Below, piece after piece: positions 1 to 64,000 of a DNA stretch of 64,000 nucleotides. The stretch is taken from NCBI GenBank assembly GCA_963766715.1, contig CAVYBH010000012.1:712916-776915 (forward strand), in the 5' to 3' direction. Made by a program: the position numbers and the translations under genes. The stretch comes from an uncultured delta proteobacterium. GTDB lineage: Bacteria > Myxococcota > Myxococcia > Myxococcales > Anaeromyxobacteraceae. The notes below the pieces were generated by a model. It did not search any database, was not told the origin of the DNA, and saw only the letters and a list, made by a program, of their open reading frames with translations. Position 1 is the first letter of the stretch. The number at the start of each line of letters is the position of its first letter.

Positions 1-3227
<3,227 letters not shown>

Positions 3228-3271
3228 GTCTCGTCCCTCGATGCGGCGTTCGGGTTCCGGGTGTCGTCCAC

Positions 3272-7516
<4,245 letters not shown>

Positions 7517-7640
7517 CGAGCGTGTTCCTCTTTCCCCGGAAGGAGTCGTTACAAGCACTACGAGCCGGCGCAAGGCCGGCTCATGACTTCATGCCCGGCC
7601 GCGAGGCCGGGGGACGGGGATGGTCATGGGGGGTGGGAGG

Positions 7641-7669
7641 GTATTAACCACTCCTGCCCTCCATGTCAA
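7641..7669 (-). promoter_or_regulatory. sigma70-type promoter for rpoBC
   Basis: TTGACA-17 nt-TAATAC on the minus strand between rplL and rpoB. Confidence 0.65.
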
Positions 7670-7682
7670 AGCTCCCGTCCAA

Positions 7683-7724
7683 GAGGCAGGGCGGGACGGC
7701 CTATCCGGCCGCCCCGCCCCCCTC
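7683..7724 (-). terminator. GC-rich hairpin after rplL (terminator or attenuator)
   Basis: Imperfect inverted repeat gggcgggacggcc / ggccgccccgccc; weak U tract. Confidence 0.45.
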
Positions 7725-7737
7725 CTGAAGGACTGAT

Positions 7738-8112
7738 CTACTTGATCTCGACCTTGGCGCCAGCGGCCTCGAGCTTCTTCTTGATCTCCTCGGCCTCGGC
7801 CTTGGGAATCCCCGTCTTGACCTCCTTGGGGGCCCCCTCGACCAGGTCCTTGGCCTCCTTCAGGCCCAGGCCGGTGATGGCGCGAACTTCCTTGATCGTG
7901 TTGATCTTGTTGGCGCCGGCGTCCATGAGGACGACGTTGAACTCGGTCTTCTCCTCGACCGGTGCGGCGGCTGCGCCACCGGCGGCGGCCATCATCACCG
8001 GCGCGGCGGCGGCGCTGACGCCCCACTTCTCCTCGAGGGTCTTCACGAGCTCGGCGGCCTCGAGGATGGTGAGGCCGGACAGCTGCTCCACGATTGCGTT
8101 CAGGTCTGCCAT
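7738..8112 (-). CDS. rplL: 50S ribosomal protein L7/L12
   Basis: [10 protein letters not shown]...[22 protein letters not shown]. Confidence 0.99.
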
Positions 8113-8196
8113 GACTTCGTCTTTCCTTTTCTGCTGGGGCGCCTTCCCGGCGTCCCGCGTCCATGCCCGCGCTCCGCGCGGGCGGTCAGGTACCGG

Positions 8197-8721
8197 TTAA
8201 GCCTGCTTCTCCAGCTGATCCTTCCGCGCGCCGATGACCTGGGCGAGCTGCTGCCCAGGAGCGGCGAGCAGGCGCACGAGCTTCGAGGCGGGCTGCGCGA
8301 TGACGCCCGCGATCTTCGACCGCAGCTCGGGGAGTGCGGGCAGCTTCGCGAGGGCCATGATGGCCTTCACGTCGATGACCTTTCCCTGAACCACGCCGAT
8401 CCGAAGTGCGAAGTTCTCGCGGTCCTTGACGAAGTCCGCGAGGATCTTCGCCGGTGCGACCACGTCGTCGTACGACAGGATCAACGCCGTCGGTCCAACG
8501 AACTTCTCCGACAGCTGCTCGAGATCCGTGCCCTTGGCGGCACGGATGGCCAGGGTGTTCTTGACGATGCGGTACTCCACCTTCGCCTCGCGGCACTTCC
8601 TGCGAAGCTCGGTGACGGTCGCAACGTTGAGCCCCTTGGGCTCTGCCAGGATGGCGGCCTTTGCCTTCGCCATCTTGTCGTGGAGCTGGCCGATGACTGC
8701 TTCTTTTTCCGTCCGGTTCAA
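8197..8721 (-). CDS. rplJ: 50S ribosomal protein L10
   Basis: LRRKCRE...YRIVKNTLA...GPTAL; TTG start; position between rplA and rplL. Confidence 0.98.
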   Translation of the reverse strand: MNRTEKEAVIGQLHDKMAKAKAAILAEPKGLNVATVTELRRKCREAKVEYRIVKNTLAIRAAKGTDLEQLSEKFVGPTALILSYDDVVAPAKILADFVKDRENFALRIGVVQGKVIDVKAIMALAKLPALPELRSKIAGVIAQPASKLVRLLAAPGQQLAQVIGARKDQLEKQA

Positions 8722-8841
8722 ATGTACTCACTTCCTTCCCGACCGGCCGCGTGGGCGGCTCGGCGTGATGTGGGCCACGGACCGGACGACCGGTACGTCG
8801 ACCCCCTGGCCAAGCAGGGGACGCTGCAAGAGCAACTTCCC

Positions 8842-8932
8842 GTCTCGGCGGGTCGGGCCTGCTTCACCCGCTTGGCCACTCCTCCCCTTCTGCTTCTCGC
8901 ACCCGGGGAGGGGTGGGCCCGCTGTCTTGGAC
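8842..8932 (-). promoter_or_regulatory. L10 leader (autoregulatory RNA)
   Basis: Minus strand GTCCAAGACAGCGGG...CCCGCCGAGAC matches the AAGAC-G-GG / CC-C-GAG core of L10 leaders, upstream of rplJ. Confidence 0.7.
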
Positions 8933-8983
8933 CAGGAAACACCCGCCGGCGAGGTGCCGGCGGGCAACCTGGAAATCTTCCGG

Positions 8984-9691
8984 CTACACCGCGTGCTGGG
9001 CGCTGAGCTCCGCCGGGTCGAGCTTGATGCCCGGGCCCATGGTCGTGCTCACGGTGACGGACTTGAGGTACACCCCCTTGGCCGTCTGGGGACGGGCCTT
9101 GAAGATGATCTCCATGATGGCGTTGAAGTTGTCCTTCAGCTTGTCGGGGGTGAAGGACGCCTTCCCGAACGGCACGTGGACGATGCCCGCCTTCTCGACG
9201 CGGAACTCGACCTTGCCGGCCTTCTGCTCCTTGACCGCGCGGGCGACGTCGGCGCTGACCGTGCCCACCTTCGGGTTCGGCATCAGTCCGCGGGGACCGA
9301 GCACCTTTCCGAGGCGGCCCACCACGCCCATCATGTCGGGGGTGGCGATGACCTTGTCGAAGTCCATGAAGCCGCCCTGGATCTTCTCCGCCAGGTCCTC
9401 GGCGCCGACGATGTCGGCCCCGGCCTCGGTGGCCTCGCGGGCCTTGTCGCCCTTGGCGAACACGGCCAGCTTGATGGTCTTGCCCATGCCGTGCGGCAGG
9501 ACCACCGCGCCGCGGACGACCTGGTCGGCGTGCTTCGGGTCGACGCCCAGGTTGATGGCCGCGTCGACCGACTCGTCGAACTTGCGGACGGCGGTCTTCT
9601 TCACGAGCTCCAGCGCGTCGTCGAGCTTGTAGCGCTTGTTGCGGTCCACGTTCTCGACGGCCTTCTTGAACTTCTTTCCGATGTGAGCCAT
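8984..9691 (-). CDS. rplA: 50S ribosomal protein L1
   Basis: KFDESVD...[15 protein letters not shown]...STTMGPG; ATG 9691 (MAHIGKK). Confidence 0.99.
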
Positions 9692-9707
9692 TGGCGTGTC
9701 TCCCGGC

Positions 9708-10154
9708 CTAACCGACAATCTCGATGCCCATGGACAGGGCGGTGCCCTCGACGGTCCGCATCGCGGCCTCGAGGCTTCCCGCCGTCATGTCCTGCATCTT
9801 CATCTTGGCGATCTGCTCGAGCTGCGCCCGCGACACCTTCCCGACCTGCTCCTTGCCGGGCTTGTGCGCGCCGCTGCCCTTCTTCTTCTCGGTGTGCAGT
9901 CCTGCGGCCTTCTTCAGCAGGATCGACGCCGGAGGCGTCTTCAGGATGAAGCTGAAGGAGCGATCCGCGTAGACCGTGATGATCACCGGGATGATGAGCG
10001 CTTCCTTCGCCTGCGCCTGCGTGGCCGCGTTGAACTGCTTGCAGAACTCCATGATGTTCACGCCGTGCTGGCCGAGCGCCGGGCCCACGGGGGGCGCCGG
10101 GTTGGCCTTGCCAGCCGGGATCTGCAGCTTGATCTGACCTGTGACCTTCTTCAT
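9708..10154 (-). CDS. rplK: 50S ribosomal protein L11
   Basis: [34 protein letters not shown]. Confidence 0.99.
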
Positions 10155-10187
10155 CTGCCTTCCTTCCGGGCCCGTCTTCCGGGTCCT

Positions 10188-10219
10188 GCGTGGTCTTCCG
10201 GGTGGCTACCCTTCCACGC
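10188..10219 (-). promoter_or_regulatory. Putative L1-binding leader hairpin upstream of rplK
   Basis: GCGTGG-AA-GGGT-AGCC-ACCC-GGAAGA-CCACGC: two helices around an asymmetric purine-rich internal loop, the architecture of L1 operator sites. Confidence 0.55.
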
Positions 10220-10253
10220 GCCGTTTGAACTGCGGGTGACGCGACCTCGACGG

Positions 10254-10793
10254 CTACGTCTTCTCCACCTGCATGAAATCGAGCTCGACCGGGGTGGCCC
10301 GGCCGAAGATGGACACGAGCACGCGGACCTTGCCCTTCTCGGGCTTGACCTCTTCCACGGTGCCGTTGAAGTTCGAGAACGGGCCGTCGGTCACGCGGAC
10401 CTGGTCGCCCTCCTCGAACTGGACCTTGGGCTTCGGCTTGAGGGTTCCCTCGGAGATCTGGCTGGTCAGCCGGGCGACCTCCTTGTCGGAGATGGCCGGG
10501 ACGTCCTTGGGGATCTTGGCGGCGCCGACGAAGCCGGTGACCTTGGCGGTGCCCTTGACGAGGTGCCAGGTGCGGTCGTCCATCTCCATCTGCACGAGCA
10601 CGTAGCCCGGGAAGAACTTCCGCTTGGAGGTCTTCTTCTCGCCCTTGACCATCTCCACGACCTGCTCCATCGGGATGAGGATCTCCCCGAACGAGTCCTG
10701 GAGGTTTTCCTGGCGCACGCGCTCCTCGAGCGACTTCTTCACCTTGTTCTCGAAGCCCGAGTAGGTGTGCACCGCGTACCACTTCTTGGCCAT
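10254..10793 (-). CDS. nusG: Transcription termination/antitermination factor NusG
   Basis: [14 protein letters not shown]...FFPGYVLV...KOW motif...[13 protein letters not shown]. Confidence 0.99.
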
Positions 10794-10893
10794 TCCGATT
10801 CTCCCGACGTCGAGGCACCGCGACCGGTTCCCGTCTTCCGGGTCGCGGCGCCGGGCGCGCCGTGCTCCGGGCGCTTCCGCGCCCGGCGTGCTG

Positions 10894-11286
10894 CTAGTAC
10901 ACCAGCGAGGAGAGCCGCGACCAGACGAGGTCGAAGATCCCCAGCATGAAGGCGGCCACGAAGGTGAACACCACCACCGCGACCGTCGAGGCCCGCGTCT
11001 CGCGCAGGCTCGGCCAGGAGACGCGCTCCAGCTCCTGCGCGACCTGCATGGAGACCGCGTTCACCCTCGGCGAACGCCAGGCCAGCACCGCCAGGAGCGC
11101 GGCGATGCCGTACCCCAGGATCGTGGTGATGGTCCACTCGTCCCCGAGGAGGGCCGTGTCGTTGAGGCGCGCGTAGGAGAACACGATGCCCAGGATCTTC
11201 TCGAGGAAGATCCCGACCACCACCGCCGCGAAGAAATAGAAGATCGCGACGATGCGCTTCGACTCGACGCCCGCTCCCTTTTCCAT
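10894..11286 (-). CDS. secE: Preprotein translocase SecE
   Basis: ELERVSWPSLRET followed by a TM helix; lies between tRNA-Trp and nusG; ATG 11286. Confidence 0.93.
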   Translation of the reverse strand: MEKGAGVESKRIVAIFYFFAAVVVGIFLEKILGIVFSYARLNDTALLGDEWTITTILGYGIAALLAVLAWRSPRVNAVSMQVAQELERVSWPSLRETRASTVAVVVFTFVAAFMLGIFDLVWSRLSSLVY

Positions 11287-11304
11287 GCTGCCCTTCCGCT
11301 GAGC

Positions 11305-11380
11305 TGGCAGGCCAGGAGGGATTCGAACCCCCAACCCGCGGTTTTGGAGACCGCTGCTCTACCGTTCGAGCTACTGGCCT
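11305..11380 (-). tRNA. tRNA-Trp (CCA)
   Basis: 76-nt cloverleaf AGGCCAG...CTCCAAA loop...GTTCGAAT...CTGGCCTGCCA. Confidence 0.97.
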
Positions 11381-11399
11381 TCGAAATCCCGGTACAGGA

Positions 11400-11558
11400 C
11401 TACTTCGTTTCCTTGTGCGCCGCGTGCTTGCGGCAACGCGGGCAGTACTTGGAACGAGACAGCTTGTCCTGGGTCTTCTTCTTGTTCTTGGTGGTGCTGT
11501 AATTCCGCTCCTTGCAGGTCGTGCACTCGAGCGTGATGATCGTTCTATTGCCGGCCAT
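11400..11558 (-). CDS. rpmG: 50S ribosomal protein L33 (Zn-binding form)
   Basis: Hand translation (below ORF-track cutoff): [52 protein letters not shown]. Confidence 0.97.
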
Positions 11559-11570
11559 GGTTCAGCGTCC

Positions 11571-11756
11571 TCACTGGATGACGGCCCCGGCCATGACCAC
11601 CGCGATCCCCGAGGGGAACGAGATGGACCCGGTGACGTCCGTGGTGCGGGATTGGAACTGCGAGGCCTCGGAGAGCAAGGCACGGCCACGGCCGGATCGA
11701 CCGATGGCCCCCACGATCACGTGGGGCTTCGTGCGCTCGAACTTCTCCTCGACCAT
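11571..11756 (-). pseudogene. tuf: Internally deleted EF-Tu remnant (61-codon open mini-ORF) at the tufB locus
   Basis: MVEEKFERTKPHVIVGAIG matches the EF-Tu N-terminus, QFQSRTTDVTGSI-FP-G-VVMAG matches domain 3, VIQ matches the C-terminus; sits between tRNA-Thr(GGT) and rpmG. Confidence 0.85.
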
Positions 11757-11761
11757 GATGC

Positions 11762-11837
<76 letters not shown>

Positions 11838-11858
11838 CTTTCTTCCTTTCTAGCGGGT

Positions 11859-11935
<77 letters not shown>

Positions 11936-11954
11936 AACCTCTCTTCTCCTGAAG

Positions 11955-12037
11955 TGGAGGGGGATGGATTCGAACCATCGAAGGCGTAAGCCGGCAGATT
12001 TACAGTCTGCTCCCTTTGGCCGCTCGGGAACCCCTCC
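11955..12037 (-). tRNA. tRNA-Tyr (GTA), CCA not encoded
   Basis: GGAGGGG...CTGTAAA loop, long variable arm, CCCCTCC-A followed by CTT. Confidence 0.96.
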
Positions 12038-12085
12038 ATGACCTCTTCCAACCTCGAACCACGACGATCGTTGCGACGAGCCAGC

Positions 12086-12161
12086 TGGAGCTGGCGGTGG
12101 GATTCGAACCCGCGACCTGCTGCTTACAAGGCAGCTGCTCTGCCAACTGAGCTACGCCAGC
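12086..12161 (-). tRNA. tRNA-Thr (TGT)
   Basis: 76-nt cloverleaf GCTGGCG...CTTGTAA loop...CGCCAGCTCCA. Confidence 0.97.
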
Positions 12162-12230
12162 GAATCCCCAGAAGTTTCGGCTCTGGCCTTCCGGCGCAGG
12201 GAACACCTGTCCCTGTCGTCGGAGCGGGTG

Positions 12231-12259
12231 CTTGTACCGGACGTCCCTGGGGTTGTCAA
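12231..12259 (-). promoter_or_regulatory. sigma70 promoter of the tRNA operon
   Basis: TTGACA-17 nt-TACAAG followed by a GC-rich discriminator-like CACCCGC. Confidence 0.7.
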
Positions 12260-13014
12260 GCCGGGATCTTGCCTGTGCTTTCGCCGCGCTGACGCATCGC
12301 TTCATAGATGGCGATGGCCGCCGCGGCCGAGGCGTTGAGGCTGCCCACCCGGCCCGCCATGGGGATGCGCGCGGCGTGGTCGCAGCTCTTCCGGACGAGC
12401 GGGCGAACCCCCTGCCCCTCCCCCCGATGACGAGCGCGATCGGCCCCTTGAGGTCGACCGAGGCGAGGTCCACGTCCCCGTCCGGGACCGCCGCGACCGT
12501 CCAGAGCCCCGCCTCCTTCAGCTCCTCCAGGGTCCGGACGAGGTTCGTGACCCGGGCGATGGGCAGGTGCTCGACCGCACCGGCCGAGGCCTTCGCGGCC
12601 GAAGGGGTCACGGAGGCGGCGCGGTCCCGGGGGAAAGATCACCCCGTGGGCCCCGAGCGCGTGGGCCGAGCGGACCACCGCCCCCAGGTTGTGCGGGTCC
12701 TCGACGCCGTCGAGGAGCACCACGAGCGGCGGCTTCCCCGCCAGCCGGGCGGCCGCGAGGATGTCCTCCACCTCCCGGTACCGGTAGTCGGCGACCACCG
12801 CGACGATGCCCTGGTGCTGCGTGACGCCGGCGAGGCGGTCGAGCTTGGACCTCGGCGCCGTCCGGACCTTGGCGCCGTGACCCCGCGCGCCTTCCTCCAG
12901 CTCGGCGAACGCGCGGGGACAATCGCCGCCCTCGGCCAGCCAGAGCTCGGCGATTCCCTCGCCACCGGCGCGCAGGAGCTCGCGAACCGGGTTCATGCCG
13001 TAGACGACGCGCAC
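12256..13014 (-). CDS. rlmB: 23S rRNA G2251 2'-O-methyltransferase (two compensating indels near 12630 and 12422)
   Basis: YGMNPVRE...HQGIVA...LDGVEDPHNLGAVVRSA; middle part KASAGAVEHLPIARVTNL in another frame; end GEGQG...SLNASAA. Confidence 0.93.
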   Translation of the reverse strand: MRVVYGMNPVRELLRAGGEGIAELWLAEGGDCPRAFAELEEGARGHGAKVRTAPRSKLDRLAGVTQHQGIVAVVADYRYREVEDILAAARLAGKPPLVVLLDGVEDPHNLGAVVRSAHALGAHGVIFPPGPRRLRDPFGREGLGRCGRAPAHRPGHEPRPDPGGAEGGGALDGRGGPGRGRGPRLGRPQGADRARHRGEGQGVRPLVRKSCDHAARIPMAGRVGSLNASAAAAIAIYEAMRQRGESTGKIPA

Positions 13015-13021
13015 GCGGGCC

Positions 13022-13447
13022 TCACTTCACTTCGATGGGAACGGTGACGGTCTTCGTCTGGGGCACGCACCAGGCGTCGCTGCAGATGGCGAACCGCATC
13101 TGCACCACCACCTGCTGCGGACCCTTCGCCCCGGCCGTCACCGGGATCTCGAAGCGGGGGTTCTCGGCGCCGGGGTCCACGGCGTCGCTGCGCTTCAGCT
13201 CGCTCCGTGCGACCCGCAGGCCGGCGGACGGCTCCACCTTGTACTTGAGGGGGAACTCCCGGTTCACGTGGATCCCCTTCTCGAGGGGCTCGACCGCGAC
13301 CACGACCTTGCCGGTCTCCCCCACCTTCAGGGAGCGGGAGGAGCCGTCGGTGACGACCTTGTAGGTGCTGGCTGCGTTGGCGCCGTCGGCGGCCAGGGCC
13401 GGGCAGGCCAGGGCGAGGGCCAGGGCGGCGAGCGTGCTGCGAGTCAT
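13022..13447 (-). CDS. Secreted hypothetical protein, beta-rich with CxxxxC near the C-terminus (DsbD N-domain-like)
   Basis: Signal peptide MTRSTLAALALALACPALA; GGAGG RBS; HVNREFP and FAICSDAWCVP. Confidence 0.6.
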   Translation of the reverse strand: MTRSTLAALALALACPALAADGANAASTYKVVTDGSSRSLKVGETGKVVVAVEPLEKGIHVNREFPLKYKVEPSAGLRVARSELKRSDAVDPGAENPRFEIPVTAGAKGPQQVVVQMRFAICSDAWCVPQTKTVTVPIEVK

Positions 13448-13505
13448 GTGCGCATCCTCCGTTCCGCGGGCGGTATACCAGGGACGGGCCGTCCCGCCCC
13501 GGGAT

Positions 13506-14438
13506 TCACGCTCGCCCGCGCCGGGGACGACGCGCAGGGCGGCGCTTCCGGGCCACCGGCGGCGCCCCGACCAGCTCGGCCGCGCGCTCGACGATGGCCC
13601 CCGCCACGTCGGCGCCGCAGGCCTCCTCCGCCTCCCGGATCCCCGGCGAGCTGTGCACCTCGAAGACCCGCGGACCGCCCGGCGCGTCCAGCATGTCGAC
13701 CGCGCAGACCTCCAGGCCGACCACCCGGGCGGCCGCGACCGCGGCCCGCTCGGCCTCCTCGCCCAGCCGGACGCCCTCGAACCGGGCGCCCTGCCCGAGG
13801 TTGCGCGACAGGCGGCCGACCCGCGGCCGGCGCCGCAGCGCCGCCACGACGTGCCCGCCCACCACGAAGGCCCGCAGGTCCCCGCCACGTCGGCCCTTCA
13901 GGTACTGCTGCACCATGGTGTTCTGCCCGAGGCGAAGGATGGCCTCGAGCGCCGACTCGAGGGCCTGGCGCGTCTCGCAGACGATGACCCCGGTCTTCTC
14001 GTTGCCCCGCAGGAGCTTCACGAGGACGGGGAGACCGCCCACGTGCTGCACCATGTCCCGCAGCCCGGAGGGCTCGCTCGCCATCACCGTCCGGGGGACC
14101 TTCACGCCGCTCGCCGAGAGCAGTTGCAGCACGCGCATCTTGTTCCGCGCCAGCCCGATGGCCGGCGCGCCGTTCATGACGGGCAGGCCGATGAGCTGGA
14201 GGTGGTTCACCACCGCGAGCCCGTACTGGCTCACCGAGGGCGCGATGCGCGGGACCACCACGTCGGTGGACGGGAAGTCGCGGCCGCGATGGAAGATCTC
14301 CGGACCGTCCCGGCCCAGGCGCATCTCGACCTGGAGCGGATCGACGATCCGGGCCACGTGACCCCGGGCGCGCGCCGCCTCGACCACTCGACGGGTGGTG
14401 AAGATCCCGGCCGAGCGGGAGAGGACGGTGAGGTGCAT
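13506..14438 (-). CDS. rimK: RimK-family ATP-grasp alpha-L-glutamate ligase
   Basis: MHLTVLSRSAGIFTTRRVVEAARARGH...DVVVPRI...ARNKMRVLQLL...DLRAFVVG...FEVHSSPG. Confidence 0.85.
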   Translation of the reverse strand: MHLTVLSRSAGIFTTRRVVEAARARGHVARIVDPLQVEMRLGRDGPEIFHRGRDFPSTDVVVPRIAPSVSQYGLAVVNHLQLIGLPVMNGAPAIGLARNKMRVLQLLSASGVKVPRTVMASEPSGLRDMVQHVGGLPVLVKLLRGNEKTGVIVCETRQALESALEAILRLGQNTMVQQYLKGRRGGDLRAFVVGGHVVAALRRRPRVGRLSRNLGQGARFEGVRLGEEAERAAVAAARVVGLEVCAVDMLDAPGGPRVFEVHSSPGIREAEEACGADVAGAIVERAAELVGAPPVARKRRPARRPRRGRA

Positions 14439-14494
14439 CGCCGACGAGACTAAAGGGGGGGCGGCCGGATTGCGAGGGAAAGGCGGAAGACGAA

Positions 14495-14523
14495 GAGGGC
14501 CGCCCCGATCCGGGACGGCCCTC
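14495..14523 (-). terminator. Hairpin terminator after dnaK
   Basis: GAGGGCCGTCCCG-GAT-CGGGGCGGCCCTC followed by TTCGTCTT on the minus strand. Confidence 0.6.
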
Positions 14524-14551
14524 CCCTTCCCCGCGCGGCGGCGGGATTCGC

Positions 14552-16450
<1,899 letters not shown>

Positions 16451-16477
16451 TGTGTGAAATCCTCCCGGTTGGAGGAC

Positions 16478-16505
16478 AAGCTAAGTACGCTTCGGGAGGC
16501 GTCAA
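16478..16505 (-). promoter_or_regulatory. Putative dnaK promoter
   Basis: TTGACG-16 nt-TAGCTT on the minus strand, then GGAGG RBS. Confidence 0.5.
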
Positions 16506-16707
16506 ATGGTCCCGGACATCCTTTTCGGGGGCGAGGCCGGATCGCGCCGGTGCCGGCCCGGCGCCGGCAGGAGGCGCCCGGCGGCTGGGTGTAGGTGCGT
16601 AACCTCCTTCGCACTCCGCCACCCCCGCTACCCGATTTCCGGTCCTTCTATTTGCGCGTCACAGGATGCTCACGTTGATATCGCGTCATTTTTTCGACGA
16701 CGCACCG

Positions 16708-16723
16708 TGGCATCGGGATTGCT
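16708..16723 (+). promoter_or_regulatory. sigma54 (-24/-12) promoter
   Basis: TGGCAT-CGGGA-TTGCT has exact TGGCAC-N5-TTGC spacing, with an AT-rich tract upstream. Confidence 0.7.
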
Positions 16724-16742
16724 CTCTCAGGGCGTGACTCCG

Positions 16743-17816
16743 ATGTCATACCCTTTCACAGGGGACTCGATGCTCCAGACCGCCACCTTGCGCCACTTCC
16801 CCGAGCAGACCGCCGTCCTCCTGAACGCCAACGCCAAGCAGGTCAGCCCGCGCGTGCGCGAGACCCTTTCCGGTCTCGTCCCGGCGGACAACCTCTTCTT
16901 TTCCCGGGACCGCGACGACGCCCACCGGATCGCCGATGCCGTGATGTCCCGCGGCTTCGACACCGTGTTCACGGGCGGCGGCGACGGCACCTTCGTCTCC
17001 TGGGTCAATCACATCCTCGACCGGGCCGAGACCCGGGACGCGCCCGCTCCGCGCTTCGGGATCCTGGCGCTCGGCACCGGCAACGCCGTCGCCGAGATGG
17101 TGGGCGCGGGCCGGCCCGTCGACGACCTCCGCCGCCACGTCTCGGGAGAGGTCATGCCGGGCCGCCGGCTCGACCTGGTCACCTGCGACGGCCGCCGGAC
17201 GCCCTTCGCCGGCGTGGGCATCGATGCCGCGGTGCTGAACGACTACAACTGGCTGCGGACCCGGCTGGGCGCGAAGGCCGGCCGGCTGGCCGCCGGGATG
17301 CGTGGGTACAGCCTGGCCATCGCGCTCCGCTCCGCCCCGCGCCAGGTCTTCCAGCGCAAGCCGTCCTACTGCGAGATCCTGAACACCGGCGGCGCCGCCT
17401 GGCGCCTCGACCCGAACGGCGAGCGGATGGGACGCCCCATCGAGCACGGCGAGCTGCTTGTACGCCGGCCCGTGCATGCTGGCCGCCGGAAGCACGGTCC
17501 CCTACTACGGCTTCAAGCTGCGGGCCTTCCCCTTCGCGGGGCGGCGGCACGGGACGCTCCAGGTTCGCGTGGCGACGCGCATCCCGGTCCCCTCCCTCAT
17601 CCTCCACGCGCGCCAGATCTTCAGCGGCGAGTTCTCCCACCCCGGCCTGCTCGACTTCGAGGCCGACCGGGTCGAGATGTCCTTCGATCGGCCCGTCCCG
17701 TACCAGGTGGGCGGCGACGCCGAGGGCTACCGGCAGAAGCTCACGCTGGGGATCGCCCCGCGGAGCGTGGAGCTGCTCGACTTCGCCGCCGGCGCCGCCT
17801 CGCGCCCGCGGCCTAG
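16743..17816 (+). CDS. Diacylglycerol/lipid kinase family protein (indel near 17460; 3' end uncertain)
   Basis: LLNANA, GGGDGT, LALGTGNA, AGVGIDA; continuation frame has YQVGGD. Confidence 0.85.
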   Translation: MSYPFTGDSMLQTATLRHFPEQTAVLLNANAKQVSPRVRETLSGLVPADNLFFSRDRDDAHRIADAVMSRGFDTVFTGGGDGTFVSWVNHILDRAETRDAPAPRFGILALGTGNAVAEMVGAGRPVDDLRRHVSGEVMPGRRLDLVTCDGRRTPFAGVGIDAAVLNDYNWLRTRLGAKAGRLAAGMRGYSLAIALRSAPRQVFQRKPSYCEILNTGGAAWRLDPNGERMGRPIEHGELLVRRPVHAGRRKHGPLLRLQAAGLPLRGAAARDAPGSRGDAHPGPLPHPPRAPDLQRRVLPPRPARLRGRPGRDVLRSARPVPGGRRRRGLPAEAHAGDRPAERGAARLRRRRRLAPAA

Positions 17817-18076
17817 AGGAAGTAGACCACCCTCGGGTCGGCCTTCAGCGCCTCGTAGATGGCGCGGCGCTGCTCCTCCGACTCGAGCCGGGCGTCCAGG
17901 GTGACGGAGAGGTACTTCCCGCCGGAGGACGGCCGGACCGTGGCCTCCCCCAGCGCGACGCCCGGCACCGCCTGCCCCATGACGGTCCGCACGTGCAGCT
18001 CGAAGTCGTCGGCGGAGCTCCCGATGACCTTGAAGGGATAGTCGGTCGGGTAGTCGATGAGCGGCGGGCCGTCCAT
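17813..18076 (-). CDS. DUF493/YbeD-family protein
   Basis: LIDYPTDYPFKVIG...SSGGKYLSVT...IYEAL. Confidence 0.9.
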   Translation of the reverse strand: MDGPPLIDYPTDYPFKVIGSSADDFELHVRTVMGQAVPGVALGEATVRPSSGGKYLSVTLDARLESEEQRRAIYEALKADPRVVYFL

Positions 18077-18092
18077 TCCGTTCCTCCACGGG

Positions 18093-19418
18093 TCAGAGCA
18101 GGTTCGCGGCCAGCTCGGCGAGCGGCGAGCGCTCCCCCTTCGACAGGGTCACGTGCCCGGCCAGCTTCTCCTGCTGGAAGCGGTTCACCACGTGGACGAG
18201 GCCGTTGTTGGTCTGGTCGACGTACGGATTGTCGATCTGGTACGGGTCGCCGGTGAGCACGATCTTCGTGCCGTCGCCCACCCGGGTGATGATGGTCTTC
18301 ACCTCGTGGGGCGTGAGGTTCTGCGCCTCGTCGACGATCATGAACTGGTTGGGGATGGAGCGCCCGCGGATGTAGGTCAGGGGCTCGATCTCCAGGATGC
18401 CCAGGTCGACCAGCTCGTGGTACCCGCGCCCGAGCTTCTTCTCGGACCGCGACAGGTTCATCAGGTACTCGACGTTGTCGAAGATGGGCTGCATCCAGGG
18501 GTTGAGCTTCTCCTCCACCGAGCCGGGCAGGTAGCCGATGTCGCGCCCGAGCGGGAAGATCGGGCGGGAGACGAGGAGCTTCTGGTAGGCCGACTCCTCC
18601 ATCGTCTTGTGCAGGCCGGCGGCGATGGCGAGCAGCGTCTTCCCCGTGCCCGCCTTGCCCACGATGGTCACGAGACGGATCTCGTCGTTCAGGAGCAGGT
18701 CGAGGGCGAACGACTGCTCCTTGTTGCGCGGGCGGATGCCCCAGGTCCCCTCCTTGGGGAGCTTGATGAGCGGGACGTACGCCTGGCGCGGCGCGCTGAA
18801 CTTGCCCACCGCGCTGTGCTGCGGGTTGTCCCGGTCGCGCAGGACCACGAACTCGTTGGGCGGGGGCGCCGGCAGCCCGGGCGGCAGCGGAACCACCCCC
18901 TGGGCGTAGAACTGGTTCACCGCCTCGGACTCGACCACGACCTCGGCGACGCCGCCCCACATCTCGTCGAGGTCGACCCCCTCGGCGTCGTAGTCCTCGG
19001 TGGTGAGCCCCATCGCGTCGGCGCGGATGCGCAGGTTCGTGTCCTTCGACACGAAGACCGTGGGGAGCTCGCGCTCCCGCTGCGACACGTCGAGCGCCAC
19101 CGCCAGGATGCGGTCGTCGGTGGTGGAGTGGCCGTTGCGCAGCTCCGGGGGGAGCTGCCGGTCGGTGAAGAGGACGCGGATGGTGCCCTTGCCGGGCCCG
19201 ATGGGGACGCCCTCCTTCAGCCGTCCCTGCGCGCGGTAGTCGTCGAGGAACCTCGCCACGGCGCGCGCGTTCCGGCCCAGGCTGGAGAGGTCGCGCTTGA
19301 AGTTGTCGATCTCCTCGATCACGTAGATCGGGACGACGACGTTGTTGTCGTCGAAGGAGAAGATCGAGCGCGGGTCGTGAAGCAGGACGTTGGTGTCGAG
19401 GATGAAGTTCTTCTTCAA
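18093..19418 (-). CDS. PhoH2-type PIN domain + PhoH ATPase
   Basis: N-terminal FILDTNVLLHDP (PIN), GKAGTGKT, IGYLPG, YIRGRS, DEAQN. Confidence 0.93.
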   Translation of the reverse strand: MKKNFILDTNVLLHDPRSIFSFDDNNVVVPIYVIEEIDNFKRDLSSLGRNARAVARFLDDYRAQGRLKEGVPIGPGKGTIRVLFTDRQLPPELRNGHSTTDDRILAVALDVSQRERELPTVFVSKDTNLRIRADAMGLTTEDYDAEGVDLDEMWGGVAEVVVESEAVNQFYAQGVVPLPPGLPAPPPNEFVVLRDRDNPQHSAVGKFSAPRQAYVPLIKLPKEGTWGIRPRNKEQSFALDLLLNDEIRLVTIVGKAGTGKTLLAIAAGLHKTMEESAYQKLLVSRPIFPLGRDIGYLPGSVEEKLNPWMQPIFDNVEYLMNLSRSEKKLGRGYHELVDLGILEIEPLTYIRGRSIPNQFMIVDEAQNLTPHEVKTIITRVGDGTKIVLTGDPYQIDNPYVDQTNNGLVHVVNRFQQEKLAGHVTLSKGERSPLAELAANLL

Positions 19419-19470
19419 GGTCCCACCGCCCCGGGCGGGGGTCGCTGCCTGGCCCCGGGTGGAACCGAGT

Positions 19471-21747
<2,277 letters not shown>

Positions 21748-21751
<4 letters not shown>

Positions 21752-22041
21752 TTCGCGCCTCCGGGCGGTCGAAGCTCGTAGACCCGCTCTCCCGGCCGGA
21801 CGTAGCCCAGGTCCTCGCGGGCGGCCCGCTCGAGCGCCCCCGCGTCACCGGCCAGCGCGCGCGCCTCCCGCCGGAGCCTCAGGTTCTTCTCGCGGAGCTT
21901 GTCGTTCTCCTCCGCGACCCGGCGCACGTCGACGGCGAGCGCGCGGTGCTTGCGCAGGCCGGCCGGATGGAGCGCGGAGGCGGCGAGCAGCACCACGAGG
22001 GTGCCGAGGTAGGCAAAGAGCCATGGTTTCGCGAGCTTCAC
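21748..22041 (-). CDS. ftsB: Septum formation initiator FtsB/DivIC family
   Basis: TM helix, coiled coil, LERAAREDLGYVRPGE. Confidence 0.85.
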
Positions 22042-22122
22042 GTGCCACGGCCAACCTACCAGGGGCGTCCCAATCGTCCAGAAATCGGCCGATACCCGGG
22101 CGCCTTGCCCGGGCGGCGCCGG

Positions 22123-22797
22123 TCAGCGCTTCTCGAGCCGCTTCACGAAGATCTCGCCGGCAATCTCGGGGTCGATGGCCACCGTGGTCTCGCCAATCTC
22201 GAGGACGAAGGCCGGCGAGCGCTGGTGGAGCCGGATCTCGCTGCCCGGGACGACGCCCAGGGCCGCCAGGCGATCCATGCGGTCGTGGAACTTCGGGGCG
22301 ATGAAGACGATCCGGCCGGTCTCCCCCACCGGGAAGTGCGGCAGGCCGGTCACGAGCGGCCGGACCGTCTTGTGGAAGGCGCCGCAGCAGTCGCCGGGCG
22401 GGATCGACTTCCCGTGCGGGCAGGTCGGCGGGTGGCCGAGGAGCGTGCAGACCGAGTCGGTGGCCTCCGGCGAGAGGATGTGCTCGAACTCGCAGGCCTG
22501 GCTCTCCGCCGCACCGTCCGAGAGGTCGAGCAGGTCGCGGAAGAGCCGCTCGGCGAGCCGGTGGCGCCGGATCACCCCGCGCGCGCGGGCCTGGCCGGTC
22601 TCGGTCAGGGCCACGCGGTCCCCGTCGACGCGGGCGAGCCCCATGTCCTGGAGCTCCCGGAAGTCGCCGGCGCCCGGCGCCGGGGCGTGGTCGCCGAGCC
22701 GCTGCAGGACGTGCGCGACGTCGCTCCGGCCCGACTCACCCTCGGCGAAGATCGCCTCGAGGAGCTCCTCCACCCTTCGCCCGTCCATGACGTTCAC
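22123..22797 (-). CDS. DtxR/MntR-family metal-binding protein fused to a C-terminal FeoA domain
   Basis: LTETG...IRRHRLAE...ACEFEH...LLGHPPTCPHGKSIP then RLAALGVVPGSEI (FeoA); GTG overlaps the upstream stop. Confidence 0.88.
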   Translation of the reverse strand: MNVMDGRRVEELLEAIFAEGESGRSDVAHVLQRLGDHAPAPGAGDFRELQDMGLARVDGDRVALTETGQARARGVIRRHRLAERLFRDLLDLSDGAAESQACEFEHILSPEATDSVCTLLGHPPTCPHGKSIPPGDCCGAFHKTVRPLVTGLPHFPVGETGRIVFIAPKFHDRMDRLAALGVVPGSEIRLHQRSPAFVLEIGETTVAIDPEIAGEIFVKRLEKR

Positions 22798-23009
22798 CGT
22801 GTGTTCTCCCTGCGCCGGTCCAGCCAGCCCTTGAGCCGCCCCGCCCATCCGGTCTCCTGCGGGAACGAGTACCCGCAGGAGGGACAGCACACCACCCGGC
22901 AGCCCTGGGCCAGCGGGCAGCTGGGGCGGCAGCCCTGGCCCTCGGCGTCGAAGGCCTTCCCGCACAGCGGGCACCGCTCCTCTCGTGGGACCAGCGCGGG
23001 CACGTTCAC
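22794..23009 (-). CDS. Small Cys-rich protein (71 aa) in the feo operon
   Basis: MNVPALVPREERCPLCGKAFDAEGQGCRPSCPLAQGCRVVCCPSCGYSFPQETG...; abuts feoB and overlaps the next gene. Confidence 0.75.
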   Translation of the reverse strand: MNVPALVPREERCPLCGKAFDAEGQGCRPSCPLAQGCRVVCCPSCGYSFPQETGWAGRLKGWLDRRRENTR

Positions 23010-23011
23010 TC

Positions 23012-25073
23012 CTAGAAGAACCGGCGCATGAGGAGGTTCAGCCCGGCCCCGACGCCGACCGAGAAGGGAAGGACGAAGGCGGCGATGGCCATCCCGGTCT
23101 TCCATCCCCGCTCCTTCAGGATCATGAGGAAGTTGGCGATGCAGGGGATGAACAGGGTGACGGTGACGAGCGCCACGGTCACCTGGATCTCCATCACCCG
23201 GGTCATGGTCCCCGTCTCCATGTAGGGACGGTAGATCTGGAACAGCCCCGCGGCGGCGTAGTCGCGCCGCAGGAATCCCAGGATGAAGGCGCTCGCCGAC
23301 TGCTCCGGCAGCTGCAGGAGGCCGACCACCACCGGCGAGGCCGCCCGCTCCACCACGCCGAGCAGGTGGGTGCGGTCGAGCCCCCAGAGGAGCAGCGTCC
23401 CCAGCACGAAGAGGGGCAGGGCCTCGCGCAGGTACCACTCCATGCGGGCCAGCGTCTTCACCAGCACGTTGCCGAACTGGGGGACCCGCAGCGGCGGGAG
23501 CTCGAGCACGAAGTCGGAGCCGCGCCCCGGGATGACCCGCGCCGCCAGCCAGCCGACCAGGAAGAGCACGAGGACGATGACGGCGGTGAACCAGAGGGAC
23601 GCAGCCAGCGAGAGCCCGCCGAGCATGGCGAAGATGACCGCGATCTGGGCGCTGCAGGGGACGCCGAGCGCGAGCAGGAGCGTGACGATGACGCGCTCCT
23701 TGCGGGTCTCCATGATCCGGGCGGTCATGGTGGCCATGGTGTCGCAGCCCAGGCCGAGCACCATGGGGAGCACCGCCTTGCCGTTCAGCCCCATCCACTT
23801 GAAGACCTTGTTCACCATCACGGCCAGCCTCGGCAGGTACCCCGAGTCCTCGAGCACGCTGAACGAGAGGAAGAAGGTGGCCACGATGGGGAGCACGATG
23901 GCCATGCCGTAGGCGAGCCCCATGGAGACGAGCCCGTACCTCCCCACGATGAGCCCGTTGGTGTCGCGGAAGGAGAGGCCCGGGGGACCGACCAGGAAGT
24001 CCTGGACGCCGCCGGCCGGCACGAGCCAGCGCACCAGCGGCCTCGGTCCAGGGCACCAGGTACTCGTAGAAGATGGTGTTCTCGAAGAAGTCGACCGCCG
24101 TCTTGGCGCCGAACACGCCCACGAAGAGGTAGGCGATGGCGAGGACCACGAGCAGGATGGGGATCCCGTAGATCGGGTCGGTCGACCAGGCGCCGATCCG
24201 GCGGGCCAGCACGCTCCCCGCCGAGACCTTCCCGCGCGTCACCACCAGGTCGTGGAGCCGGTCGGCCGCGGCCAGGCGCTGCCGGGCGATGACGTAGCGG
24301 AGCGACTCCGGATAGCGCGCGGCGAGCGCGCGGCGGCTCTCGTCGAGCCGGGCCAGCTCCGCCTCCCCGATCCGGGAGGCCAGCCAGGGCCGGAGCGACT
24401 CGTCGCCGGCGAGCACCATGAGGGCGAGCGCGCGCCGGGACACCTTTCCCTCCGGCAGGATCGGCTCGATCCCCGCGACCGCCGCCTCGATGGCCTCGTC
24501 GTAGCGGACCCGCAGCCGGGCGGGCCGGGCCTCCGGGATGCGCTCGAGCAGGAGCGGCAGGCCGGTGCGCTGCACCGCGACGGTCGAGACCACGTCGATG
24601 CCCAGCTCGGCGGACAGCCGGTCCACGTCGATCCGGAACCCGCGGGCGGCCGCCTCGTCCGCCATGTTGAGCGCGAGGGTGAAGGGCACGCCGGCCTCGG
24701 CCAGCTGGGCGGCCAGCAGGAGCCCGCGCCGCAGGTTCTTCGCGTCGCACACCTGGAGGCAGACGTACTCCGGCTCCTTCAGGAGGATGTCCCGGGTGAC
24801 CTGCTCGTCCTCCGACATGGGCAGCAGGTTGTTCGTGCCCGGCGTGTCGAGGACGTGCCACCGCCCCCCGGAGATCTCCGCCGAGCCCCTCGTCACCTCG
24901 ACCGTCGTGCCGGGGTAGTTCGAGACCGTGACGTACTTGCCGGTCAGCGCCCCGAAGAGGACGCTCTTGCCCACGTTCGGGTTCCCGACCAGGACGAGCG
25001 TCCGGGGCGCCGCCACGATCTCCTTGTGATCGAGCGGCTCGGTTCGCGCGGCGGCGGCGGACGAACGGGTCAC
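23012..25073 (-). CDS. feoB: Ferrous iron transporter FeoB (indel near 24042)
   Basis: GNPNVGKS, NYPGTTVE, DTPG, NMAD G-domain motifs; LEDSGYLPR, GLGC, PCSA and FIPC membrane motifs. Confidence 0.95.
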
Positions 25074-25582
25074 GGCCGCACGTCCCGGGCGCCGGGTTCG
25101 CCGCGGCGGCAGCGCTCGCAGCGCCCGTAGAGCTCCAGCTTGTGGCTCTCCACCTCGAAGCCGTGGCTCCGGGCCACCCGGATCTGGAGCTCCTCGATCT
25201 TCTCGTTCTCGAACTCGACGATGCGCCCGCAGCCCGTGCAGATGAGGTGATCGTGGTGGGAGCGGCCGCTGGCCGGCTCGTAGCGGGTCTGCCCGTCCTC
25301 GAACCGGCGCGGGACCGCAATCCCGCACTCGGCGAGCAGCTTCATGGTCCGGTACACGGTGGCCACGCTCACCCGGGCGTCGAGCGCGCGGACCCGGGCG
25401 ACCAGCCCGTCCACGGGCACGTGGCCGCCCATGGCGTAGAAGGTCTCCACGATCACGTCGCGCTGCCGGGAGTGCTTGAGCCCCCGCTCCTCGAGCCAGT
25501 GCCCGAGCCGGGCCAGCGCGGCCGGGGCGCCGTCGACCGGTGCCTCGGCGCTCGTTCGTTCGGTCTTTCGTCGAGAGGGCAT
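25070..25582 (-). CDS. fur: Ferric uptake regulator
   Basis: SRQRDVI...VSVATVYRTMKLL...HHDHLICTGCGRIVEF...HKLELYGRCERC. Confidence 0.93.
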   Translation of the reverse strand: MPSRRKTERTSAEAPVDGAPAALARLGHWLEERGLKHSRQRDVIVETFYAMGGHVPVDGLVARVRALDARVSVATVYRTMKLLAECGIAVPRRFEDGQTRYEPASGRSHHDHLICTGCGRIVEFENEKIEELQIRVARSHGFEVESHKLELYGRCERCRRGEPGARDVRP

Positions 25583-25585
25583 ATT

Positions 25586-25604
25586 GATAACGATTCTCAT
25601 TATC
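25586..25604 (-). promoter_or_regulatory. Fur box
   Basis: GATAATGAGAATCGTTATC, 17/19 match to the classical GATAATGATAATCATTATC, 3 nt upstream of the fur ATG. Confidence 0.9.
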
Positions 25605-25659
25605 CCATGACGGACGAGAAGGCAAGCGGGAACTGCGCCCGGCCCGGCCGCACCCGCTC

Positions 25660-26265
25660 CTAGGGAGGGAAGGCGACGCCGCGCGAGGACCAGAAGGTGC
25701 GCCAGCGCTGCGCCGCCTCGGGCCCCTCCCCGCCTGCATCGTGTCCCGCCAGCGCGACGAGCGATGCGCTGGCCTGCCGGCGCACCTCGGCGGAAGGGTC
25801 CTCGAGGAGGGTGACCAGCCGGGGCACGTACCGCCGGGCATCCGCCTGCGTGCGATGGCGGGCCAGCTCCGCCGCCATGGCGCGGGCCTCCGGATCGGCC
25901 GCGCGCAGCTGCCGGGTCAGGTCGACCGGCGGGGTCGCGCCGGATGCCTTCCACTTCTCGACCGATCCCGGCAGGAAGAGCACGAGCACGAGCGCGAGGA
26001 ATCCCAGCTGAACGAAGGCCTTCCCGGCGTGGTAGCGCCCGGCGCGGACGAGCGTGTAGCGGTAGGCGGTGAAGCCGATGGCGAAGGCGCCGAGCAGCAG
26101 CGGGGCCACGAGGAGCTCGGGGCGACGCCCGGCGCCGGCGCCGGGCTCGTTGCCGCCCGGGATGAGGAGAGCCGCCGCCGCCGCGCCGAGGAGCAGGAGG
26201 TAGAGCACGACCCGCGCGGAGCGGGCCGCCGGGGTGAGTTCCCGGTCGCGGGGTTCGGGGGGCAT
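25660..26265 (-). CDS. Membrane protein with C-terminal HEAT repeats
   Basis: Three hydrophobic segments then DPEARAMAAELA and LLEDPSAEVRRQASASL. Confidence 0.75.
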   Translation of the reverse strand: MPPEPRDRELTPAARSARVVLYLLLLGAAAAALLIPGGNEPGAGAGRRPELLVAPLLLGAFAIGFTAYRYTLVRAGRYHAGKAFVQLGFLALVLVLFLPGSVEKWKASGATPPVDLTRQLRAADPEARAMAAELARHRTQADARRYVPRLVTLLEDPSAEVRRQASASLVALAGHDAGGEGPEAAQRWRTFWSSRGVAFPP

Positions 26266-26385
26266 CCGGGCCATCTTATCAACCGCCGCGCCGCACTCCA
26301 CGAATCTGCCCGCGGAACCGGCGCGGTCCGGCGGGGCGTGCCCGGGTCCCGGGGCGGTCGCCGCCTCGCCTGCCGGCTCGTCGCA

Positions 26386-27546
26386 CTTGACTGGCGAGCC
26401 TCCCTGCCGCACCTTGCCCCGCGATGCCCGGAGATCGACCGCGAGTTCCTTCACCGGGCCGTCCGCTGGTGCGCCGAGTCCGGCCGCCCGGCCCGCGAGG
26501 AGGACGTCCGCACCGTCCTCGAGCCCCTCGGCTGGGACGAGTTGCTGGCGGTGAAAGCCACCCTGGCCGACCCGCCCCCGGCGCGGAATCTCTCCCCCGC
26601 CGACCTGGTGGCGCTGTCCCGCAGCGGGCCCCAGCCTTCCCTCGGCCGCGAAGGACCGGGAGGCGCCCGTCCGCGCGAGCGCCGAGGAAGAAGGGGGCCC
26701 GCGCGCCCCGGCCGGCAGCCGGACCGCGAATCCGGCGGGCCCGGGACCAGGTCGCCGTCTCCCGCGCCGGGAATGGCCGCCCTCCCCCTCCTCGACGGGC
26801 TCTTCCGCGAGTCGGGGCGGGCGGAGCTCGGCCGCCTCGTCCGCCGCACGGGGGCCAATCGCATCGCCCTGCTCGCCGACCTGGCGACCCGCTGGGCCTC
26901 CGGAGCGGGAGCGCCCCCCACGAGCGACGACCTGGACCGCCTCCTCGAGCACCACGGGCTCACCCGGGGCTTCGCCGAGCGGGAGCGGGCCCTCTACCTG
27001 CACGCGGTCCGCAAGCACGGCGGCGTGATGATCCGGATGGCGCGCGAGCTGGGTGCGACGCCGGAGGACATCCGGGGCGCCATCGACCGGCTCGGCCTCC
27101 GCGCCGCGACCGACTCGGTGCGCGAGCTCCGCCGGCGGGTCCTCGATCGCAAGGCGACCCTCTCGGAACGCGCCCGCCTGCTCGACGAGGAGGCGGATGC
27201 CCTGGCCGACCTCGGGCTCCTGGCCCGCTACGAGGACGACCTCCGCCGGCGGCTGCCGGAGCACCTCCGCGCGCTCTCCGTCGGTGGGCGCAGCCCGTCG
27301 GCGGCCGACCTGGGGCGCAGCCTGTCCCTCTCCCGGAGCGCGGTGGACCGCCTGGTGCTCCGGTTCGGGCTCCGGCTCCGACCCTCCCCGGCCGGACGAG
27401 GCGAGCGGTCGGAACGCCCCGAGCAATCGGGCCGTCCCGGCGCCCCCCGGCGACCTGGACCGCGCGGCGCAGGTGCGGGCGCAGGCGCACCCCGGCGCCC
27501 ATCCGGGACGCGCCCGCCGCCCCGGGGCGGCCGCCGTCCACTTTGA
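26386..27546 (+). CDS. Hypothetical protein with Fis-like HTH segments (start uncertain)
   Basis: Protein-like composition from LDWRASLPHLAPRC; LHAVRKHGGVMIRMARELG and AADLGRSLSLSRSAVDRL look HTH-like; no in-frame start seen nearby. Confidence 0.55.
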   Translation, partial: LDWRASLPHLAPRCPEIDREFLHRAVRWCAESGRPAREEDVRTVLEPLGWDELLAVKATLADPPPARNLSPADLVALSRSGPQPSLGREGPGGARPRERRGRRGPARPGRQPDRESGGPGTRSPSPAPGMAALPLLDGLFRESGRAELGRLVRRTGANRIALLADLATRWASGAGAPPTSDDLDRLLEHHGLTRGFAERERALYLHAVRKHGGVMIRMARELGATPEDIRGAIDRLGLRAATDSVRELRRRVLDRKATLSERARLLDEEADALADLGLLARYEDDLRRRLPEHLRALSVGGRSPSAADLGRSLSLSRSAVDRLVLRFGLRLRPSPAGRGERSERPEQSGRPGAPRRPGPRGAGAGAGAPRRPSGTRPPPRGGRRPL

Positions 27547-27577
27547 ACCGCGGCCCTCCGGCTCCTATGATCGGCCC

Positions 27578-27922
27578 ATGCCAATCTACGAGTACCTCTG
27601 CGAGGGCTGCGGGAACGTCAACGAGAAGCTCCAGAAGGTGAACGACCCGCCGCCCGCGAAGTGCGAGGAGTGCGGGAGCCGGAAGCTCGCCAAGCTGGTC
27701 TCGAGAAGCGCGTTCCAGCTGAAGGGCGGAGGCTGGTACTCCGACCTCTACGCCTCGTCGAAGGAGAAGTCCCCCCCGTCGAAGGACGGCAAGGAGGGCT
27801 CGGCCTCCGCGCCCGCCGCCGAGGCCAAGCCGGCAGCGAAGACGGACTCCGCCCCCGCCCCGGCGGCTGCGGCCACGGAGAAGAAGGACAAGAAGCCGAA
27901 GAAGGCGGACTCGCCCGGCTGA
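27578..27922 (+). CDS. FmdB-family zinc ribbon protein with Lys/Ala/Pro tail
   Basis: MPIYEYLCEGCG...CEECG...FQLKGGGWY; TTGAAC-17-TATGAT immediately upstream. Confidence 0.92.
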   Translation: MPIYEYLCEGCGNVNEKLQKVNDPPPAKCEECGSRKLAKLVSRSAFQLKGGGWYSDLYASSKEKSPPSKDGKEGSASAPAAEAKPAAKTDSAPAPAAAATEKKDKKPKKADSPG

Positions 27923-27937
27923 CGCCGCGCCCGGCGG

Positions 27938-28305
27938 CTACTTGGGCTTGGGCGCCGGCTTGCCCTTCTCGAACGAGGCGTTGTCGCCGAACTTGGCGAC
28001 AATCTGCTTCTTCGTCTTCAATCCCGTCTGCTCGATGACGAAGTTGGGAACCCGGCGAGCCCGGCAATCCGCCACCCACCGCTCGAGCTCGGCGCGCGGG
28101 GCGGCGCGAACGGCCGCCTTGCGGGCGCCCTTCGCCCTCCCTTGCCGACGGCCTTGGCGACCTGGGCCCGAAGCTCCTCGTCGATCCGCACCGCGAGAAT
28201 CTCCGCGATTGCGCGCGAGATACCGGCGGAGGCGCGCTCCACCACGCTCTCCACGGCCTGAAGGATGACGTCCTCTGCGCTCTGACGGCTGGCTCGACGG
28301 GGCAT
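27938..28305 (-). CDS. Small basic hypothetical protein (indel near 28140)
   Basis: AAGGAGG RBS; MPRRASRQSAEDVILQAVESVVERASAGISRAIAE... joined to ...RWVADCRARRVPNFVIEQTGLKTKKQIVAKFG. Confidence 0.7.
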
Positions 28306-28424
28306 TCCCCCTCCTTGTGAAAATGGATCCTGCAATTGCATTCAATAGGAGATCGATTGCGCAGGCAAATATCCCGTATTTCCCTATTGCGCAAATCGGG
28401 CGGGGATCTGGTAGGTTCCCGCCG

Positions 28425-28508
28425 GGCCCTCTGGCGAAACGGTAGACGCGCTCGACTCAAAATCGAGTGGGGTCAACCCCCATCCCGGTTCGAGTCCGGG
28501 GAGGGCCA
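28425..28508 (+). tRNA. tRNA-Leu (CAA), CCA not encoded
   Basis: GGCCCTC acceptor, CTCGA-CTCAAAA-TCGAG anticodon arm, long variable arm, CCCGG-TTCGAGT-CCGGG. Confidence 0.95.
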
Positions 28509-28571
28509 TTTCCCCTTGCGGGGGCGGGTCGGCGCCGTGTATCCATCCCGCACCTCCCCCACGGAGCATCC

Positions 28572-29300
28572 ATGTACAACCTCCTCATCAGCCTGGCCGC
28601 CGGCCTCGCCGTGACGCTCGCGGTGAGATTCGGGACCAACGTCGGCTGGGTCGGCTCCGTCGTCCCGGGCCTGCTCGCCTTGATGGTCGCCTATTTCCTG
28701 CTCGCCCGGCGGACCTGGAAGCAGCTCGAGGCCCTGATGGGGACCGTCCAGAAGGAATTGCTCGCCCAGAAGCTCGATCGGGCGCTGCAGACCCTCGAGG
28801 GGGGGTTCGCGCTCGCGCCCTGGCAGTTCCTGGTGGCGTCGCAGATCCACTCCCAGATTGGCGTCCTCCGCTACGTCCGGCAGGACTTCTCGGGAGCCTT
28901 TCCCCACCTCCAGAAGAGCTTCTCCCGGCACGGGGTGGCGCGCACCATGCTCGCCCTCTCCCACTACCGGAAGAAGGACCTCGAAGGCATGCGGAAGGTG
29001 TTCGACGACGCGGCCAAGGACAACAAGAAGGACGGCCTGCTCTTCGCGACCTGGGCATGGGTCGAGGAGAAGGAAGGGGCGCACGATCGGGCCATCGCGG
29101 TGCTGGCCCGGGGGCTGAAGACCAACCCGTCCGACGAGAAGCTCAAGGCGGCCGCGCAGGCCCTCCAGAACGACAAGCGGCTCAAGCTGGGCAAGCTCTA
29201 CGGGGAGCAGTGGTTCCAGTTCCACCTGGAGCAGATGCCGCCCCAGATGGCGCCCGCCGGCGGACGCGGCGGCCGCCGGATCGTCTACCAGCGCAGGTAG
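28572..29300 (+). CDS. Membrane-anchored TPR-like protein
   Basis: Two N-terminal TM helices then TPR-like helical pattern; GGAG RBS. Confidence 0.7.
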   Translation: MYNLLISLAAGLAVTLAVRFGTNVGWVGSVVPGLLALMVAYFLLARRTWKQLEALMGTVQKELLAQKLDRALQTLEGGFALAPWQFLVASQIHSQIGVLRYVRQDFSGAFPHLQKSFSRHGVARTMLALSHYRKKDLEGMRKVFDDAAKDNKKDGLLFATWAWVEEKEGAHDRAIAVLARGLKTNPSDEKLKAAAQALQNDKRLKLGKLYGEQWFQFHLEQMPPQMAPAGGRGGRRIVYQRR

Positions 29301-29321
29301 CCGACGTCGCACCGCTCGCGC

Positions 29322-29350
29322 TTTACAGCGTTCGCAACGGCCTGTAGCCT
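29322..29350 (+). promoter_or_regulatory. Putative sigma70 promoter
   Basis: TTTACA-17 nt-TAGCCT upstream of the REC-GGDEF gene. Confidence 0.5.
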
Positions 29351-29389
29351 TTTCGCCAGCGGAAGGGTTCGCGTCCTCGGGGGAGGCAT

Positions 29390-30643
29390 TTGAAAGAGCA
29401 GGCTGGCGGGGAGCGCGCGCCGGAAGACGTCGCCGGGCGGACCGGGAACGGGGAGCGGACGGCTCGGAGCCGCCGATCCCGGCGTCCGCCGCGGACCGGC
29501 TCTGCGCGGAGATCCGCGACCGGGCACGCCAGCTGGCCGAGCGGGCTCGCGGCCTGGGCTCCACCGACCCTGGCGTGGCTCGCCACGCCAGGTCCCGCCT
29601 CCTCGAGGTGGACGCGGAGACCATCGCCGACCTCGCCGAGGACCTGCTCCGGGTGGGCGCGGGCCTGGCCGCCTCCGGGAGCACCTTCGACCTCCTCACC
29701 GGGAGCGTGGGCGCGGGCCCCGGGGAGCGACCGCGCATCCTGATCGCGGAGGACGACGAGGAGGAGCGCGACGCCATCGCAGCCGCCCTGGAGGTCGACT
29801 ACGAGGTCGCGGCGGTCGCGGACGGCAACCTGGCGCTGGCCTCGGCCCGCCTCGGGACCCCCGATCTCGCTGATCCTCGACCTGCGCCTTCCCGGGATGG
29901 ACGGGCTGGGCGTCCTCGATGCCATGCGTGGCGACCTGACCACCGCCGAGGTGCCGGTCATCCTCCTCTCCGGCCAGGCCGACGACGCCACGCGCGTGCG
30001 CGCGCTCGATCTCGGCGCCGCCGACTTCATCCAGAAACCCACCTCGCTCGGCGAGCTGCGCGCACGGATCGAGCGGACCCTTCGCCACGCCCGCCGCCAG
30101 ACCCACCTGCGCACGCTGGCCCAGACCGACGTCCTGACCGGGCTCGCCAATCTCCGGGCCTTCCGGATCCGTCTCGACGACGAGGTCCGCCGGGCCCGCC
30201 GGTACGGCACCTCGCTCACCTGCATCATGGCGGACATGGATCACCTGAAGCCGGTGAACGACGCCTTCGGGCACGGCGCCGGCGATCGGGCCATCGCCAA
30301 GGTGGCCGAGGTGCTGCGCTCGCAGCTTCGCGCCACCGACCTGGGCGCCCGCTACGGCGGCGACGAGTTCGTGCTCCTGCTGCCCCACACCGGCGCGGTC
30401 GACGGGAGCATCCTCGCCGAGCGCCTCTGCGCGCGCCTGGCCACCACCGAGCTCCCGGTCGGGGACCGGAAGGTATCGCTCCGCACGTCCTTCGGCGTGG
30501 CCGAGCTGGGCCCCGACGACGGGGACGACTCGGGGCTCGAGCTGGTCCGCCGGGCGGACGACGCCCTCTACGCCGCCAAGCGTTCGGGCCGCGGACGGGT
30601 CGAGGTCCAGTCCGGCCCGACCGCGGGTCCTCCGGGCAGCTGA
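29390..30643 (+). CDS. Response regulator-GGDEF diguanylate cyclase (indels near 29450 and 29868)
   Basis: RILIAEDD, LILDLRLPGMDG, GAADFIQKP (REC); TDVLTG, RATD, YGGDEF; GGAGG before TTG 29390. Confidence 0.85.
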
Positions 30644-30644
30644 G

Positions 30645-31148
30645 TCATCCGCCCTCCCCCGGCCTGGACGAGGTCACCGACCTCGCGGTGCCGGTGTCGG
30701 CGGGCTCGACGTCCGGGCGCGCCGGGACGGTCAGCTCCACGAGCTCGATGCCGAGCCGCTTGGCGTGATCGAAGATGCGCTCGTCCCGGTAGAACTCGCC
30801 GAACACGATCCGCCTCGCGCCGGAGTTGGCGATCAGCTTGAAGCACGGCCAGCAGGGCGAGGCGGTGGTGTAGATGGTGGCGCCGTCGATCCCCACGCCG
30901 TTCTTGGCGGCCTGGATGATGGCGTTCGCCTCCGCGTGGACGGTGCGCACGCAGTGGCCGTCCTCCATCATGTGCCCCTCCTCGCTGCAGTGGCCGAGGC
31001 CGCGGATGGAGCCGTTGTAGCCGGTGGACAGCAGGGTCCGGTCCCGGACCAGGACCGCCCCCACGTGCTTGCGGTCGCAGGTGGCGCGGGTGGCCACCAT
31101 GCGCGCGATGTTCATGAAGTACTCGTCCCAGCTGGCGCGCCAATCCAT
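30645..31148 (-). CDS. dCMP deaminase / ComEB-family deaminase
   Basis: WDEYFM...RATC...GYNG...HAEANA...PCWPC. Confidence 0.93.
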
Positions 31149-31276
31149 CCACCCTCCCGGGGTCGGCCGCGCCGGGAGGGCGCGGCGGGAAGGGCATCCT
31201 AGCCCAGGACCCCGACGCCCTGCCGGCCGGTCCCGGAATTCCAGCGGGCCGCCCCCTGGTGTACCCTCGGTTCAAC

Positions 31277-32806
31277 GTGCCGGACCTCTCGCGCGACACC
31301 ATCATCGGGATCGATCTGGGAACCTCCAACTCCTGCGCCGCCGTGGCCAGCGAGTCGGGCGAGGTGCGGCTCATCCCCTACAAGGGCGGCGACTTCATCA
31401 TCCCGTCCATCTTCGCCATCGACGACAAGGGCAACGAGCTCATCGGGCACGAGGCCAAGCGCCAGTGGCAGCTCAACCCGCGCAACACCCTCTACGCGAC
31501 CAAGCGGCTCATCGGCCGCTCCCCGGTGGACGACGTGGTCGAGAGCGTCCAGCGGTCGGTCCAGTACCGGGTCCACGCCGGGCAGCGCAACGACGTGGAG
31601 CTCGACTGCCACGGCCGTTCCTTCCAGGTCTCGGAGGTGGCTTCCCGCATCCTGGCCAAGATCCGGGACGTGGCCTCCGACAACCTCGGGTTCCGGGTGG
31701 CCCGCGCGGTGGTCACCGTCCCCGCCTACTTCACCGACCGGCAGCGACAGGCCGTGAAGGAGGCCGGCAAGCTGGTGGGGCTCGAGGTGGTGCGGATCAT
31801 CAACGAGCCCACCGCGGCGGCCCTCGCCTACGGGCTCGGCAAGCACCTGCGCGAGCGCGTGCTGGTCTACGACCTGGGCGGCGGAACCTTCGACGTCTCC
31901 ATCATCGACATCCGGGATCGCGTCTTCGAGGTGAAGGCCACCGCCGGCGACATCTTCCTGGGCGGCATCGACTTCGACAACGCCATGATCGCCTACGTGC
32001 TGGCCGACTTCCGGCGCCAGCACGGCGTGGACCTGTCCTCCGACCCGGTCGCCATGCAGCGCATCAAGGACCTGGCCGAGCGCACCAAGATCGACCTCTC
32101 CGCGCGCACCGAGGTCCCCTTCTCCATCCCCTTCATCACCATGACGCCGCAGGGGCAGCCGCTCAACATCGACATGCGGTTCGACCGGGCGCTCCTCGAG
32201 CAGCTCACCGAGCCGCTGCTCGACCGGACCATGGAGATCCTGGCGCGGGTGCTCACCGACGCGGGCATCTCCACCGGCGAGATCGACAAGGTGATGCTGG
32301 TCGGCGGCCAGACCCGCATGCCGGCCATCCAGGAGCGGCTGACCGCCTTCTTCGGGCGGCCGCCGTCGAAGGGCGTCCACCCCGACGAGGCCGTCGCCAT
32401 CGGCGCGGCGCTCTACGGCTGGTCGCTCTCCGCCGGCGGCGAGCAGCGACTGCAGCTGCTCGACGTCATCCCCATGGCCATCGGCATCGAGCAGGCCGGC
32501 GGCGAGACCCACGTGGTCTTCGGCCACAACGCCGCCATCCCGAACGCGCGCGCCCTCTCCGCCACCAACTCCCGCGACGGCCAGACCGAGCTGGTCCTGC
32601 GCATCGTCCAGGGAGACCATCCCGAGGCGGCCCGCAACGAGACGCTCGGGGAGTTCACCTTCAGCGGCGTTCGCCCCAGCCCGGCCGGCGAGGTCCGCCT
32701 CGAGATCCTCTTCGAGGTGAACGTGGAGGGGATCCTCTCGGTCCACGCCCGCGACCTGGACACCGGCCGCGAGATGAAGACCACCGTGCGCGTCACCCAG
32801 TCCTGA
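31277..32806 (+). CDS. Hsp70-family protein lacking the helical lid
   Basis: [38 protein letters not shown]; ends just after the beta substrate-binding subdomain. Confidence 0.92.
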
Positions 32807-32827
32807 GGGACCGGGCGCCCGGCGCGA

Positions 32828-34105
<1,278 letters not shown>

Positions 34106-34202
34106 TCGGCCCTCTCCACGGGATGCTACACCAGAGGCGGGGCCTACCCAAGGAACCTCGCCGGGAAGAATCCTAACCGGGCGCCGGACGTCGCGCCGCA
34201 GG

Positions 34203-34820
34203 TCATTCTCCGGCCAGCCGCTCGAGCGCGTCGGCCAGGTCCCGGGCTGCGCGACGCAGCGCAGCGGGGATCTCCTTCTCTCCCTCGCAGGCCTCGGCGA
34301 GCCGCCTCGCGGCGCTGGCGATGCGTCCCACCCGCTCCTCCGGGGAGGGCGCCGGCGGACGCGGCGCCGGGCCGAACCGCTCGGCGATGGCCCGGTTCAC
34401 CTCGGTTCGCCCCGCCTCGCCGTCCATCACCCCGCCCCGGAGCTCGCCCCAGGTCTCCCCGTCCATCCTGCCCGCCGCCTCGGCGCGGGAGAGCACCTCG
34501 ATCACCTCGAAGGGCGGCGCCGAGCGGACGTCGCGGGCCCGCGCCAGCTCCGGCTCGTGGCGTTCCAGGAACCCGTAGGAGAGCGCCAGCTTCTCGGCCG
34601 TGGCGCGTCGCAGGAAGAGCTCCTTCGTGCAGTAGTCCTCGAAGCTGGGGTGGCCCCACTCGCGCCAGGCCTCCTCGCGACGGACCTGGGCGAGCATGCG
34701 CCCCAGGTCCACCCAGGAAGCCTTGAAACGCCGTGCGCTCTCCAGGACCTTGCGGCGGAGCGACCCCTCGGGCAGCTCGCCGATTCGCGCATCCAGCCGG
34801 GAGACGGCTGCGGTTCCCAC
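34203..34820 (-). CDS. Hypothetical helical protein upstream of clpX
   Basis: GAGG before GTG 34820; FKASWVDLG...[17 protein letters not shown]. Confidence 0.65.
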
Positions 34821-34890
34821 GTGTCCTCGCCTCCTCGCCCCGGTCCGGCGCCATGGCGCCGCCGACGGGGGCGTGCGAACGTAGCACGCC

Positions 34891-35748
34891 ATGGAGAAGC
34901 GACGGTACGCGATGCGGATCGCCTACGACGGCGGCGCGTTCCGGGGCTTCCAGCGCCAGCCCGGCCTGCCCACGGTCGAGCAGGCCCTCCTCGACGCGCT
35001 CGCGCCGCTCCGGATCGCCCCGCGCCTCGAGGTGGCGGCCCGCACCGACGCCGGGGTCCACGCGCTCTCGCAGTTCGTGAGCTTCTGGGCCCGGGCGGAG
35101 CTCGAGCCCGGCGCCCTGCGGGCCGCGGTGAACCAGGGGGCGCCGCCTGGCCTCACCTGCCTCGACGCCTGGCGCGCACCGGCTTCCTTCCACGCCCGGG
35201 CGAGCGCGATCTCCCGGACGTACTTCTACCTGGTGGGGCTCGAGCCCCTGGACGGGCTCGCCGGGCGCGCCTGGCAACTCCCCGACGAGCGGGCCTTCGC
35301 CGGTGCGCGCGCGAGCCAGCTGGACCTCGGGGCCATGTCGGAGGCGCTCGCCGCGGCGGTCGGCGAGCACGACTTCGTGGGATTCGCGCGACCGGGAGAG
35401 CAGCGCGGGACGGTGCGGACGCTGCTGCGCGCCGGGGTCACGAAGGCGGACTGGGGGCCGCTCTACTGCCTCGGCCTCACCGGGCGCGGCTTCCTCCGGG
35501 CCCAGGTGCGAAACCTGGTGGGCACGGTGGTGGCGGTGGGGCTGGGACTCGCCCCCGCGTCGAAGGTCCAGGACCTCCTCCGCGCGCGGGAGCGATATCG
35601 CGGGGTGCGGGCTCCGGCGTGGGGGCTTACCCTCTCGAGGGTGGCCTACCCGCCGGAGGCCCTCCCTCTTCAGGGTGAGGCGGAGTCGCCGCTGGGAGAC
35701 GTGTCACCGTACTTGGCGAGCAGGTCCGAGACGGCCTCGCGGAGGTAG
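34891..35748 (+). CDS. truA: tRNA pseudouridine(38-40) synthase
   Basis: IAYDGGAFRGFQRQ, ARTDAGVHA, FHAR, GFLRAQVRNLVG, APAWGL. Confidence 0.93.
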   Translation: MEKRRYAMRIAYDGGAFRGFQRQPGLPTVEQALLDALAPLRIAPRLEVAARTDAGVHALSQFVSFWARAELEPGALRAAVNQGAPPGLTCLDAWRAPASFHARASAISRTYFYLVGLEPLDGLAGRAWQLPDERAFAGARASQLDLGAMSEALAAAVGEHDFVGFARPGEQRGTVRTLLRAGVTKADWGPLYCLGLTGRGFLRAQVRNLVGTVVAVGLGLAPASKVQDLLRARERYRGVRAPAWGLTLSRVAYPPEALPLQGEAESPLGDVSPYLASRSETASRR

Positions 35749-35903
35749 TCGGACTGGCGAATCCGCGTGGCGCGGGCGAGTCGCCTCAGCCGGGCCGCGA
35801 GCTCGGGCGGGAGCCGGATCAGCATGGGCTCGAGCCGCGTCGCCGATGACGCCCCCATCAGGGGGATATGGGTGATCGAACGGGTGATCTCGATGGGTCT
35901 CAT
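35670..35903 (-). CDS. Ribbon-helix-helix DNA-binding protein
   Basis: MLIRLPPELAARLRRLARATRIRQSDYLREAVSDLL, a strand-helix-helix pattern. Confidence 0.8.
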   Translation of the reverse strand: MRPIEITRSITHIPLMGASSATRLEPMLIRLPPELAARLRRLARATRIRQSDYLREAVSDLLAKYGDTSPSGDSASP

Positions 35904-35975
35904 GTAGGTTCACGCCTCCATCTGCGTACGTTTGCCTACACGCTACCACCCGATAGCCCAAAGTCAAAAAATCCA

Positions 35976-36833
35976 CTATTGACTTTTTTCGGGGACTATT
36001 CCGGCCACCTCGTTCATCCGTCCGGAGCGGAACGGCTCCAGGTCGAGCGCGGCGAGCGCGAACCCCGCGCCCCGGACGGCCGCCGCGATCTCCTTCCGGC
36101 GCGCGAACGCCACCTCCAGCTCCTCGGCCGCCACCTCGACCCGCCCCACCTCGCCGTGGTCGCGGACCCGGAACTGGCGCAGCCCGGCCGCCCGGACGCC
36201 CGCCTCGGCCTTCTCGATCCGGGCCAGCCGCTGCGGCGTCACCGGCGTTCCGTAGGGAATGCGGGACGCCAGGCAGGCCATCTGCGGCTTGTCCCAGGTG
36301 GGCAGGCCATAGGCCTCGCTCCAGGCCCGGACCTCGTCCTTCGTCAGGCCGGCCTCGGCCAGCGGCGAGCGCACCTGCCGCTCCCCGGCGGCGCGGTGTC
36401 CGGGACGGTGGTCGCGCCGGTCGTCGGCGTTGAAGCCGTCGAGCACCGCGGGGAGCCCGAGCTCGCGGGCGGACGCCTCGCAGAGCCGGTAGAGCTCGCT
36501 CTTGCAGAAGTAGCAGCGCTCCGGCGAGTTCTCGAGGTAGCGGGGGTCCTCCCCTTCCCGGCTCTCCACCTCGAGGTGGCGGGCGCCGAGCCGGGCCGCC
36601 AGGGCCCGCGCCTCGGCCCGCTCGGCCTGGGGGACGCTGGGAGAATGCGCGGTGAGGGCGACGGCGCGGTCGCCGAGGACCTCCCGCGCCACGGCCAGGA
36701 CCAGCGTCGAGTCGACGCCGGCGGAGAAGGCGACGAGCGCCCCCTCCGTGCCGCGCACGATCTCCTTCACCTGCTCGAGCCAATCGCGGGACCGCTCGCG
36801 GATCCGCGCCCGGTCCTCCTGCGTGAACGCCAT
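35976..36833 (-). CDS. larE: LarE-family ATP-dependent sulfur transferase
   Basis: PP-loop AFSAGVDS, RCYFCK, DG-N-DD--D-RPG, ACLASRIPYG, FRVRDHG. Confidence 0.92.
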   Translation of the reverse strand: MAFTQEDRARIRERSRDWLEQVKEIVRGTEGALVAFSAGVDSTLVLAVAREVLGDRAVALTAHSPSVPQAERAEARALAARLGARHLEVESREGEDPRYLENSPERCYFCKSELYRLCEASARELGLPAVLDGFNADDRRDHRPGHRAAGERQVRSPLAEAGLTKDEVRAWSEAYGLPTWDKPQMACLASRIPYGTPVTPQRLARIEKAEAGVRAAGLRQFRVRDHGEVGRVEVAAEELEVAFARRKEIAAAVRGAGFALAALDLEPFRSGRMNEVAGIVPEKSQ

Positions 36834-36842
36834 GCTGCGATT

Positions 36843-37604
36843 CTACCCGCGGCGACCCTTCGCCGCCGCCTTCGCCTTCGCGGGCGGCTTCGGGGATGGC
36901 TTGGCGGGCGCCTTCTTCGCGGGAGCCTTGGCGGGCGCCTTGGCAGGAGCCTTCGCGGGGGCCTTGGCCTCCGGCTTCTTCGCGCCCTTGGCGGGAGCGG
37001 CCACCGCGCCCTTCGCGCCGCCCCGCTTCGGGCGGAGGCCGCCGGTGAGCAGCGCGAACTCGGCCGGGGTGACGTACTTCATGTCGACGAGCTTCTGGAA
37101 GAGCCGGCCCAGCGCCGCGTCGGGCTTCTCCTGGTCGGTGCGGACGACCAGCTCGGCGTGGGTGGGCGGCTCGTACGGATCGTCGATGCCGGCGACGTTG
37201 GTGAGCTCGTGGGCCAGCGCCTTGCGGTACATGCCCTCGGTGTCGCGGGCCAGCAAGGTCTCCATGGGCGCGTCGACGAACAGCTCGACGAAGCGGCGGA
37301 CGTCGCGCCGGATGGCGTCCCGCGCGTCGCGGAACGGGGACAGGGAGGCCACCACCACCACCGCGCCGTGGCGCACCAGCATCCGGGCGACCGCCCCGAT
37401 GCGGCGCACGGCCGTGTCCCGATCCTCCTTGGACACGCCCAGGCCCCGGGTGAGGATCTCGTTCGCGGAGTCGCCGTCGATCACCTCGGCGGGACGACCG
37501 GCGGCGGCGAACCGCTTTCCGAGGTGGTTGGCGAGGGTGGTCTTTCCCGCACCCGTCATCCCGGTGAGCCAGATGACGAACCCCGCCCCTTGCGACTGAT
37601 CCAT
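36843..37604 (-). CDS. cysC: Adenylyl-sulfate kinase with Lys/Ala/Pro-rich tail
   Basis: IWLTGMTGAGKTT, DGD, ARDTEGMY, GIDDPYEPP. Confidence 0.9.
   Translation of the reverse strand: MDQSQGAGFVIWLTGMTGAGKTTLANHLGKRFAAAGRPAEVIDGDSANEILTRGLGVSKEDRDTAVRRIGAVARMLVRHGAVVVVASLSPFRDARDAIRRDVRRFVELFVDAPMETLLARDTEGMYRKALAHELTNVAGIDDPYEPPTHAELVVRTDQEKPDAALGRLFQKLVDMKYVTPAEFALLTGGLRPKRGGAKGAVAAPAKGAKKPEAKAPAKAPAKAPAKAPAKKAPAKPSPKPPAKAKAAAKGRRG
36905..36970 (-). repeat. Imperfect 12-nt coding repeat (AKAP units) in the cysC tail
   Basis: EAKAPAKAPAKAPAKAPAKKAPAK. Confidence 0.8.
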
Positions 37605-37722
37605 GCGCCCTCCCTGGTTTCACCCAACGGCGAACGCGCAATATACCGGAAGTCGCTGGAGAAAGCGCCGACTCGGGCGGGGCGCGATTTCGCTTTCCGT
37701 GCGCGCGCCTCGACGCGACGCG

Positions 37723-38177
37723 CTATCCGGTGCGGAGCCAGGCCACTGCGCGGAACGCCCCGTCCTGCCATTGAAATACCTGGATTTCCGTGACTTTTCC
37801 GGATCGGGTCCCGATCACGATCTGGTCCACGCCGCCCAGGACCGGCGCGCCGTCCAGAGCGCCTCCGCGACGTCCACCTCGGACAGGCGCGCCGCGGCGT
37901 CCACGTGGGAGTGATAGACGGCGGCGATCCGACCGCCGTCGCGCCGCAGGCGGCGGGAGAGCGCGAGGTGCGCCGCCGGGTCGGCCAGGTAGGCGCGGCG
38001 GGCGTCCCCCGGGGCCCCGGGAGCCCATTCCCGCTCGCCGGCGACGTTGCGGGCGGGCACCACCTCCACCTCCCCATCCGGGGCGACCGTGACGAAGCCG
38101 CACACCTCCCGGGCCGGATTGGCCTCCGCGAGGGCGACGAGCCGGGCGGCGACGGGCGCGTAATCGACGGCGGCCAC
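37723..38177 (-). CDS. JAB/JAMM (M67) metalloprotease (indel near 37856)
   Basis: EVCG...HSH-x7-S-x2-D (HSHVDAAARLSEVD); C-terminus continues in the 37723..38103 frame. Confidence 0.9.
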
Positions 38178-38190
38178 GCCGGGGCGCCGA

Positions 38191-38892
38191 TCAGGGGAAG
38201 GCCGGCGCGGAGGCCGGGGCGTTGCAGGCGCAGCCGGCCTGGCGCGCCGTGGCCCGGGTCAGCGGCGTGCCGCGAAAGATCTCGATCCGCCGGTTGCGGG
38301 GCTCCTGCGCGGTGCCCGAGAGGAGCAGGACGAGCTCCAGGGCGGCGAGTGCACCGACCGTGGCAGCGCCCTCCGGGGTCGGCGGGGCGCCGAGCCCCGG
38401 GCGCGTCGCACAGGCGTAGCAGGGCGCGCCGGTAGGGACCGTCGTCGCGGCACCGCCTTGCCCGTCGACGTCCGCCACCACATGGGGGAGTTGCAGGAGC
38501 CTCGCCTCCTCGGCGATGGCCCTCGACACCTCCGCGGTGGCACCGCAGACGAGGAGCGCCGTGGGGCGTGACCCGGGGCGGAACACCTCGACCTTCACGA
38601 GCGAGCTCGCCGCCGCTGCGAACTCGGCAGAGGCCGCTCCCCGGGGGCGGCCGACCTCGGCTGGCCCGAGCGCCCACCCCGCGCCGTCGCCCGCCGCGAC
38701 CGCGTCGGGGTCGTCGAGCCAGACCGTACCCACGCCGGCGGCCGCGAGGTAGTAGAGGGCCGGAACGGTGGCGAGCCCGCCGCCGACCACGCGCACGCGT
38801 GCGCCTCGAAGTCGCTCCTGCGCCTCCTCTCCCATGCCGGGGAGGATCAGCTGCCGGGCGTACCGAGCCACCTCGGCTTCGTTCAGGGCCAT
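38191..38892 (-). CDS. ThiF/MoeB-like protein with degenerate active site
   Basis: [20 protein letters not shown]-terminus and [12 protein letters not shown]; lacks GxGxxG, SNLxRQ and the catalytic Cys. Confidence 0.85.
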
Positions 38893-39158
38893 GTCCGCTC
38901 CTCCGCCAAGGGGCCCCGCTCCAGCCAGGCCCTCCACGTTCCCTCGCCCTCCTCCGGCGCAGCCTCGAGGCGGAGCACCCGGTGCCCATCCTCCGCCGCG
39001 CTCCGGGGCACGTTCTCGCGAGGCTCCCCCTCCCTCAGCAGCACCTCGAGGACCTCTCCCTCGTGGAGCCGCCCCAGGGCGATCCGGGCCTTCACCCAGG
39101 TCAGCGGGCAGGCGTGGGGACGGATGTCGATCCGCGCGGCCGGCACGCGGTCGGTCAT
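38883..39158 (-). CDS. TusA/SirA-family sulfur carrier
   Basis: [32 protein letters not shown]...[14 protein letters not shown] overlaps the upstream stop. Confidence 0.9.
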
Positions 39159-39863
39159 CCCGGCTCCTGCGTCGCGCCGGCGAGCGCGCTGCAGACCGGG
39201 CAGCCGGGCCGGACGCGCAGCGGGACGAGCCGCGTGCGCCCCGAACGACCGTCGAAGGTCACGAGCCGCCCGGCGTAGGCGCCCCGCTCGCCCGCGAGCA
39301 GGCGGAGGGCCTCGGCGCCCATCAGGCCGCCCGCGAAGCCCGCCAGCGCCCCCAGCACGCCGGCCTGTGCGCAGGTGGGAACCGTCCCCTCGGCGGGCGG
39401 CGCCTCGAAGAGGCAGCGCAGGCACCCGGTCTTGCCGGGCATGACGGTCAGGAACTGGGCCGAGTAGCGCAGCACGCCGCCGTGCACGAGCGGCCGCCGC
39501 GCCGTGAGCGCGGTGTCGTTGGCGAGGAAGCGCGTGGAGAAGTTGTCCGACGCGTCCACGACCACGTCCACGCCCTGCACGAGGGCCGAGGCGTTGTCCG
39601 GGCCGAAGCGCGCGTCGTGCGCCTCGACCTTCACCGCGGGGTGGAGCCGCGCCAGCCGGGCTCGCCGCGGCCGCGGCCTTGCGCCGCCCCAGGTCGGCCT
39701 CGCCGAAGAGCGGCTGCCGGTTCAGGTTGGAGGTCTCCACGGCGTCCTCGTCGACGAGCACGAGACGTCCCACCCCGGCCGCCGCGAGCGCCAGCGCCGC
39801 CGGCCCCCCCAGGCCGCCCACGCCGATCAGGAGCGCGCTCTTTTCCGACGGCGATACGCCCAT
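39155..39863 (-). CDS. ThiF/MoeB E1-like adenylyltransferase (indel near 39661)
   Basis: [43 protein letters not shown]. Confidence 0.92.
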
Positions 39864-39895
39864 GCCACCTCCGTGATCCGACCGATCCTTCTATC

Positions 39896-40267
39896 TCAGA
39901 ACCCGACGACGTGCCCCTCGGAGGCGCCCCGCCACTGCTCGGGGAGGCTGCGAACCGCGTCGAGCCGGGGACGCGCCGACTCGGGGTCGAGGCCGACGAG
40001 GCGGAGCTCCGTGTCGCAGGCCACGACCTCGATGCCCAGGTCCCGCCTCCCCTCCTCGAGGAGCAACGTGAGCGAGCCGACACGGGCCGCGTCTGCGCCG
40101 GCGGGCATCCCGTCGTCGAAGCGCCCCTCGATCCAGGCGCGCAGCGGCTCCCCGGAGAGCGCGACCACGACGGGGTGACCGAAGGCGCCCGCGGTGAGGG
40201 CCAGCGAGACGGCCCGGCGCCTTGCGTTCCAGCCAGCGCCGTCGAGCAGGATCAGGCACGGCTTCAT
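39896..40267 (-). CDS. DsrE/DsrF-like protein
   Basis: Alpha/beta pattern with GIEVVACDT; GGAGG RBS; first gene of the sulfur cluster. Confidence 0.65.
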   Translation of the reverse strand: MKPCLILLDGAGWNARRRAVSLALTAGAFGHPVVVALSGEPLRAWIEGRFDDGMPAGADAARVGSLTLLLEEGRRDLGIEVVACDTELRLVGLDPESARPRLDAVRSLPEQWRGASEGHVVGF

Positions 40268-40359
40268 CGCGTCATCCTCCCGCTGGCCGGTGCCACGTCC
40301 GTCGTCCGGACCTGCTTGCGCCCCGGGCGACCGTCTGCTAGAAACCGACCCGCTTTCTC

Positions 40360-40444
40360 GCCCAGGTGGTGGAACTGGTAGACACACCATCTTGAGGGGG
40401 TGGCGCCGTAAGGCGTGCGAGTTCGAATCTCGCCCTGGGCACCA
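40360..40444 (+). tRNA. tRNA-Leu (GAG)
   Basis: GCCCAGG...TTGAGGG loop, variable arm, GCGAG-TTCGAAT-CTCGC, CCTGGGCACCA. Confidence 0.97.
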
Positions 40445-40462
40445 GAATCGTAGAAAACAAGA

Positions 40463-40493
40463 AAGGGACCCGGCGACGGGTCCCTTCTCTTTT
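40463..40493. terminator. Intrinsic terminator between convergent tRNA-Leu and secG
   Basis: AAGGGACCCG-GCGA-CGGGTCCCTT with T-rich tracts on both strands. Confidence 0.8.
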
Positions 40494-40514
40494 CCGGGCG
40501 GCGGAGCGCCGCCG

Positions 40515-40919
40515 CTACCACTTCGGGGGGGCCTGGACCGGCTGCCCGGGCGCAGGCTGCGCCGGCGACGTCTGGGCGGGCCCGGGGGCTCCGGGAGGCG
40601 GGAGCGTCTCGAGGACGCGCGAGCCGGGCTGGGGCGCGCCCATCGGAGCCGGAGCGCTGATCGGCGACGGCGCCTCCTTCACCACCGAACCGGAACGGGT
40701 CGACAGGTAGGAGAGCGACAGCGACGTGAGCATGAAGACCGCGGCCGCGGCCGAGGTCACCTTGCCGAGGAACGTCTGCGCTCCCCGTCCGCCGAACACG
40801 GCCGACGAGCTGCCTCCGAAGGCGCCGCCCAGGCCGCCTCCCTTGCCTGCCTGAAGCAGGATGACGAGGACGAGGACCGCGGAGACGACGACGTGGACGA
40901 TGATGAGGAACGTGTTCAA
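40515..40919 (-). CDS. secG: Preprotein translocase SecG
   Basis: [18 protein letters not shown]...FLGKVT; TTG overlaps the tpiA stop. Confidence 0.93.
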
Positions 40920-41683
40920 CGGTTGGCTCCCTGGATGATTCCGGTGAAGTCTAATGCCTTGAGGCTCGCGCCGCCCACGAGCGCCCCGTCCACGTCCGGC
41001 TGGGACAGGAGCTCCGCGGCGTTGTCGGGCTTGACCGAGCCCCCGTAGAGGATGCGGATGGCGTCGGCGGCCCCCGGCGCGAGCTCGCGGAGGATGGCGC
41101 GGATCGCCGCGTGGACCTCCTGGGCCTGCGCCGAGCTGGCCGTCTTCCCGGTGCCGATGGCCCAGACCGGCTCGTAGGCCACCGTGAGCCGCCCGATCTC
41201 GGCGGCGTCGAGGCCGGCCAGCGCACCGCGAACCTGGCGGCCCACCACCTCGAGGGTCCGACCGGACTCCCGCTCGGGCAGCGTCTCGCCCACGCAGACG
41301 ACGGGGTGGAGCCCCGCGCCGAGGGCGGCCTTCGTCTTCTTGCGGACCGTCTCGTCGGTGTCGCCGAAGAACTGGCGCCGCTCGCTGTGCCCGACCAGCA
41401 CGTACCGGCACCCGGCGTCGACGAGCATGGACGCCGACACCTCCCCGGTGAAGGCGCCCTGGGCCTCCCAGAAGACGTCCTGCGCGCCCAGGCCGATGCG
41501 CGAGCCCTGGAGCTCCGCCCCGGCGGCCCAGAGCGCCGTGAAGGGCGGCACGATGGCCACGTCGACCCGGTCGGCCAGGGACTCGGCCGCGGCGCGCACC
41601 TCGCGCGCCAGCGCAGCCGCCTCGGCGGCCGTCCGGTGCATCTTCCAGTTGCCGCAGACGAACTTCTTCCTGGCCACGTTCAC
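40916..41683 (-). CDS. tpiA: Triosephosphate isomerase
   Basis: [27 protein letters not shown]. Confidence 0.98.
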
Positions 41684-42876
41684 TCCTCGAGAACCTTGAC
41701 GCCGGGGAGCTCGCGCCCCTCGATGAACTCCAGGCTGGCGCCTCCGCCGGTGGAGACGTGCTTCATCCGGTCCACCAGGCCGGCCTCCTCCACCGCCGCG
41801 GCGCTGTCTCCGCCGCCCACCACCGTGATCCCCGGTGACTCGGCCATGGCCTTGGCCACGCCGAAGGTGCCCTCGGCCCACGGCTTCTGCTCGAACAGCC
41901 CCATGGGGCCGTTCCAGAAGACCGTCTTGGCCGCGAGCACGCGCTGCCGGTAGCGGTCGAGCGTCTTGGGGCCGATGTCGAGCCCCATCAGGCCGTCGGG
42001 GATGGCGGCAGCGTTCACCACCACCCGCTCGGCGGTCTCCTTGGGCTCGGTCGCGCAGACGTGGTCGACCGGCAGCTCGAAGTCGATGCCCTTGGCCTTC
42101 GCCTTGTCGAGGATTTGGCGCGCCAGCTCGAGCTTGTCCTGCTCGACGCGGCTCTTGCCCACCGGGACGCCCTTGGCGGCCAGGAAGGTGTAGGCCATGG
42201 CGCCGCCGATGAGCACGGAATCGGCCTTGCCGATGAGGTTCTCGAGCACCTTGATCTTGTCGGAGACCTTGGCGCCGCCCAGGATGGCGACGAACGGGCG
42301 CTCGGGCTTCGCGAGCACGCGCCCCAGGTACTCGACCTCCTTCTGGATGAGGAAGCCGCCGGCGCGCTCCTTCACGAACCTGGCCATGCCCGCCGTCGAC
42401 GCGTGGGCCCGGTGCGCGGTTCCGAAGGCGTCGTTCACCCAGACGTCGGCGAGCGCCGCGAGCTCCTTGCAGAAGGACTCGTCGTTGCCCTCCTCGCCCT
42501 TGTGGAACCGGAGGTTCTCGAGGAGGAGGACCTTCCCCTCGCCGAGATCGGCGACCGCCTTCTTCACGCCGTCGCCGACGCAGTCGTCGGCCAGGATGAC
42601 GTCCTGGTCGAGCAGCTCGGAGAGGCGCTGGGCCGCCGGCTCCAGGCTGAACTTCTCCTTGTCGGAGGGGTCTCCCTTGGGCCGCCCGAGATGCGAGGCG
42701 AGGATCACCCGGGCCTTGGCCGCGAGCGCGTACCGGATGGTCGGCAGCGCGGCGCGGATGCGGGCGTCGTCGGTGACGCGACCCTTCTCGTCCAGCGGGA
42801 CGTTGAAGTCCACGCGGATGAAGACCCGCTTCCCGGCGAGTTCGAGCTGGTCGATGGTCCGGATCTGGGCGGCCAT
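41680..42876 (-). CDS. pgk: Phosphoglycerate kinase
   Basis: [36 protein letters not shown]. Confidence 0.98.
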
Positions 42877-42896
42877 GGTCGTCCCCCGGGGCCCGG

Positions 42897-43979
<1,083 letters not shown>

Positions 43980-44019
43980 ACGAAAACCCCCAGGAATTCC
44001 GGGGTGAAAAACGAGAAAC

Positions 44020-44042
44020 GGCGCCGGGTTCTCCCCGGCGCC
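44020..44042 (-). terminator. Hairpin terminator
   Basis: GGCGCCGGG/CCCGGCGCC stem followed by GTTTCTCGTTTTT on the minus strand. Confidence 0.65.
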
Positions 44043-44073
44043 GCGGCGCGACTGGTGGCGCGGACGAAGCCGC

Positions 44074-44275
44074 CTAGAACGCAGCCGCCTCGCCGGACTT
44101 CTCCTCCGCCGTGCGGACCTCGCCCTGCGCGCGCAGGTCGCGCGTCACCAGGTCGATGAGCTCGGTCGAGAGGCCGAGGATTCTGGTGCGCCGTGTAGCC
44201 GCTGGCGCGGAGCTCCTTGAAGAGGGACTTGGCGAGGATCTTGGTGCCTTTGGCGTCGAGCATGGGTGCGAGCAT
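44074..44275 (-). CDS. Small hypothetical protein, about 66 aa (indel near 44180)
   Basis: GAGG RBS; MLAPMLDAKGTKILAKSLFKELRASGYTAHQ + ILGLSTELIDLVTRDLRAQGEVRTAEEKSGEAAAF. Confidence 0.7.
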
Positions 44276-44324
44276 CTTTTCCTCGTAGGCTCCGGGAGCC
44301 GGACTGCGGGACGCTGGTCACATC

Positions 44325-44340
44325 AGCAACGAGCGGGCCA
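44325..44340 (-). promoter_or_regulatory. sigma54 (-24/-12) promoter
   Basis: TGGCCC-GCTCG-TTGCT with exact spacing, about 50 nt upstream of the small ORF. Confidence 0.6.
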
Positions 44341-44513
44341 TCGAGGAGGCAAATGGCTTGTTGCAGTGTTTTCCAGGCTCTTGTACCTCCTGCGCTCCCC
44401 CGTACGCCCCGTTCGGTGCGTAGCCGGGTTCGCGCCGCGACCGGTCATCGGGCGGAATGCGCGAAGGCGGCTTCGCAGCGCGGAGGGCTCGGGCTCGCTA
44501 GATTCGGTGCCCC

Positions 44514-46103
44514 GTGCGCTACCGCATCCCCGGCATCCAGCTCTGGCTCGACGAGCCCCCGGAGACGCTCGCCCGCAGGGTCGGCGAGCGCCTCGGCGTC
44601 CGGCCGGAGAGCCTGAAGCAGGTCTCCGTCTCGCGCCGGTCCCTCGACGCCCGCCGCAAGGGGCACCCGCGCTGGGTGATCGACGCCGAGGTCGAGGTCG
44701 AGGGCGAGCTCCACTCGGTGCCCGCCGGGGTCGACCCGATTCCCGAGCCGGAGCCGCCTCCCCCACCCGTCCGCTCGCCCGAGCTGCCGCCCGTCATCCT
44801 GGGCGCCGGCCCGGCCGGCCTGTTCTGCGCCTGGGGCCTCCTCGAACGGGGCATCCGCTCGATCGTCGTCGACCGCGGCAAGACGGTGAGCCCCCGCCGG
44901 CACGACGTGGCCCGCCTGATGCGGAGCGGGGACCTCGACGCCGAGTCGAACATGAACTTCGGGGAGGGCGGCGCGGGCGCCTACACCGACGGAAAGCTGT
45001 CGACCCGGATCCGCCACCCGGCCGTCCGCAAGGTCGTGGAGCTCTTCGCACGCTTCGGCAACTCCGAGCAGATCCTCGTGCAGGGCAAGCCGCACGTGGG
45101 CTCCGACGTCCTCCCGGCCGCCGTCTCGGCGATGCGCGAGGAGCTGGAGCGCGGCGGCTGCCAGTTCGTCTGGAACGCCCGCGCCACCGACATCGAGGTC
45201 GTGGAGGGGCGCGTCCGGGGCCTGGTCCTCGCCGACGGCCGCACCCTTCCCTGCGACCGGCTGGTGCTCGCGCCCGGCAACAGCGCCCGCGAGATCTACG
45301 AGCTCTTCGCCCGGCGGGGCTGGCCCATCGAGGCCAAGCCCTTCGCGGTCGGCTTCCGGGTCGAGCACCCGCAGTCCCTCATCGACCGGATCCAGTACGG
45401 GCGCGCCGCCGGCCTGGAGGGCCTCCCCGCCGCCGATTACCGGCTCGCCGAGAATCCGAGCATCGAGGGGCGTGCGCGGGGCGTCTTCTCCTTCTGCATG
45501 TGCCCCGGCGGAGTGGTCGTGCCCACGCCCACCGAGCCCGGGATGCAGGTGACGAACGGGATGTCCAACTCGGGCCGATCCTCCCCGCTCGCCAACGCCG
45601 GGCTGGTGGTGGCCGTCTCGCCGGAGGAGTTCGCCGCCGAGGGATTCACCGGACCGCTGGCGGGGCTCGAGTGGCAGCGCAAGTGGGAGCGGGCCGCCTT
45701 CGACCTCGGGGGCGGCGGGTATCGCGCTCCGGCACAGCGCCTCGCGGCCTGGCTGGCGGGACGGCCGGGCGAGCCTCCGGGAAAGAGCTCCTACCGGCCC
45801 GGGCTCACCCACGCCGACCTCTCCCGGCTCTACCCCTCCCAGGTCCACGAGGCGCTGCGGGCCGCGGTCCGGGGATTCGACCGGCGCATGCGGGGCTTCG
45901 TCTCTCCCGACGCGCTGCTCATCGGGATCGAGAGCCGCACCAGCGCACCCTGCCGCATCGCCCGGGGGGAGGACTTCACGACGCCCGGGCTGGCCGGCCT
46001 CTACCCCGCGGGCGAGGGCGCCGGGCACGCCGGCGGGATCGTCTCGTCGGCGGTGGACGGCCTGAAGGCGGCCGAGGCCATCTGCCGGGAGCTGGGCGGC
46101 TGA
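44514..46103 (+). CDS. FAD-dependent oxidoreductase (uncharacterised family)
   Basis: GAGPAG, FGEGGAG-YTDGKL, FCMCPGG, GEGAGHAGGIVSSAVDG. Confidence 0.9.
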   Translation: MRYRIPGIQLWLDEPPETLARRVGERLGVRPESLKQVSVSRRSLDARRKGHPRWVIDAEVEVEGELHSVPAGVDPIPEPEPPPPPVRSPELPPVILGAGPAGLFCAWGLLERGIRSIVVDRGKTVSPRRHDVARLMRSGDLDAESNMNFGEGGAGAYTDGKLSTRIRHPAVRKVVELFARFGNSEQILVQGKPHVGSDVLPAAVSAMREELERGGCQFVWNARATDIEVVEGRVRGLVLADGRTLPCDRLVLAPGNSAREIYELFARRGWPIEAKPFAVGFRVEHPQSLIDRIQYGRAAGLEGLPAADYRLAENPSIEGRARGVFSFCMCPGGVVVPTPTEPGMQVTNGMSNSGRSSPLANAGLVVAVSPEEFAAEGFTGPLAGLEWQRKWERAAFDLGGGGYRAPAQRLAAWLAGRPGEPPGKSSYRPGLTHADLSRLYPSQVHEALRAAVRGFDRRMRGFVSPDALLIGIESRTSAPCRIARGEDFTTPGLAGLYPAGEGAGHAGGIVSSAVDGLKAAEAICRELGG

Positions 46104-46118
46104 GGATCGACGGACCCG

Positions 46119-46481
46119 CTACTTCCCGGCGCGTCCGTAGGCGTCCTCGAGGCGGACCACGTCCTGCACCTCGGGCGTGGAGACCTCGAGGATGTCACAG
46201 TCGGTGATGGCCACCATCCGGTGCTTGGTGAGGGGCTTCACGTGGTAGCTCTCGCCCGGCCGCATGACGTGCTCGACCAGCCCGTCCCCCTCGTCGAGGA
46301 CGAGCTGCAGCTCGCCCTGCCAGAGGTGGATCGTCTCGTCCTTCTTCTCGTGGTACTGCAGCGAGAGCTTGTGGCCGGCCTTCACGTGCAGGAGCTTCCC
46401 CACGTACCGATCGGTCTGGGCCCACCACAGCTCGTGGCCCCAGGGCTTCTCGACGCGCTTCGGCTGGTCGAAGGTCTTCAT
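46119..46481 (-). CDS. Cupin protein (mannose-6-phosphate isomerase type II-like)
   Basis: VEKPWG, LSLQYH--KDE, HRM, EVSTP...DVVRLED-YGR. Confidence 0.85.
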   Translation of the reverse strand: MKTFDQPKRVEKPWGHELWWAQTDRYVGKLLHVKAGHKLSLQYHEKKDETIHLWQGELQLVLDEGDGLVEHVMRPGESYHVKPLTKHRMVAITDCDILEVSTPEVQDVVRLEDAYGRAGK

Positions 46482-46498
46482 GCGGAGCGCATCCTAGC

Positions 46499-47344
46499 TC
46501 AGTTCGCAGGGGCCACGAATCCCTTGGCCCCGGTGCTCCGCTCCAGGTCGCGGAGGTAGCGATCGGCGGCGTCCCGGGCCTCGAACGATCCCAGCCGGAC
46601 GCGGTACCAGCGCCCCTTTCCGGGAACCTCGGCGACGACGACGCGCGCACCCCGGGTGGCGAACCGCGCCGCGATCCGATCGGCCTCGGAGCGGTCCTGT
46701 GTCGAGCCGACCTGGACGACCCAGGCGCCCTTGCTCGCGGTCGCTCCCGCCCGCGGCGTGGGTACGGCAGCGGCGGCGACCGGGGTGGACTTCGGCGGGG
46801 GCGCGGCGGCGGGCTTCTGCGCCGGCGGCGTCCGGGGCGGCTCGGCGGCCACTGCCTTGGGCTCGGAGCCCTTCGCGTCGGCGGCCTTCGCGTCGGCGGC
46901 CTTCGCCTCGATGGCCTTCGGGTCGGCGGGTTTCGGCGGGGCCGCCGCGGACGATGCGGCCGGAACGGGTCCGGAGGACGGGGGCGCGGCCGCCGCCGGA
47001 GCCGGGGCCGACCTGGGCTCGGGCGCGGCTGCCCTGGGAACGGGCGGCAGCGCCTCCTGGGGCGGCCGGGGGCTGGTGAGCGTGTCGTGGTACGAGAGCT
47101 TCGCGGGCGCCTCCCCTCCGTCCGGACGCGGCGCCTGATCGAGCACGGCGAGCGGATCGGCGGGGGCTGGCGCCGGCGCCGGACGCGCGATCGCGGCGGG
47201 GCGGTCGCCCACCCGCTGCCCGATGGTGTGCCCCAGGAAGAAGGCGAGCATCAGGGCGCCGAGCGATCCGAGGATCACCGCCGCCACCTGCCTCGCGTCG
47301 AGCGAGAACTCGAATCGTTCCCGTGCTGGTCTGTTTCCGGCCAT
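46499..47344 (-). CDS. SPOR domain cell-division protein
   Basis: TM helix, Pro/Ala linker, WVVQVGS...WYRVRLGSF; downstream of argS. Confidence 0.88.
   Translation of the reverse strand: MAGNRPARERFEFSLDARQVAAVILGSLGALMLAFFLGHTIGQRVGDRPAAIARPAPAPAPADPLAVLDQAPRPDGGEAPAKLSYHDTLTSPRPPQEALPPVPRAAAPEPRSAPAPAAAAPPSSGPVPAASSAAAPPKPADPKAIEAKAADAKAADAKGSEPKAVAAEPPRTPPAQKPAAAPPPKSTPVAAAAVPTPRAGATASKGAWVVQVGSTQDRSEADRIAARFATRGARVVVAEVPGKGRWYRVRLGSFEARDAADRYLRDLERSTGAKGFVAPAN
46871..46930 (-). repeat. 15-nt coding tandem repeat, about 4 copies (AADAK)
   Basis: cttcgcgtcggcggc x2 plus two degenerate copies in the SPOR linker. Confidence 0.75.
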
Positions 47345-47372
47345 GGTCCGCCCCCCGGGGAGCGAACCGATT

Positions 47373-49160
47373 CTAGACGTCCTCGGCGATCTCGCGACTT
47401 TCCATCCGCTCCGGGGCGGAGACCCCGAGGACGGCCAGGCCGTTGGCGAGCACCTGCTTGAGGGCGAGGGCCAGCGCCAGGCGGGCCGCGGTCTTCACGG
47501 GGTCCGCGCCGATGAAGCGCTCCCCGCTCTTCTTCCCCAGCGTGTAGTAGGAGTGGAAGGCGCCGATGGTCTCCTGGAGCCAGAAGGCCACCCGGTGAGG
47601 TTCCCAGGCCATCGCCGCCCCGGCCACCAGGTCGGGGAAGACGAGGATGCGCTTCACGAGGTCCATCTCCTCCGGCGCGGTGAGGACCGAGAGGGTCTCC
47701 AGGTCGAACCGCGGGGCCGGCGCCCCCGCCTCGGCCGCCTTCTCGAGGATGCGGGCCAGCCGGGCGTGCCCGTACTGGACGTAGAAGACGGGATTGTCGA
47801 GGGTCTGGCGCTTGGCCAGGTCCAGGTCGAAGTCGAGCTGCGCGTCGGCGCGCCGGGTGAGGAAGATGAACCGGGTCGCGTCGCGGCCGACCTCGTCGAC
47901 GACCTCCCGGAGCGAGACCACCGTCCCGGCCCGCTTCGACATCTTCACGGCCTCTCCGCCGCGGGTCAGGTTCACCATCTGGATGAGGACCACGTGGAGG
48001 TCGTCGCGCGAGCCTCCCAGCGCCTCGAGGGAGGCCTTCAGGCGCGGCACGTACCCGCCGTGGTCGGCGCCCAGGACGTCGACGAGCTGGTCGGTCCGGC
48101 GGCGCTTGTCCCAGTGGTAGGCGATGTCCGCGCAGAAGTAGGTCGGGGTGCCGTCCGCCTTCTTCACCGGTCGATCGACCTCGTCGCCGTGTCGCGAGGA
48201 GCGGAACAGGAGCAGGTCCTCCCCCTCCGCGACCCCTTCCTCGTTCTCGGCGCCCGCGGCCGGCGCAGGCTGTCCCTTCCTCGACTTCGGCGGCGGCAGC
48301 TTGCCCCAGTAGACGAGGTCCTTCGCCTCGAGCTCCTGCAGGAAGCGCTCCACGGTGCCCGAGTCGTAGAGCGCCTTCTCGGACGACCAGACGTCGAAGG
48401 TGATCCGGATGGCGTCGAGATCGCCCCGGATCAGCTCCAGCACGTGAGCCACCCCGCGGTCCCGGAAGAGATCGAGCCACTCGGACTCCGGGGCGTCCGC
48501 GAAGCGCGGGCCGAACTCCTCGAGCAGGCCGCGGGCGACGTCGACGACGTAGGCGCCCGGGTAGCTCTTCGGCGGCATGGTGACGGTGCGGCCGAGCAGC
48601 TCCTGGTAGCGAAGGTGGATCGACCGCGCGAGGGTCTGGACCTGGGCCCCGAAGTCGTTCACGTAGTACTCGCGGACCACCGCGTGGCCGCTCCAGTCGA
48701 GCAGGCTCGCGAGCACGTCGCCCGTCACGGCGCCGCGCCCGTGGCCGACGTGCATCGGCCCGGTCGGGTTCGCGGACACGAACTCCACGATCACCCGCTT
48801 GCCGTGGCCCGCGTCGGTTCGCCCGAACCGGCTCCCCTGCCGCTCCACCTCGGCGAGGCCTGCCAGCCACACCTCGGGGCGCAGCTTGAGGTTGACGAAT
48901 CCGGGGCCGGCGATCTCGAGCGACTCGATCCGCTTCCCGCCGTCGACGGCGCGGATCTCCTCGACGATCCCCTGTGCGAGCTCGCGCGGGGGACGCCCGG
49001 CGGGCTTGGCCAGGACCATCGCGGCGTTCACCGCGAAGTCGCCGTGGCGGGGATCGCGCGGAGGCTCGACGGTGAAGGAACCCTCGACGGCCGGCCACCG
49101 CCCCGCCGCGGCGCCGCGGGCCAGGGCCGACCGGACGATGTCGACGACGTGTTCTCGCAT
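47373..49160 (-). CDS. argS: Arginine--tRNA ligase
   Basis: EFVSANPTGPMHVGHGR, KMSKR, NPVFYVQYGHAR; ATG 49160. Confidence 0.98.
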   Translation of the reverse strand: MREHVVDIVRSALARGAAAGRWPAVEGSFTVEPPRDPRHGDFAVNAAMVLAKPAGRPPRELAQGIVEEIRAVDGGKRIESLEIAGPGFVNLKLRPEVWLAGLAEVERQGSRFGRTDAGHGKRVIVEFVSANPTGPMHVGHGRGAVTGDVLASLLDWSGHAVVREYYVNDFGAQVQTLARSIHLRYQELLGRTVTMPPKSYPGAYVVDVARGLLEEFGPRFADAPESEWLDLFRDRGVAHVLELIRGDLDAIRITFDVWSSEKALYDSGTVERFLQELEAKDLVYWGKLPPPKSRKGQPAPAAGAENEEGVAEGEDLLLFRSSRHGDEVDRPVKKADGTPTYFCADIAYHWDKRRRTDQLVDVLGADHGGYVPRLKASLEALGGSRDDLHVVLIQMVNLTRGGEAVKMSKRAGTVVSLREVVDEVGRDATRFIFLTRRADAQLDFDLDLAKRQTLDNPVFYVQYGHARLARILEKAAEAGAPAPRFDLETLSVLTAPEEMDLVKRILVFPDLVAGAAMAWEPHRVAFWLQETIGAFHSYYTLGKKSGERFIGADPVKTAARLALALALKQVLANGLAVLGVSAPERMESREIAEDV

Positions 49161-49248
49161 GGGGGCACGGTCATACCCGCGTGCGCCGCGCCCGGCAAGC
49201 TCGCGCCCCGCCGACGCTTCCGGCCGACGCGCCCCGGGCCAGAGCCCG

Positions 49249-50337
49249 TCAATCGTAGGCGTCGAAGGTCCCGCAGCGGGGACAGCGCCACGCCCGGACG
49301 GCCGCCCCGCCCCCACAGTTCCTGCAGCGCAGGAGGCCGGCGCTCCGCAGGAGCGCGGCGACCATGAGGTCGTGCCGCCCGGCCAGCTGGCCGGGCCCGG
49401 GCGGGGCCGCCTGCCGGAGCAGCTCCCGCAGCGCCAGCGTCACCTCGCCGTCGTGATCCTCCTCGAGCGCCTTCCGGAGCGACGGGAGCGCCTCGGCCTC
49501 CCGCCCGCCGTGGGCCCAGAGGCGGCCGCGCAGCGTGAGCAGCCGCGCGTCGTCCGGGCGCTCCGCGAGCGCCCGCCCCAGGGCGGCGTCGGCCACCTCG
49601 GCGGGGAGCGCCTGCAGCGCCGGCCAGGCGAGGAGCGCCGCCCCCGGCGAAAGGGACAGCGCCCGCTCGACGGCGGCGAGCGCACCCTCCCCGTCCGCCG
49701 ACCCGGCCTGCGCCTCGGCCAGCGCCAGCAGCGCGTCGGCACAGGCGGGATTGGCCGCCACCGCCTCCCGGGCGTGCGCGAGCGCCGCGTCGTCCCCGGC
49801 CTCGCGCTCGGCGCGACTCCGAGCCGCGAGCAGGTGCGCGAGCAGGCGGGGGTCCTCGGCGCATCGCTCGCGGTGGACCTGCAGCGCCTCGGCGAGGCGA
49901 TGCTGGTCCACGAGCACGTCCCGCAGTCCGGCGGCGGCGATCGCGTCCCCGGCGGTGGCGAGGGGCCGGTAGGCGTCCGCGGCGTCGGCGAGCATGCCGG
50001 CGCGCCGGTAGTCGTCCGCCAGCGCCCGCTCCACCTCGGCCCTCCGTCCGGCGGCGAGGCCCGGCTTGTGGAGCATGTTGCGGTGGAGCCGGATGGCCCG
50101 CGTGACGTCCCCCTCGCGCTTGAAGAGCTCCCCCAGCGCCAGGTAGGTCTCGACCGCCTCCGGGCTGCCCAGCCGGGCCGCGTCGGAGAGGGCCTCGATG
50201 GCCGCGTCGGGGTCGTCCGAGATCATCGATCGGACGCCCTTGAGGTAGGCCTTGGCCTCCTCGCGGCGGCGCTTCAGCCGGTAGGCCAGGAAGGCGGCCA
50301 CCGCGGCCAGGCCGGCGGCGATGAGGAGCCAGTGCAT
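49249..50337 (-). CDS. LapB/YciM-like TPR protein with C-terminal rubredoxin motif
   Basis: N-terminal TM, LALGELFKREGDVTRAIRLHRN, CRNCG...WRCPRCG. Confidence 0.82.
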   Translation of the reverse strand: MHWLLIAAGLAAVAAFLAYRLKRRREEAKAYLKGVRSMISDDPDAAIEALSDAARLGSPEAVETYLALGELFKREGDVTRAIRLHRNMLHKPGLAAGRRAEVERALADDYRRAGMLADAADAYRPLATAGDAIAAAGLRDVLVDQHRLAEALQVHRERCAEDPRLLAHLLAARSRAEREAGDDAALAHAREAVAANPACADALLALAEAQAGSADGEGALAAVERALSLSPGAALLAWPALQALPAEVADAALGRALAERPDDARLLTLRGRLWAHGGREAEALPSLRKALEEDHDGEVTLALRELLRQAAPPGPGQLAGRHDLMVAALLRSAGLLRCRNCGGGAAVRAWRCPRCGTFDAYD

Positions 50338-50357
50338 GGTCCGGGCGCGCTCCCGCC

Positions 50358-50849
50358 TCAGGCGCCGAAGGCGGCCCGGATCCGGACCCAGCTCGCGTCG
50401 AGCGACTCGATCATGACCTTCGTGTCGGCGAGCACCGGCATGAAGTTGGTGTCCCCGCCCCACCGCGGCACGACGTGCCAGTGGAGGTGATCGGCGATGC
50501 CCGCCCCGGCCACCTTGCCCAGGTTCATCCCCACGTTCATCCCCTCGGGCCGGTAGGCCGCGCGGATGGCCGCCACCGCGCGCCGCAGCTCGTCCTGCAG
50601 GTCGGCGAAGTCGGCGGCCTCGAGGTCCTCGAGCCGGGCGACGTGGGCGCGGGGCACCGTCATCACGTGGCCGTTGTTGTACGGGAACCGGTTCAGGATC
50701 GTGAAGGCGCGCGGCGAGCGGTGGACGATCAGGTTCCTGCGGTCGGCCGCCTCCCCCTCCTCGGCGGGGAACCGGCAGAAGATGCAGCCGTCGGGCTTCT
50801 CCTGCTCGATGAACTCCATCCTCCACGGCGCCCAGAGCGGCTTCTCCAC
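50358..50849 (-). CDS. HIT-family hydrolase
   Basis: LWAPWRM, CIFC, LNRFPYNNGH, HLHWHVVPRW. Confidence 0.93.
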   Translation of the reverse strand: MEKPLWAPWRMEFIEQEKPDGCIFCRFPAEEGEAADRRNLIVHRSPRAFTILNRFPYNNGHVMTVPRAHVARLEDLEAADFADLQDELRRAVAAIRAAYRPEGMNVGMNLGKVAGAGIADHLHWHVVPRWGGDTNFMPVLADTKVMIESLDASWVRIRAAFGA

Positions 50850-50860
50850 GGTGCCTCCGC

Positions 50861-51955
50861 CTACTGGGCCAGGAAGTAGACGCCCGGGCCGTCGGCCGAG
50901 GTCGACTGACGGTGCATCTCGGTCCGGACCGACTCGGCCACCGCCTGCGCGACCTTCTGGGCCATGCCGCCCATCAGCTCCTCGAGGAACCGGGACCGCT
51001 CGTCGGGGGGATAGACCAGCCGCGGGTCGCCGCGGATCTCCGCCAGCTCCTTGGCCAGGTCGACGGCGTCCTGGAACCCGCCCAGCTCGTCGACCACGCC
51101 GAGCTCGACCGCCTGCTCGCCGGTGAAGACCCGCCCGTCGGCGAACTTCTCCACCTGCTCGACCGGCAGGTCGCGTCCCTCGGCCACGGCCTGGATGAAC
51201 TGGCGGTGGATGCGATCGGCCAGCTCCTGCCAGTAGGTCCGGTCGCCGGGGGTGAACTCGCGGAAGGGGCTTCCCGCGTCCTTGAGCTTTCCGGCCGTGA
51301 CGGTGTTCATCTGGACGTCGATCTTCTTCAGCAGGCCGTTCACGTTGGGGAAGGTGCTGATGACGCCGATCGATCCGGTCAGCGTGCCCGGCTCGGCCAC
51401 GATGCGATCGCAGCCCATGGCGACGAGCAGGCCCCCGGAGGCCGCCACGTTGCCCATGGCGCAGACCACCACCTTGTCCTCCGCCAGCCGCCGCAGTCCG
51501 TCCAGGATCTCCTGGCTCGTCCCGACGGCGCCGCCGGGCGAGTCGATGCGGACCACCACGGCGCGCATGTCCGAGTCCTCGCCGTAGCGCTTGAGGAGCT
51601 TCAGGACCGGCTCCGACTCCACCGACCCGCGCCCCATGCCGATCGGCCCCTTCACGTCGACCACGCCGATGCGCGGTCCGGAGGCGAGCCGCGGCGACTC
51701 CCCCTTCACCGCCCCGTAGGCGAGCCAGAGGAAGGCGAAGAACACCAGGAAGAGGCCGCCGAAGATGAAGAGCACCACGGCCAGGGCCGCGCGGTCGCGC
51801 CTCGGCGGCGGCTGGGGCGGCAGGGGCGGCGCGGGCGGCGTCGCCCAGGGCGGCGGGGGCGGAGGCGCGCTCCACTGCGGCTGCGCCTGCGCGGGCGGCG
51901 CGGCCGGGGGTACCGGGGTGGTCGGGAGGGGCTCTCCGGGATCGTTCGTGCTCAT
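50861..51955 (-). CDS. sppA: Signal peptide peptidase SppA (short type)
   Basis: RIDSPGG, AASGG, TGSIGV, DGRVFTG. Confidence 0.93.
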   Translation of the reverse strand: MSTNDPGEPLPTTPVPPAAPPAQAQPQWSAPPPPPPWATPPAPPLPPQPPPRRDRAALAVVLFIFGGLFLVFFAFLWLAYGAVKGESPRLASGPRIGVVDVKGPIGMGRGSVESEPVLKLLKRYGEDSDMRAVVVRIDSPGGAVGTSQEILDGLRRLAEDKVVVCAMGNVAASGGLLVAMGCDRIVAEPGTLTGSIGVISTFPNVNGLLKKIDVQMNTVTAGKLKDAGSPFREFTPGDRTYWQELADRIHRQFIQAVAEGRDLPVEQVEKFADGRVFTGEQAVELGVVDELGGFQDAVDLAKELAEIRGDPRLVYPPDERSRFLEELMGGMAQKVAQAVAESVRTEMHRQSTSADGPGVYFLAQ

Positions 51956-52019
51956 TGCGGCCGAGAAGACCACGGGACCCGGGAGCCCGCAACTGCGCCG
52001 TGGGGCCCCGAAAAGGAGA

Positions 52020-52049
52020 GCGGGCGGCCCGCTCGCGCGAACCGCCCGC
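52020..52049 (-). terminator. Hairpin after rpsA
   Basis: GCGGGCGG/CCGCCCGC stem followed by TCTCCTTTT on the minus strand. Confidence 0.55.
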
Positions 52050-52072
52050 CGGAAACCGCGTTCGCCCGGGAC

Positions 52073-53785
<1,713 letters not shown>

Positions 53786-53950
53786 TAGATTGGGACCCGG
53801 TCCTTTGGGCTTGGGCCGACCGCGGGACCTTGGGGTCGCGCTGGTACGTCGGCGAAAGCGGCACTGCCCCCTTTGTGGATTCGCGCCGATTCCCCGGGGA
53901 TCGAGGGGCTCGACGGGCCGCCAGGACACTCCTGGCGGCGAAGGTGACGG

Positions 53951-53979
53951 AAGCTACACGGGCAGGATCAGTGCGTCAA
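53951..53979 (-). promoter_or_regulatory. rpsA promoter
   Basis: TTGACG-17 nt-TAGCTT, overlapping the ispH stop. Confidence 0.65.
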
Positions 53980-54824
53980 GCGCCCACGCCCTCCATGGCT
54001 CCGAGCCGGGCGGCCACTCCCTGGATGACCCAGTCCGGTGTCGAGGCCCCTGCGCTGACCCCGACGATCACGCAGCCGGCGAACCACTCGGCGCGCAGCT
54101 CCTCCTCGGTCTCGACGTGCCACGTCCGCGGCTGGATCTCCTTGCAGATCTCGGCCAGGTGCCGCGTGTTGGCGCTGTTCTTCCCGCCCACCACGATGAC
54201 CGCGTCCACCTCGGCGGCGAGCTGGCGCGCGTCGGCCTGCCGCTCGTCGGTGTCGGCGCAGATGGTGTTCACCGCCCGCACCTCCTTGTGGCGCAGCGCG
54301 AGCGCACCCACCACGCGCTCGAAGTCGGCGCCGATGCAGGTGGTCTGGGCGATGACGGCGACCTTCTTCGCGTCGATGGGAGGGATCTCGGCGCCGGGCT
54401 TCACCACGGTGCAAGGGCCGTGGCCGTAGCTCACCACGCCCTTCACCTCGGCGTGGTTCGGGTCGCCCACGATGACCAGGTGGTAGCCCTGCGCCGTGAG
54501 CCGCTGGGCCATGGCCTGCGGGTACTTCACGTACGGGCAGGTCCCGTCGACCACCTCGAGGCCGCGCTCCCGGGCCGCGTCGAGCTCCGGCTTCACCGCG
54601 CCGTGGGTCCGGACCACGACCGTGGTCCCCTCCGCCACCTCGGCGACCCGCTCCACGGTGCCCACGCCCATCTCGCGCGTGCGGGAGACGAACTGCGGGT
54701 TGTGGATGATGGGTCCGAGGGTGACCACCGGCGTCTGCCGCTCGTGGGCCACGTCCATCAGCTGGTCGACCGTGCGCCGCACGCCCCAGCAGAATCCCGC
54801 CGTCTTCGCGACCTTGACCTGCAT
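53976..54824 (-). CDS. ispH: 4-hydroxy-3-methylbut-2-enyl diphosphate reductase
   Basis: AGFCWGV, IIHN, DGTCP, NTIC, SANT, AGASTP. Confidence 0.97.
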   Translation of the reverse strand: MQVKVAKTAGFCWGVRRTVDQLMDVAHERQTPVVTLGPIIHNPQFVSRTREMGVGTVERVAEVAEGTTVVVRTHGAVKPELDAARERGLEVVDGTCPYVKYPQAMAQRLTAQGYHLVIVGDPNHAEVKGVVSYGHGPCTVVKPGAEIPPIDAKKVAVIAQTTCIGADFERVVGALALRHKEVRAVNTICADTDERQADARQLAAEVDAVIVVGGKNSANTRHLAEICKEIQPRTWHVETEEELRAEWFAGCVIVGVSAGASTPDWVIQGVAARLGAMEGVGA

Positions 54825-54875
54825 CAAGTCCTCTCGGGGGCGTATATAACGCCGCGCCCCTCCCGGTCCAGCCCG

Positions 54876-55589
54876 TCAGCGCCGGGCGGCCGCTCGCCTC
54901 TCGACCTCGGCGGCGAGCCGTTCCACCACCTCGTCGAGCGACAGGCCGCCCGTGTCCACCACGACGGCGTCGCCCGCGGCCCGGAGCGGGGCCACGTCGC
55001 GGGAGCTGTCGTCCCGGTCCCGCTTCCGCTGGTCGGCGAGGACGGCCTCGAAGGGCTGGGAATCGCCCTTGGCCTGGAGCTCCAGGTAGCGACGCCGGGC
55101 CCGGACCTCGTCCTGGGCGGTGAGGAAGAACTTGGCGTCCGCGTCGGGGAAGACCACCGTCCCGATGTCCCTCCCCTCCAGCACGGCTCCCCGGTTCCCG
55201 GGGGCGGTGGCGAGGCGCCGCTGGAGCTCGAGGAGGCCGGCCCGCACGACCGGGCGGGCGGACACCGCGCTCGCGCCGAGCGACATGGGCGGCGTCCGGA
55301 TGGCCTGCGAGACGTCCTCGTCGCCGAGGAACACGCGCTGCCCCCCGGCCTCGCCCCCCGGCGGCGGAGGCTCGAAGCGGATGGAGACCGTGGGGAGCAG
55401 GGAGCCGAGCCGCGCGTCGTCGTCGAAGGCGATGCCGGAGCGGGTCGCGGCGAGCGCCACCGTCCGGTAGATGGCGCCGGTGTCGACCATCGCGAAGCCG
55501 AGCCGGGCCGCCAGCCTGCGCGAGGTGGTGCTCTTGCCCGCGCCGGCCGGCCCGTCCACAGCGACGAGGAACGGCCGCGGCGCGCTCAC
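54876..55589 (-). CDS. cmk: Cytidylate kinase
   Basis: DGPAGAGKST, DTGAIYR, EGRDIGTVVFP. Confidence 0.97.
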   Translation of the reverse strand: MSAPRPFLVAVDGPAGAGKSTTSRRLAARLGFAMVDTGAIYRTVALAATRSGIAFDDDARLGSLLPTVSIRFEPPPPGGEAGGQRVFLGDEDVSQAIRTPPMSLGASAVSARPVVRAGLLELQRRLATAPGNRGAVLEGRDIGTVVFPDADAKFFLTAQDEVRARRRYLELQAKGDSQPFEAVLADQRKRDRDDSSRDVAPLRAAGDAVVVDTGGLSLDEVVERLAAEVERRAAARR

Positions 55590-56679
55590 AGGCCCAGGAC
55601 CTTTCGCAGCGCGGCGAGCACCTTCTGGTTCTCGGCGCGGGTCCCGACCGTGATCCGCTGGGCGGTGGGGAAGCCGTACCCGGCGACCGGCCGCACCACC
55701 ACGGCCTGGCGCAGCAGGTCCTCGAAGAGCGCCATGCCCGGGCGTCCCGGGAAGTCGGCCAGGACGAAGTTGGCCTGCGAGGGGACGACCGTCGCCCCGA
55801 GCTCCCGCAACCCCGCCTCCAGGAAAGGGCGCTCCGCGTGCACCAGCTCCCGGCTGAGCTGAACGTGCTCCTCGTCCTCGAGGGCGGCGGTCCCGGCGGC
55901 CTGCGCGACCAGGTTCACGTTGAACGGGGCGCGCACCCGATCGAGGAAGGCCACCACCTCCGGACGGGCGAAGGCGTAGCCGAGGCGAAGGCCGGCCAGG
56001 CCGTAGATCTTCGAGAAGGTCCGGAGCACCACCAGGTTTGGGTGGCGCTTGCGCAGCGACAGCGAATCCTGGAACCCGGGAACGTCGACGAACTCGACGT
56101 AGGCCTCGTCGAGGACGACCAGCGCGTCGCGGGACACCGCCCCCAGGAAGTGCACGAGCTCCTTCTCGAGGAACCAGGTGCCCGTCGGGTTGTCGGGGTT
56201 GGCCAGGAAGACGACCTTGGTGCGCGGAGACAGGCGCGCGTGCAGCGCGTCCAGGTCGTAGTGGAAGCGCGCCTTCATGGGCGCCTCGACCAGCGTGCGC
56301 CCGTGGGCGTGGGCCGCCAGCTTGTAGGCGACGAAGCTCTGCGCGCTGGTCAGGACCTCCTCGCCCTCCTGGACGAAGGTGCGCACGAGCAGCTCGATGA
56401 TCTCGTTCGATCCGTTGCCGACCAGGATCTCCTCGACCGGGACGGCGAAGCGGTCGGAGAGCGCCTTCTTCAGCGCGTACGCGCTGCCGTCCGGGTAGAG
56501 ATGGACGCGGCCGCAGGCCTCGCGGGCCGCGCGCAGCCCCAGCGGCGACGGGCCGAGGGCGTTCTCGTTGGAGGCCAGCTTGGCGACGTCGCTGACTCCG
56601 TACTCCCGCTCCACCTCCTCGATGGGCTTGCCCGGGACGTACGGCTGCAGGGACGCGACGTGGGGGGGACGAGAGCCAC
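55586..56679 (-). CDS. hisC: Histidinol-phosphate aminotransferase (indel in the C-run near 56665)
   Basis: PYVPGKP, KLASNEN, GNGSNE, NPDNPTG, DEAY, RTFSKIYGLAGLRLG. Confidence 0.93.
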
Positions 56680-56684
56680 GTCCC

Positions 56685-57656
56685 TCACTCCTCGGAGGTG
56701 AAGACGCCCATGGCCCGGAACTTCTGGTAGCGCTGGCGAACCAGCTGCTCGGGCGAGAGCTGCCGGAGGTCGGCCAGCTGCCGGCGGATGGCGCCACCGA
56801 GGTTCTCGGCGGTGAGCCGCGGGTCGCGGTGCGCCCCGCCCGCCGCCTCCTTGACCACCTCGTCGACGATCCCGAAGCCGGCCAGGTCCTTGGCGGTCAG
56901 CTTGAGGTTCTCCGCCGACTTCTGGGCCTTGGAGGCGTCGCGGTAGAGGATCGAGCTGCAACTCTCCGGGGAGATGACGGAGTAGGTCGAGTACTCGAGC
57001 ATGAGGATCTTGTTGGTCACGCCCAGCGCGAGCGCGCCGCCCGACCCTCCCTCGCCGATGACGATGGAGATGGAGGGGACGCCGAGCGAGGACATGACCT
57101 CGAGGTTGACCGCGATGGCCTCGGCCTGGCCGCGCTCCTCGGCCCCGATGCCGGGGTAGGCGCCCGGGGTGTCGATGAAGGTGATGAGCGGCCGGCGGAA
57201 CCGGTCGGCCATGTCGTAGAGGCGGCGCGCCTTGCGGTAGCCCTCGGGACGGGGCATGCCGAAGTTGCGCAGCATGTTCTCCTTCGTCCCGCGCCCCTTC
57301 TGCTCGCCGACGATGACCACCGGCTCGCCTTCGAAGCGGGCCAGGCCGGCCACGATGGCGTGGTCTGCGGCGAAGCGGCGGTCGCCCTCCAGCTCCATCC
57401 AGTCGGTGAAGAGCGCCTGGATGTAGTCGAGGGTGTAGGGGCGATTGGGGTGCCGGGCCAGCTGCACGATCTGCCAGCGGCTGAGGTCCTTGAAGATCTC
57501 CGTCTGGAGCTTCTTCGCCTTGCGCTCCAGCTTGACGATCTCGTCGCTGAAGTCGACGCCGGCGCCGCCCGAGAGCTGCTTCAGCTCCTCGATCTTCGAT
57601 TCCAGGGCGACGAGCGGCTTCTCGAATTCTGTCGTGAACGGGACGCGGGTGGCCAC
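56685..57656 (-). CDS. accA: Acetyl-CoA carboxylase carboxyltransferase alpha
   Basis: ARHPNRP, NFGMPRPEGYRKA, DTPGAYPGIGAEERGQ. Confidence 0.98.
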   Translation of the reverse strand: MATRVPFTTEFEKPLVALESKIEELKQLSGGAGVDFSDEIVKLERKAKKLQTEIFKDLSRWQIVQLARHPNRPYTLDYIQALFTDWMELEGDRRFAADHAIVAGLARFEGEPVVIVGEQKGRGTKENMLRNFGMPRPEGYRKARRLYDMADRFRRPLITFIDTPGAYPGIGAEERGQAEAIAVNLEVMSSLGVPSISIVIGEGGSGGALALGVTNKILMLEYSTYSVISPESCSSILYRDASKAQKSAENLKLTAKDLAGFGIVDEVVKEAAGGAHRDPRLTAENLGGAIRRQLADLRQLSPEQLVRQRYQKFRAMGVFTSEE

Positions 57657-57688
57657 GGGTCGCGCTTATAACACGAGAGGGCCCGAAA

Positions 57689-58601
57689 TCACGGCGCAGT
57701 GCGCCACGCCCGCTCGACCGCTTCCACGTCCGGGGGCGACTCCATCCACTCCACGTCCTGCTCCCGGCGGAGCCAGATGACCTGGCGCCGCGCATACCGG
57801 CGGTGGAGCGTGGCGATGCGCTGCGCCAGCTCGTCCGGATCGATCTCCGCCCCGGGCGCAGGCGATGGCGTCGTCGTAGCCGATGGGGAGGCGCGGCAGC
57901 GCCGCCCCGAAGCGCTCGAGCAGGGCGCGGGCCTCCTCGACGATCCCGCCGCGCGCCATCTCGCCGGCCCGGATCTCGATGCGCCGGTGGAGCTCCTCGC
58001 GCGGCACGTCGAGGGCGATCAGGCGGTACCGGTACCGGCGGGGCGCGAAGCGGTGGGCCTCGAACAGCTCGCTCTGCGTCCGCCCGCCGGCGGCGATCTC
58101 GAGCGCGCGCACGATGCGGACGAGATCGTTCTCCCGGATGCGGGCCGCGGCCCCCGGGTCGATCGCGGCCAGCCGACGGTGCAGGGCCGGCCGGCCGTGA
58201 AGGGTCGCCTCCTCCTCGAGCGCCGTGCGGAGCGCCGGGTCGCGGCCGGGCGCCTCGACCACGCCGTGGAGGAGCGCGCGGAGGTAGAGCCCGGTGCCCC
58301 CCACGACGACCGGCACCCTCCCCCGCCCGGCGACGTCGGCGATGGCCGCGTCCGCCAGCGCGCTCCAGCGCGCGGCGTCCATCCCCTCGCCCGGGTCGAC
58401 CACGTCGAGGAGGTGGTGCGGGACGGCCGCCCTCTCCTCCGCGGTGGGCTTCGCGGTCCCGACGTCGAGCCCCCGGTAGACCTGCTGCGAGTCGGCGTTC
58501 ACGATCTCGCCGCCGATGCGCCGGGCGGCCTCGATCGCGAGGCGGGTCTTGCCCGACGCGGTGGGCCCGGCCAGGACGGCGACGAAGGGGGAGCCGGGCA
58601 C
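57689..58601 (-). CDS. miaA: tRNA dimethylallyltransferase (indel near 57852)
   Basis: GPTASGKT, DSQQVY--LDVGTAKP, VGGTGLY; C-terminal RRYARRQVIW in a shifted frame ending at TGA 57689. Confidence 0.93.
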
Positions 58602-58611
58602 GCCGCTCTCC

Positions 58612-59862
58612 CTAGGGAGCCGGGCGGAACCGGGCGACGAGTCCGGCGAGCGCCACCGGAACCTCCTCGCGCGTGACCATGTCCTTCAGCTTGGCCTGGC
58701 CGCTCGAGGCCTCGTCGCTCCCGATCACCACCGCGTGGCGCGCGCCGACCCGCTCGGCCTGCTTGAACTGCCGGCTCATCTTGCCGCCGCGGGCGTCCAG
58801 GTCGCAGGCGATCCCGGCGCGCCGGAGCTCGGCCGCCCGTCGCAGCGCCTCGCGGCGCCCGGTCTCGTCGGCCGACACGAAGAACACCTCCGGGCGCGAT
58901 TCGGGCACCGGGCGCCCGGCCGCCTCCAGGATGAGCGCCAGGCGCTCCTCCCCCATGCCGAAGCCGATGCCGGGCGTGGGGGGCCCGCCCAGGGTCTCCA
59001 CGAGGCCGTCGTAGCGCCCTCCGCCGGCCACGGCCGACTGGGCGCCCAGCGCGTCGCTGGTGAACTCGTAGGCGGTCCGGACGTAGTAGTCGAGCCCGCG
59101 GACCAGGCGCGGGTTCACCTCGTAGGCGACGCCGAGGTCCTCGAGCCCCTGGCGGACGGCGTCGAAGTGCGTCCGGCAACCCTCGCAGAGCCTGTCGAGC
59201 AGGCGCGGGGCGCCCGACAGGACCGGCTGGCAGCTGGGAACCTTGCAGTCGAGGACGCGGAGCGGGTTCTTCTCGGTGCGCTCCCGGCAGTCGGCGCAGA
59301 GCGCCTCGCCCCGCTCGCGCAGCCAGGTCCGGAGCTCCTCGAGGTAGGCCGGGCGGCAGGCCCCGTCGCCCACGCTGTTCAGGTGGACGCGCGGGGCCAC
59401 GCCGAGGCGCCGGAAGAGGTCGGCGAGCATGGCAATCTGCTCGACGTCGATGGCGGGCTCGGCGATGCCGAAGGCCTCCACGCCAATCTGGTGGAACTGG
59501 CGGTAGCGCCCCTTCTGCGGGCGCTCGCGGCGGAACATGGGGCCGACGTAGAACCACTTCTGCGGCCCCTCGACGAACGCGCCGTGCTCGATGTAGGCGC
59601 GGACGGTGCCGGCCGTCCCCTCCGGACGAAGGGCGAGCTTCTCGTCTCCCTTGTCCTCGAAGACGTACATCTCCTTGTTCACGATGTCGGTGGACTCGCC
59701 CACGCCTCGCGCATAGAGCGCGTACGGCTCCACGATCGGGGTGCGGACCTCGCGGTAGCCGTGCAGCGCGAACACCTCGCGGGCCACCCGCTCGATCTCC
59801 TGCCACCTTCCCACGGAGGCGGGAAGGATGTCGTTCATCCCCTTGACGCCGTTGATCTTCAC
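58612..59862 (-). CDS. hisS: Histidine--tRNA ligase
   Basis: LRPEGTAG, FRRERPQKGRYRQFHQ, LVRGLDYY, GGGRYD. Confidence 0.98.
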   Translation of the reverse strand: MKINGVKGMNDILPASVGRWQEIERVAREVFALHGYREVRTPIVEPYALYARGVGESTDIVNKEMYVFEDKGDEKLALRPEGTAGTVRAYIEHGAFVEGPQKWFYVGPMFRRERPQKGRYRQFHQIGVEAFGIAEPAIDVEQIAMLADLFRRLGVAPRVHLNSVGDGACRPAYLEELRTWLRERGEALCADCRERTEKNPLRVLDCKVPSCQPVLSGAPRLLDRLCEGCRTHFDAVRQGLEDLGVAYEVNPRLVRGLDYYVRTAYEFTSDALGAQSAVAGGGRYDGLVETLGGPPTPGIGFGMGEERLALILEAAGRPVPESRPEVFFVSADETGRREALRRAAELRRAGIACDLDARGGKMSRQFKQAERVGARHAVVIGSDEASSGQAKLKDMVTREEVPVALAGLVARFRPAP

Positions 59863-59894
59863 GCGGGCGGTTCTAGACGATGGCTCCGGCCCGG

Positions 59895-60746
59895 TCAAAC
59901 CGCCGGGCCGCCGATGGCCTCGCCCACCCGCACCCGGGCGCCGGGAGCGATCGAGGGCGCGAAGGCCGCGCGTCCGGGCTCCACCAGCAGGATGACCGTC
60001 GAGCCCATCTCGAAGGCGCCGAGCTCCTGCCCCTTGGCGACGGGGATGGGGCTCTCGTAATCCCGCGCCTGGGCCTGGGCCCCGGGCAGGTTGGTGACGG
60101 GCACCTCCGCGTCGAAGCTGGCCCGCACGCGGCCCACGACGGTCGCGCCCACGGCCACGATGGCCACCAGCCCGAGCGGCGAGTCGAGGAGCGTCACGAG
60201 CCGCTCGTTCACGGTGAACAGCCCCGGGACCGTGCGCACCGAGGCCGGGTTCACCGGCCACAGCTTGCCCGGCACGTACCGCCAGCCGAGCACCCGCCCT
60301 CCCAGGGGGAAGTGGATGCGGTGGTAGTCCCGCGGGGAGAGGTAGATGGTCGCGTAGCGTCCGCCGGAGAATCGCGCCCCGACCCGGTCGTCCCCCACCA
60401 GCGCCGCCGCCGTGTAGTCGATGCCCTTGGCCTGGACGAGCCGCCCCTCGGCGGCGACCCCGGTCTCGGAGACCACGCCGTCGACCGGCGAGACCAGCAC
60501 GTCCTCGCCCGCGGCCACCGGGCGCAGCCCTTCCCGGAGCGGGCGGGCGAAGAACTGCCCGAAGGTCCGGAACCCGGACAGGTCCCCGCACTCGGAGAGA
60601 TCGATCCGGTAGCGCCGGGCGAACGCGCCCATGACCCCCCGGCCCACCGGCGCGGGCAGCGGCAGCCGCGTGGCCGCGCCCACGGCGCGGGAGAGGGCGT
60701 TCTTCGGAAGGAGGCGGAGCGCGGCGATGAAGGCTCTGTCGTTCAC
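59895..60746 (-). CDS. psd: Phosphatidylserine decarboxylase proenzyme
   Basis: [25 protein letters not shown] self-cleavage motif. Confidence 0.95.
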
Positions 60747-60807
60747 GGCCAGGGAGTGTAGCCGACCCTCCGGGCGCCCGCCGCGGCCTTGTGCTAGGAG
60801 GCTGGGC

Positions 60808-62451
60808 ATGACCGAGATTCGCGCGCCCAGGGGCTCGACGCTCTCCTGCCGGGGGTGGGTCCAGGAAGCCGCCCTGCGCATGCTCATGAACAACCTCGAC
60901 CCGGACGTGGCCGAGCGCCCGCAGGACCTGGTGGTCTACGGCGGGACCGGCAAGGCGGCGCGCGACTGGGAGAGCTACCGGCGGATCGTCTCCGCGCTGC
61001 GCGACCTGCGCGACGACGAGACCCTGCTCGTCCAGAGCGGAAAGCCGGTCGGCGTGGTCGGGACCCATCCCGACGCCCCGCGGGTGCTCATCGCCAACTC
61101 CAACCTGGTCGGCCACTGGGCCACCTGGGAGCACTTCTGGGAGCTCGAGAAGCGCGGCCTCATGATGTACGGCCAGATGACGGCGGGGTCCTGGATCTAC
61201 ATCGGCACGCAGGGAATCCTGCAGGGCACCTACGAGACCTTCGCGCAGGCCGGGCGCACCCACTTCGGCTCGGACGACCTCTCCGGCCGGCTCGTCCTTT
61301 CCGGAGGGCTCGGAGGGATGGGCGGCGCCCAGCCCCTCGCCGCCACCATGCTCGGGGCGGCCTTCCTGGGCGTCGACGTGGACCCGGAGCGGATCCAGAA
61401 GCGGCTCGCCACAGGCTACCTCGACGAGGCGACCGACTCGCTCGACGACGCGCTCCGGCGGCTCGACGCGGCCCGGCGGGAGCGCCGCCCCCTCTCGGTC
61501 GGGCTGACCGGGAACGTCGCCGACGTGTACCCGGAGCTGGTCCGTCGAGGCATCGCCCCCGACCTCGTCACCGACCAGACCTCCGCGCACGACCCGCTCC
61601 ACGGGTACGTGCCGACCGGTCTCTCCCTCGCCGAGGTCGCCGAGCTTCGGAAGCGCGACCCGGCCCAGGTGATCCGGCGCTCGAAGGAGTCGATGGCCCG
61701 GCAGGTCGAGGCCATGCTGGCGCTCCGGGCGCTGGGGAGCCAGGTCTTCGACTACGGGAACAACCTGCGGGCCGGAGCCCAGGACGCCGGGCTCGCGAAC
61801 GCCTTCGACTACCCCGGCTTCGTGCCCGCCTACATCCGCCCCCTCTTCTGCGAGGGGCAGGGGCCCTTCCGCTGGGTGGCCCTGTCCGGCGACCCGGCCG
61901 ACATCGCCCGGACCGACGAGGCGGTGGCCCGGCTCTTCCCGGAGAAGCGGAGCCTCCTCCGCTGGCTCGACCTCGCCGCACGCAAGGTGAAGTTCCAGGG
62001 GCTTCCCGCGCGCATCTGCTGGCTCGGCTACGGCGAGCGCGACCGCGCCGGCGTCGCCTTCAACGACATGGTCCGGCGCGGGGAGCTGCGCGGGCCAATC
62101 GTGATCGGGCGCGACCACCTCGACTGCGGATCGGTGGCCTCGCCGAACCGCGAGACCGAGGCCATGAAGGACGGCTCGGACGCGGTGGCCGACTGGCCCA
62201 TCCTGAACGCGCTGCTGAACGCGGTGAACGGCGCGTCCTGGGTGAGCTTCCACCACGGCGGCGGCGTCGGCATGGGCTACTCCCTCCACGCCGGCCAGGT
62301 GGTCGTCGCCGACGGGACCGAGGCCGCCGGCCGGCGGGTGGCCCGGGTCCTGCGCGGCGACCCGGCCATGGGCGTCCTCCGGCACGCCGACGCCGGCTAC
62401 GCCGAGGCGCAGGACGTCGCTCGCGACCGGGGCGTGAAGATCCCGTCCTGA
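60808..62451 (+). CDS. hutU: Urocanate hydratase
   Basis: [44 protein letters not shown]. Confidence 0.98.
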
Positions 62452-62465
62452 CCCCGTCACTCGCC

Positions 62466-63790
62466 ATGCCTCCCGCCCTCCGCGCCACCCTCGTCGTCCG
62501 CCGGGCGCTCCTCGCCACCTGCGACGGGGCCGTCCAGGACCCTGCCCTGCTGGCCGACCGGGCGATCGCCGTCGAGGACGGGACCGTCCGCTGGGTGGGG
62601 CCCGACGCAGCCCTCGCCGCGGCGGTCGACCTGTCGGCAGCGGAGTCGATCGACGCCGGGGGACGCCTCGTCTCGCCGGGCCTCGTCGACTCCCATACCC
62701 ACCTCGTCTTCGGAGACGACGGCTCCCGCGCCGAGGAGTTCGCCGCGCTGGCGTCCGGAGCGAGCTACGCGGAGCTCGCCCGTTCCGGAGGGGGGATCCG
62801 GGCCACCATGCGGGCCACCCGCGCCGCGTCCGAGGACGAGCTGCTGCGGGGCGCCATCTCGCGAGCCCGGCGCCTGCTCTCCTGGGGGGTCACGACGCTC
62901 GAGGTGAAGAGCGGCTACGGCGAGTCGGTCGAGGAGGAGCTGCGCCTGCTGCGCGTGGCCCGCGAGCTTCGCCTCTCGCTCCGCGGCGAGCTGGACGTCG
63001 TCGCGACGGTGCTTCCGCTCCACGCCCTCCCGGGTGGACGCGACCGGGCCTCGTGGCTGCGGGAGGTGATCGAAGACCTCCTCCCCGCGGTGGCGCGGGA
63101 CCGGCTCGCCTCGGCCTGCGACGCCTTCGTGGCCGCGACGGCCTTCGGCGTGGACGAGGCCCGGCGCGTGCTCCTCGTCGGCCGCGGCCTCGGGCTCGTG
63201 CCGCGCGTGCATGCCGACCAGCTCGCCGAGGGCGGGGCCGCGAGCCTGGCCGCGGAGGTCGGCGCGGCGTCGGCCGACCACCTCGAGCACGTGAGCCCGG
63301 AGGGGATCCGGGCGCTGGCGCGCGGCGGCGTCGTGGCCGGGCTCCTGCCCGCGTCCACCCTCCTGCTCGGCGGGCGCGCCTTCGCGCCCGGGCGGGCGCT
63401 CGTCGACGCCGGGGTCGCGGTGTCGCTGGCCACCAATGCGAATCCGGGATCGTCGATGAGCGAGAACGTCGGACTCTCCCTCTCGCTCGCCTGCCTCCGG
63501 AACGGGCTCACCCCCGGCGAGGCGCTCTGGGCGGCCACCCGGGGAGGCGCCCGGGCGCTGCGCCTCGAGGGCGCGGGACGGATCGCCGTGGGCGCGCCCG
63601 CCGACCTGGTCCTCTGGGGCGCGCGCACGCCCGGCCCACCTCTGCTGGCACGCCGCCGTGAACCACGTCCTCGCCGTCGTGAAGTCGGGCAAGGTGGTCC
63701 ACCGGGGCACGCCCCGCCGCGGCCGATGCGCCGACTGCGGCGCGTCCTCCCAGAGAGGCCCGGGCGGCGGCGCCCCGGGCCCGGCGCTAG
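62466..63790 (+). CDS. hutI: Imidazolonepropionase (indel near 63633; 3' end uncertain)
   Basis: Hand translation: PGLVDSHTHLVFG, GGGIRATMRATR, GVTTLEVKSGYG, HADQL, SADHLE, ATNANPGSS. Confidence 0.9.
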
Positions 63791-63801
63791 AATCGTCGGG
63801 G

Positions 63802-64000
63802 ATGTGCCGCCTCTTCGGACAGCTCGCCGACTCGCACCGGGACGCCTGCGAGCCCCTCTGCAGCGCGGAGAACGCGCTGCGGACCCAGTCCCACCTCCAC
63901 CCGCACGGCTGGGGCATCGCCTGGTACGGGCCGGACGGTCCGGAGGTCCGCCGGGGCGTGATGCCGGCCCACGCCGACGACGACTTCGTGCAGGCCGGGC
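63802..64000 (+). CDS. Class II glutamine amidotransferase (YafJ/EgtC-like), partial
   Basis: MCRLFG N-terminal Cys2 and HPHGWGIAWY. Confidence 0.85.
   Translation, partial: MCRLFGQLADSHRDACEPLCSAENALRTQSHLHPHGWGIAWYGPDGPEVRRGVMPAHADDDFVQAG

Follow-up and report, generated by a model that had tools for sequence, protein, structure and literature searches.

A tufB remnant between tRNA-Thr and rpmG in a genome of the Anaeromyxobacteraceae, probably retained as an RNA structure

The window analyzed here is a stretch of 64,000 nucleotides from an uncultured delta proteobacterium of the Anaeromyxobacteraceae (GenBank assembly GCA_963766715.1, contig CAVYBH010000012.1, positions 712,916 to 776,915). 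On its minus strand a tRNA cluster is followed by an open reading frame (ORF) of 61 codons plus TGA (11756->11571) that is a remnant of tufB, by rpmG and tRNA-Trp, and then by secE, nusG, rplK, rplA, rplJ, rplL and rpoB, names recognised from the translations (Table 1). According to the available part of PMC8046335 this operon order is the ancestral one. A strict promoter scan returned no site between the tRNAs and nusG, and a terminator scan returned no minus-strand site in this interval and one plus-strand site inside nusG; from the lack of a promoter and of a minus-strand terminator we therefore infer one transcript. An Rfam scan gave 17 matches up to E 5, none of them on 11571-11756.

Table 1. 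Features of the tufB locus, in coordinates of the window
Feature	Position	Strand	Remarks
tRNA-Thr(GGT)	11762..11837	-	final tRNA of the Thr-Tyr-Gly-Thr cluster
tufB leader stub, 5 nt	11757..11761	-	
tufB remnant	11571..11756	-	codons 1-31, 27 domain 3 codons, last 3 codons and stop
RNA three-way junction, conserved	11664..11754	-	remnant nt 3-93; long outer stem and two inner hairpins
First deletion junction	11664/11663	-	3' end of the three-way junction
Inner hairpin 1	11709..11726	-	nt 31-48; codon 13-14 changes lie within the 4-nt loop
Inner hairpin 2	11685..11708	-	nt 49-72; former P-loop codons
Domain-3 piece	11583..11663	-	fold no better than shuffles; pair-breaking changes at the neutral rate
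Last codons and TGA stop	11568..11582	-	overlap with the rpmG Shine-Dalgarno
rpmG (L33)	11400..11558	-	first downstream gene; name recognised from translation
tRNA-Trp	11305-11380	-	after rpmG

The ORF matches a solved EF-Tu, that of E. coli, in two pieces (residues 1-31 and 328-355; E 6e-11) and arose by two in-frame deletions in tufB, with about 85% of the gene gone. Translation and match bear out an earlier note on this DNA, which had described a two-piece EF-Tu mosaic with a decayed P-loop, a domain 3 piece and a VIQ-stop end. As that note also stated, the ATG stands 5 nt after the CCA of tRNA-Thr; the distance to rpmG is 13 nt. Intact tufB leaders in other genera measure about 39-65 nt and carry a ribosome-binding site. 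The reported absence of a Shine-Dalgarno sequence holds if the tRNA is folded or cut off and fails otherwise, as a GAGG lies 11 nt upstream of the ATG within the 3' strand of the tRNA-Thr acceptor stem; it follows from the tRNA cloverleaf that this GAGG is buried while the tRNA is folded.

Some of the survival of start, stop and frame can be explained without a special cause. The second deletion joins two in-frame GGAC repeats (seen at locus L022), VIQ and the stop survive because they overlap the rpmG ribosome-binding site, whose GAGG is kept in 8/8 aligned short spacers, and 34 random substitutions leave the frame free of stops 58% of the time. Elsewhere in the window (12256-13014, minus strand) an RNA methyltransferase-like gene, which we take to be of the rlmB type, changes frame near 12630 at a G run, probably through another indel error of the assembly.

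Of 24 listed runs four, from different studies, were examined for spanning contigs, and each of them has one contig that covers the remnant from end to end without gaps, with 3, 4, 6 and 8 letters differing. RNA runs with matches lie outside these four and are represented by contigs only, with shares of 0.20-0.34. Protein searches of JGI and ENA assemblies yielded 12 proteins with the same junctions (11 distinct as 61-mers), so that junctions and frame recur in diverged relatives from metagenomes; among protein representatives the search returned a single member, P0003, besides fragments of tuf. Two of these, P0009 and P0011, are called from upstream starts, and their extensions read as tRNA-Thr and the same 5-nt stub; genomic context is confirmed for these two variants only. 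Relatives that have named records belong to the Anaeromyxobacteraceae.

Against the tufB of three relatives (G034, G018 and G004) the first 93 nt show 20-21 differences, compared with 26 against the genome's own tufA, and the 81-nt domain-3 piece shows 17 compared with 21. The codons thus follow the tufB of relatives and argue for descent from tufB, not from tufA, which answers the earlier suggestion to compare the remnant with the genome's intact tuf. Gene conversion from tufA as source of the conserved blocks was rejected, since the codons match the tufB relatives. The only other tuf of the genome is this tufA, in the str operon (G000:C12:459977-461166; L001, L002). It is one base short near codon 193 compared with the sister G002, most likely a sequencing error, because the gene is essential. 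Although this shows that the assembly has indel errors, spanning contigs in 4/4 independent runs, 11 variants with the same junctions in JGI and ENA assemblies, and codons that follow tufB leave next to no probability for a collapse of two tuf copies during assembly, which the earlier note had also discounted. A second contig of run X1 links the tRNA side with the 3' half of the remnant (11657-11754) and skips 96 nt; it may come from a relative with a diverged or deleted 5' half.

The genus is represented by 14 genomes, including the one of this stretch (G000). Among the 13 others, 11 have spacers of 27-57 nt without the ORF, G004 has a full tufB before rpmG, and G007, which is 70% complete, has no rpmG match. 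The earlier note had named frame-broken, differing remnants in sister taxa as the mark of neutral decay, and at the genus level the 11 short spacers present just this state. The pattern of a short leader plus ATG was found only in G000 among 92 family genomes, and a pattern scan of metagenomes returned two loci, both with 57-nt spacers. In a tree that left out G002, G005 and G006 as short or partial, G000 is sister to G008 (support 100/100), the spacer of which is 54 nt long. G004 falls inside the group with weak support, and the test did not reject a basal position for it (AU 0.43), a result compatible with one loss of tufB as well as with several; its tRNA cluster was looked for and not found. 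By these comparisons the remnant ORF is thus confined to one branch and dispensable over evolutionary time.

Spacers of 53-57 nt in G002, G009, G013, G010, G011 and L054 keep, in real DNA, a hairpin with the 5' arm of the remnant, and the hairpin persists in sister spacers whose start has changed (to ACG, CTG or GAG) or whose frame is lost. Among eight aligned spacers 4/9 of its pairs change on both sides, again in real DNA, with few related rows and a structure drawn from the same rows. At least five of the 11 short-spacer genomes (27-34 nt) lack the hairpin. The genus therefore offers a series of intact tufB, 203-nt spacer, 53-57 nt hairpin and 27-34 nt bare spacer. The sister species have trimmed the spacer further, several to the closing hairpin alone and some to nothing, and the element is therefore useful but dispensable. 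Spacers between the tRNAs of the same operon also vary across the genus (48-57 nt; 19-20 nt).

Several side observations belong to this comparison. A further variant of the short-spacer hairpin occurs among the joints in run X3. In five genomes from other families (L123-L127 in G054, G049, G043, G051 and G059) no tufB lies between tRNA-Thr and rpmG; their spacers measure about 19-50 nt and show no tuf-like letters by eye. At L024 (G023:C111) tufB seems to lack about 12 codons between two repeats of an Ala-His-Val codon run, owing either to a slip in the assembly or to a short repeat at which an in-frame deletion occurred. A second tRNA-tufB-rpmG contig of G006 (L052, G006:C27), with 87% identity, groups with outside genera in the tuf tree and is probably contamination. 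P0038 and P0269 are EF-Tu proteins of 103 aa, internally deleted and decayed, with other junctions and on contigs of up to 55.8 kb; they may represent a similar event that happened independently.

The 5' 98 nt of the spacer fold at -52 kcal/mol (z -4.10, 0/200 shuffles as good), against z +0.25 for the 3' 108 nt and z -1.57 for the whole 206 nt, the split into halves having been chosen after the fold was seen. A separate shuffle set gave z -3.7 for the 5' part, and z <= -3.5 was reached in 1/150 random windows. MFE and centroid agree, for the dominant fold only; seven unpaired nt precede the outer stem. A proxy ancestor, built from the tufB of the same three relatives, already has this architecture: its first 93 nt fold at -35 into the closing stem with the two inner hairpins. 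It is at the final base of this ancestral closing stem that the first deletion stops. The kept 5' piece is a self-folding 93-nt unit of the start of tufB, which became more stable after the deletion. When the ancestor was given the same changes at random under three nulls, -52 was reached in 11, 4 and 28 of 2000 runs, and the 3' half showed nothing. Intact tufB of the nearest genus folds better in this region than tufA (z -2.3 and -2.8 vs -0.7 and -1.1).

A pair test used a structure fixed from the ancestor alone; for the ten other variants the nucleotide changes are the minimal ones inferred from amino acids, with silent changes invisible. Of 49 distinct changes so inferred in the 5' half, four break a pair, nine keep one and 36 are unpaired, whereas 27% (weighted) to 48% breaks were expected (P 0.001). 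In the 3' half 13/32 inferred changes break a pair, as expected, and the two halves differ (Fisher P 0.0007). Two-sided changes, which in the variants are inferred from protein sequences, replace G-C by A-U at nt 4-92 (A2T+A31V), A-U by C-G at nt 11-85 (E4A+S29A) and, twice, U-A by C-G at nt 53-68 (I18T+H23R). Kept G-U pairs occur at nt 5-91, 57-65, 31-48, 35-44 and 25-75. In the decayed P-loop, H20 and V21 lie in a loop, D22G and H23R are wobble changes that keep pairs, and K25-T29 built a new helix. P0161 and P0162, which came to light once the model had been fixed, retain the architecture (-49 to -53 kcal/mol). Lineage-by-lineage energy tests were weak (19, 114, 48 and 46 of 800; later 45-109 and 17-23 of 600).

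These results make it very likely that the 5' RNA fold is under selection, a signal in the first 93 nt that the earlier note missed. Selection for structure in the 3' half was rejected on its z value, its expected pair breaks and the null runs. Judged by the inferred changes, substitutions in the 5' half do not appear blind to structure, as those of a neutral pseudogene would be, and the 3' half fits neutrality.

The tufB leader and 85% of the body have been lost in this lineage, and we consider it probable that what is left is a tufB relic kept by selection as a cis-acting RNA structure. On balance, the fold would serve to protect the downstream message or to sustain it. A single transcript would contain both the tRNA cluster and rpmG-trpT-secE-nusG-rplKAJL. 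The 3' end of a tRNA is released by an endonuclease, and excision of tRNA-Thr would leave the downstream message with the fold near its new 5' end, where it could block RNase J and slow RNase E. Seven unpaired nt could still admit RNase E. Before the tRNA is cut, the fold may hide an untranslated or poorly translated stretch from Rho. The genome encodes Rho, RNase E/G and RNase J; two rho-like genes were seen (G000:C7:43977-45230 and C13:125253-126332), the second below the family cut-off. The exact length of 61 codons is left unexplained by selection for the RNA fold.

This length bears on the main alternative, a rather unlikely one, namely that the frame itself is selected and the peptide irrelevant. 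Ribosomes would start at the ATG, co-transcriptionally or leaderless after release of the tRNA, and travel the length of the ORF, melting the fold and blocking Rho, to re-initiate at rpmG, where stop and Shine-Dalgarno overlap; the leader would amount to the speed-sensing switch of tufB itself, with the downstream operon as its present target. All 11 variants have exactly 61 codons, despite only 36-43/61 shared residues in deep lineages and although the tRNA spacers of the same operon do vary in length, and the chance of no stop among 81 inferred changes is 0.07-0.09. Near-type frameshifts after codon 31 would score 62-69 bits, compared with 48-50 for tuf fragments, and no frameshifted variant is among the 269 proteins returned. 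P0009 and P0011 keep Met at the remnant's start although called from upstream, and pairing between the 3' half and the rpmG Shine-Dalgarno is predicted. However, the variants were found as called proteins, so that broken frames are under-sampled, fully so in distant lineages, where frameshifts would score 23-30 bits; stops and frameshifts are absent from the 11 protein-ascertained variants, and the ORF is gone by further deletion in the 11 sister genomes. The intact frame, as a sign of translation, is thus a hint biased by protein-based detection, and the same bias affects the earlier note's proposal of a frame kept open to avoid polarity. Moreover, the -52 kcal/mol fold engages the third base of the ATG and the codon after it in pairs, a free Shine-Dalgarno is missing, and the sister spacers that drop start or frame retain the hairpin. 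Translation of the leader and selection on the RNA fold can hold together.

In a more specific form, which we judge unlikely, an autoregulatory switch of tufB outlived its gene: a leader-stripped dummy ORF of 61 codons would still be translated and tune Rho read-through or re-initiation. It seems similarly improbable that the speed of translation, set by EF-Tu from tufA, decides the 93-nt fold with rpmG-secE-nusG-rplKAJL as target. If true, the switch would be an attenuator made by gutting a core translation gene.

Less probable still is a neutral fossil on its way out, with a hairpin inherited from tufB and perfected without selection by template-switch mutagenesis at a quasi-palindrome. Erosion to 27-57 nt in 11/13 sister genomes and the five genomes of other families entirely without tufB here fit such decay, and the multi-base changes that cluster at codons 25-29 look like copies of the arm opposite. 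The pairs made by template switching are perfect, yet many kept pairs are G-U, and neither the rarity of pair breaks in the 5' half alone nor the two-sided changes in separate lineages are explained.

A functional micro-protein, e.g. an EF-Tu mimic or decoy, as the earlier note had considered, is very improbable. In its favor 24/61 residues are invariant in the 11 variants, including much of the RTTDVTG stretch, but this conserved, quiet 3' block was rejected as not significant (P 0.13-0.15). Compared with the proxy ancestor the remnant has 34 substitutions, with pN 0.237 and pS 0.088, unlike intact tufB pairs (pN 0-0.05, pS 0.14-0.27); the deficit of silent changes loses significance when base mutability is taken into account (P 0.17) and therefore does not point to positive selection. 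Variant lineages are 30-40% apart in protein sequence, the deep ones sharing 36-43 of 61 residues, and the mean BLOSUM score of 71 derived residues is -0.56 vs -0.46 or -0.31 at random, no more conservative than chance. AlphaFold gave no fold (pLDDT 58, pTM 0.18), and a Pfam scan of the 61 aa returned no family. The junction and dN/dS check proposed earlier thus gave shared junctions and a protein that, by these rates, seems to be under no purifying selection, and the micro-protein reading is largely refuted. Membership in EF-Tu (TIGR00485, PF00009/PF03144/PF03143) was also rejected: the remnant is not among the genome's 10 TIGR00485 matches, the P-loop GxxxxGK[ST] is lost, with Lys-Thr missing in 11/11 variants, the G domain stops at codon 31, and 61 aa compare with about 394 aa. 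Descent from a tuf gene is clear from the match and the codons given above; the remnant is neither EF-Tu nor an Rfam family, and its 5' half is no plain pseudogene. The protein sequence is free to drift while base pairing is maintained or restored by compensation.

A search of the literature, which covered few subscription papers and no supplements, turned up no account of a tufB remnant of this kind. The autoregulation of tufB in Salmonella has reportedly been described by Brandis et al. in 2016. As far as the accessible portions of the sources go, a structure in the 5' part of Salmonella tufB couples translation to Rho termination (PMC12360218, PMC6735719). The present locus is alike in having structure in 5' tufB RNA behind thrT (z -4.10, covarying pairs) in a genome with Rho. 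In those portions, the Salmonella structure controls tufB itself, whereas the present locus has lost both tufB and its leader, a single fold dominates, and the genes affected, if any, would be rpmG-secE-nusG; the likeness to the attenuator extends to the dominant fold computed here, not to an alternative conformation or a rut site. The tufB-secE coupling in the available text of PMC6735719 is likewise a case in which sequence of the tufB locus matters for secE-nusG expression, but it consists of a terminator-promoter overlap, and the scan here found neither.

Loss of one tuf copy is known from work on tuf duplication, loss and gene conversion, and the part of PMC4342817 at hand describes differential tufB loss with the same locus and the same outcome, one tuf left. 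The five genomes of other families in this order likewise lack tufB here, cleanly lost. While such loss is usually clean, a 186-nt mosaic with structure-preserving changes persists here across lineages 30-40% apart in protein sequence. Finally, according to the sections available of PMC3997798, messages gain stability against RNase E, RppH and RNase J from structures at their 5' ends. The remnant resembles such stem-loops as a stable structure near the expected 5' end in a genome that encodes RNase E/G and RNase J, and differs from those described there in coming from dead coding sequence, in an end presumably made by tRNA processing and in the 7 unpaired nt that come first.

The tufB remnant, if kept as an RNA element, would be a natural case in which the hidden RNA structure of a coding sequence is exposed once protein constraint is lifted: residues of the P-loop decay exactly at the positions of loops and, within helices, change in pairs. 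The case is also a warning that what looks like a conserved small ORF, its frame intact, may be an RNA element. The series within the genus is a direct test of what the junction from tRNA-Thr to rpmG needs, and the finding suggests a role for 5' tufB RNA structure outside the enterobacteria.

Follow-up and report, generated by a model that had tools for sequence, protein, structure and literature searches.

A putative LarE-associated sulfur-relay operon with no carrier gene of its own in Anaeromyxobacteraceae

What does an operon do that encodes E1-type adenylating enzymes, sulfur-carrier proteins, a JAB peptidase and LarE, and holds no gene for a ubiquitin-like carrier (Ubl)? This question is raised by a gene cluster of the Anaeromyxobacteraceae, which was analysed within a 64-kb window, that is, the whole stretch of DNA under study, and compared with related genomes.

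Operon layout and reading frames

On the minus strand, seven co-directional genes run from a DsrE-like gene to larE (40267-35976), as the preliminary description had claimed, and the eighth gene of the operon, encoding a ribbon-helix-helix (RHH) protein, is located downstream of larE (Table 1). The overlapping junctions reported earlier were measured at 4 nt for E1-A/TusA, with the TusA start over the E1-A stop, and 10 nt for TusA/E1-B, while LarE starts 9 nt past the CysC-like stop. The VVAC, CPLT and JAMM motifs were likewise all present, the last as E...HSH-x7-S-x2-D. A tRNA-Leu(GAG) gene between secG and the operon marks the upstream boundary, and a terminator-like hairpin (40462-40487) follows secG. 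An RHH gene after LarE was also found in loci L011, L012, L013, L018, L019, L020, L022 and L045, and it is retained in genomes G005 and G015 despite missing LarE. Within the genus, purifying selection acts on all eight (dN/dS 0.09-0.50).

Table 1. Features of the operon and its upstream flank (positions in the window)
Feature	Position	Strand	Remarks
tRNA-Leu(GAG)	40360..40444	+	ARAGORN; Rfam tRNA, 48 bits
DsrE-like	39896..40267	-	123 aa; invariant Cys84 (VVAC)
E1-A, ThiF/MoeB-type adenylating enzyme	39155..39863	-	without N-terminal RYxRQ helix; frame-split here
TusA/SirA-type sulfur carrier	38883..39158	-	91 aa; CPLT; PF01206, 1.7e-15
E1-B, degenerate ThiF-family	38191..38892	-	RYARQ helix kept; without GxGxxG, SNLxRQ
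JAB/JAMM metallopeptidase	37723..38177	-	Prok-JAB; frame-split here
APS-kinase-like (CysC-like) P-loop protein	36843..37604	-	Lys/Ala/Pro-rich C-terminal tail
LarE, PP-loop sulfur insertase, three-Cys type	35976..36833	-	TIGR00268
Ribbon-helix-helix (RHH) protein	35670..35903	-	77 aa; RHH_3, 3.1e-16

The frame splits of E1-A and JAB had escaped the preliminary description. In E1-A, one extra base near 39658-39662 splits the gene, with ThiF profile positions 21-82 and 80-237 falling in different frames, and the region is one base longer than in 5/5 aligned relatives. In JAB, one missing base near 37857-37866 separates a first frame matching positions 2-91 of the 114 in the Prok-JAB profile from a second that matches the C-terminal 44 residues of a relative's JAB. 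Frame breaks number about 6-9 over the 64 kb when the window is compared with G008 and G012, and these low-contig assemblies have 4-7 breaks each, at other places. Since E1-A (as a single ORF) and JAB are intact in 9/9 congeners and similar breaks are scattered across three low-contig assemblies, the two frameshifts are probably sequencing errors. That the operon is instead decaying in this organism, with real frameshifts and E1-A and JAB as pseudogenes, is highly improbable; the two breaks lie less than 2 kb apart, and a second, degenerate E1A'-E1B' pair on contig C8 is frame-split too, whereas each of the two is a single-base change, similar breaks are spread over the window and over G008/G012, and both genes evolve in the congeners with dN/dS well below 1.

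Operon forms in relatives and the missing carrier

Versions of this operon occur across Myxococcota, and the cluster represents the one of Anaeromyxobacteraceae. Other Myxococcota families carry, between TusA/E1-A and JAB, a gene for a CysO-like ThiS with a GG terminus and, in some cases, a PALP gene of the cysteine-synthase type as well; most copies of the operon-borne ThiS have an AGG terminus. The order E1A-TusA-ThiS-E1B-JAB-CysC-like-LarE is present in G023, Corallococcus and Myxococcus dinghuensis, and ThiS-JAB-CysC-like-LarE in Archangium, Cystobacter and G030, while G025, G026 and the MAG loci L051, L052 and L055 have PALP as part of the operon. A ThiS-LarE neighbourhood also occurs in an Actinomycetota MAG. 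According to the preliminary description, a MoaD plus cysteine/threonine synthase cassette in relatives, together with a cysC/larE adjacency that is not conserved, would mark the locus as a remnant of a known pathway. Half of this combination, the ThiS plus PALP cassette, is indeed found in relatives, but the adjacency is kept in 12/12 distant loci and in 10 Myxococcota-type loci.

No ThiS/MoaD ORF occurs in the cluster, in agreement with the earlier claim, and the ThiS-family matches of this genome all lie elsewhere. The suggestion of a carrier encoded elsewhere fits both the GG-ending ThiS inside the operon of relatives and an orphan Ubl on contig C14 of this genome, a relative of the operon-borne ThiS. 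Only about 7/14 genus genomes contained a match to this orphan Ubl; none was found in G009, G010 and G013, which are 98-99% complete. This genome also contains a fused MoaD-MoaE gene (…VSGG|AGRF…), and the same 228-nt match is seen in long frames across the genus. Nothing points to the conjugation/deconjugation system that had been offered as an alternative, and the cluster showed no E2-like gene.

The Mycobacterium tuberculosis CysO-CysM-Mec operon type with MoeZ shares its E1, Ubl, JAMM and PALP logic with the Myxococcota loci L016, L051, L052 and L055, and its CysO-like carrier with the Myxococcota relatives. In contrast, the window's operon has no CysO or CysM, a free TusA in place of the rhodanese, and an E1 made of two proteins. 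The CysO-CysM-Mec type corresponds to row 4d of the survey by Iyer, Burroughs and Aravind (2006; PMC1779556), whose Ubl/JAB/E1/SirA operons of rows 4e (and 4c) are described as combining an E1-like protein without rhodanese, SirA/TusA, JAB and an adenylylsulfate-kinase homologue, as here. Like those operons, the Myxococcota relatives add a ThiS-like carrier and cysteine synthase. Unlike them, the Anaeromyxobacteraceae operon holds no carrier gene and no ATP sulfurylase, PAPS reductase or sulfite reductase, none of which was found in 12/13 congeners; its kinase homologue is without canonical acceptor-site residues, its E1 consists of two paralogues, one active and one degenerate, and LarE, DsrE-like and RHH genes are added.

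These likenesses might suggest a worn-down CysO-CysM-Mec or 4e-type cysteine/sulfur-assimilation operon, in which PALP/MetY enzymes from other loci would use the thiocarboxylate to make cysteine (or homocysteine), and LarE would merely be co-regulated and use cysteine-derived sulfur. We regard this as a real but somewhat unlikely alternative. Such operons make up rows 4c-4e as described in PMC1779556, PALP lies within the operon in the genomes and loci named above, PALP-LarE and Rrf2-PALP-LarE pairs were found in 7/80 LarE loci outside Myxococcota, the relay stands without LarE in G005 and G015, and this genome has three PALP matches and a MetY-MoeZ-PALP locus. However, the Anaeromyxobacteraceae operon has neither PALP nor carrier, the named Myxococcaceae and Archangiaceae have ThiS-JAB-CysC-like-LarE without PALP, and 12/13 congeners yielded none of the sulfate-activation genes on which the sense of a 4e operon depends.

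Adenylating enzymes, sulfur carriers and the CysC-like protein

E1-A could be aligned to ThiF 1zud residues 25-245 and MoeB 30-248, with DxD, SNLNRQ, K, DxxD, two CxxC and the PTCAQAG Cys as conserved positions; judged from its sequence, it is catalytically complete but has no arginine-finger helix at the N-terminus. E1-B, which matches positions 1-230 of the ThiF profile with 56 bits, retains only R10, R13, L17, G21, L49 and G53 as invariants across 12 homologues, its alignment to Uba4, ThiF, MoeB and SAE1 begins at residue 2-3, and it matches SAE1 at E 1.7e-6. With a dN/dS of 0.15-0.26 in the genus, it appears degenerate yet constrained, with the predicted arginine-finger helix kept. The two proteins are complementary, the motifs being in one and the helix in the other, and this resembles the heterodimers SAE1-SAE2, APPBP1-UBA3 and the ThiF-family Tcd1-Tcd2 of yeast, where one subunit carries the adenylation motifs, as E1-A does, and the other is degenerate and keeps the arginine-finger helix, as E1-B does (PMC13139853). 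Unlike these, E1-A and E1-B are bacterial, of about 235 aa each, and without UFD or Cys domain and E2, and their pairing is predicted. ThiF Arg11 and MoeB Arg14 are described as acting from the neighbouring subunit (PMC13139853). A further E1, of the MoeZ type and bearing a rhodanese domain, is encoded separately in the genome.

Pfam and NCBIfam gave no match for the DsrE-like protein. Its AlphaFold2 model (pLDDT 94.7), for which the best Foldseek matches were DsrE/DsrF-like 2qs7 (TMq 0.87), DsrE 2hy5_A, TusD 2d1p_A and YchN, has a DsrE fold, and its Cys84 is the same in 23/23 aligned homologues; the gene heads the operon in family f1 only. In TusA, Cys-Pro is invariant in 20/20, and fusion to E1-A in G019 (L015:6332-7216, ThiF+TusA) ties TusA to E1. 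SirA has been predicted to replace rhodanese in such operons (Iyer et al. 2006, PMC1779556).

In each of the 14 genus genomes, the sole strong Prok-JAB match is the JAB of the cluster. Together with the MoaD-MoaE fusion in this genome and across the genus, and with the reported cleavage of such a fusion by DR0402 in Deinococcus (PMC8832034), this would suit a molybdopterin branch, in which JAB cuts the fusion and E1-A/E1-B with TusA thiocarboxylates the freed MoaD. Such a role is improbable, since family members without the operon JAB have a JAB elsewhere, which in G014 and G016 shares a contig with a ThiS gene, Myxococcaceae operons encode a CysO-like carrier of their own, the genome has a canonical MoeZ-type E1, and no Moco genes lie nearby.

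The CysC-like protein, previously called an APS kinase, does belong to that family (PF01583, 155 bits) and passes TIGR00455 (172 bits, cut-off 138.7), while it scores below NF002059 (206 bits, cut-off 244). The canonical enzyme did not hold up: the DGDxxR Arg, GLGF Phe and TNIRR Asn are missing from 31/31 cluster-linked copies and kept in 2/2 Sat/CysH-linked copies and the PDB kinases compared. With these usual APS acceptor-site residues gone, and with ATP sulfurylase and PAPS reductase lacking in 12/13 congeners, it is not a normal APS kinase.

LarE and the proposed relay

This genome encodes one LarE (308 bits, cut-off 150), whose Cys107, Cys110 and Cys187 are invariant in 8/8. A CxxC replaces the W..A of L. 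plantarum LarE, and the Cys spacing equals that of C92/C95/C172 in T. maritima LarE (LarE_Tm; PMC9283937), so a three-Cys [4Fe-4S] type with a predicted cluster is assigned. As claimed earlier, larA, larB and larC are absent from the window; the genome search placed LarA, LarB-like and LarC family matches outside it, two of the sites being contigs C8 and C11 and the third C12:170277. A search for LarE and LarC in 31 relatives turned up both in 26 and neither in 3. Neither was found in G005 (95% complete) and G015 (96% complete), which retain E1-A, E1-B and CysC-like with RHH directly next, the minimal set of G015 being E1A-E1B-CysC-like-RHH, without TusA or JAB. Because the E1 genes are kept where LarE and LarC are lost, the relay serves more than LarE, and a LarE-independent role exists. 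The proposed pathway ending in LarE is plausible, in line with the tight ThiS-JAB-CysC-like-LarE unit of Archangium and Cystobacter, the three-Cys LarE and its co-occurrence with LarC, but as the whole story it fails on G005 and G015.

At a probability of roughly 40%, we favour a protein-thiocarboxylate sulfur relay that would feed [4Fe-4S]-type LarE and probably other acceptors too. An E1-A/E1-B heterodimer would adenylate the C-terminal Gly-Gly of a ThiS/CysO-like carrier, while the DsrE-like protein might hand a persulfide to TusA, which would replace the rhodanese domain of MoeZ-type E1s and turn the adenylate into a thiocarboxylate. JAB may release or recycle the carrier. The carrier thiocarboxylate could then donate sulfur to the open iron of the LarE cluster, as TtuB does to TtuA, and LarE would subsequently make the dithiocarboxylated pincer precursor. 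In this genus, the operon has lost its carrier gene, and the carrier would be supplied in trans, with the orphan Ubl on C14 or MoaD freed from the MoaD-MoaE fusion as candidates.

For this relay speak the full operon form in relatives, the G019 fusion, the published prediction of SirA in place of rhodanese, the complementary E1s, purifying selection, the three-Cys LarE with the persulfide use and TtuA-TtuB parallel described for LarE_Tm, the PDTC operon precedent, LarE/LarC co-occurrence, the Actinomycetota ThiS-LarE pair, and a single LarE with LarA and LarB-like/LarC encoded elsewhere. Against it speak the relay genes without LarE in G005/G015, the carrier-free Anaeromyxobacteraceae operon, an orphan Ubl in only about half of the genus genomes, the rhodanese-bearing MoeZ-type E1 that could serve Ubls, the resemblance of PALP-bearing clusters to plain CysO-CysM-Mec cysteine synthesis, the frame-broken E1-A and JAB of the present assembly, and the ThiF/MoeB arginine finger, reported as non-essential (PMC13139853).

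The PDTC/quinolobactin precedent (PdtF/G/H/J, QbsC/D/E; row 4a of PMC1779556) is described as having a carboxylate-adenylating enzyme adjoining E1, Ubl and JAB and as converting pyridine or quinoline carboxylates into thiocarboxylates, and the LarE product is also a pyridine dithiocarboxylate. In contrast, the adenylating role belongs here to LarE, a PP-loop enzyme predicted to bear a [4Fe-4S] site, and not to an AMP-acid ligase, the product is a cofactor instead of a siderophore, and carrier-to-LarE sulfur transfer is putative.

LarE_Tm has been reported to use sulfane sulfur of a protein persulfide, not Na2S, and to take it directly from IscS persulfide (PMC9283937). The DsrE-like protein and TusA might similarly give sulfane sulfur straight to the LarE cluster, leaving E1-A/E1-B and CysC-like to another, carrier-independent job; the Anaeromyxobacteraceae operon has lost ThiS and gained DsrE-like, and G015 dispenses with TusA and JAB. 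This is quite improbable, since no Ubl-independent ThiF/MoeB-type reaction fits the gene context and E1-A has every Ubl-adenylating feature, including the loop Cys and zinc site.

The proposed thiocarboxylate relay also has a counterpart in tRNA 2-thiolation by TtuA-TtuB-TtuC of Thermus, where a three-Cys [4Fe-4S] PP-loop ATPase receives sulfur from an E1-made Ubl thiocarboxylate (PMC9283937). It differs in that the substrate here would be a pyridinium mononucleotide, not tRNA, and the operon holds no TtuB-like gene; the LarE_Tm authors themselves draw the TtuA-TtuB parallel (PMC9283937).

Layout and integrity of the operon

Gene calling in the window (C12:712916-776915) used third-position G+C and ORF analysis followed by Pfam and NCBIfam, in a genome assembly of 18 contigs that is 84.6% complete and has about 72% G+C. 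The preliminary description proposed seven co-directional genes with overlapping junctions, and both points are borne out: all seven lie on the minus strand within 40267-35976, E1-A overlaps TusA by 4 nt, and TusA overlaps E1-B by 10 nt. The stop of the APS-kinase-like (CysC-like) gene is separated from the LarE start by a 9 nt gap, and about 118 nt lie between JAB and the kinase-like gene. Upstream of the operon are tpiA and secG, a tRNA-Leu on the opposite strand, and a terminator-like hairpin. Within 35400-40700, this tRNA was the sole RNA match at E <= 1, with no riboswitch or other RNA; the promoter scan found no sigma-70-like site, and no terminator-like hairpins were found beyond those 3' of secG. 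Within the genus, purifying selection acts on all eight genes, the terminal RHH gene included (dN/dS 0.09-0.50; E1-B 0.15-0.26), and is loosest on JAB. The small RHH_3 protein is kept right after LarE across the order and may be the regulator of the operon, because it is retained even where LarE has been deleted.

Features of the operon and related loci (window positions unless a contig, C, of the same genome, G000, or a locus, L, is named)
Feature	Position	Strand	Match or remark
DsrE-like	40267-39896	minus	no family match
E1-A	39863-39155	minus	ThiF
TusA	39158-38883	minus	PF01206, CPLT motif
E1-B	38892-38191	minus	weak ThiF, 56 bits
JAB	38177-37723	minus	Prok-JAB (PF14464)
APS-kinase-like	37604-36843	minus	PF01583
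Its C-terminal tail	36843-37060		Lys/Ala/Pro-rich, histone-H1-like, ~70 aa
LarE	36833-35976	minus	TIGR00268
RHH	35903-35670	minus	RHH_3
Terminator-like hairpin	40462-40487		upstream of operon
LarC	C11:71670-72791		428 bits
thiS	C12:122663		adjoins thiG
Orphan CysO-like Ubl	C14:63664-63921 (L036:5668-5922)		85 aa, C-terminus SGG
MoaD-MoaE fusion	C13 frame 136826-139366; MoaD part 138725-138952		junction VSGG/AGRF
MetY-like/MoeZ/PALP locus	C13:270773-274345 (L035:3773-7345)		MoeZ-type E1, ThiF + rhodanese, 389 aa
E1A'-E1B' pair	C8:616893-618222 (L034:5864-7238)		own genome only, among 14 of the genus
E1-A-TusA fusion of relative G019	L015:6332-7216		ThiF 2-218, TusA 225-293

E1-A and JAB are both interrupted by a frame break in the window. 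The two frames of E1-A cover ThiF profile positions 21-82 and 80-237, with scores of 80 and 128 bits, and near 39658-39662 the window holds one extra base relative to all five aligned relatives. The match to the 114-position JAB profile stops at position 91. The C-terminal 44 residues of the JAB from a relative align to a second window frame, and one base is missing from the window near 37857-37866; the JAMM motif is nevertheless intact, as had been noted, though the gene is frame-broken in the assembly. Over 60 kb of synteny, tblastn flagged 4-6 frame breaks in the relative G008 and 5-7 in the relative G012, against about 6-9 in the window; these counts may include stop-to-stop ORF artefacts among the flags whose query ranges overlap. 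The breaks of the three fall at different places, and all three are low-contig assemblies, so that the scattered window breaks resemble the indel errors to which low-contig (long-read) MAGs are prone. Since the breaks are scattered in such assemblies and E1-A and JAB are both intact in 9/9 congeneric loci, the two breaks are very probably assembly indels, while real decay of the operon in its own organism is a lesser alternative. Errors of this kind will fragment many of the genes called in this genome. Apparent breaks in otherwise conserved window genes, relative to G008 and/or G012, are also located at approximately 17,460-17,540, 21,160-21,200, 24,040-24,470, 27,420-27,510, and 29,855-29,871, among others.

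Conservation and gene neighbourhoods in relatives

Ten relatives from the genus and family share the 4.3-kb cluster in synteny. By the preliminary description, a MoaD plus cysteine/threonine synthase cassette at this place in relatives, together with an unconserved CysC/LarE adjacency, would mark the cluster as a remnant of a known pathway. The first half applies to some relatives, with ThiS and PALP as the genes concerned: among 12 loci from farther within the order, in-operon ThiS is present in three (G023, G025, and G030) and PALP in two (G025 and G026). The adjacency of the CysC-like gene and LarE, however, is kept in all 12, nine of which also carry E1-A. The operon lacks JAB in the relatives G017 and G016. 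The genome_contigs collection was further searched with a LarE alignment, and the best 80 LarE loci were examined; in 10 of these, the CysC-like gene lies directly upstream of LarE. Anaeromyxobacter terrae has the order DsrE-E1A-TusA-E1B-CysC-LarE-RHH, Corallococcus and Myxococcus dinghuensis have E1A-TusA-ThiS-E1B-JAB-CysC-LarE, and Archangium and two Cystobacter have ThiS-JAB-CysC-LarE. The remaining four are MAGs, and PALP is present in three. ThiS proteins encoded inside the operon resemble CysO, and 9 of the 11 listed end in AGG; the other two end in AGGC and, in an actinobacterial protein, AGGADSVT.

Outside Myxococcota, LarE directly follows PALP in 7 of the best 80 loci, with an Rrf2 regulator ahead of PALP in three, and one Actinomycetota MAG has PALP-ThiS-LarE. 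These neighbourhoods bear on the main rival explanation, in which the operon is a worn-down cysteine-synthesis operon and LarE is merely co-regulated; we regard this as less likely than the relay favoured below. As a separate observation, LarE repeatedly adjoins cysteine synthesis genes outside Myxococcota, in Rrf2-PALP-LarE or PALP-LarE arrangements at L062, L093, and L101 (Geobacterales-type MAGs) and at L053, L061, L064, and L108, the last of which also has LarE-MnmA.

Two relatives serve as natural deletions. G005 has full-length matches to the DsrE-like protein, E1-A, TusA, E1-B, JAB, and the kinase-like protein, with no LarE between the kinase-like gene and RHH. G015 has the order E1-A, E1-B, kinase-like gene, RHH, without TusA, JAB, and LarE, and LarC was not found in either genome. 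As both loci lack LarE yet keep these genes, the role of the E1 pair and of the kinase-like protein there is LarE-independent.

Components of the proposed relay

E1-A retains every adenylation (ATP-binding), zinc-site, and loop-Cys position and begins at the equivalent of ThiF residue 25 or MoeB residue 30. E1-B has an N-terminal RYARQ and aligns from residue 2-3 to Uba4, ThiF, MoeB, and SAE1; it is without the Gly-rich loop and SNLxRQ, and only R10, R13, L17, G21, L49, and G53 are invariant among 12 homologues of 127-233 aa. ThiF Arg11 and MoeB Arg14 extend into the ATP site of the adjacent subunit and are reported as non-essential (PMC13139853). The active E1-A and the degenerate E1-B complement each other in sequence and may be the subunits of a heterodimeric E1; the pair is a simple bacterial candidate for the origin of heterodimeric E1s with one dead subunit. 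In the second pair of this genome, E1A'-E1B' on C8, E1A' is frame-split and no longer has SNLxRQ or the loop Cys; the pair adjoins an ECF-sigma-like gene and ORFs that by eye resemble multicopper oxidases.

The DsrE-like protein does not match Pfam PF02635. Its AlphaFold2 model (pLDDT 94.7) has as best Foldseek structural matches the DsrE/DsrF-like 2qs7 (TMq 0.87), 3pnx, DsrE of DsrEFH (2hy5_A), TusD (2d1p_A), and YchN, and Cys84 is invariant in 23/23 homologues, whose source names are Anaeromyxobacteraceae proteins or 'predicted peroxiredoxin'. By this model, it is a DsrE-fold protein with a conserved putative active Cys. The operon also provides a sulfurtransferase partner and a JAMM peptidase, as the TusA and Prok-JAB families both match. 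The conserved C-terminal WP of TusA was set aside as an E1 substrate because the start codon of E1-B overlaps at just this place. E1-A and TusA are naturally fused in G019.

The gene upstream of LarE had been called an APS kinase. The product scores above the TIGR00455 cut-off (172 against 138.7 bits) and below that of NF002059 (206 against 244 bits). It lacks the Arg of DGDxxR, the GLGF Phe, and the TNIRR Asn, which we take to be the APS-binding acceptor-site residues. N, V, and A stand at these positions in the window, and the three residues occur in 0/31 cluster-linked copies. The P-loop Lys and ISP Ser are kept in all 31, but DGD retains its second Asp in no more than 17. Both Sat/CysH-linked CysC proteins, of G003 and G017, have all three residues, and among the matches listed, the best PDB kinases show DGDxxR, GLGF/GAGF, and FTG/LTG. 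Moreover, neither ATP sulfurylase (PF01747) nor PAPS reductase (PF01507) was found in this 84.6% complete genome, leaving no APS source or user found there; within the genus, several genomes of which are 95-99% complete, only G003 has both families, and G009 has just a 28.5-bit ATP-sulfurylase fragment. A function in sulfate assimilation was therefore rejected, and the gene is an orphan APS-kinase-like paralogue. Genome annotation will go on mislabelling this conserved, LarE-linked P-loop protein as CysC. Its C-terminal tail varies in length among relatives (proteins of 237-503 aa), and in the relative G022 the copy is extended at its N-terminus by 270 aa, a stretch that matches no Pfam family.

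LarE, candidate carriers and the proposed route of sulfur

LarE scores 307.9 bits against TIGR00268 (cut-off 150) and has FSAGVDS at the PP-loop SxGxDS, with S37, G39, D41, and S42 invariant. C107, C110, and C187 are invariant in 8/8 and match the spacing of LarE_Tm C92/C95/C172 (PMC9283937); by its residues, it belongs to the three-Cys catalytic type with a predicted [4Fe-4S] cluster, rather than the type with a single sacrificial Cys. The window holds no larA, larB, or larC, as first described, and the genome search places LarC on C11 with an AIRC (LarB-like) match just upstream, and a LarA homologue on C8. LarE itself is single-copy. Of 31 genomes, 26 have both LarE and LarC, and neither was found in three (G005, G015, and G028); the sole discordant ones are G006 and G007, of 70-74% completeness. 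Because LarA, LarB-like, and LarC are present and LarE tracks LarC, a role of LarE outside the nickel-pincer cofactor was rejected. LarA (Lar_N) was not found in G008 and G010 (94% and 99% complete) despite LarE and LarC, and the cofactor may serve a non-LarA enzyme there.

No ThiS/MoaD carrier ending in GG lies in 35976-40267, in agreement with the preliminary description; the ThiS-family genes of this genome are thiS, the MoaD-MoaE fusion, and an orphan Ubl. The best Myxococcaceae matches of the orphan Ubl are the in-operon ThiS genes (40% identity). It was rejected as an obligatory carrier because only about half of the genus genomes (~7/14) have the orphan type. The gene lies immediately 3' of one whose 411-aa product matches a Sortilin/BNR-type repeat weakly. 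The MoaD-MoaE fusion is apparently general in the genus and would need a JAMM peptidase, for which the operon JAB is the only strong candidate. Processing and activation of MoaD-MoaE by the operon would have a precedent in DR0402 (PMC8832034) and is a lesser rival.

The operon type is already known: in Iyer, Burroughs and Aravind 2006 (PMC1779556), rows 4c-4e are Ubl/JAB/E1/SirA sulfur operons, of which this one is a derived form, and SirA is proposed to stand in for rhodanese. Row 4a of the same paper (PDTC, quinolobactin) has a carboxylate-adenylating enzyme that, next to E1, Ubl, and JAB, produces a pyridine thiocarboxylate, and this is the logic favoured here. Furthermore, [4Fe-4S]-type LarE accepts sulfane sulfur from a protein donor, which its authors liken to TtuA-TtuB (PMC9283937). 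From the row 4a logic, this parallel, and the derived 4c-4e form, we therefore favour, tentatively and with a probability of roughly 0.4, a thiocarboxylate relay feeding LarE and other acceptors. In the carrier-less genus, the carrier would be supplied in trans. The earlier idea of sulfur delivery ending in LarE is kept in so far as LarE is a favoured recipient, but not as the sole end, given the E1 pair and kinase-like gene kept without LarE in G005 and G015. A persulfide-only route from TusA to LarE is another lesser rival; IscS persulfide is the only donor that PMC9283937 presents as working for [4Fe-4S] LarE, in vitro. No E2-like gene that would speak for the alternative of a Ubl conjugation system was seen in the cluster.

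A more far-reaching proposal, which we consider improbable, is that Myxococcota [4Fe-4S] LarE physiologically receives its sulfur from a protein thiocarboxylate made by a bacterial heterodimeric E1 and that the former APS kinase acts on a pincer intermediate. The kinase would phosphorylate the 3'-OH of an adenosine-bearing intermediate (adenylated or dinucleotide form) instead of APS, which, if true, would add to nickel-pincer cofactor biosynthesis a step or variant not seen before. Three features appear to be new: E1 is split into active and degenerate copies, Anaeromyxobacteraceae have lost the carrier and gained the DsrE-like gene, and LarE is coupled in a conserved way to a kinase-like protein without canonical APS-kinase acceptor residues. 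The search of the literature library found no paper pairing LarE with APS kinase, adenylylsulfate kinase, or CysC, none describing LarE with ThiS/thiocarboxylate or TusA/JAMM/ThiF in this sense, and none on the split E1. The Myxococcota-wide operon of LarE with E1/Ubl/TusA/JAB names concrete candidates for the in-vivo sulfur donor of the common [4Fe-4S] type of LarE, testable in cultured Myxococcus or Anaeromyxobacter. This genome also contains a second, conventional thiocarboxylate-type locus on C13, in which the MoeZ-type E1 lies between a MetY-like gene (Cys_Met_Meta_PP) and PALP, the latter on the opposite strand.

Follow-up and report, generated by a model that had tools for sequence, protein, structure and literature searches.

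Two genes of a sulfur-related operon in the window, as we call the whole stretch of 64,000 nucleotides analysed here, encode ThiF-fold proteins that have lost complementary parts of the same enzyme, and we consider it likely that together they form an active/inactive heterodimer which activates sulfur carriers of the CysO/ThiS/MoaD type and is convergent on the eukaryotic E1 enzymes. That the two proteins, E1-A and E1-B (A and B in the following), form a heterodimer is very probable, and the arginine of B probably matters for catalysis, as the initial annotation had proposed. This reading is drawn from motif losses, co-occurrence, selection, gene order, gene fusions and the status of the pair as sole activator in four genomes, all of which are directly established, together with a modelled A:B interface. 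The features of the operon are listed in Table 1.

Table 1. Features of the E1-A/E1-B operon in the window.
Feature	Position	Strand	Basis
LarE-like ATP-dependent sulfur transferase (larE)	35976..36833	(-)	TIGR00268, 308 bits vs cut-off 150
Adenylyl-sulfate (APS) kinase (cysC)	36843..37604	(-)	PF01583 1.9e-45; TIGR00455 above cut-off
JAB/Mec-like metalloprotease	37723..38177	(-)	PF14464 5.1e-12; C-terminus in another frame
E1-B, inactive ThiF-fold subunit with arginine helix, two dimer helices and probable zinc site	38191..38892	(-)	PF00899 3.4e-15
RYARQ of E1-B, Arg13 = MoeB Arg14 / ThiF Arg11 (arginine finger)	38851..38865	(-)	Profile alignment to 1jw9, 1zfn
tusA/sirA-like sulfur transferase	38883..39158	(-)	PF01206 1.7e-15; overlaps A and B; same place in most relatives
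E1-A, helix-less ThiF/MoeB-type adenylyltransferase, predicted catalytic subunit	39155..39863	(-)	PF00899 in both frames; motifs
DsrE-like small protein (lead only), first cluster gene in most f1 genomes	39896..40267	(-)	ESM Atlas DsrE cluster

The genes are arranged on the minus strand in the order DsrE-like gene, E1-A, tusA, E1-B, JAB gene, cysC and larE. A and B had initially been taken as direct neighbours, but tusA lies between them. The DsrE-like protein had no match in Pfam or NCBIfam, and its assignment is a lead only, taken from an ESM Atlas cluster with a score of 0.94 in which 22% of the members carry the Pfam DsrE domain. In the assembly, the JAB gene apparently misses one base near 37852, which is present in a contig of metagenome X1. 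The APS kinase has a long C-terminal tail rich in Ala, Lys and Pro that is present in all families examined, and a gene for a PilZ-Hsp70 fusion (L038:10521-12947) lies just upstream of the cluster in several genomes of f1, the family of the window. A search for a sigma-70 promoter gave no match, the plasmids searched for B gave none either, and no RNA holder was listed.

The motifs given for E1-A in the initial annotation are all present, namely GVGGLG (39807-39824), SNLNRQ (39714-39731), DASDNF (39539-39556), CLRC, PTCAQAG and CPVC. Its statement that the N-terminal RYxRQ helix is missing was also correct: the gene starts 13 codons 5' of the P-loop, and the 32 nt between the upstream stop and this start contain the GGAGG described. 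A helix hidden upstream by an indel or a wrongly placed start can be ruled out, as the frames of many orthologs close 16-23 codons before the P-loop and those of family f8 start 7-9 codons before it. The A proteins have a length of 215-258 aa and consist of the ThiF domain only, with neither a catalytic-cysteine domain nor a ubiquitin-fold domain; their crossover-loop cysteine is near-invariant, with Asn in G024. PF00899, which describes the ThiF/MoeB/E1-like superfamily fold, is above the cut-off for both A and B. The window copy of A, scanned as two pieces because of its frameshift, stays below the cut-offs of TIGR02355, TIGR02356 and NF004281. Among the matches listed, the closest named relatives are Anaeromyxobacter and Myxococcales records with 62-71% identity to A, which suggests a position of the window within or close to the Anaeromyxobacteraceae.

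What did not hold is the description of E1-A as one open reading frame, since a +1 frameshift near 39663 splits the window copy. An assembly error is the most likely cause of this frameshift, because the orthologs in the loci of relatives, unlike the window copy, are in a single frame and because the extra base is absent from one contig each of metagenomes X1 and X2, which come from different studies; the X1 contig has only 2 other differences over 318 nt. Further single-base frameshifts in the assembly, in the JAB gene (37852), in a second A copy (G000:C8 near 617140) and in a cysK gene (G000:C16 1219-2423), suggest sequencing errors. The alternative, that E1-A of this genome is a genuine pseudogene belonging to a decaying pair, would concern this copy only and would be compatible with any of the readings discussed below. 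The frameshift does stand in the assembly and the MoeZ-type E1 of the genome could cover the function, but the near-identical contigs of the two other studies, the other single-base breaks and a GC3 that remains high before and after the break make a pseudogene improbable.

E1-B shows the opposite set of losses. As initially described, it keeps RYARQ while its P-loop reads GGGLAT and SNLxRQ is gone, and DxxDN is absent as well. The reported loss of the cysteine holds for the crossover loop only; B is not free of cysteines and keeps a probable zinc site composed of CYAC and CAC. The equation of the RYxRQ arginine with MoeB Arg14 agrees with the B profile, which aligns RYaRq with RYNRQ of MoeB, and a model of a B ortholog (pLDDT 91.5) matches ThiF and MoeB with a TM of about 0.8. 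Across 50 aligned B sequences with a mean column identity of 37%, the residues R10, R13, Q25 and G53 alone are invariant. The most strongly conserved parts are the N-terminal helices, the helix after the dead P-loop and the long C-terminal helix (0.55-0.62), with 0.31-0.43 in most other parts. Thirteen B proteins on intact contigs of families f7, f8 and f9 comprise only 94-128 aa; these retain the three conserved parts and can miss Pfam altogether.

According to the initial annotation, a B that is not conserved and shows no purifying selection would speak against the pair. The dN/dS of B, calculated pairwise with a simple counting method on GC-rich genes, is 0.18 in the genus of the window (below 1 in 55 of 55 pairs) and 0.15 in family f6 (105 of 105 pairs), similar to the values of A, which are 0.16 and 0.17, respectively. 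Values below 1 in all pairs rule out that B is a decaying pseudogene; B is under purifying selection and, to judge from its conserved parts, is conserved for its interface. The label ThiF/MoeB adenylyltransferase under which B is annotated is hereby corrected. Similar proteins occur elsewhere. P0031, P0037, P0041, P0044 and P0048 are near full-length ThiF-fold proteins of 238-260 aa that kept RYxR and lost SNLxRQ, and the same fold, length range and motif pattern are found in P0065, P0073, P0083, P0086 and P0104. All ten are possibly younger or separate B-type subunits of other lineages. P0101, which has the length of a MoeZ (410 aa), keeps RFSRH and has an altered P-loop and SNLxRQ, is a possible inactive MoeZ.

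The complementary losses predicted for relatives were found throughout. The operon was tabulated in 77 genomes of eight coded families, and the 5' end of A is on the contig in 70 of them. None of these 70 A carries RYxRQ, which was sought as R[YWFH]xR[QH] in the 45 codons preceding the P-loop, and each of the 70 is accompanied by B in its locus; A orthologs that keep the motif or occur without B, which would have contradicted the initial annotation, were thus not found. A starts 6-27 codons before its P-loop, compared to 30-38 codons in full E1s, and keeps [ST]NLxRQ in 69 of the 70 cases. The arginine corresponding to MoeB Arg14 is retained in all 76 B with a visible 5' end (of 77), one of which was read across a frameshift, and both SNLxRQ and GxGG[LI]G are absent from all 75 B that are in frame. 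B was detected by similarity score and its start placed by motif, the sole failure of the motif being one frameshifted case.

As many loci had been found through B, a search starting from A was added, which covered 61 genomes of the order. The pair is present in 49 of them, with the 5' end of A beyond the contig edge in 2. The remaining 12 comprise ten with nothing but full-length E1s in the opened loci and two whose loci were left unopened. A helix-less A on its own was not seen in this search. Among the best 80 GTDB loci, read by eye, all 5 helix-less E1s are accompanied by B, one of them in an unclassified deltaproteobacterial record (L195), and all 75 full E1s lack it. The metagenomes contributed two further loci with the pair, and another two helix-less E1s are located on contigs that break off too early. 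The B profile was also applied to 24 genomes of another class, a minority of whose loci were opened, and gave no strong match there, the best E value of 1e-24 being at the level of ordinary E1s. Since the genomes are kin, these counts are not independent trials; read from the sequences, the complementary A/B pattern is lineage-wide across most of one order. In addition, three f1 genomes carry a second, directly adjacent pair, A2-B2, without tusA (L031:8879-10238 on G000:C8, L037:7176-8592 and L098:4046-5442). A2 also lacks SNLxRQ, DxxDN and the crossover cysteine, and both A2 and B2 look catalytically dead, yet they travel together.

The A:B complex was modelled from an intact A (G008) in duplicate, a single B of the same genome, ATP and Mg. 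Although two A copies were offered, B took the dimer interface with a score of 0.92, compared to 0.02 for the best control. This mark is attained by 116 of the 157 solved complexes and by 2 of 215 mismatched pairs. The task differs from the calibration of the tool, the output covers neither A-A pairing nor ATP contacts, and the score may reflect the likeness to solved MoeB/ThiF dimers. The runs agree in at least 82% of the contacts and the pLDDT of the partners is at least 88. The best run shows B in contact with a single A copy, via helices A 172-187 and B 174-188, and the modelled interface includes residues 9-14 and 16-20 of B and the SNLNRQ region of A (44-55). A tyrosine that is kept in full E1s (47 of 56) and in B (90%) is lost in A, and in the model Tyr48 of B touches A. 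A search of A for a newly acquired conserved Arg or Lys able to replace the arginine finger found none.

The loss of the helix is in itself no proof that A needs B for catalysis, because helix-less E1-like enzymes can be active. The study on the yeast enzymes Tcd1 and Tcd2 reports that MoeB and ThiF do not depend on their arginine finger, that TcdA has none and that the matching change R59A in Tcd1 lowers the activity by only 26% (PMC13139853); for UBA5, a short isoform is reported to be active without the N-terminal extension (PMC2888440). A homodimer of A could therefore work, all the more as A keeps its own dimer helices, and B would then be dispensable and act as a modulator or inhibitor, tuning or poisoning this dimer. 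We regard this as quite unlikely, as there is no locus with A and without B (0 of 70), as an inhibitor has no need of an arginine finger and as B took the modelled interface despite the presence of a second A, a result subject to the reservation about solved dimers. The case for the pair thus rests on the co-occurrence, the retained parts of B, the fusions and the model.

A second possibility accepts the heterodimer but assigns B a chiefly structural role, in which it would maintain A in a folded, soluble or regulated state, with the arginine contributing little to catalysis. The dispensable finger of MoeB, ThiF and Tcd1 would agree with this, as would the dependence of Tcd2 solubility on Tcd1, which is stated in the same study (PMC13139853), and the dimer helices of B are about as strongly conserved as its N-terminal helix. 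It is nevertheless rather unlikely, given that Arg13 is present in 76 of 76 B, the 100-residue forms included, despite the low mean column identity. The obligate active/inactive heterodimer of the initial annotation can be upheld as a heterodimer, which is supported by the co-occurrence, the fusions, the short B forms, an outgroup with an unsplit enzyme and the complex model, whereas its obligate nature and the need for the arginine are unproven.

The outgroup genome G139, from another order of the class, has the gene order Rrf2-cysK-E1-tusA-carrier-cysM-JAB-cysC, in which the single E1 is complete (RHSRQ) and B is missing. This operon, although known from one genome only, fits a duplication followed by a division of labour. 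In a quick tree of 102 active domains, A is placed apart from the MoeZ-type genes of the same genomes, and a derivation of A from the MoeZ of its genome is thus unsupported. A requires four label changes on the tree, which is compatible with one origin or with several.

Natural fusions of both subunits were found among the best 150 matches of the B profile, in the orders B-A (P0033, P0069, P0151), A-B (P0042) and A-TusA-B (P0081). They came from a full HMMER scan; a word-indexed search for longer B forms, which is a weak search, found none. P0069 is located on four contigs and has P0151 as its cluster mate, and P0042, P0081 and P0033 are single sequences known from the protein alone. In the tree, none of P0033, P0069 and P0042 is linked to the A clade. 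Searching with the inactive portion of P0069 brought up no further fusions at E 1e-8, and the metagenome scan gave no contig with a fusion of this type. The model of P0069 (pLDDT 83, pTM 0.87, residues 13-25 poorly predicted) has BilD as its top structural match, with Z 30.6 over 336 residues at an rmsd of 3.5 across both halves, and it also matches Uba1, UBA6 and UBA7 across both halves with Z 25-27 over about 340-350 residues. Within the operon, the fusions B-JAB, A-TusA and A-carrier occur as well (L151:4883-5878, L156:2867-3865, L106:4332-5216, L149:4196-5146), and in L052:9560-10531, P0002, P0039 and P0139 a MoaD/CysO-like carrier is fused via its Gly-Gly to the N-terminus of B. Such a carrier-B fusion would need cleavage to be usable, possibly with the JAB protein as the cutter. 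As operon neighbours fuse this readily, the fusions of A and B are weakened as evidence; with three of them being single sequences and separate origins conceivable, they are treated as supporting evidence only.

A Gly-Gly carrier is encoded between A and B in 21 of 25 loci of f6, 12 of 12 of f8, 2 of 2 of f5 and 1 of 1 of f7. The family of the window has a carrier in the operon in 1 of 32 loci, where it is fused to B, and cysK and cysM are mostly gone too. The loci of f5, f7 and f8 and that of G139 combine the carrier with a cysM-like gene and JAB, cysM being the best match but below the cut-off; the window has only JAB of this set. In four f3 genomes, A and B are the only ThiF/MoeB-type genes and MoeZ is absent (one has a TcdA-like gene); one of these genomes is a single contig at 100%. 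All four have thiS beside thiG, and three have moaD. Because A and B are the only activators of this type there, the pair would by exclusion serve these household carriers. The genome of the window encodes ThiS, a MoaD-MoaE fusion, a stand-alone MoaD-like protein and a complete MoeZ-type E1, with no carrier in the operon. The MoaD-MoaE fusion (L035:6714-7367 on G000:C13) contains an internal Gly-Gly and is a candidate substrate of the JAB protease of the operon.

A third alternative holds that A or B pairs with the complete MoeZ-type E1, or that B has an unrelated job, the linkage of both genes being inherited gene order. Most genomes, including that of the window, do have a full MoeZ-type gene. 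The four f3 genomes, however, have A and B without it, A and B were copied jointly and without tusA to second sites in three genomes, and the B-A fusions invert the operon order, which makes this alternative very improbable.

In the mechanism that we infer for the heterodimer, comprising binding, catalysis, the role of the arginine, the substrates and the order of events, a single thiF/moeB-type gene would have been duplicated in an ancestral sulfur-carrier operon (cysK, E1, tusA, CysO-like carrier, cysM, JAB, cysC), and the copies would have lost complementary parts. A would have retained the ATP site with the P-loop, the SNLxRQ arginine, the lysine and the Mg-binding aspartate and lost the N-terminal helix, whose sole job in a homodimer would be to reach the ATP site of the partner subunit. 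B would have lost the ATP site and retained the arginine helix and the two dimer helices. Both would then form a 1:1 heterodimer with a single adenylation site, completed by Arg13 of B, which would adenylate the C-terminal Gly-Gly of a sulfur carrier. The adenylated carrier would take up sulfur from TusA, perhaps also from DsrE, and the JAB protein would trim or recycle it. The carrier would be the CysO-like protein of the operon where present and ThiS, MoaD or a stand-alone MoaD-like protein where the operon carrier has been lost, as in the family of the window.

The operon carrier is SAMP-like, with 2 of 3 tested passing the NCBIfam SAMP1 cut-off, and no E2-like gene was noticed among the ORFs of the operon, to which this check was confined. 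A bolder proposal is that the Myxococcota replayed, independently and in full, the route to a ubiquitin-type E1, from homodimer via two-gene heterodimer and minimal inactive subunit to fusion, and that the heterodimer also tags proteins. We consider this unlikely; if true, the SAMP-like carrier, the near-invariant crossover cysteine of A and JAB would constitute an E2-free conjugation system, and the doubly degenerate A2-B2 pairs would be pseudo-enzyme dimers with a new role. If the heterodimer is real, it would be the missing bacterial counterpart of the SUMO/NEDD8 E1 design, spread across most of one order. As one lineage offers an outgroup with an unsplit enzyme, B of full length, B of 100 residues and fusions, the change from a symmetric to an asymmetric E1 becomes testable on small soluble proteins. 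The pair also offers a direct test of the purpose of the arginine finger and defines a minimal inactive domain.

The best sequence and fold matches of both A and B are MoeB and ThiF from E. coli (1JW9, 1ZUD); A shares their adenylation motifs and the sulfur-carrier context is the same. MoeB and ThiF are, however, homodimers with two sites, in which each chain has an ATP site and an arginine helix. In the present pair the two elements are distributed over separate genes, and neither A nor B combines the ATP site and the RYxRQ helix in one chain. In the eukaryotic SAE1-UBA2 and NAE1-UBA3, the arginine is supplied by the inactive subunit. SAE1-UBA2 and NAE1(APPBP1)-UBA3 are likewise two-gene heterodimers of an inactive and an active adenylation subunit, as set out in the literature (PMC12355090), and separate subunits with complementary motifs are also what A and B present. 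They differ in that A and B are bare domains of 100-250 aa with no catalytic-cysteine or ubiquitin-fold domain and with no E2 seen in the operon. A scores 70-73 bits against UBA2 and 60 bits against UBA3, and an ordinary full E1 scores 68-70 and 62 bits. As A is no closer to these proteins than an ordinary E1, convergence is indicated, and the scores give no sign of shared ancestry with the eukaryotic E1s. The eukaryotic parallel drawn in the initial annotation therefore stands as a likeness of architecture that looks convergent, and a bacterial case in a single chain was already known.

This case is BilD (8TZ0, 8TYZ), a bacterial enzyme with one active site and Arg9 from the inactive domain, according to the 2023 preprint, which also states that the other known bacterial E1-like enzymes are homodimers (PMC10557695). 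BilD is a single chain with a CYS domain that works with an E2 in antiviral conjugation, whereas A and B are encoded by separate genes of a sulfur operon, at a chromosomal site that is conserved. We found no two-gene active/inactive E1 of bacteria in the literature searched, which included two 2025 ThiF reviews searched by word ("heterodimer" 0 times) and did not extend to subscription papers, supplements and the 2009 survey by Burroughs et al. The operon is akin in gene content to the CysO-CysM-Mec-MoeZR system of mycobacteria (PMC3227635) and to the class 4e operons of Iyer et al. (2006) (PMC1779556), with which it shares the carrier, the JAB protease, cysteine synthase, SirA/TusA, APS kinase and an E1 without rhodanese; in contrast to A and B, these systems use one complete E1. 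Yeast Tcd1-Tcd2 is a paralogous ThiF-fold active/inactive heterodimer from a homodimeric ancestor, whose inactive partner gives the arginine finger, but it is eukaryotic and acts on tRNA (ct6A) with a largely dispensable arginine (PMC13139853). The two-gene active/inactive E1 proposed here for bacteria would stand next to the already known single-chain BilD and the two-gene Tcd1-Tcd2 of yeast.
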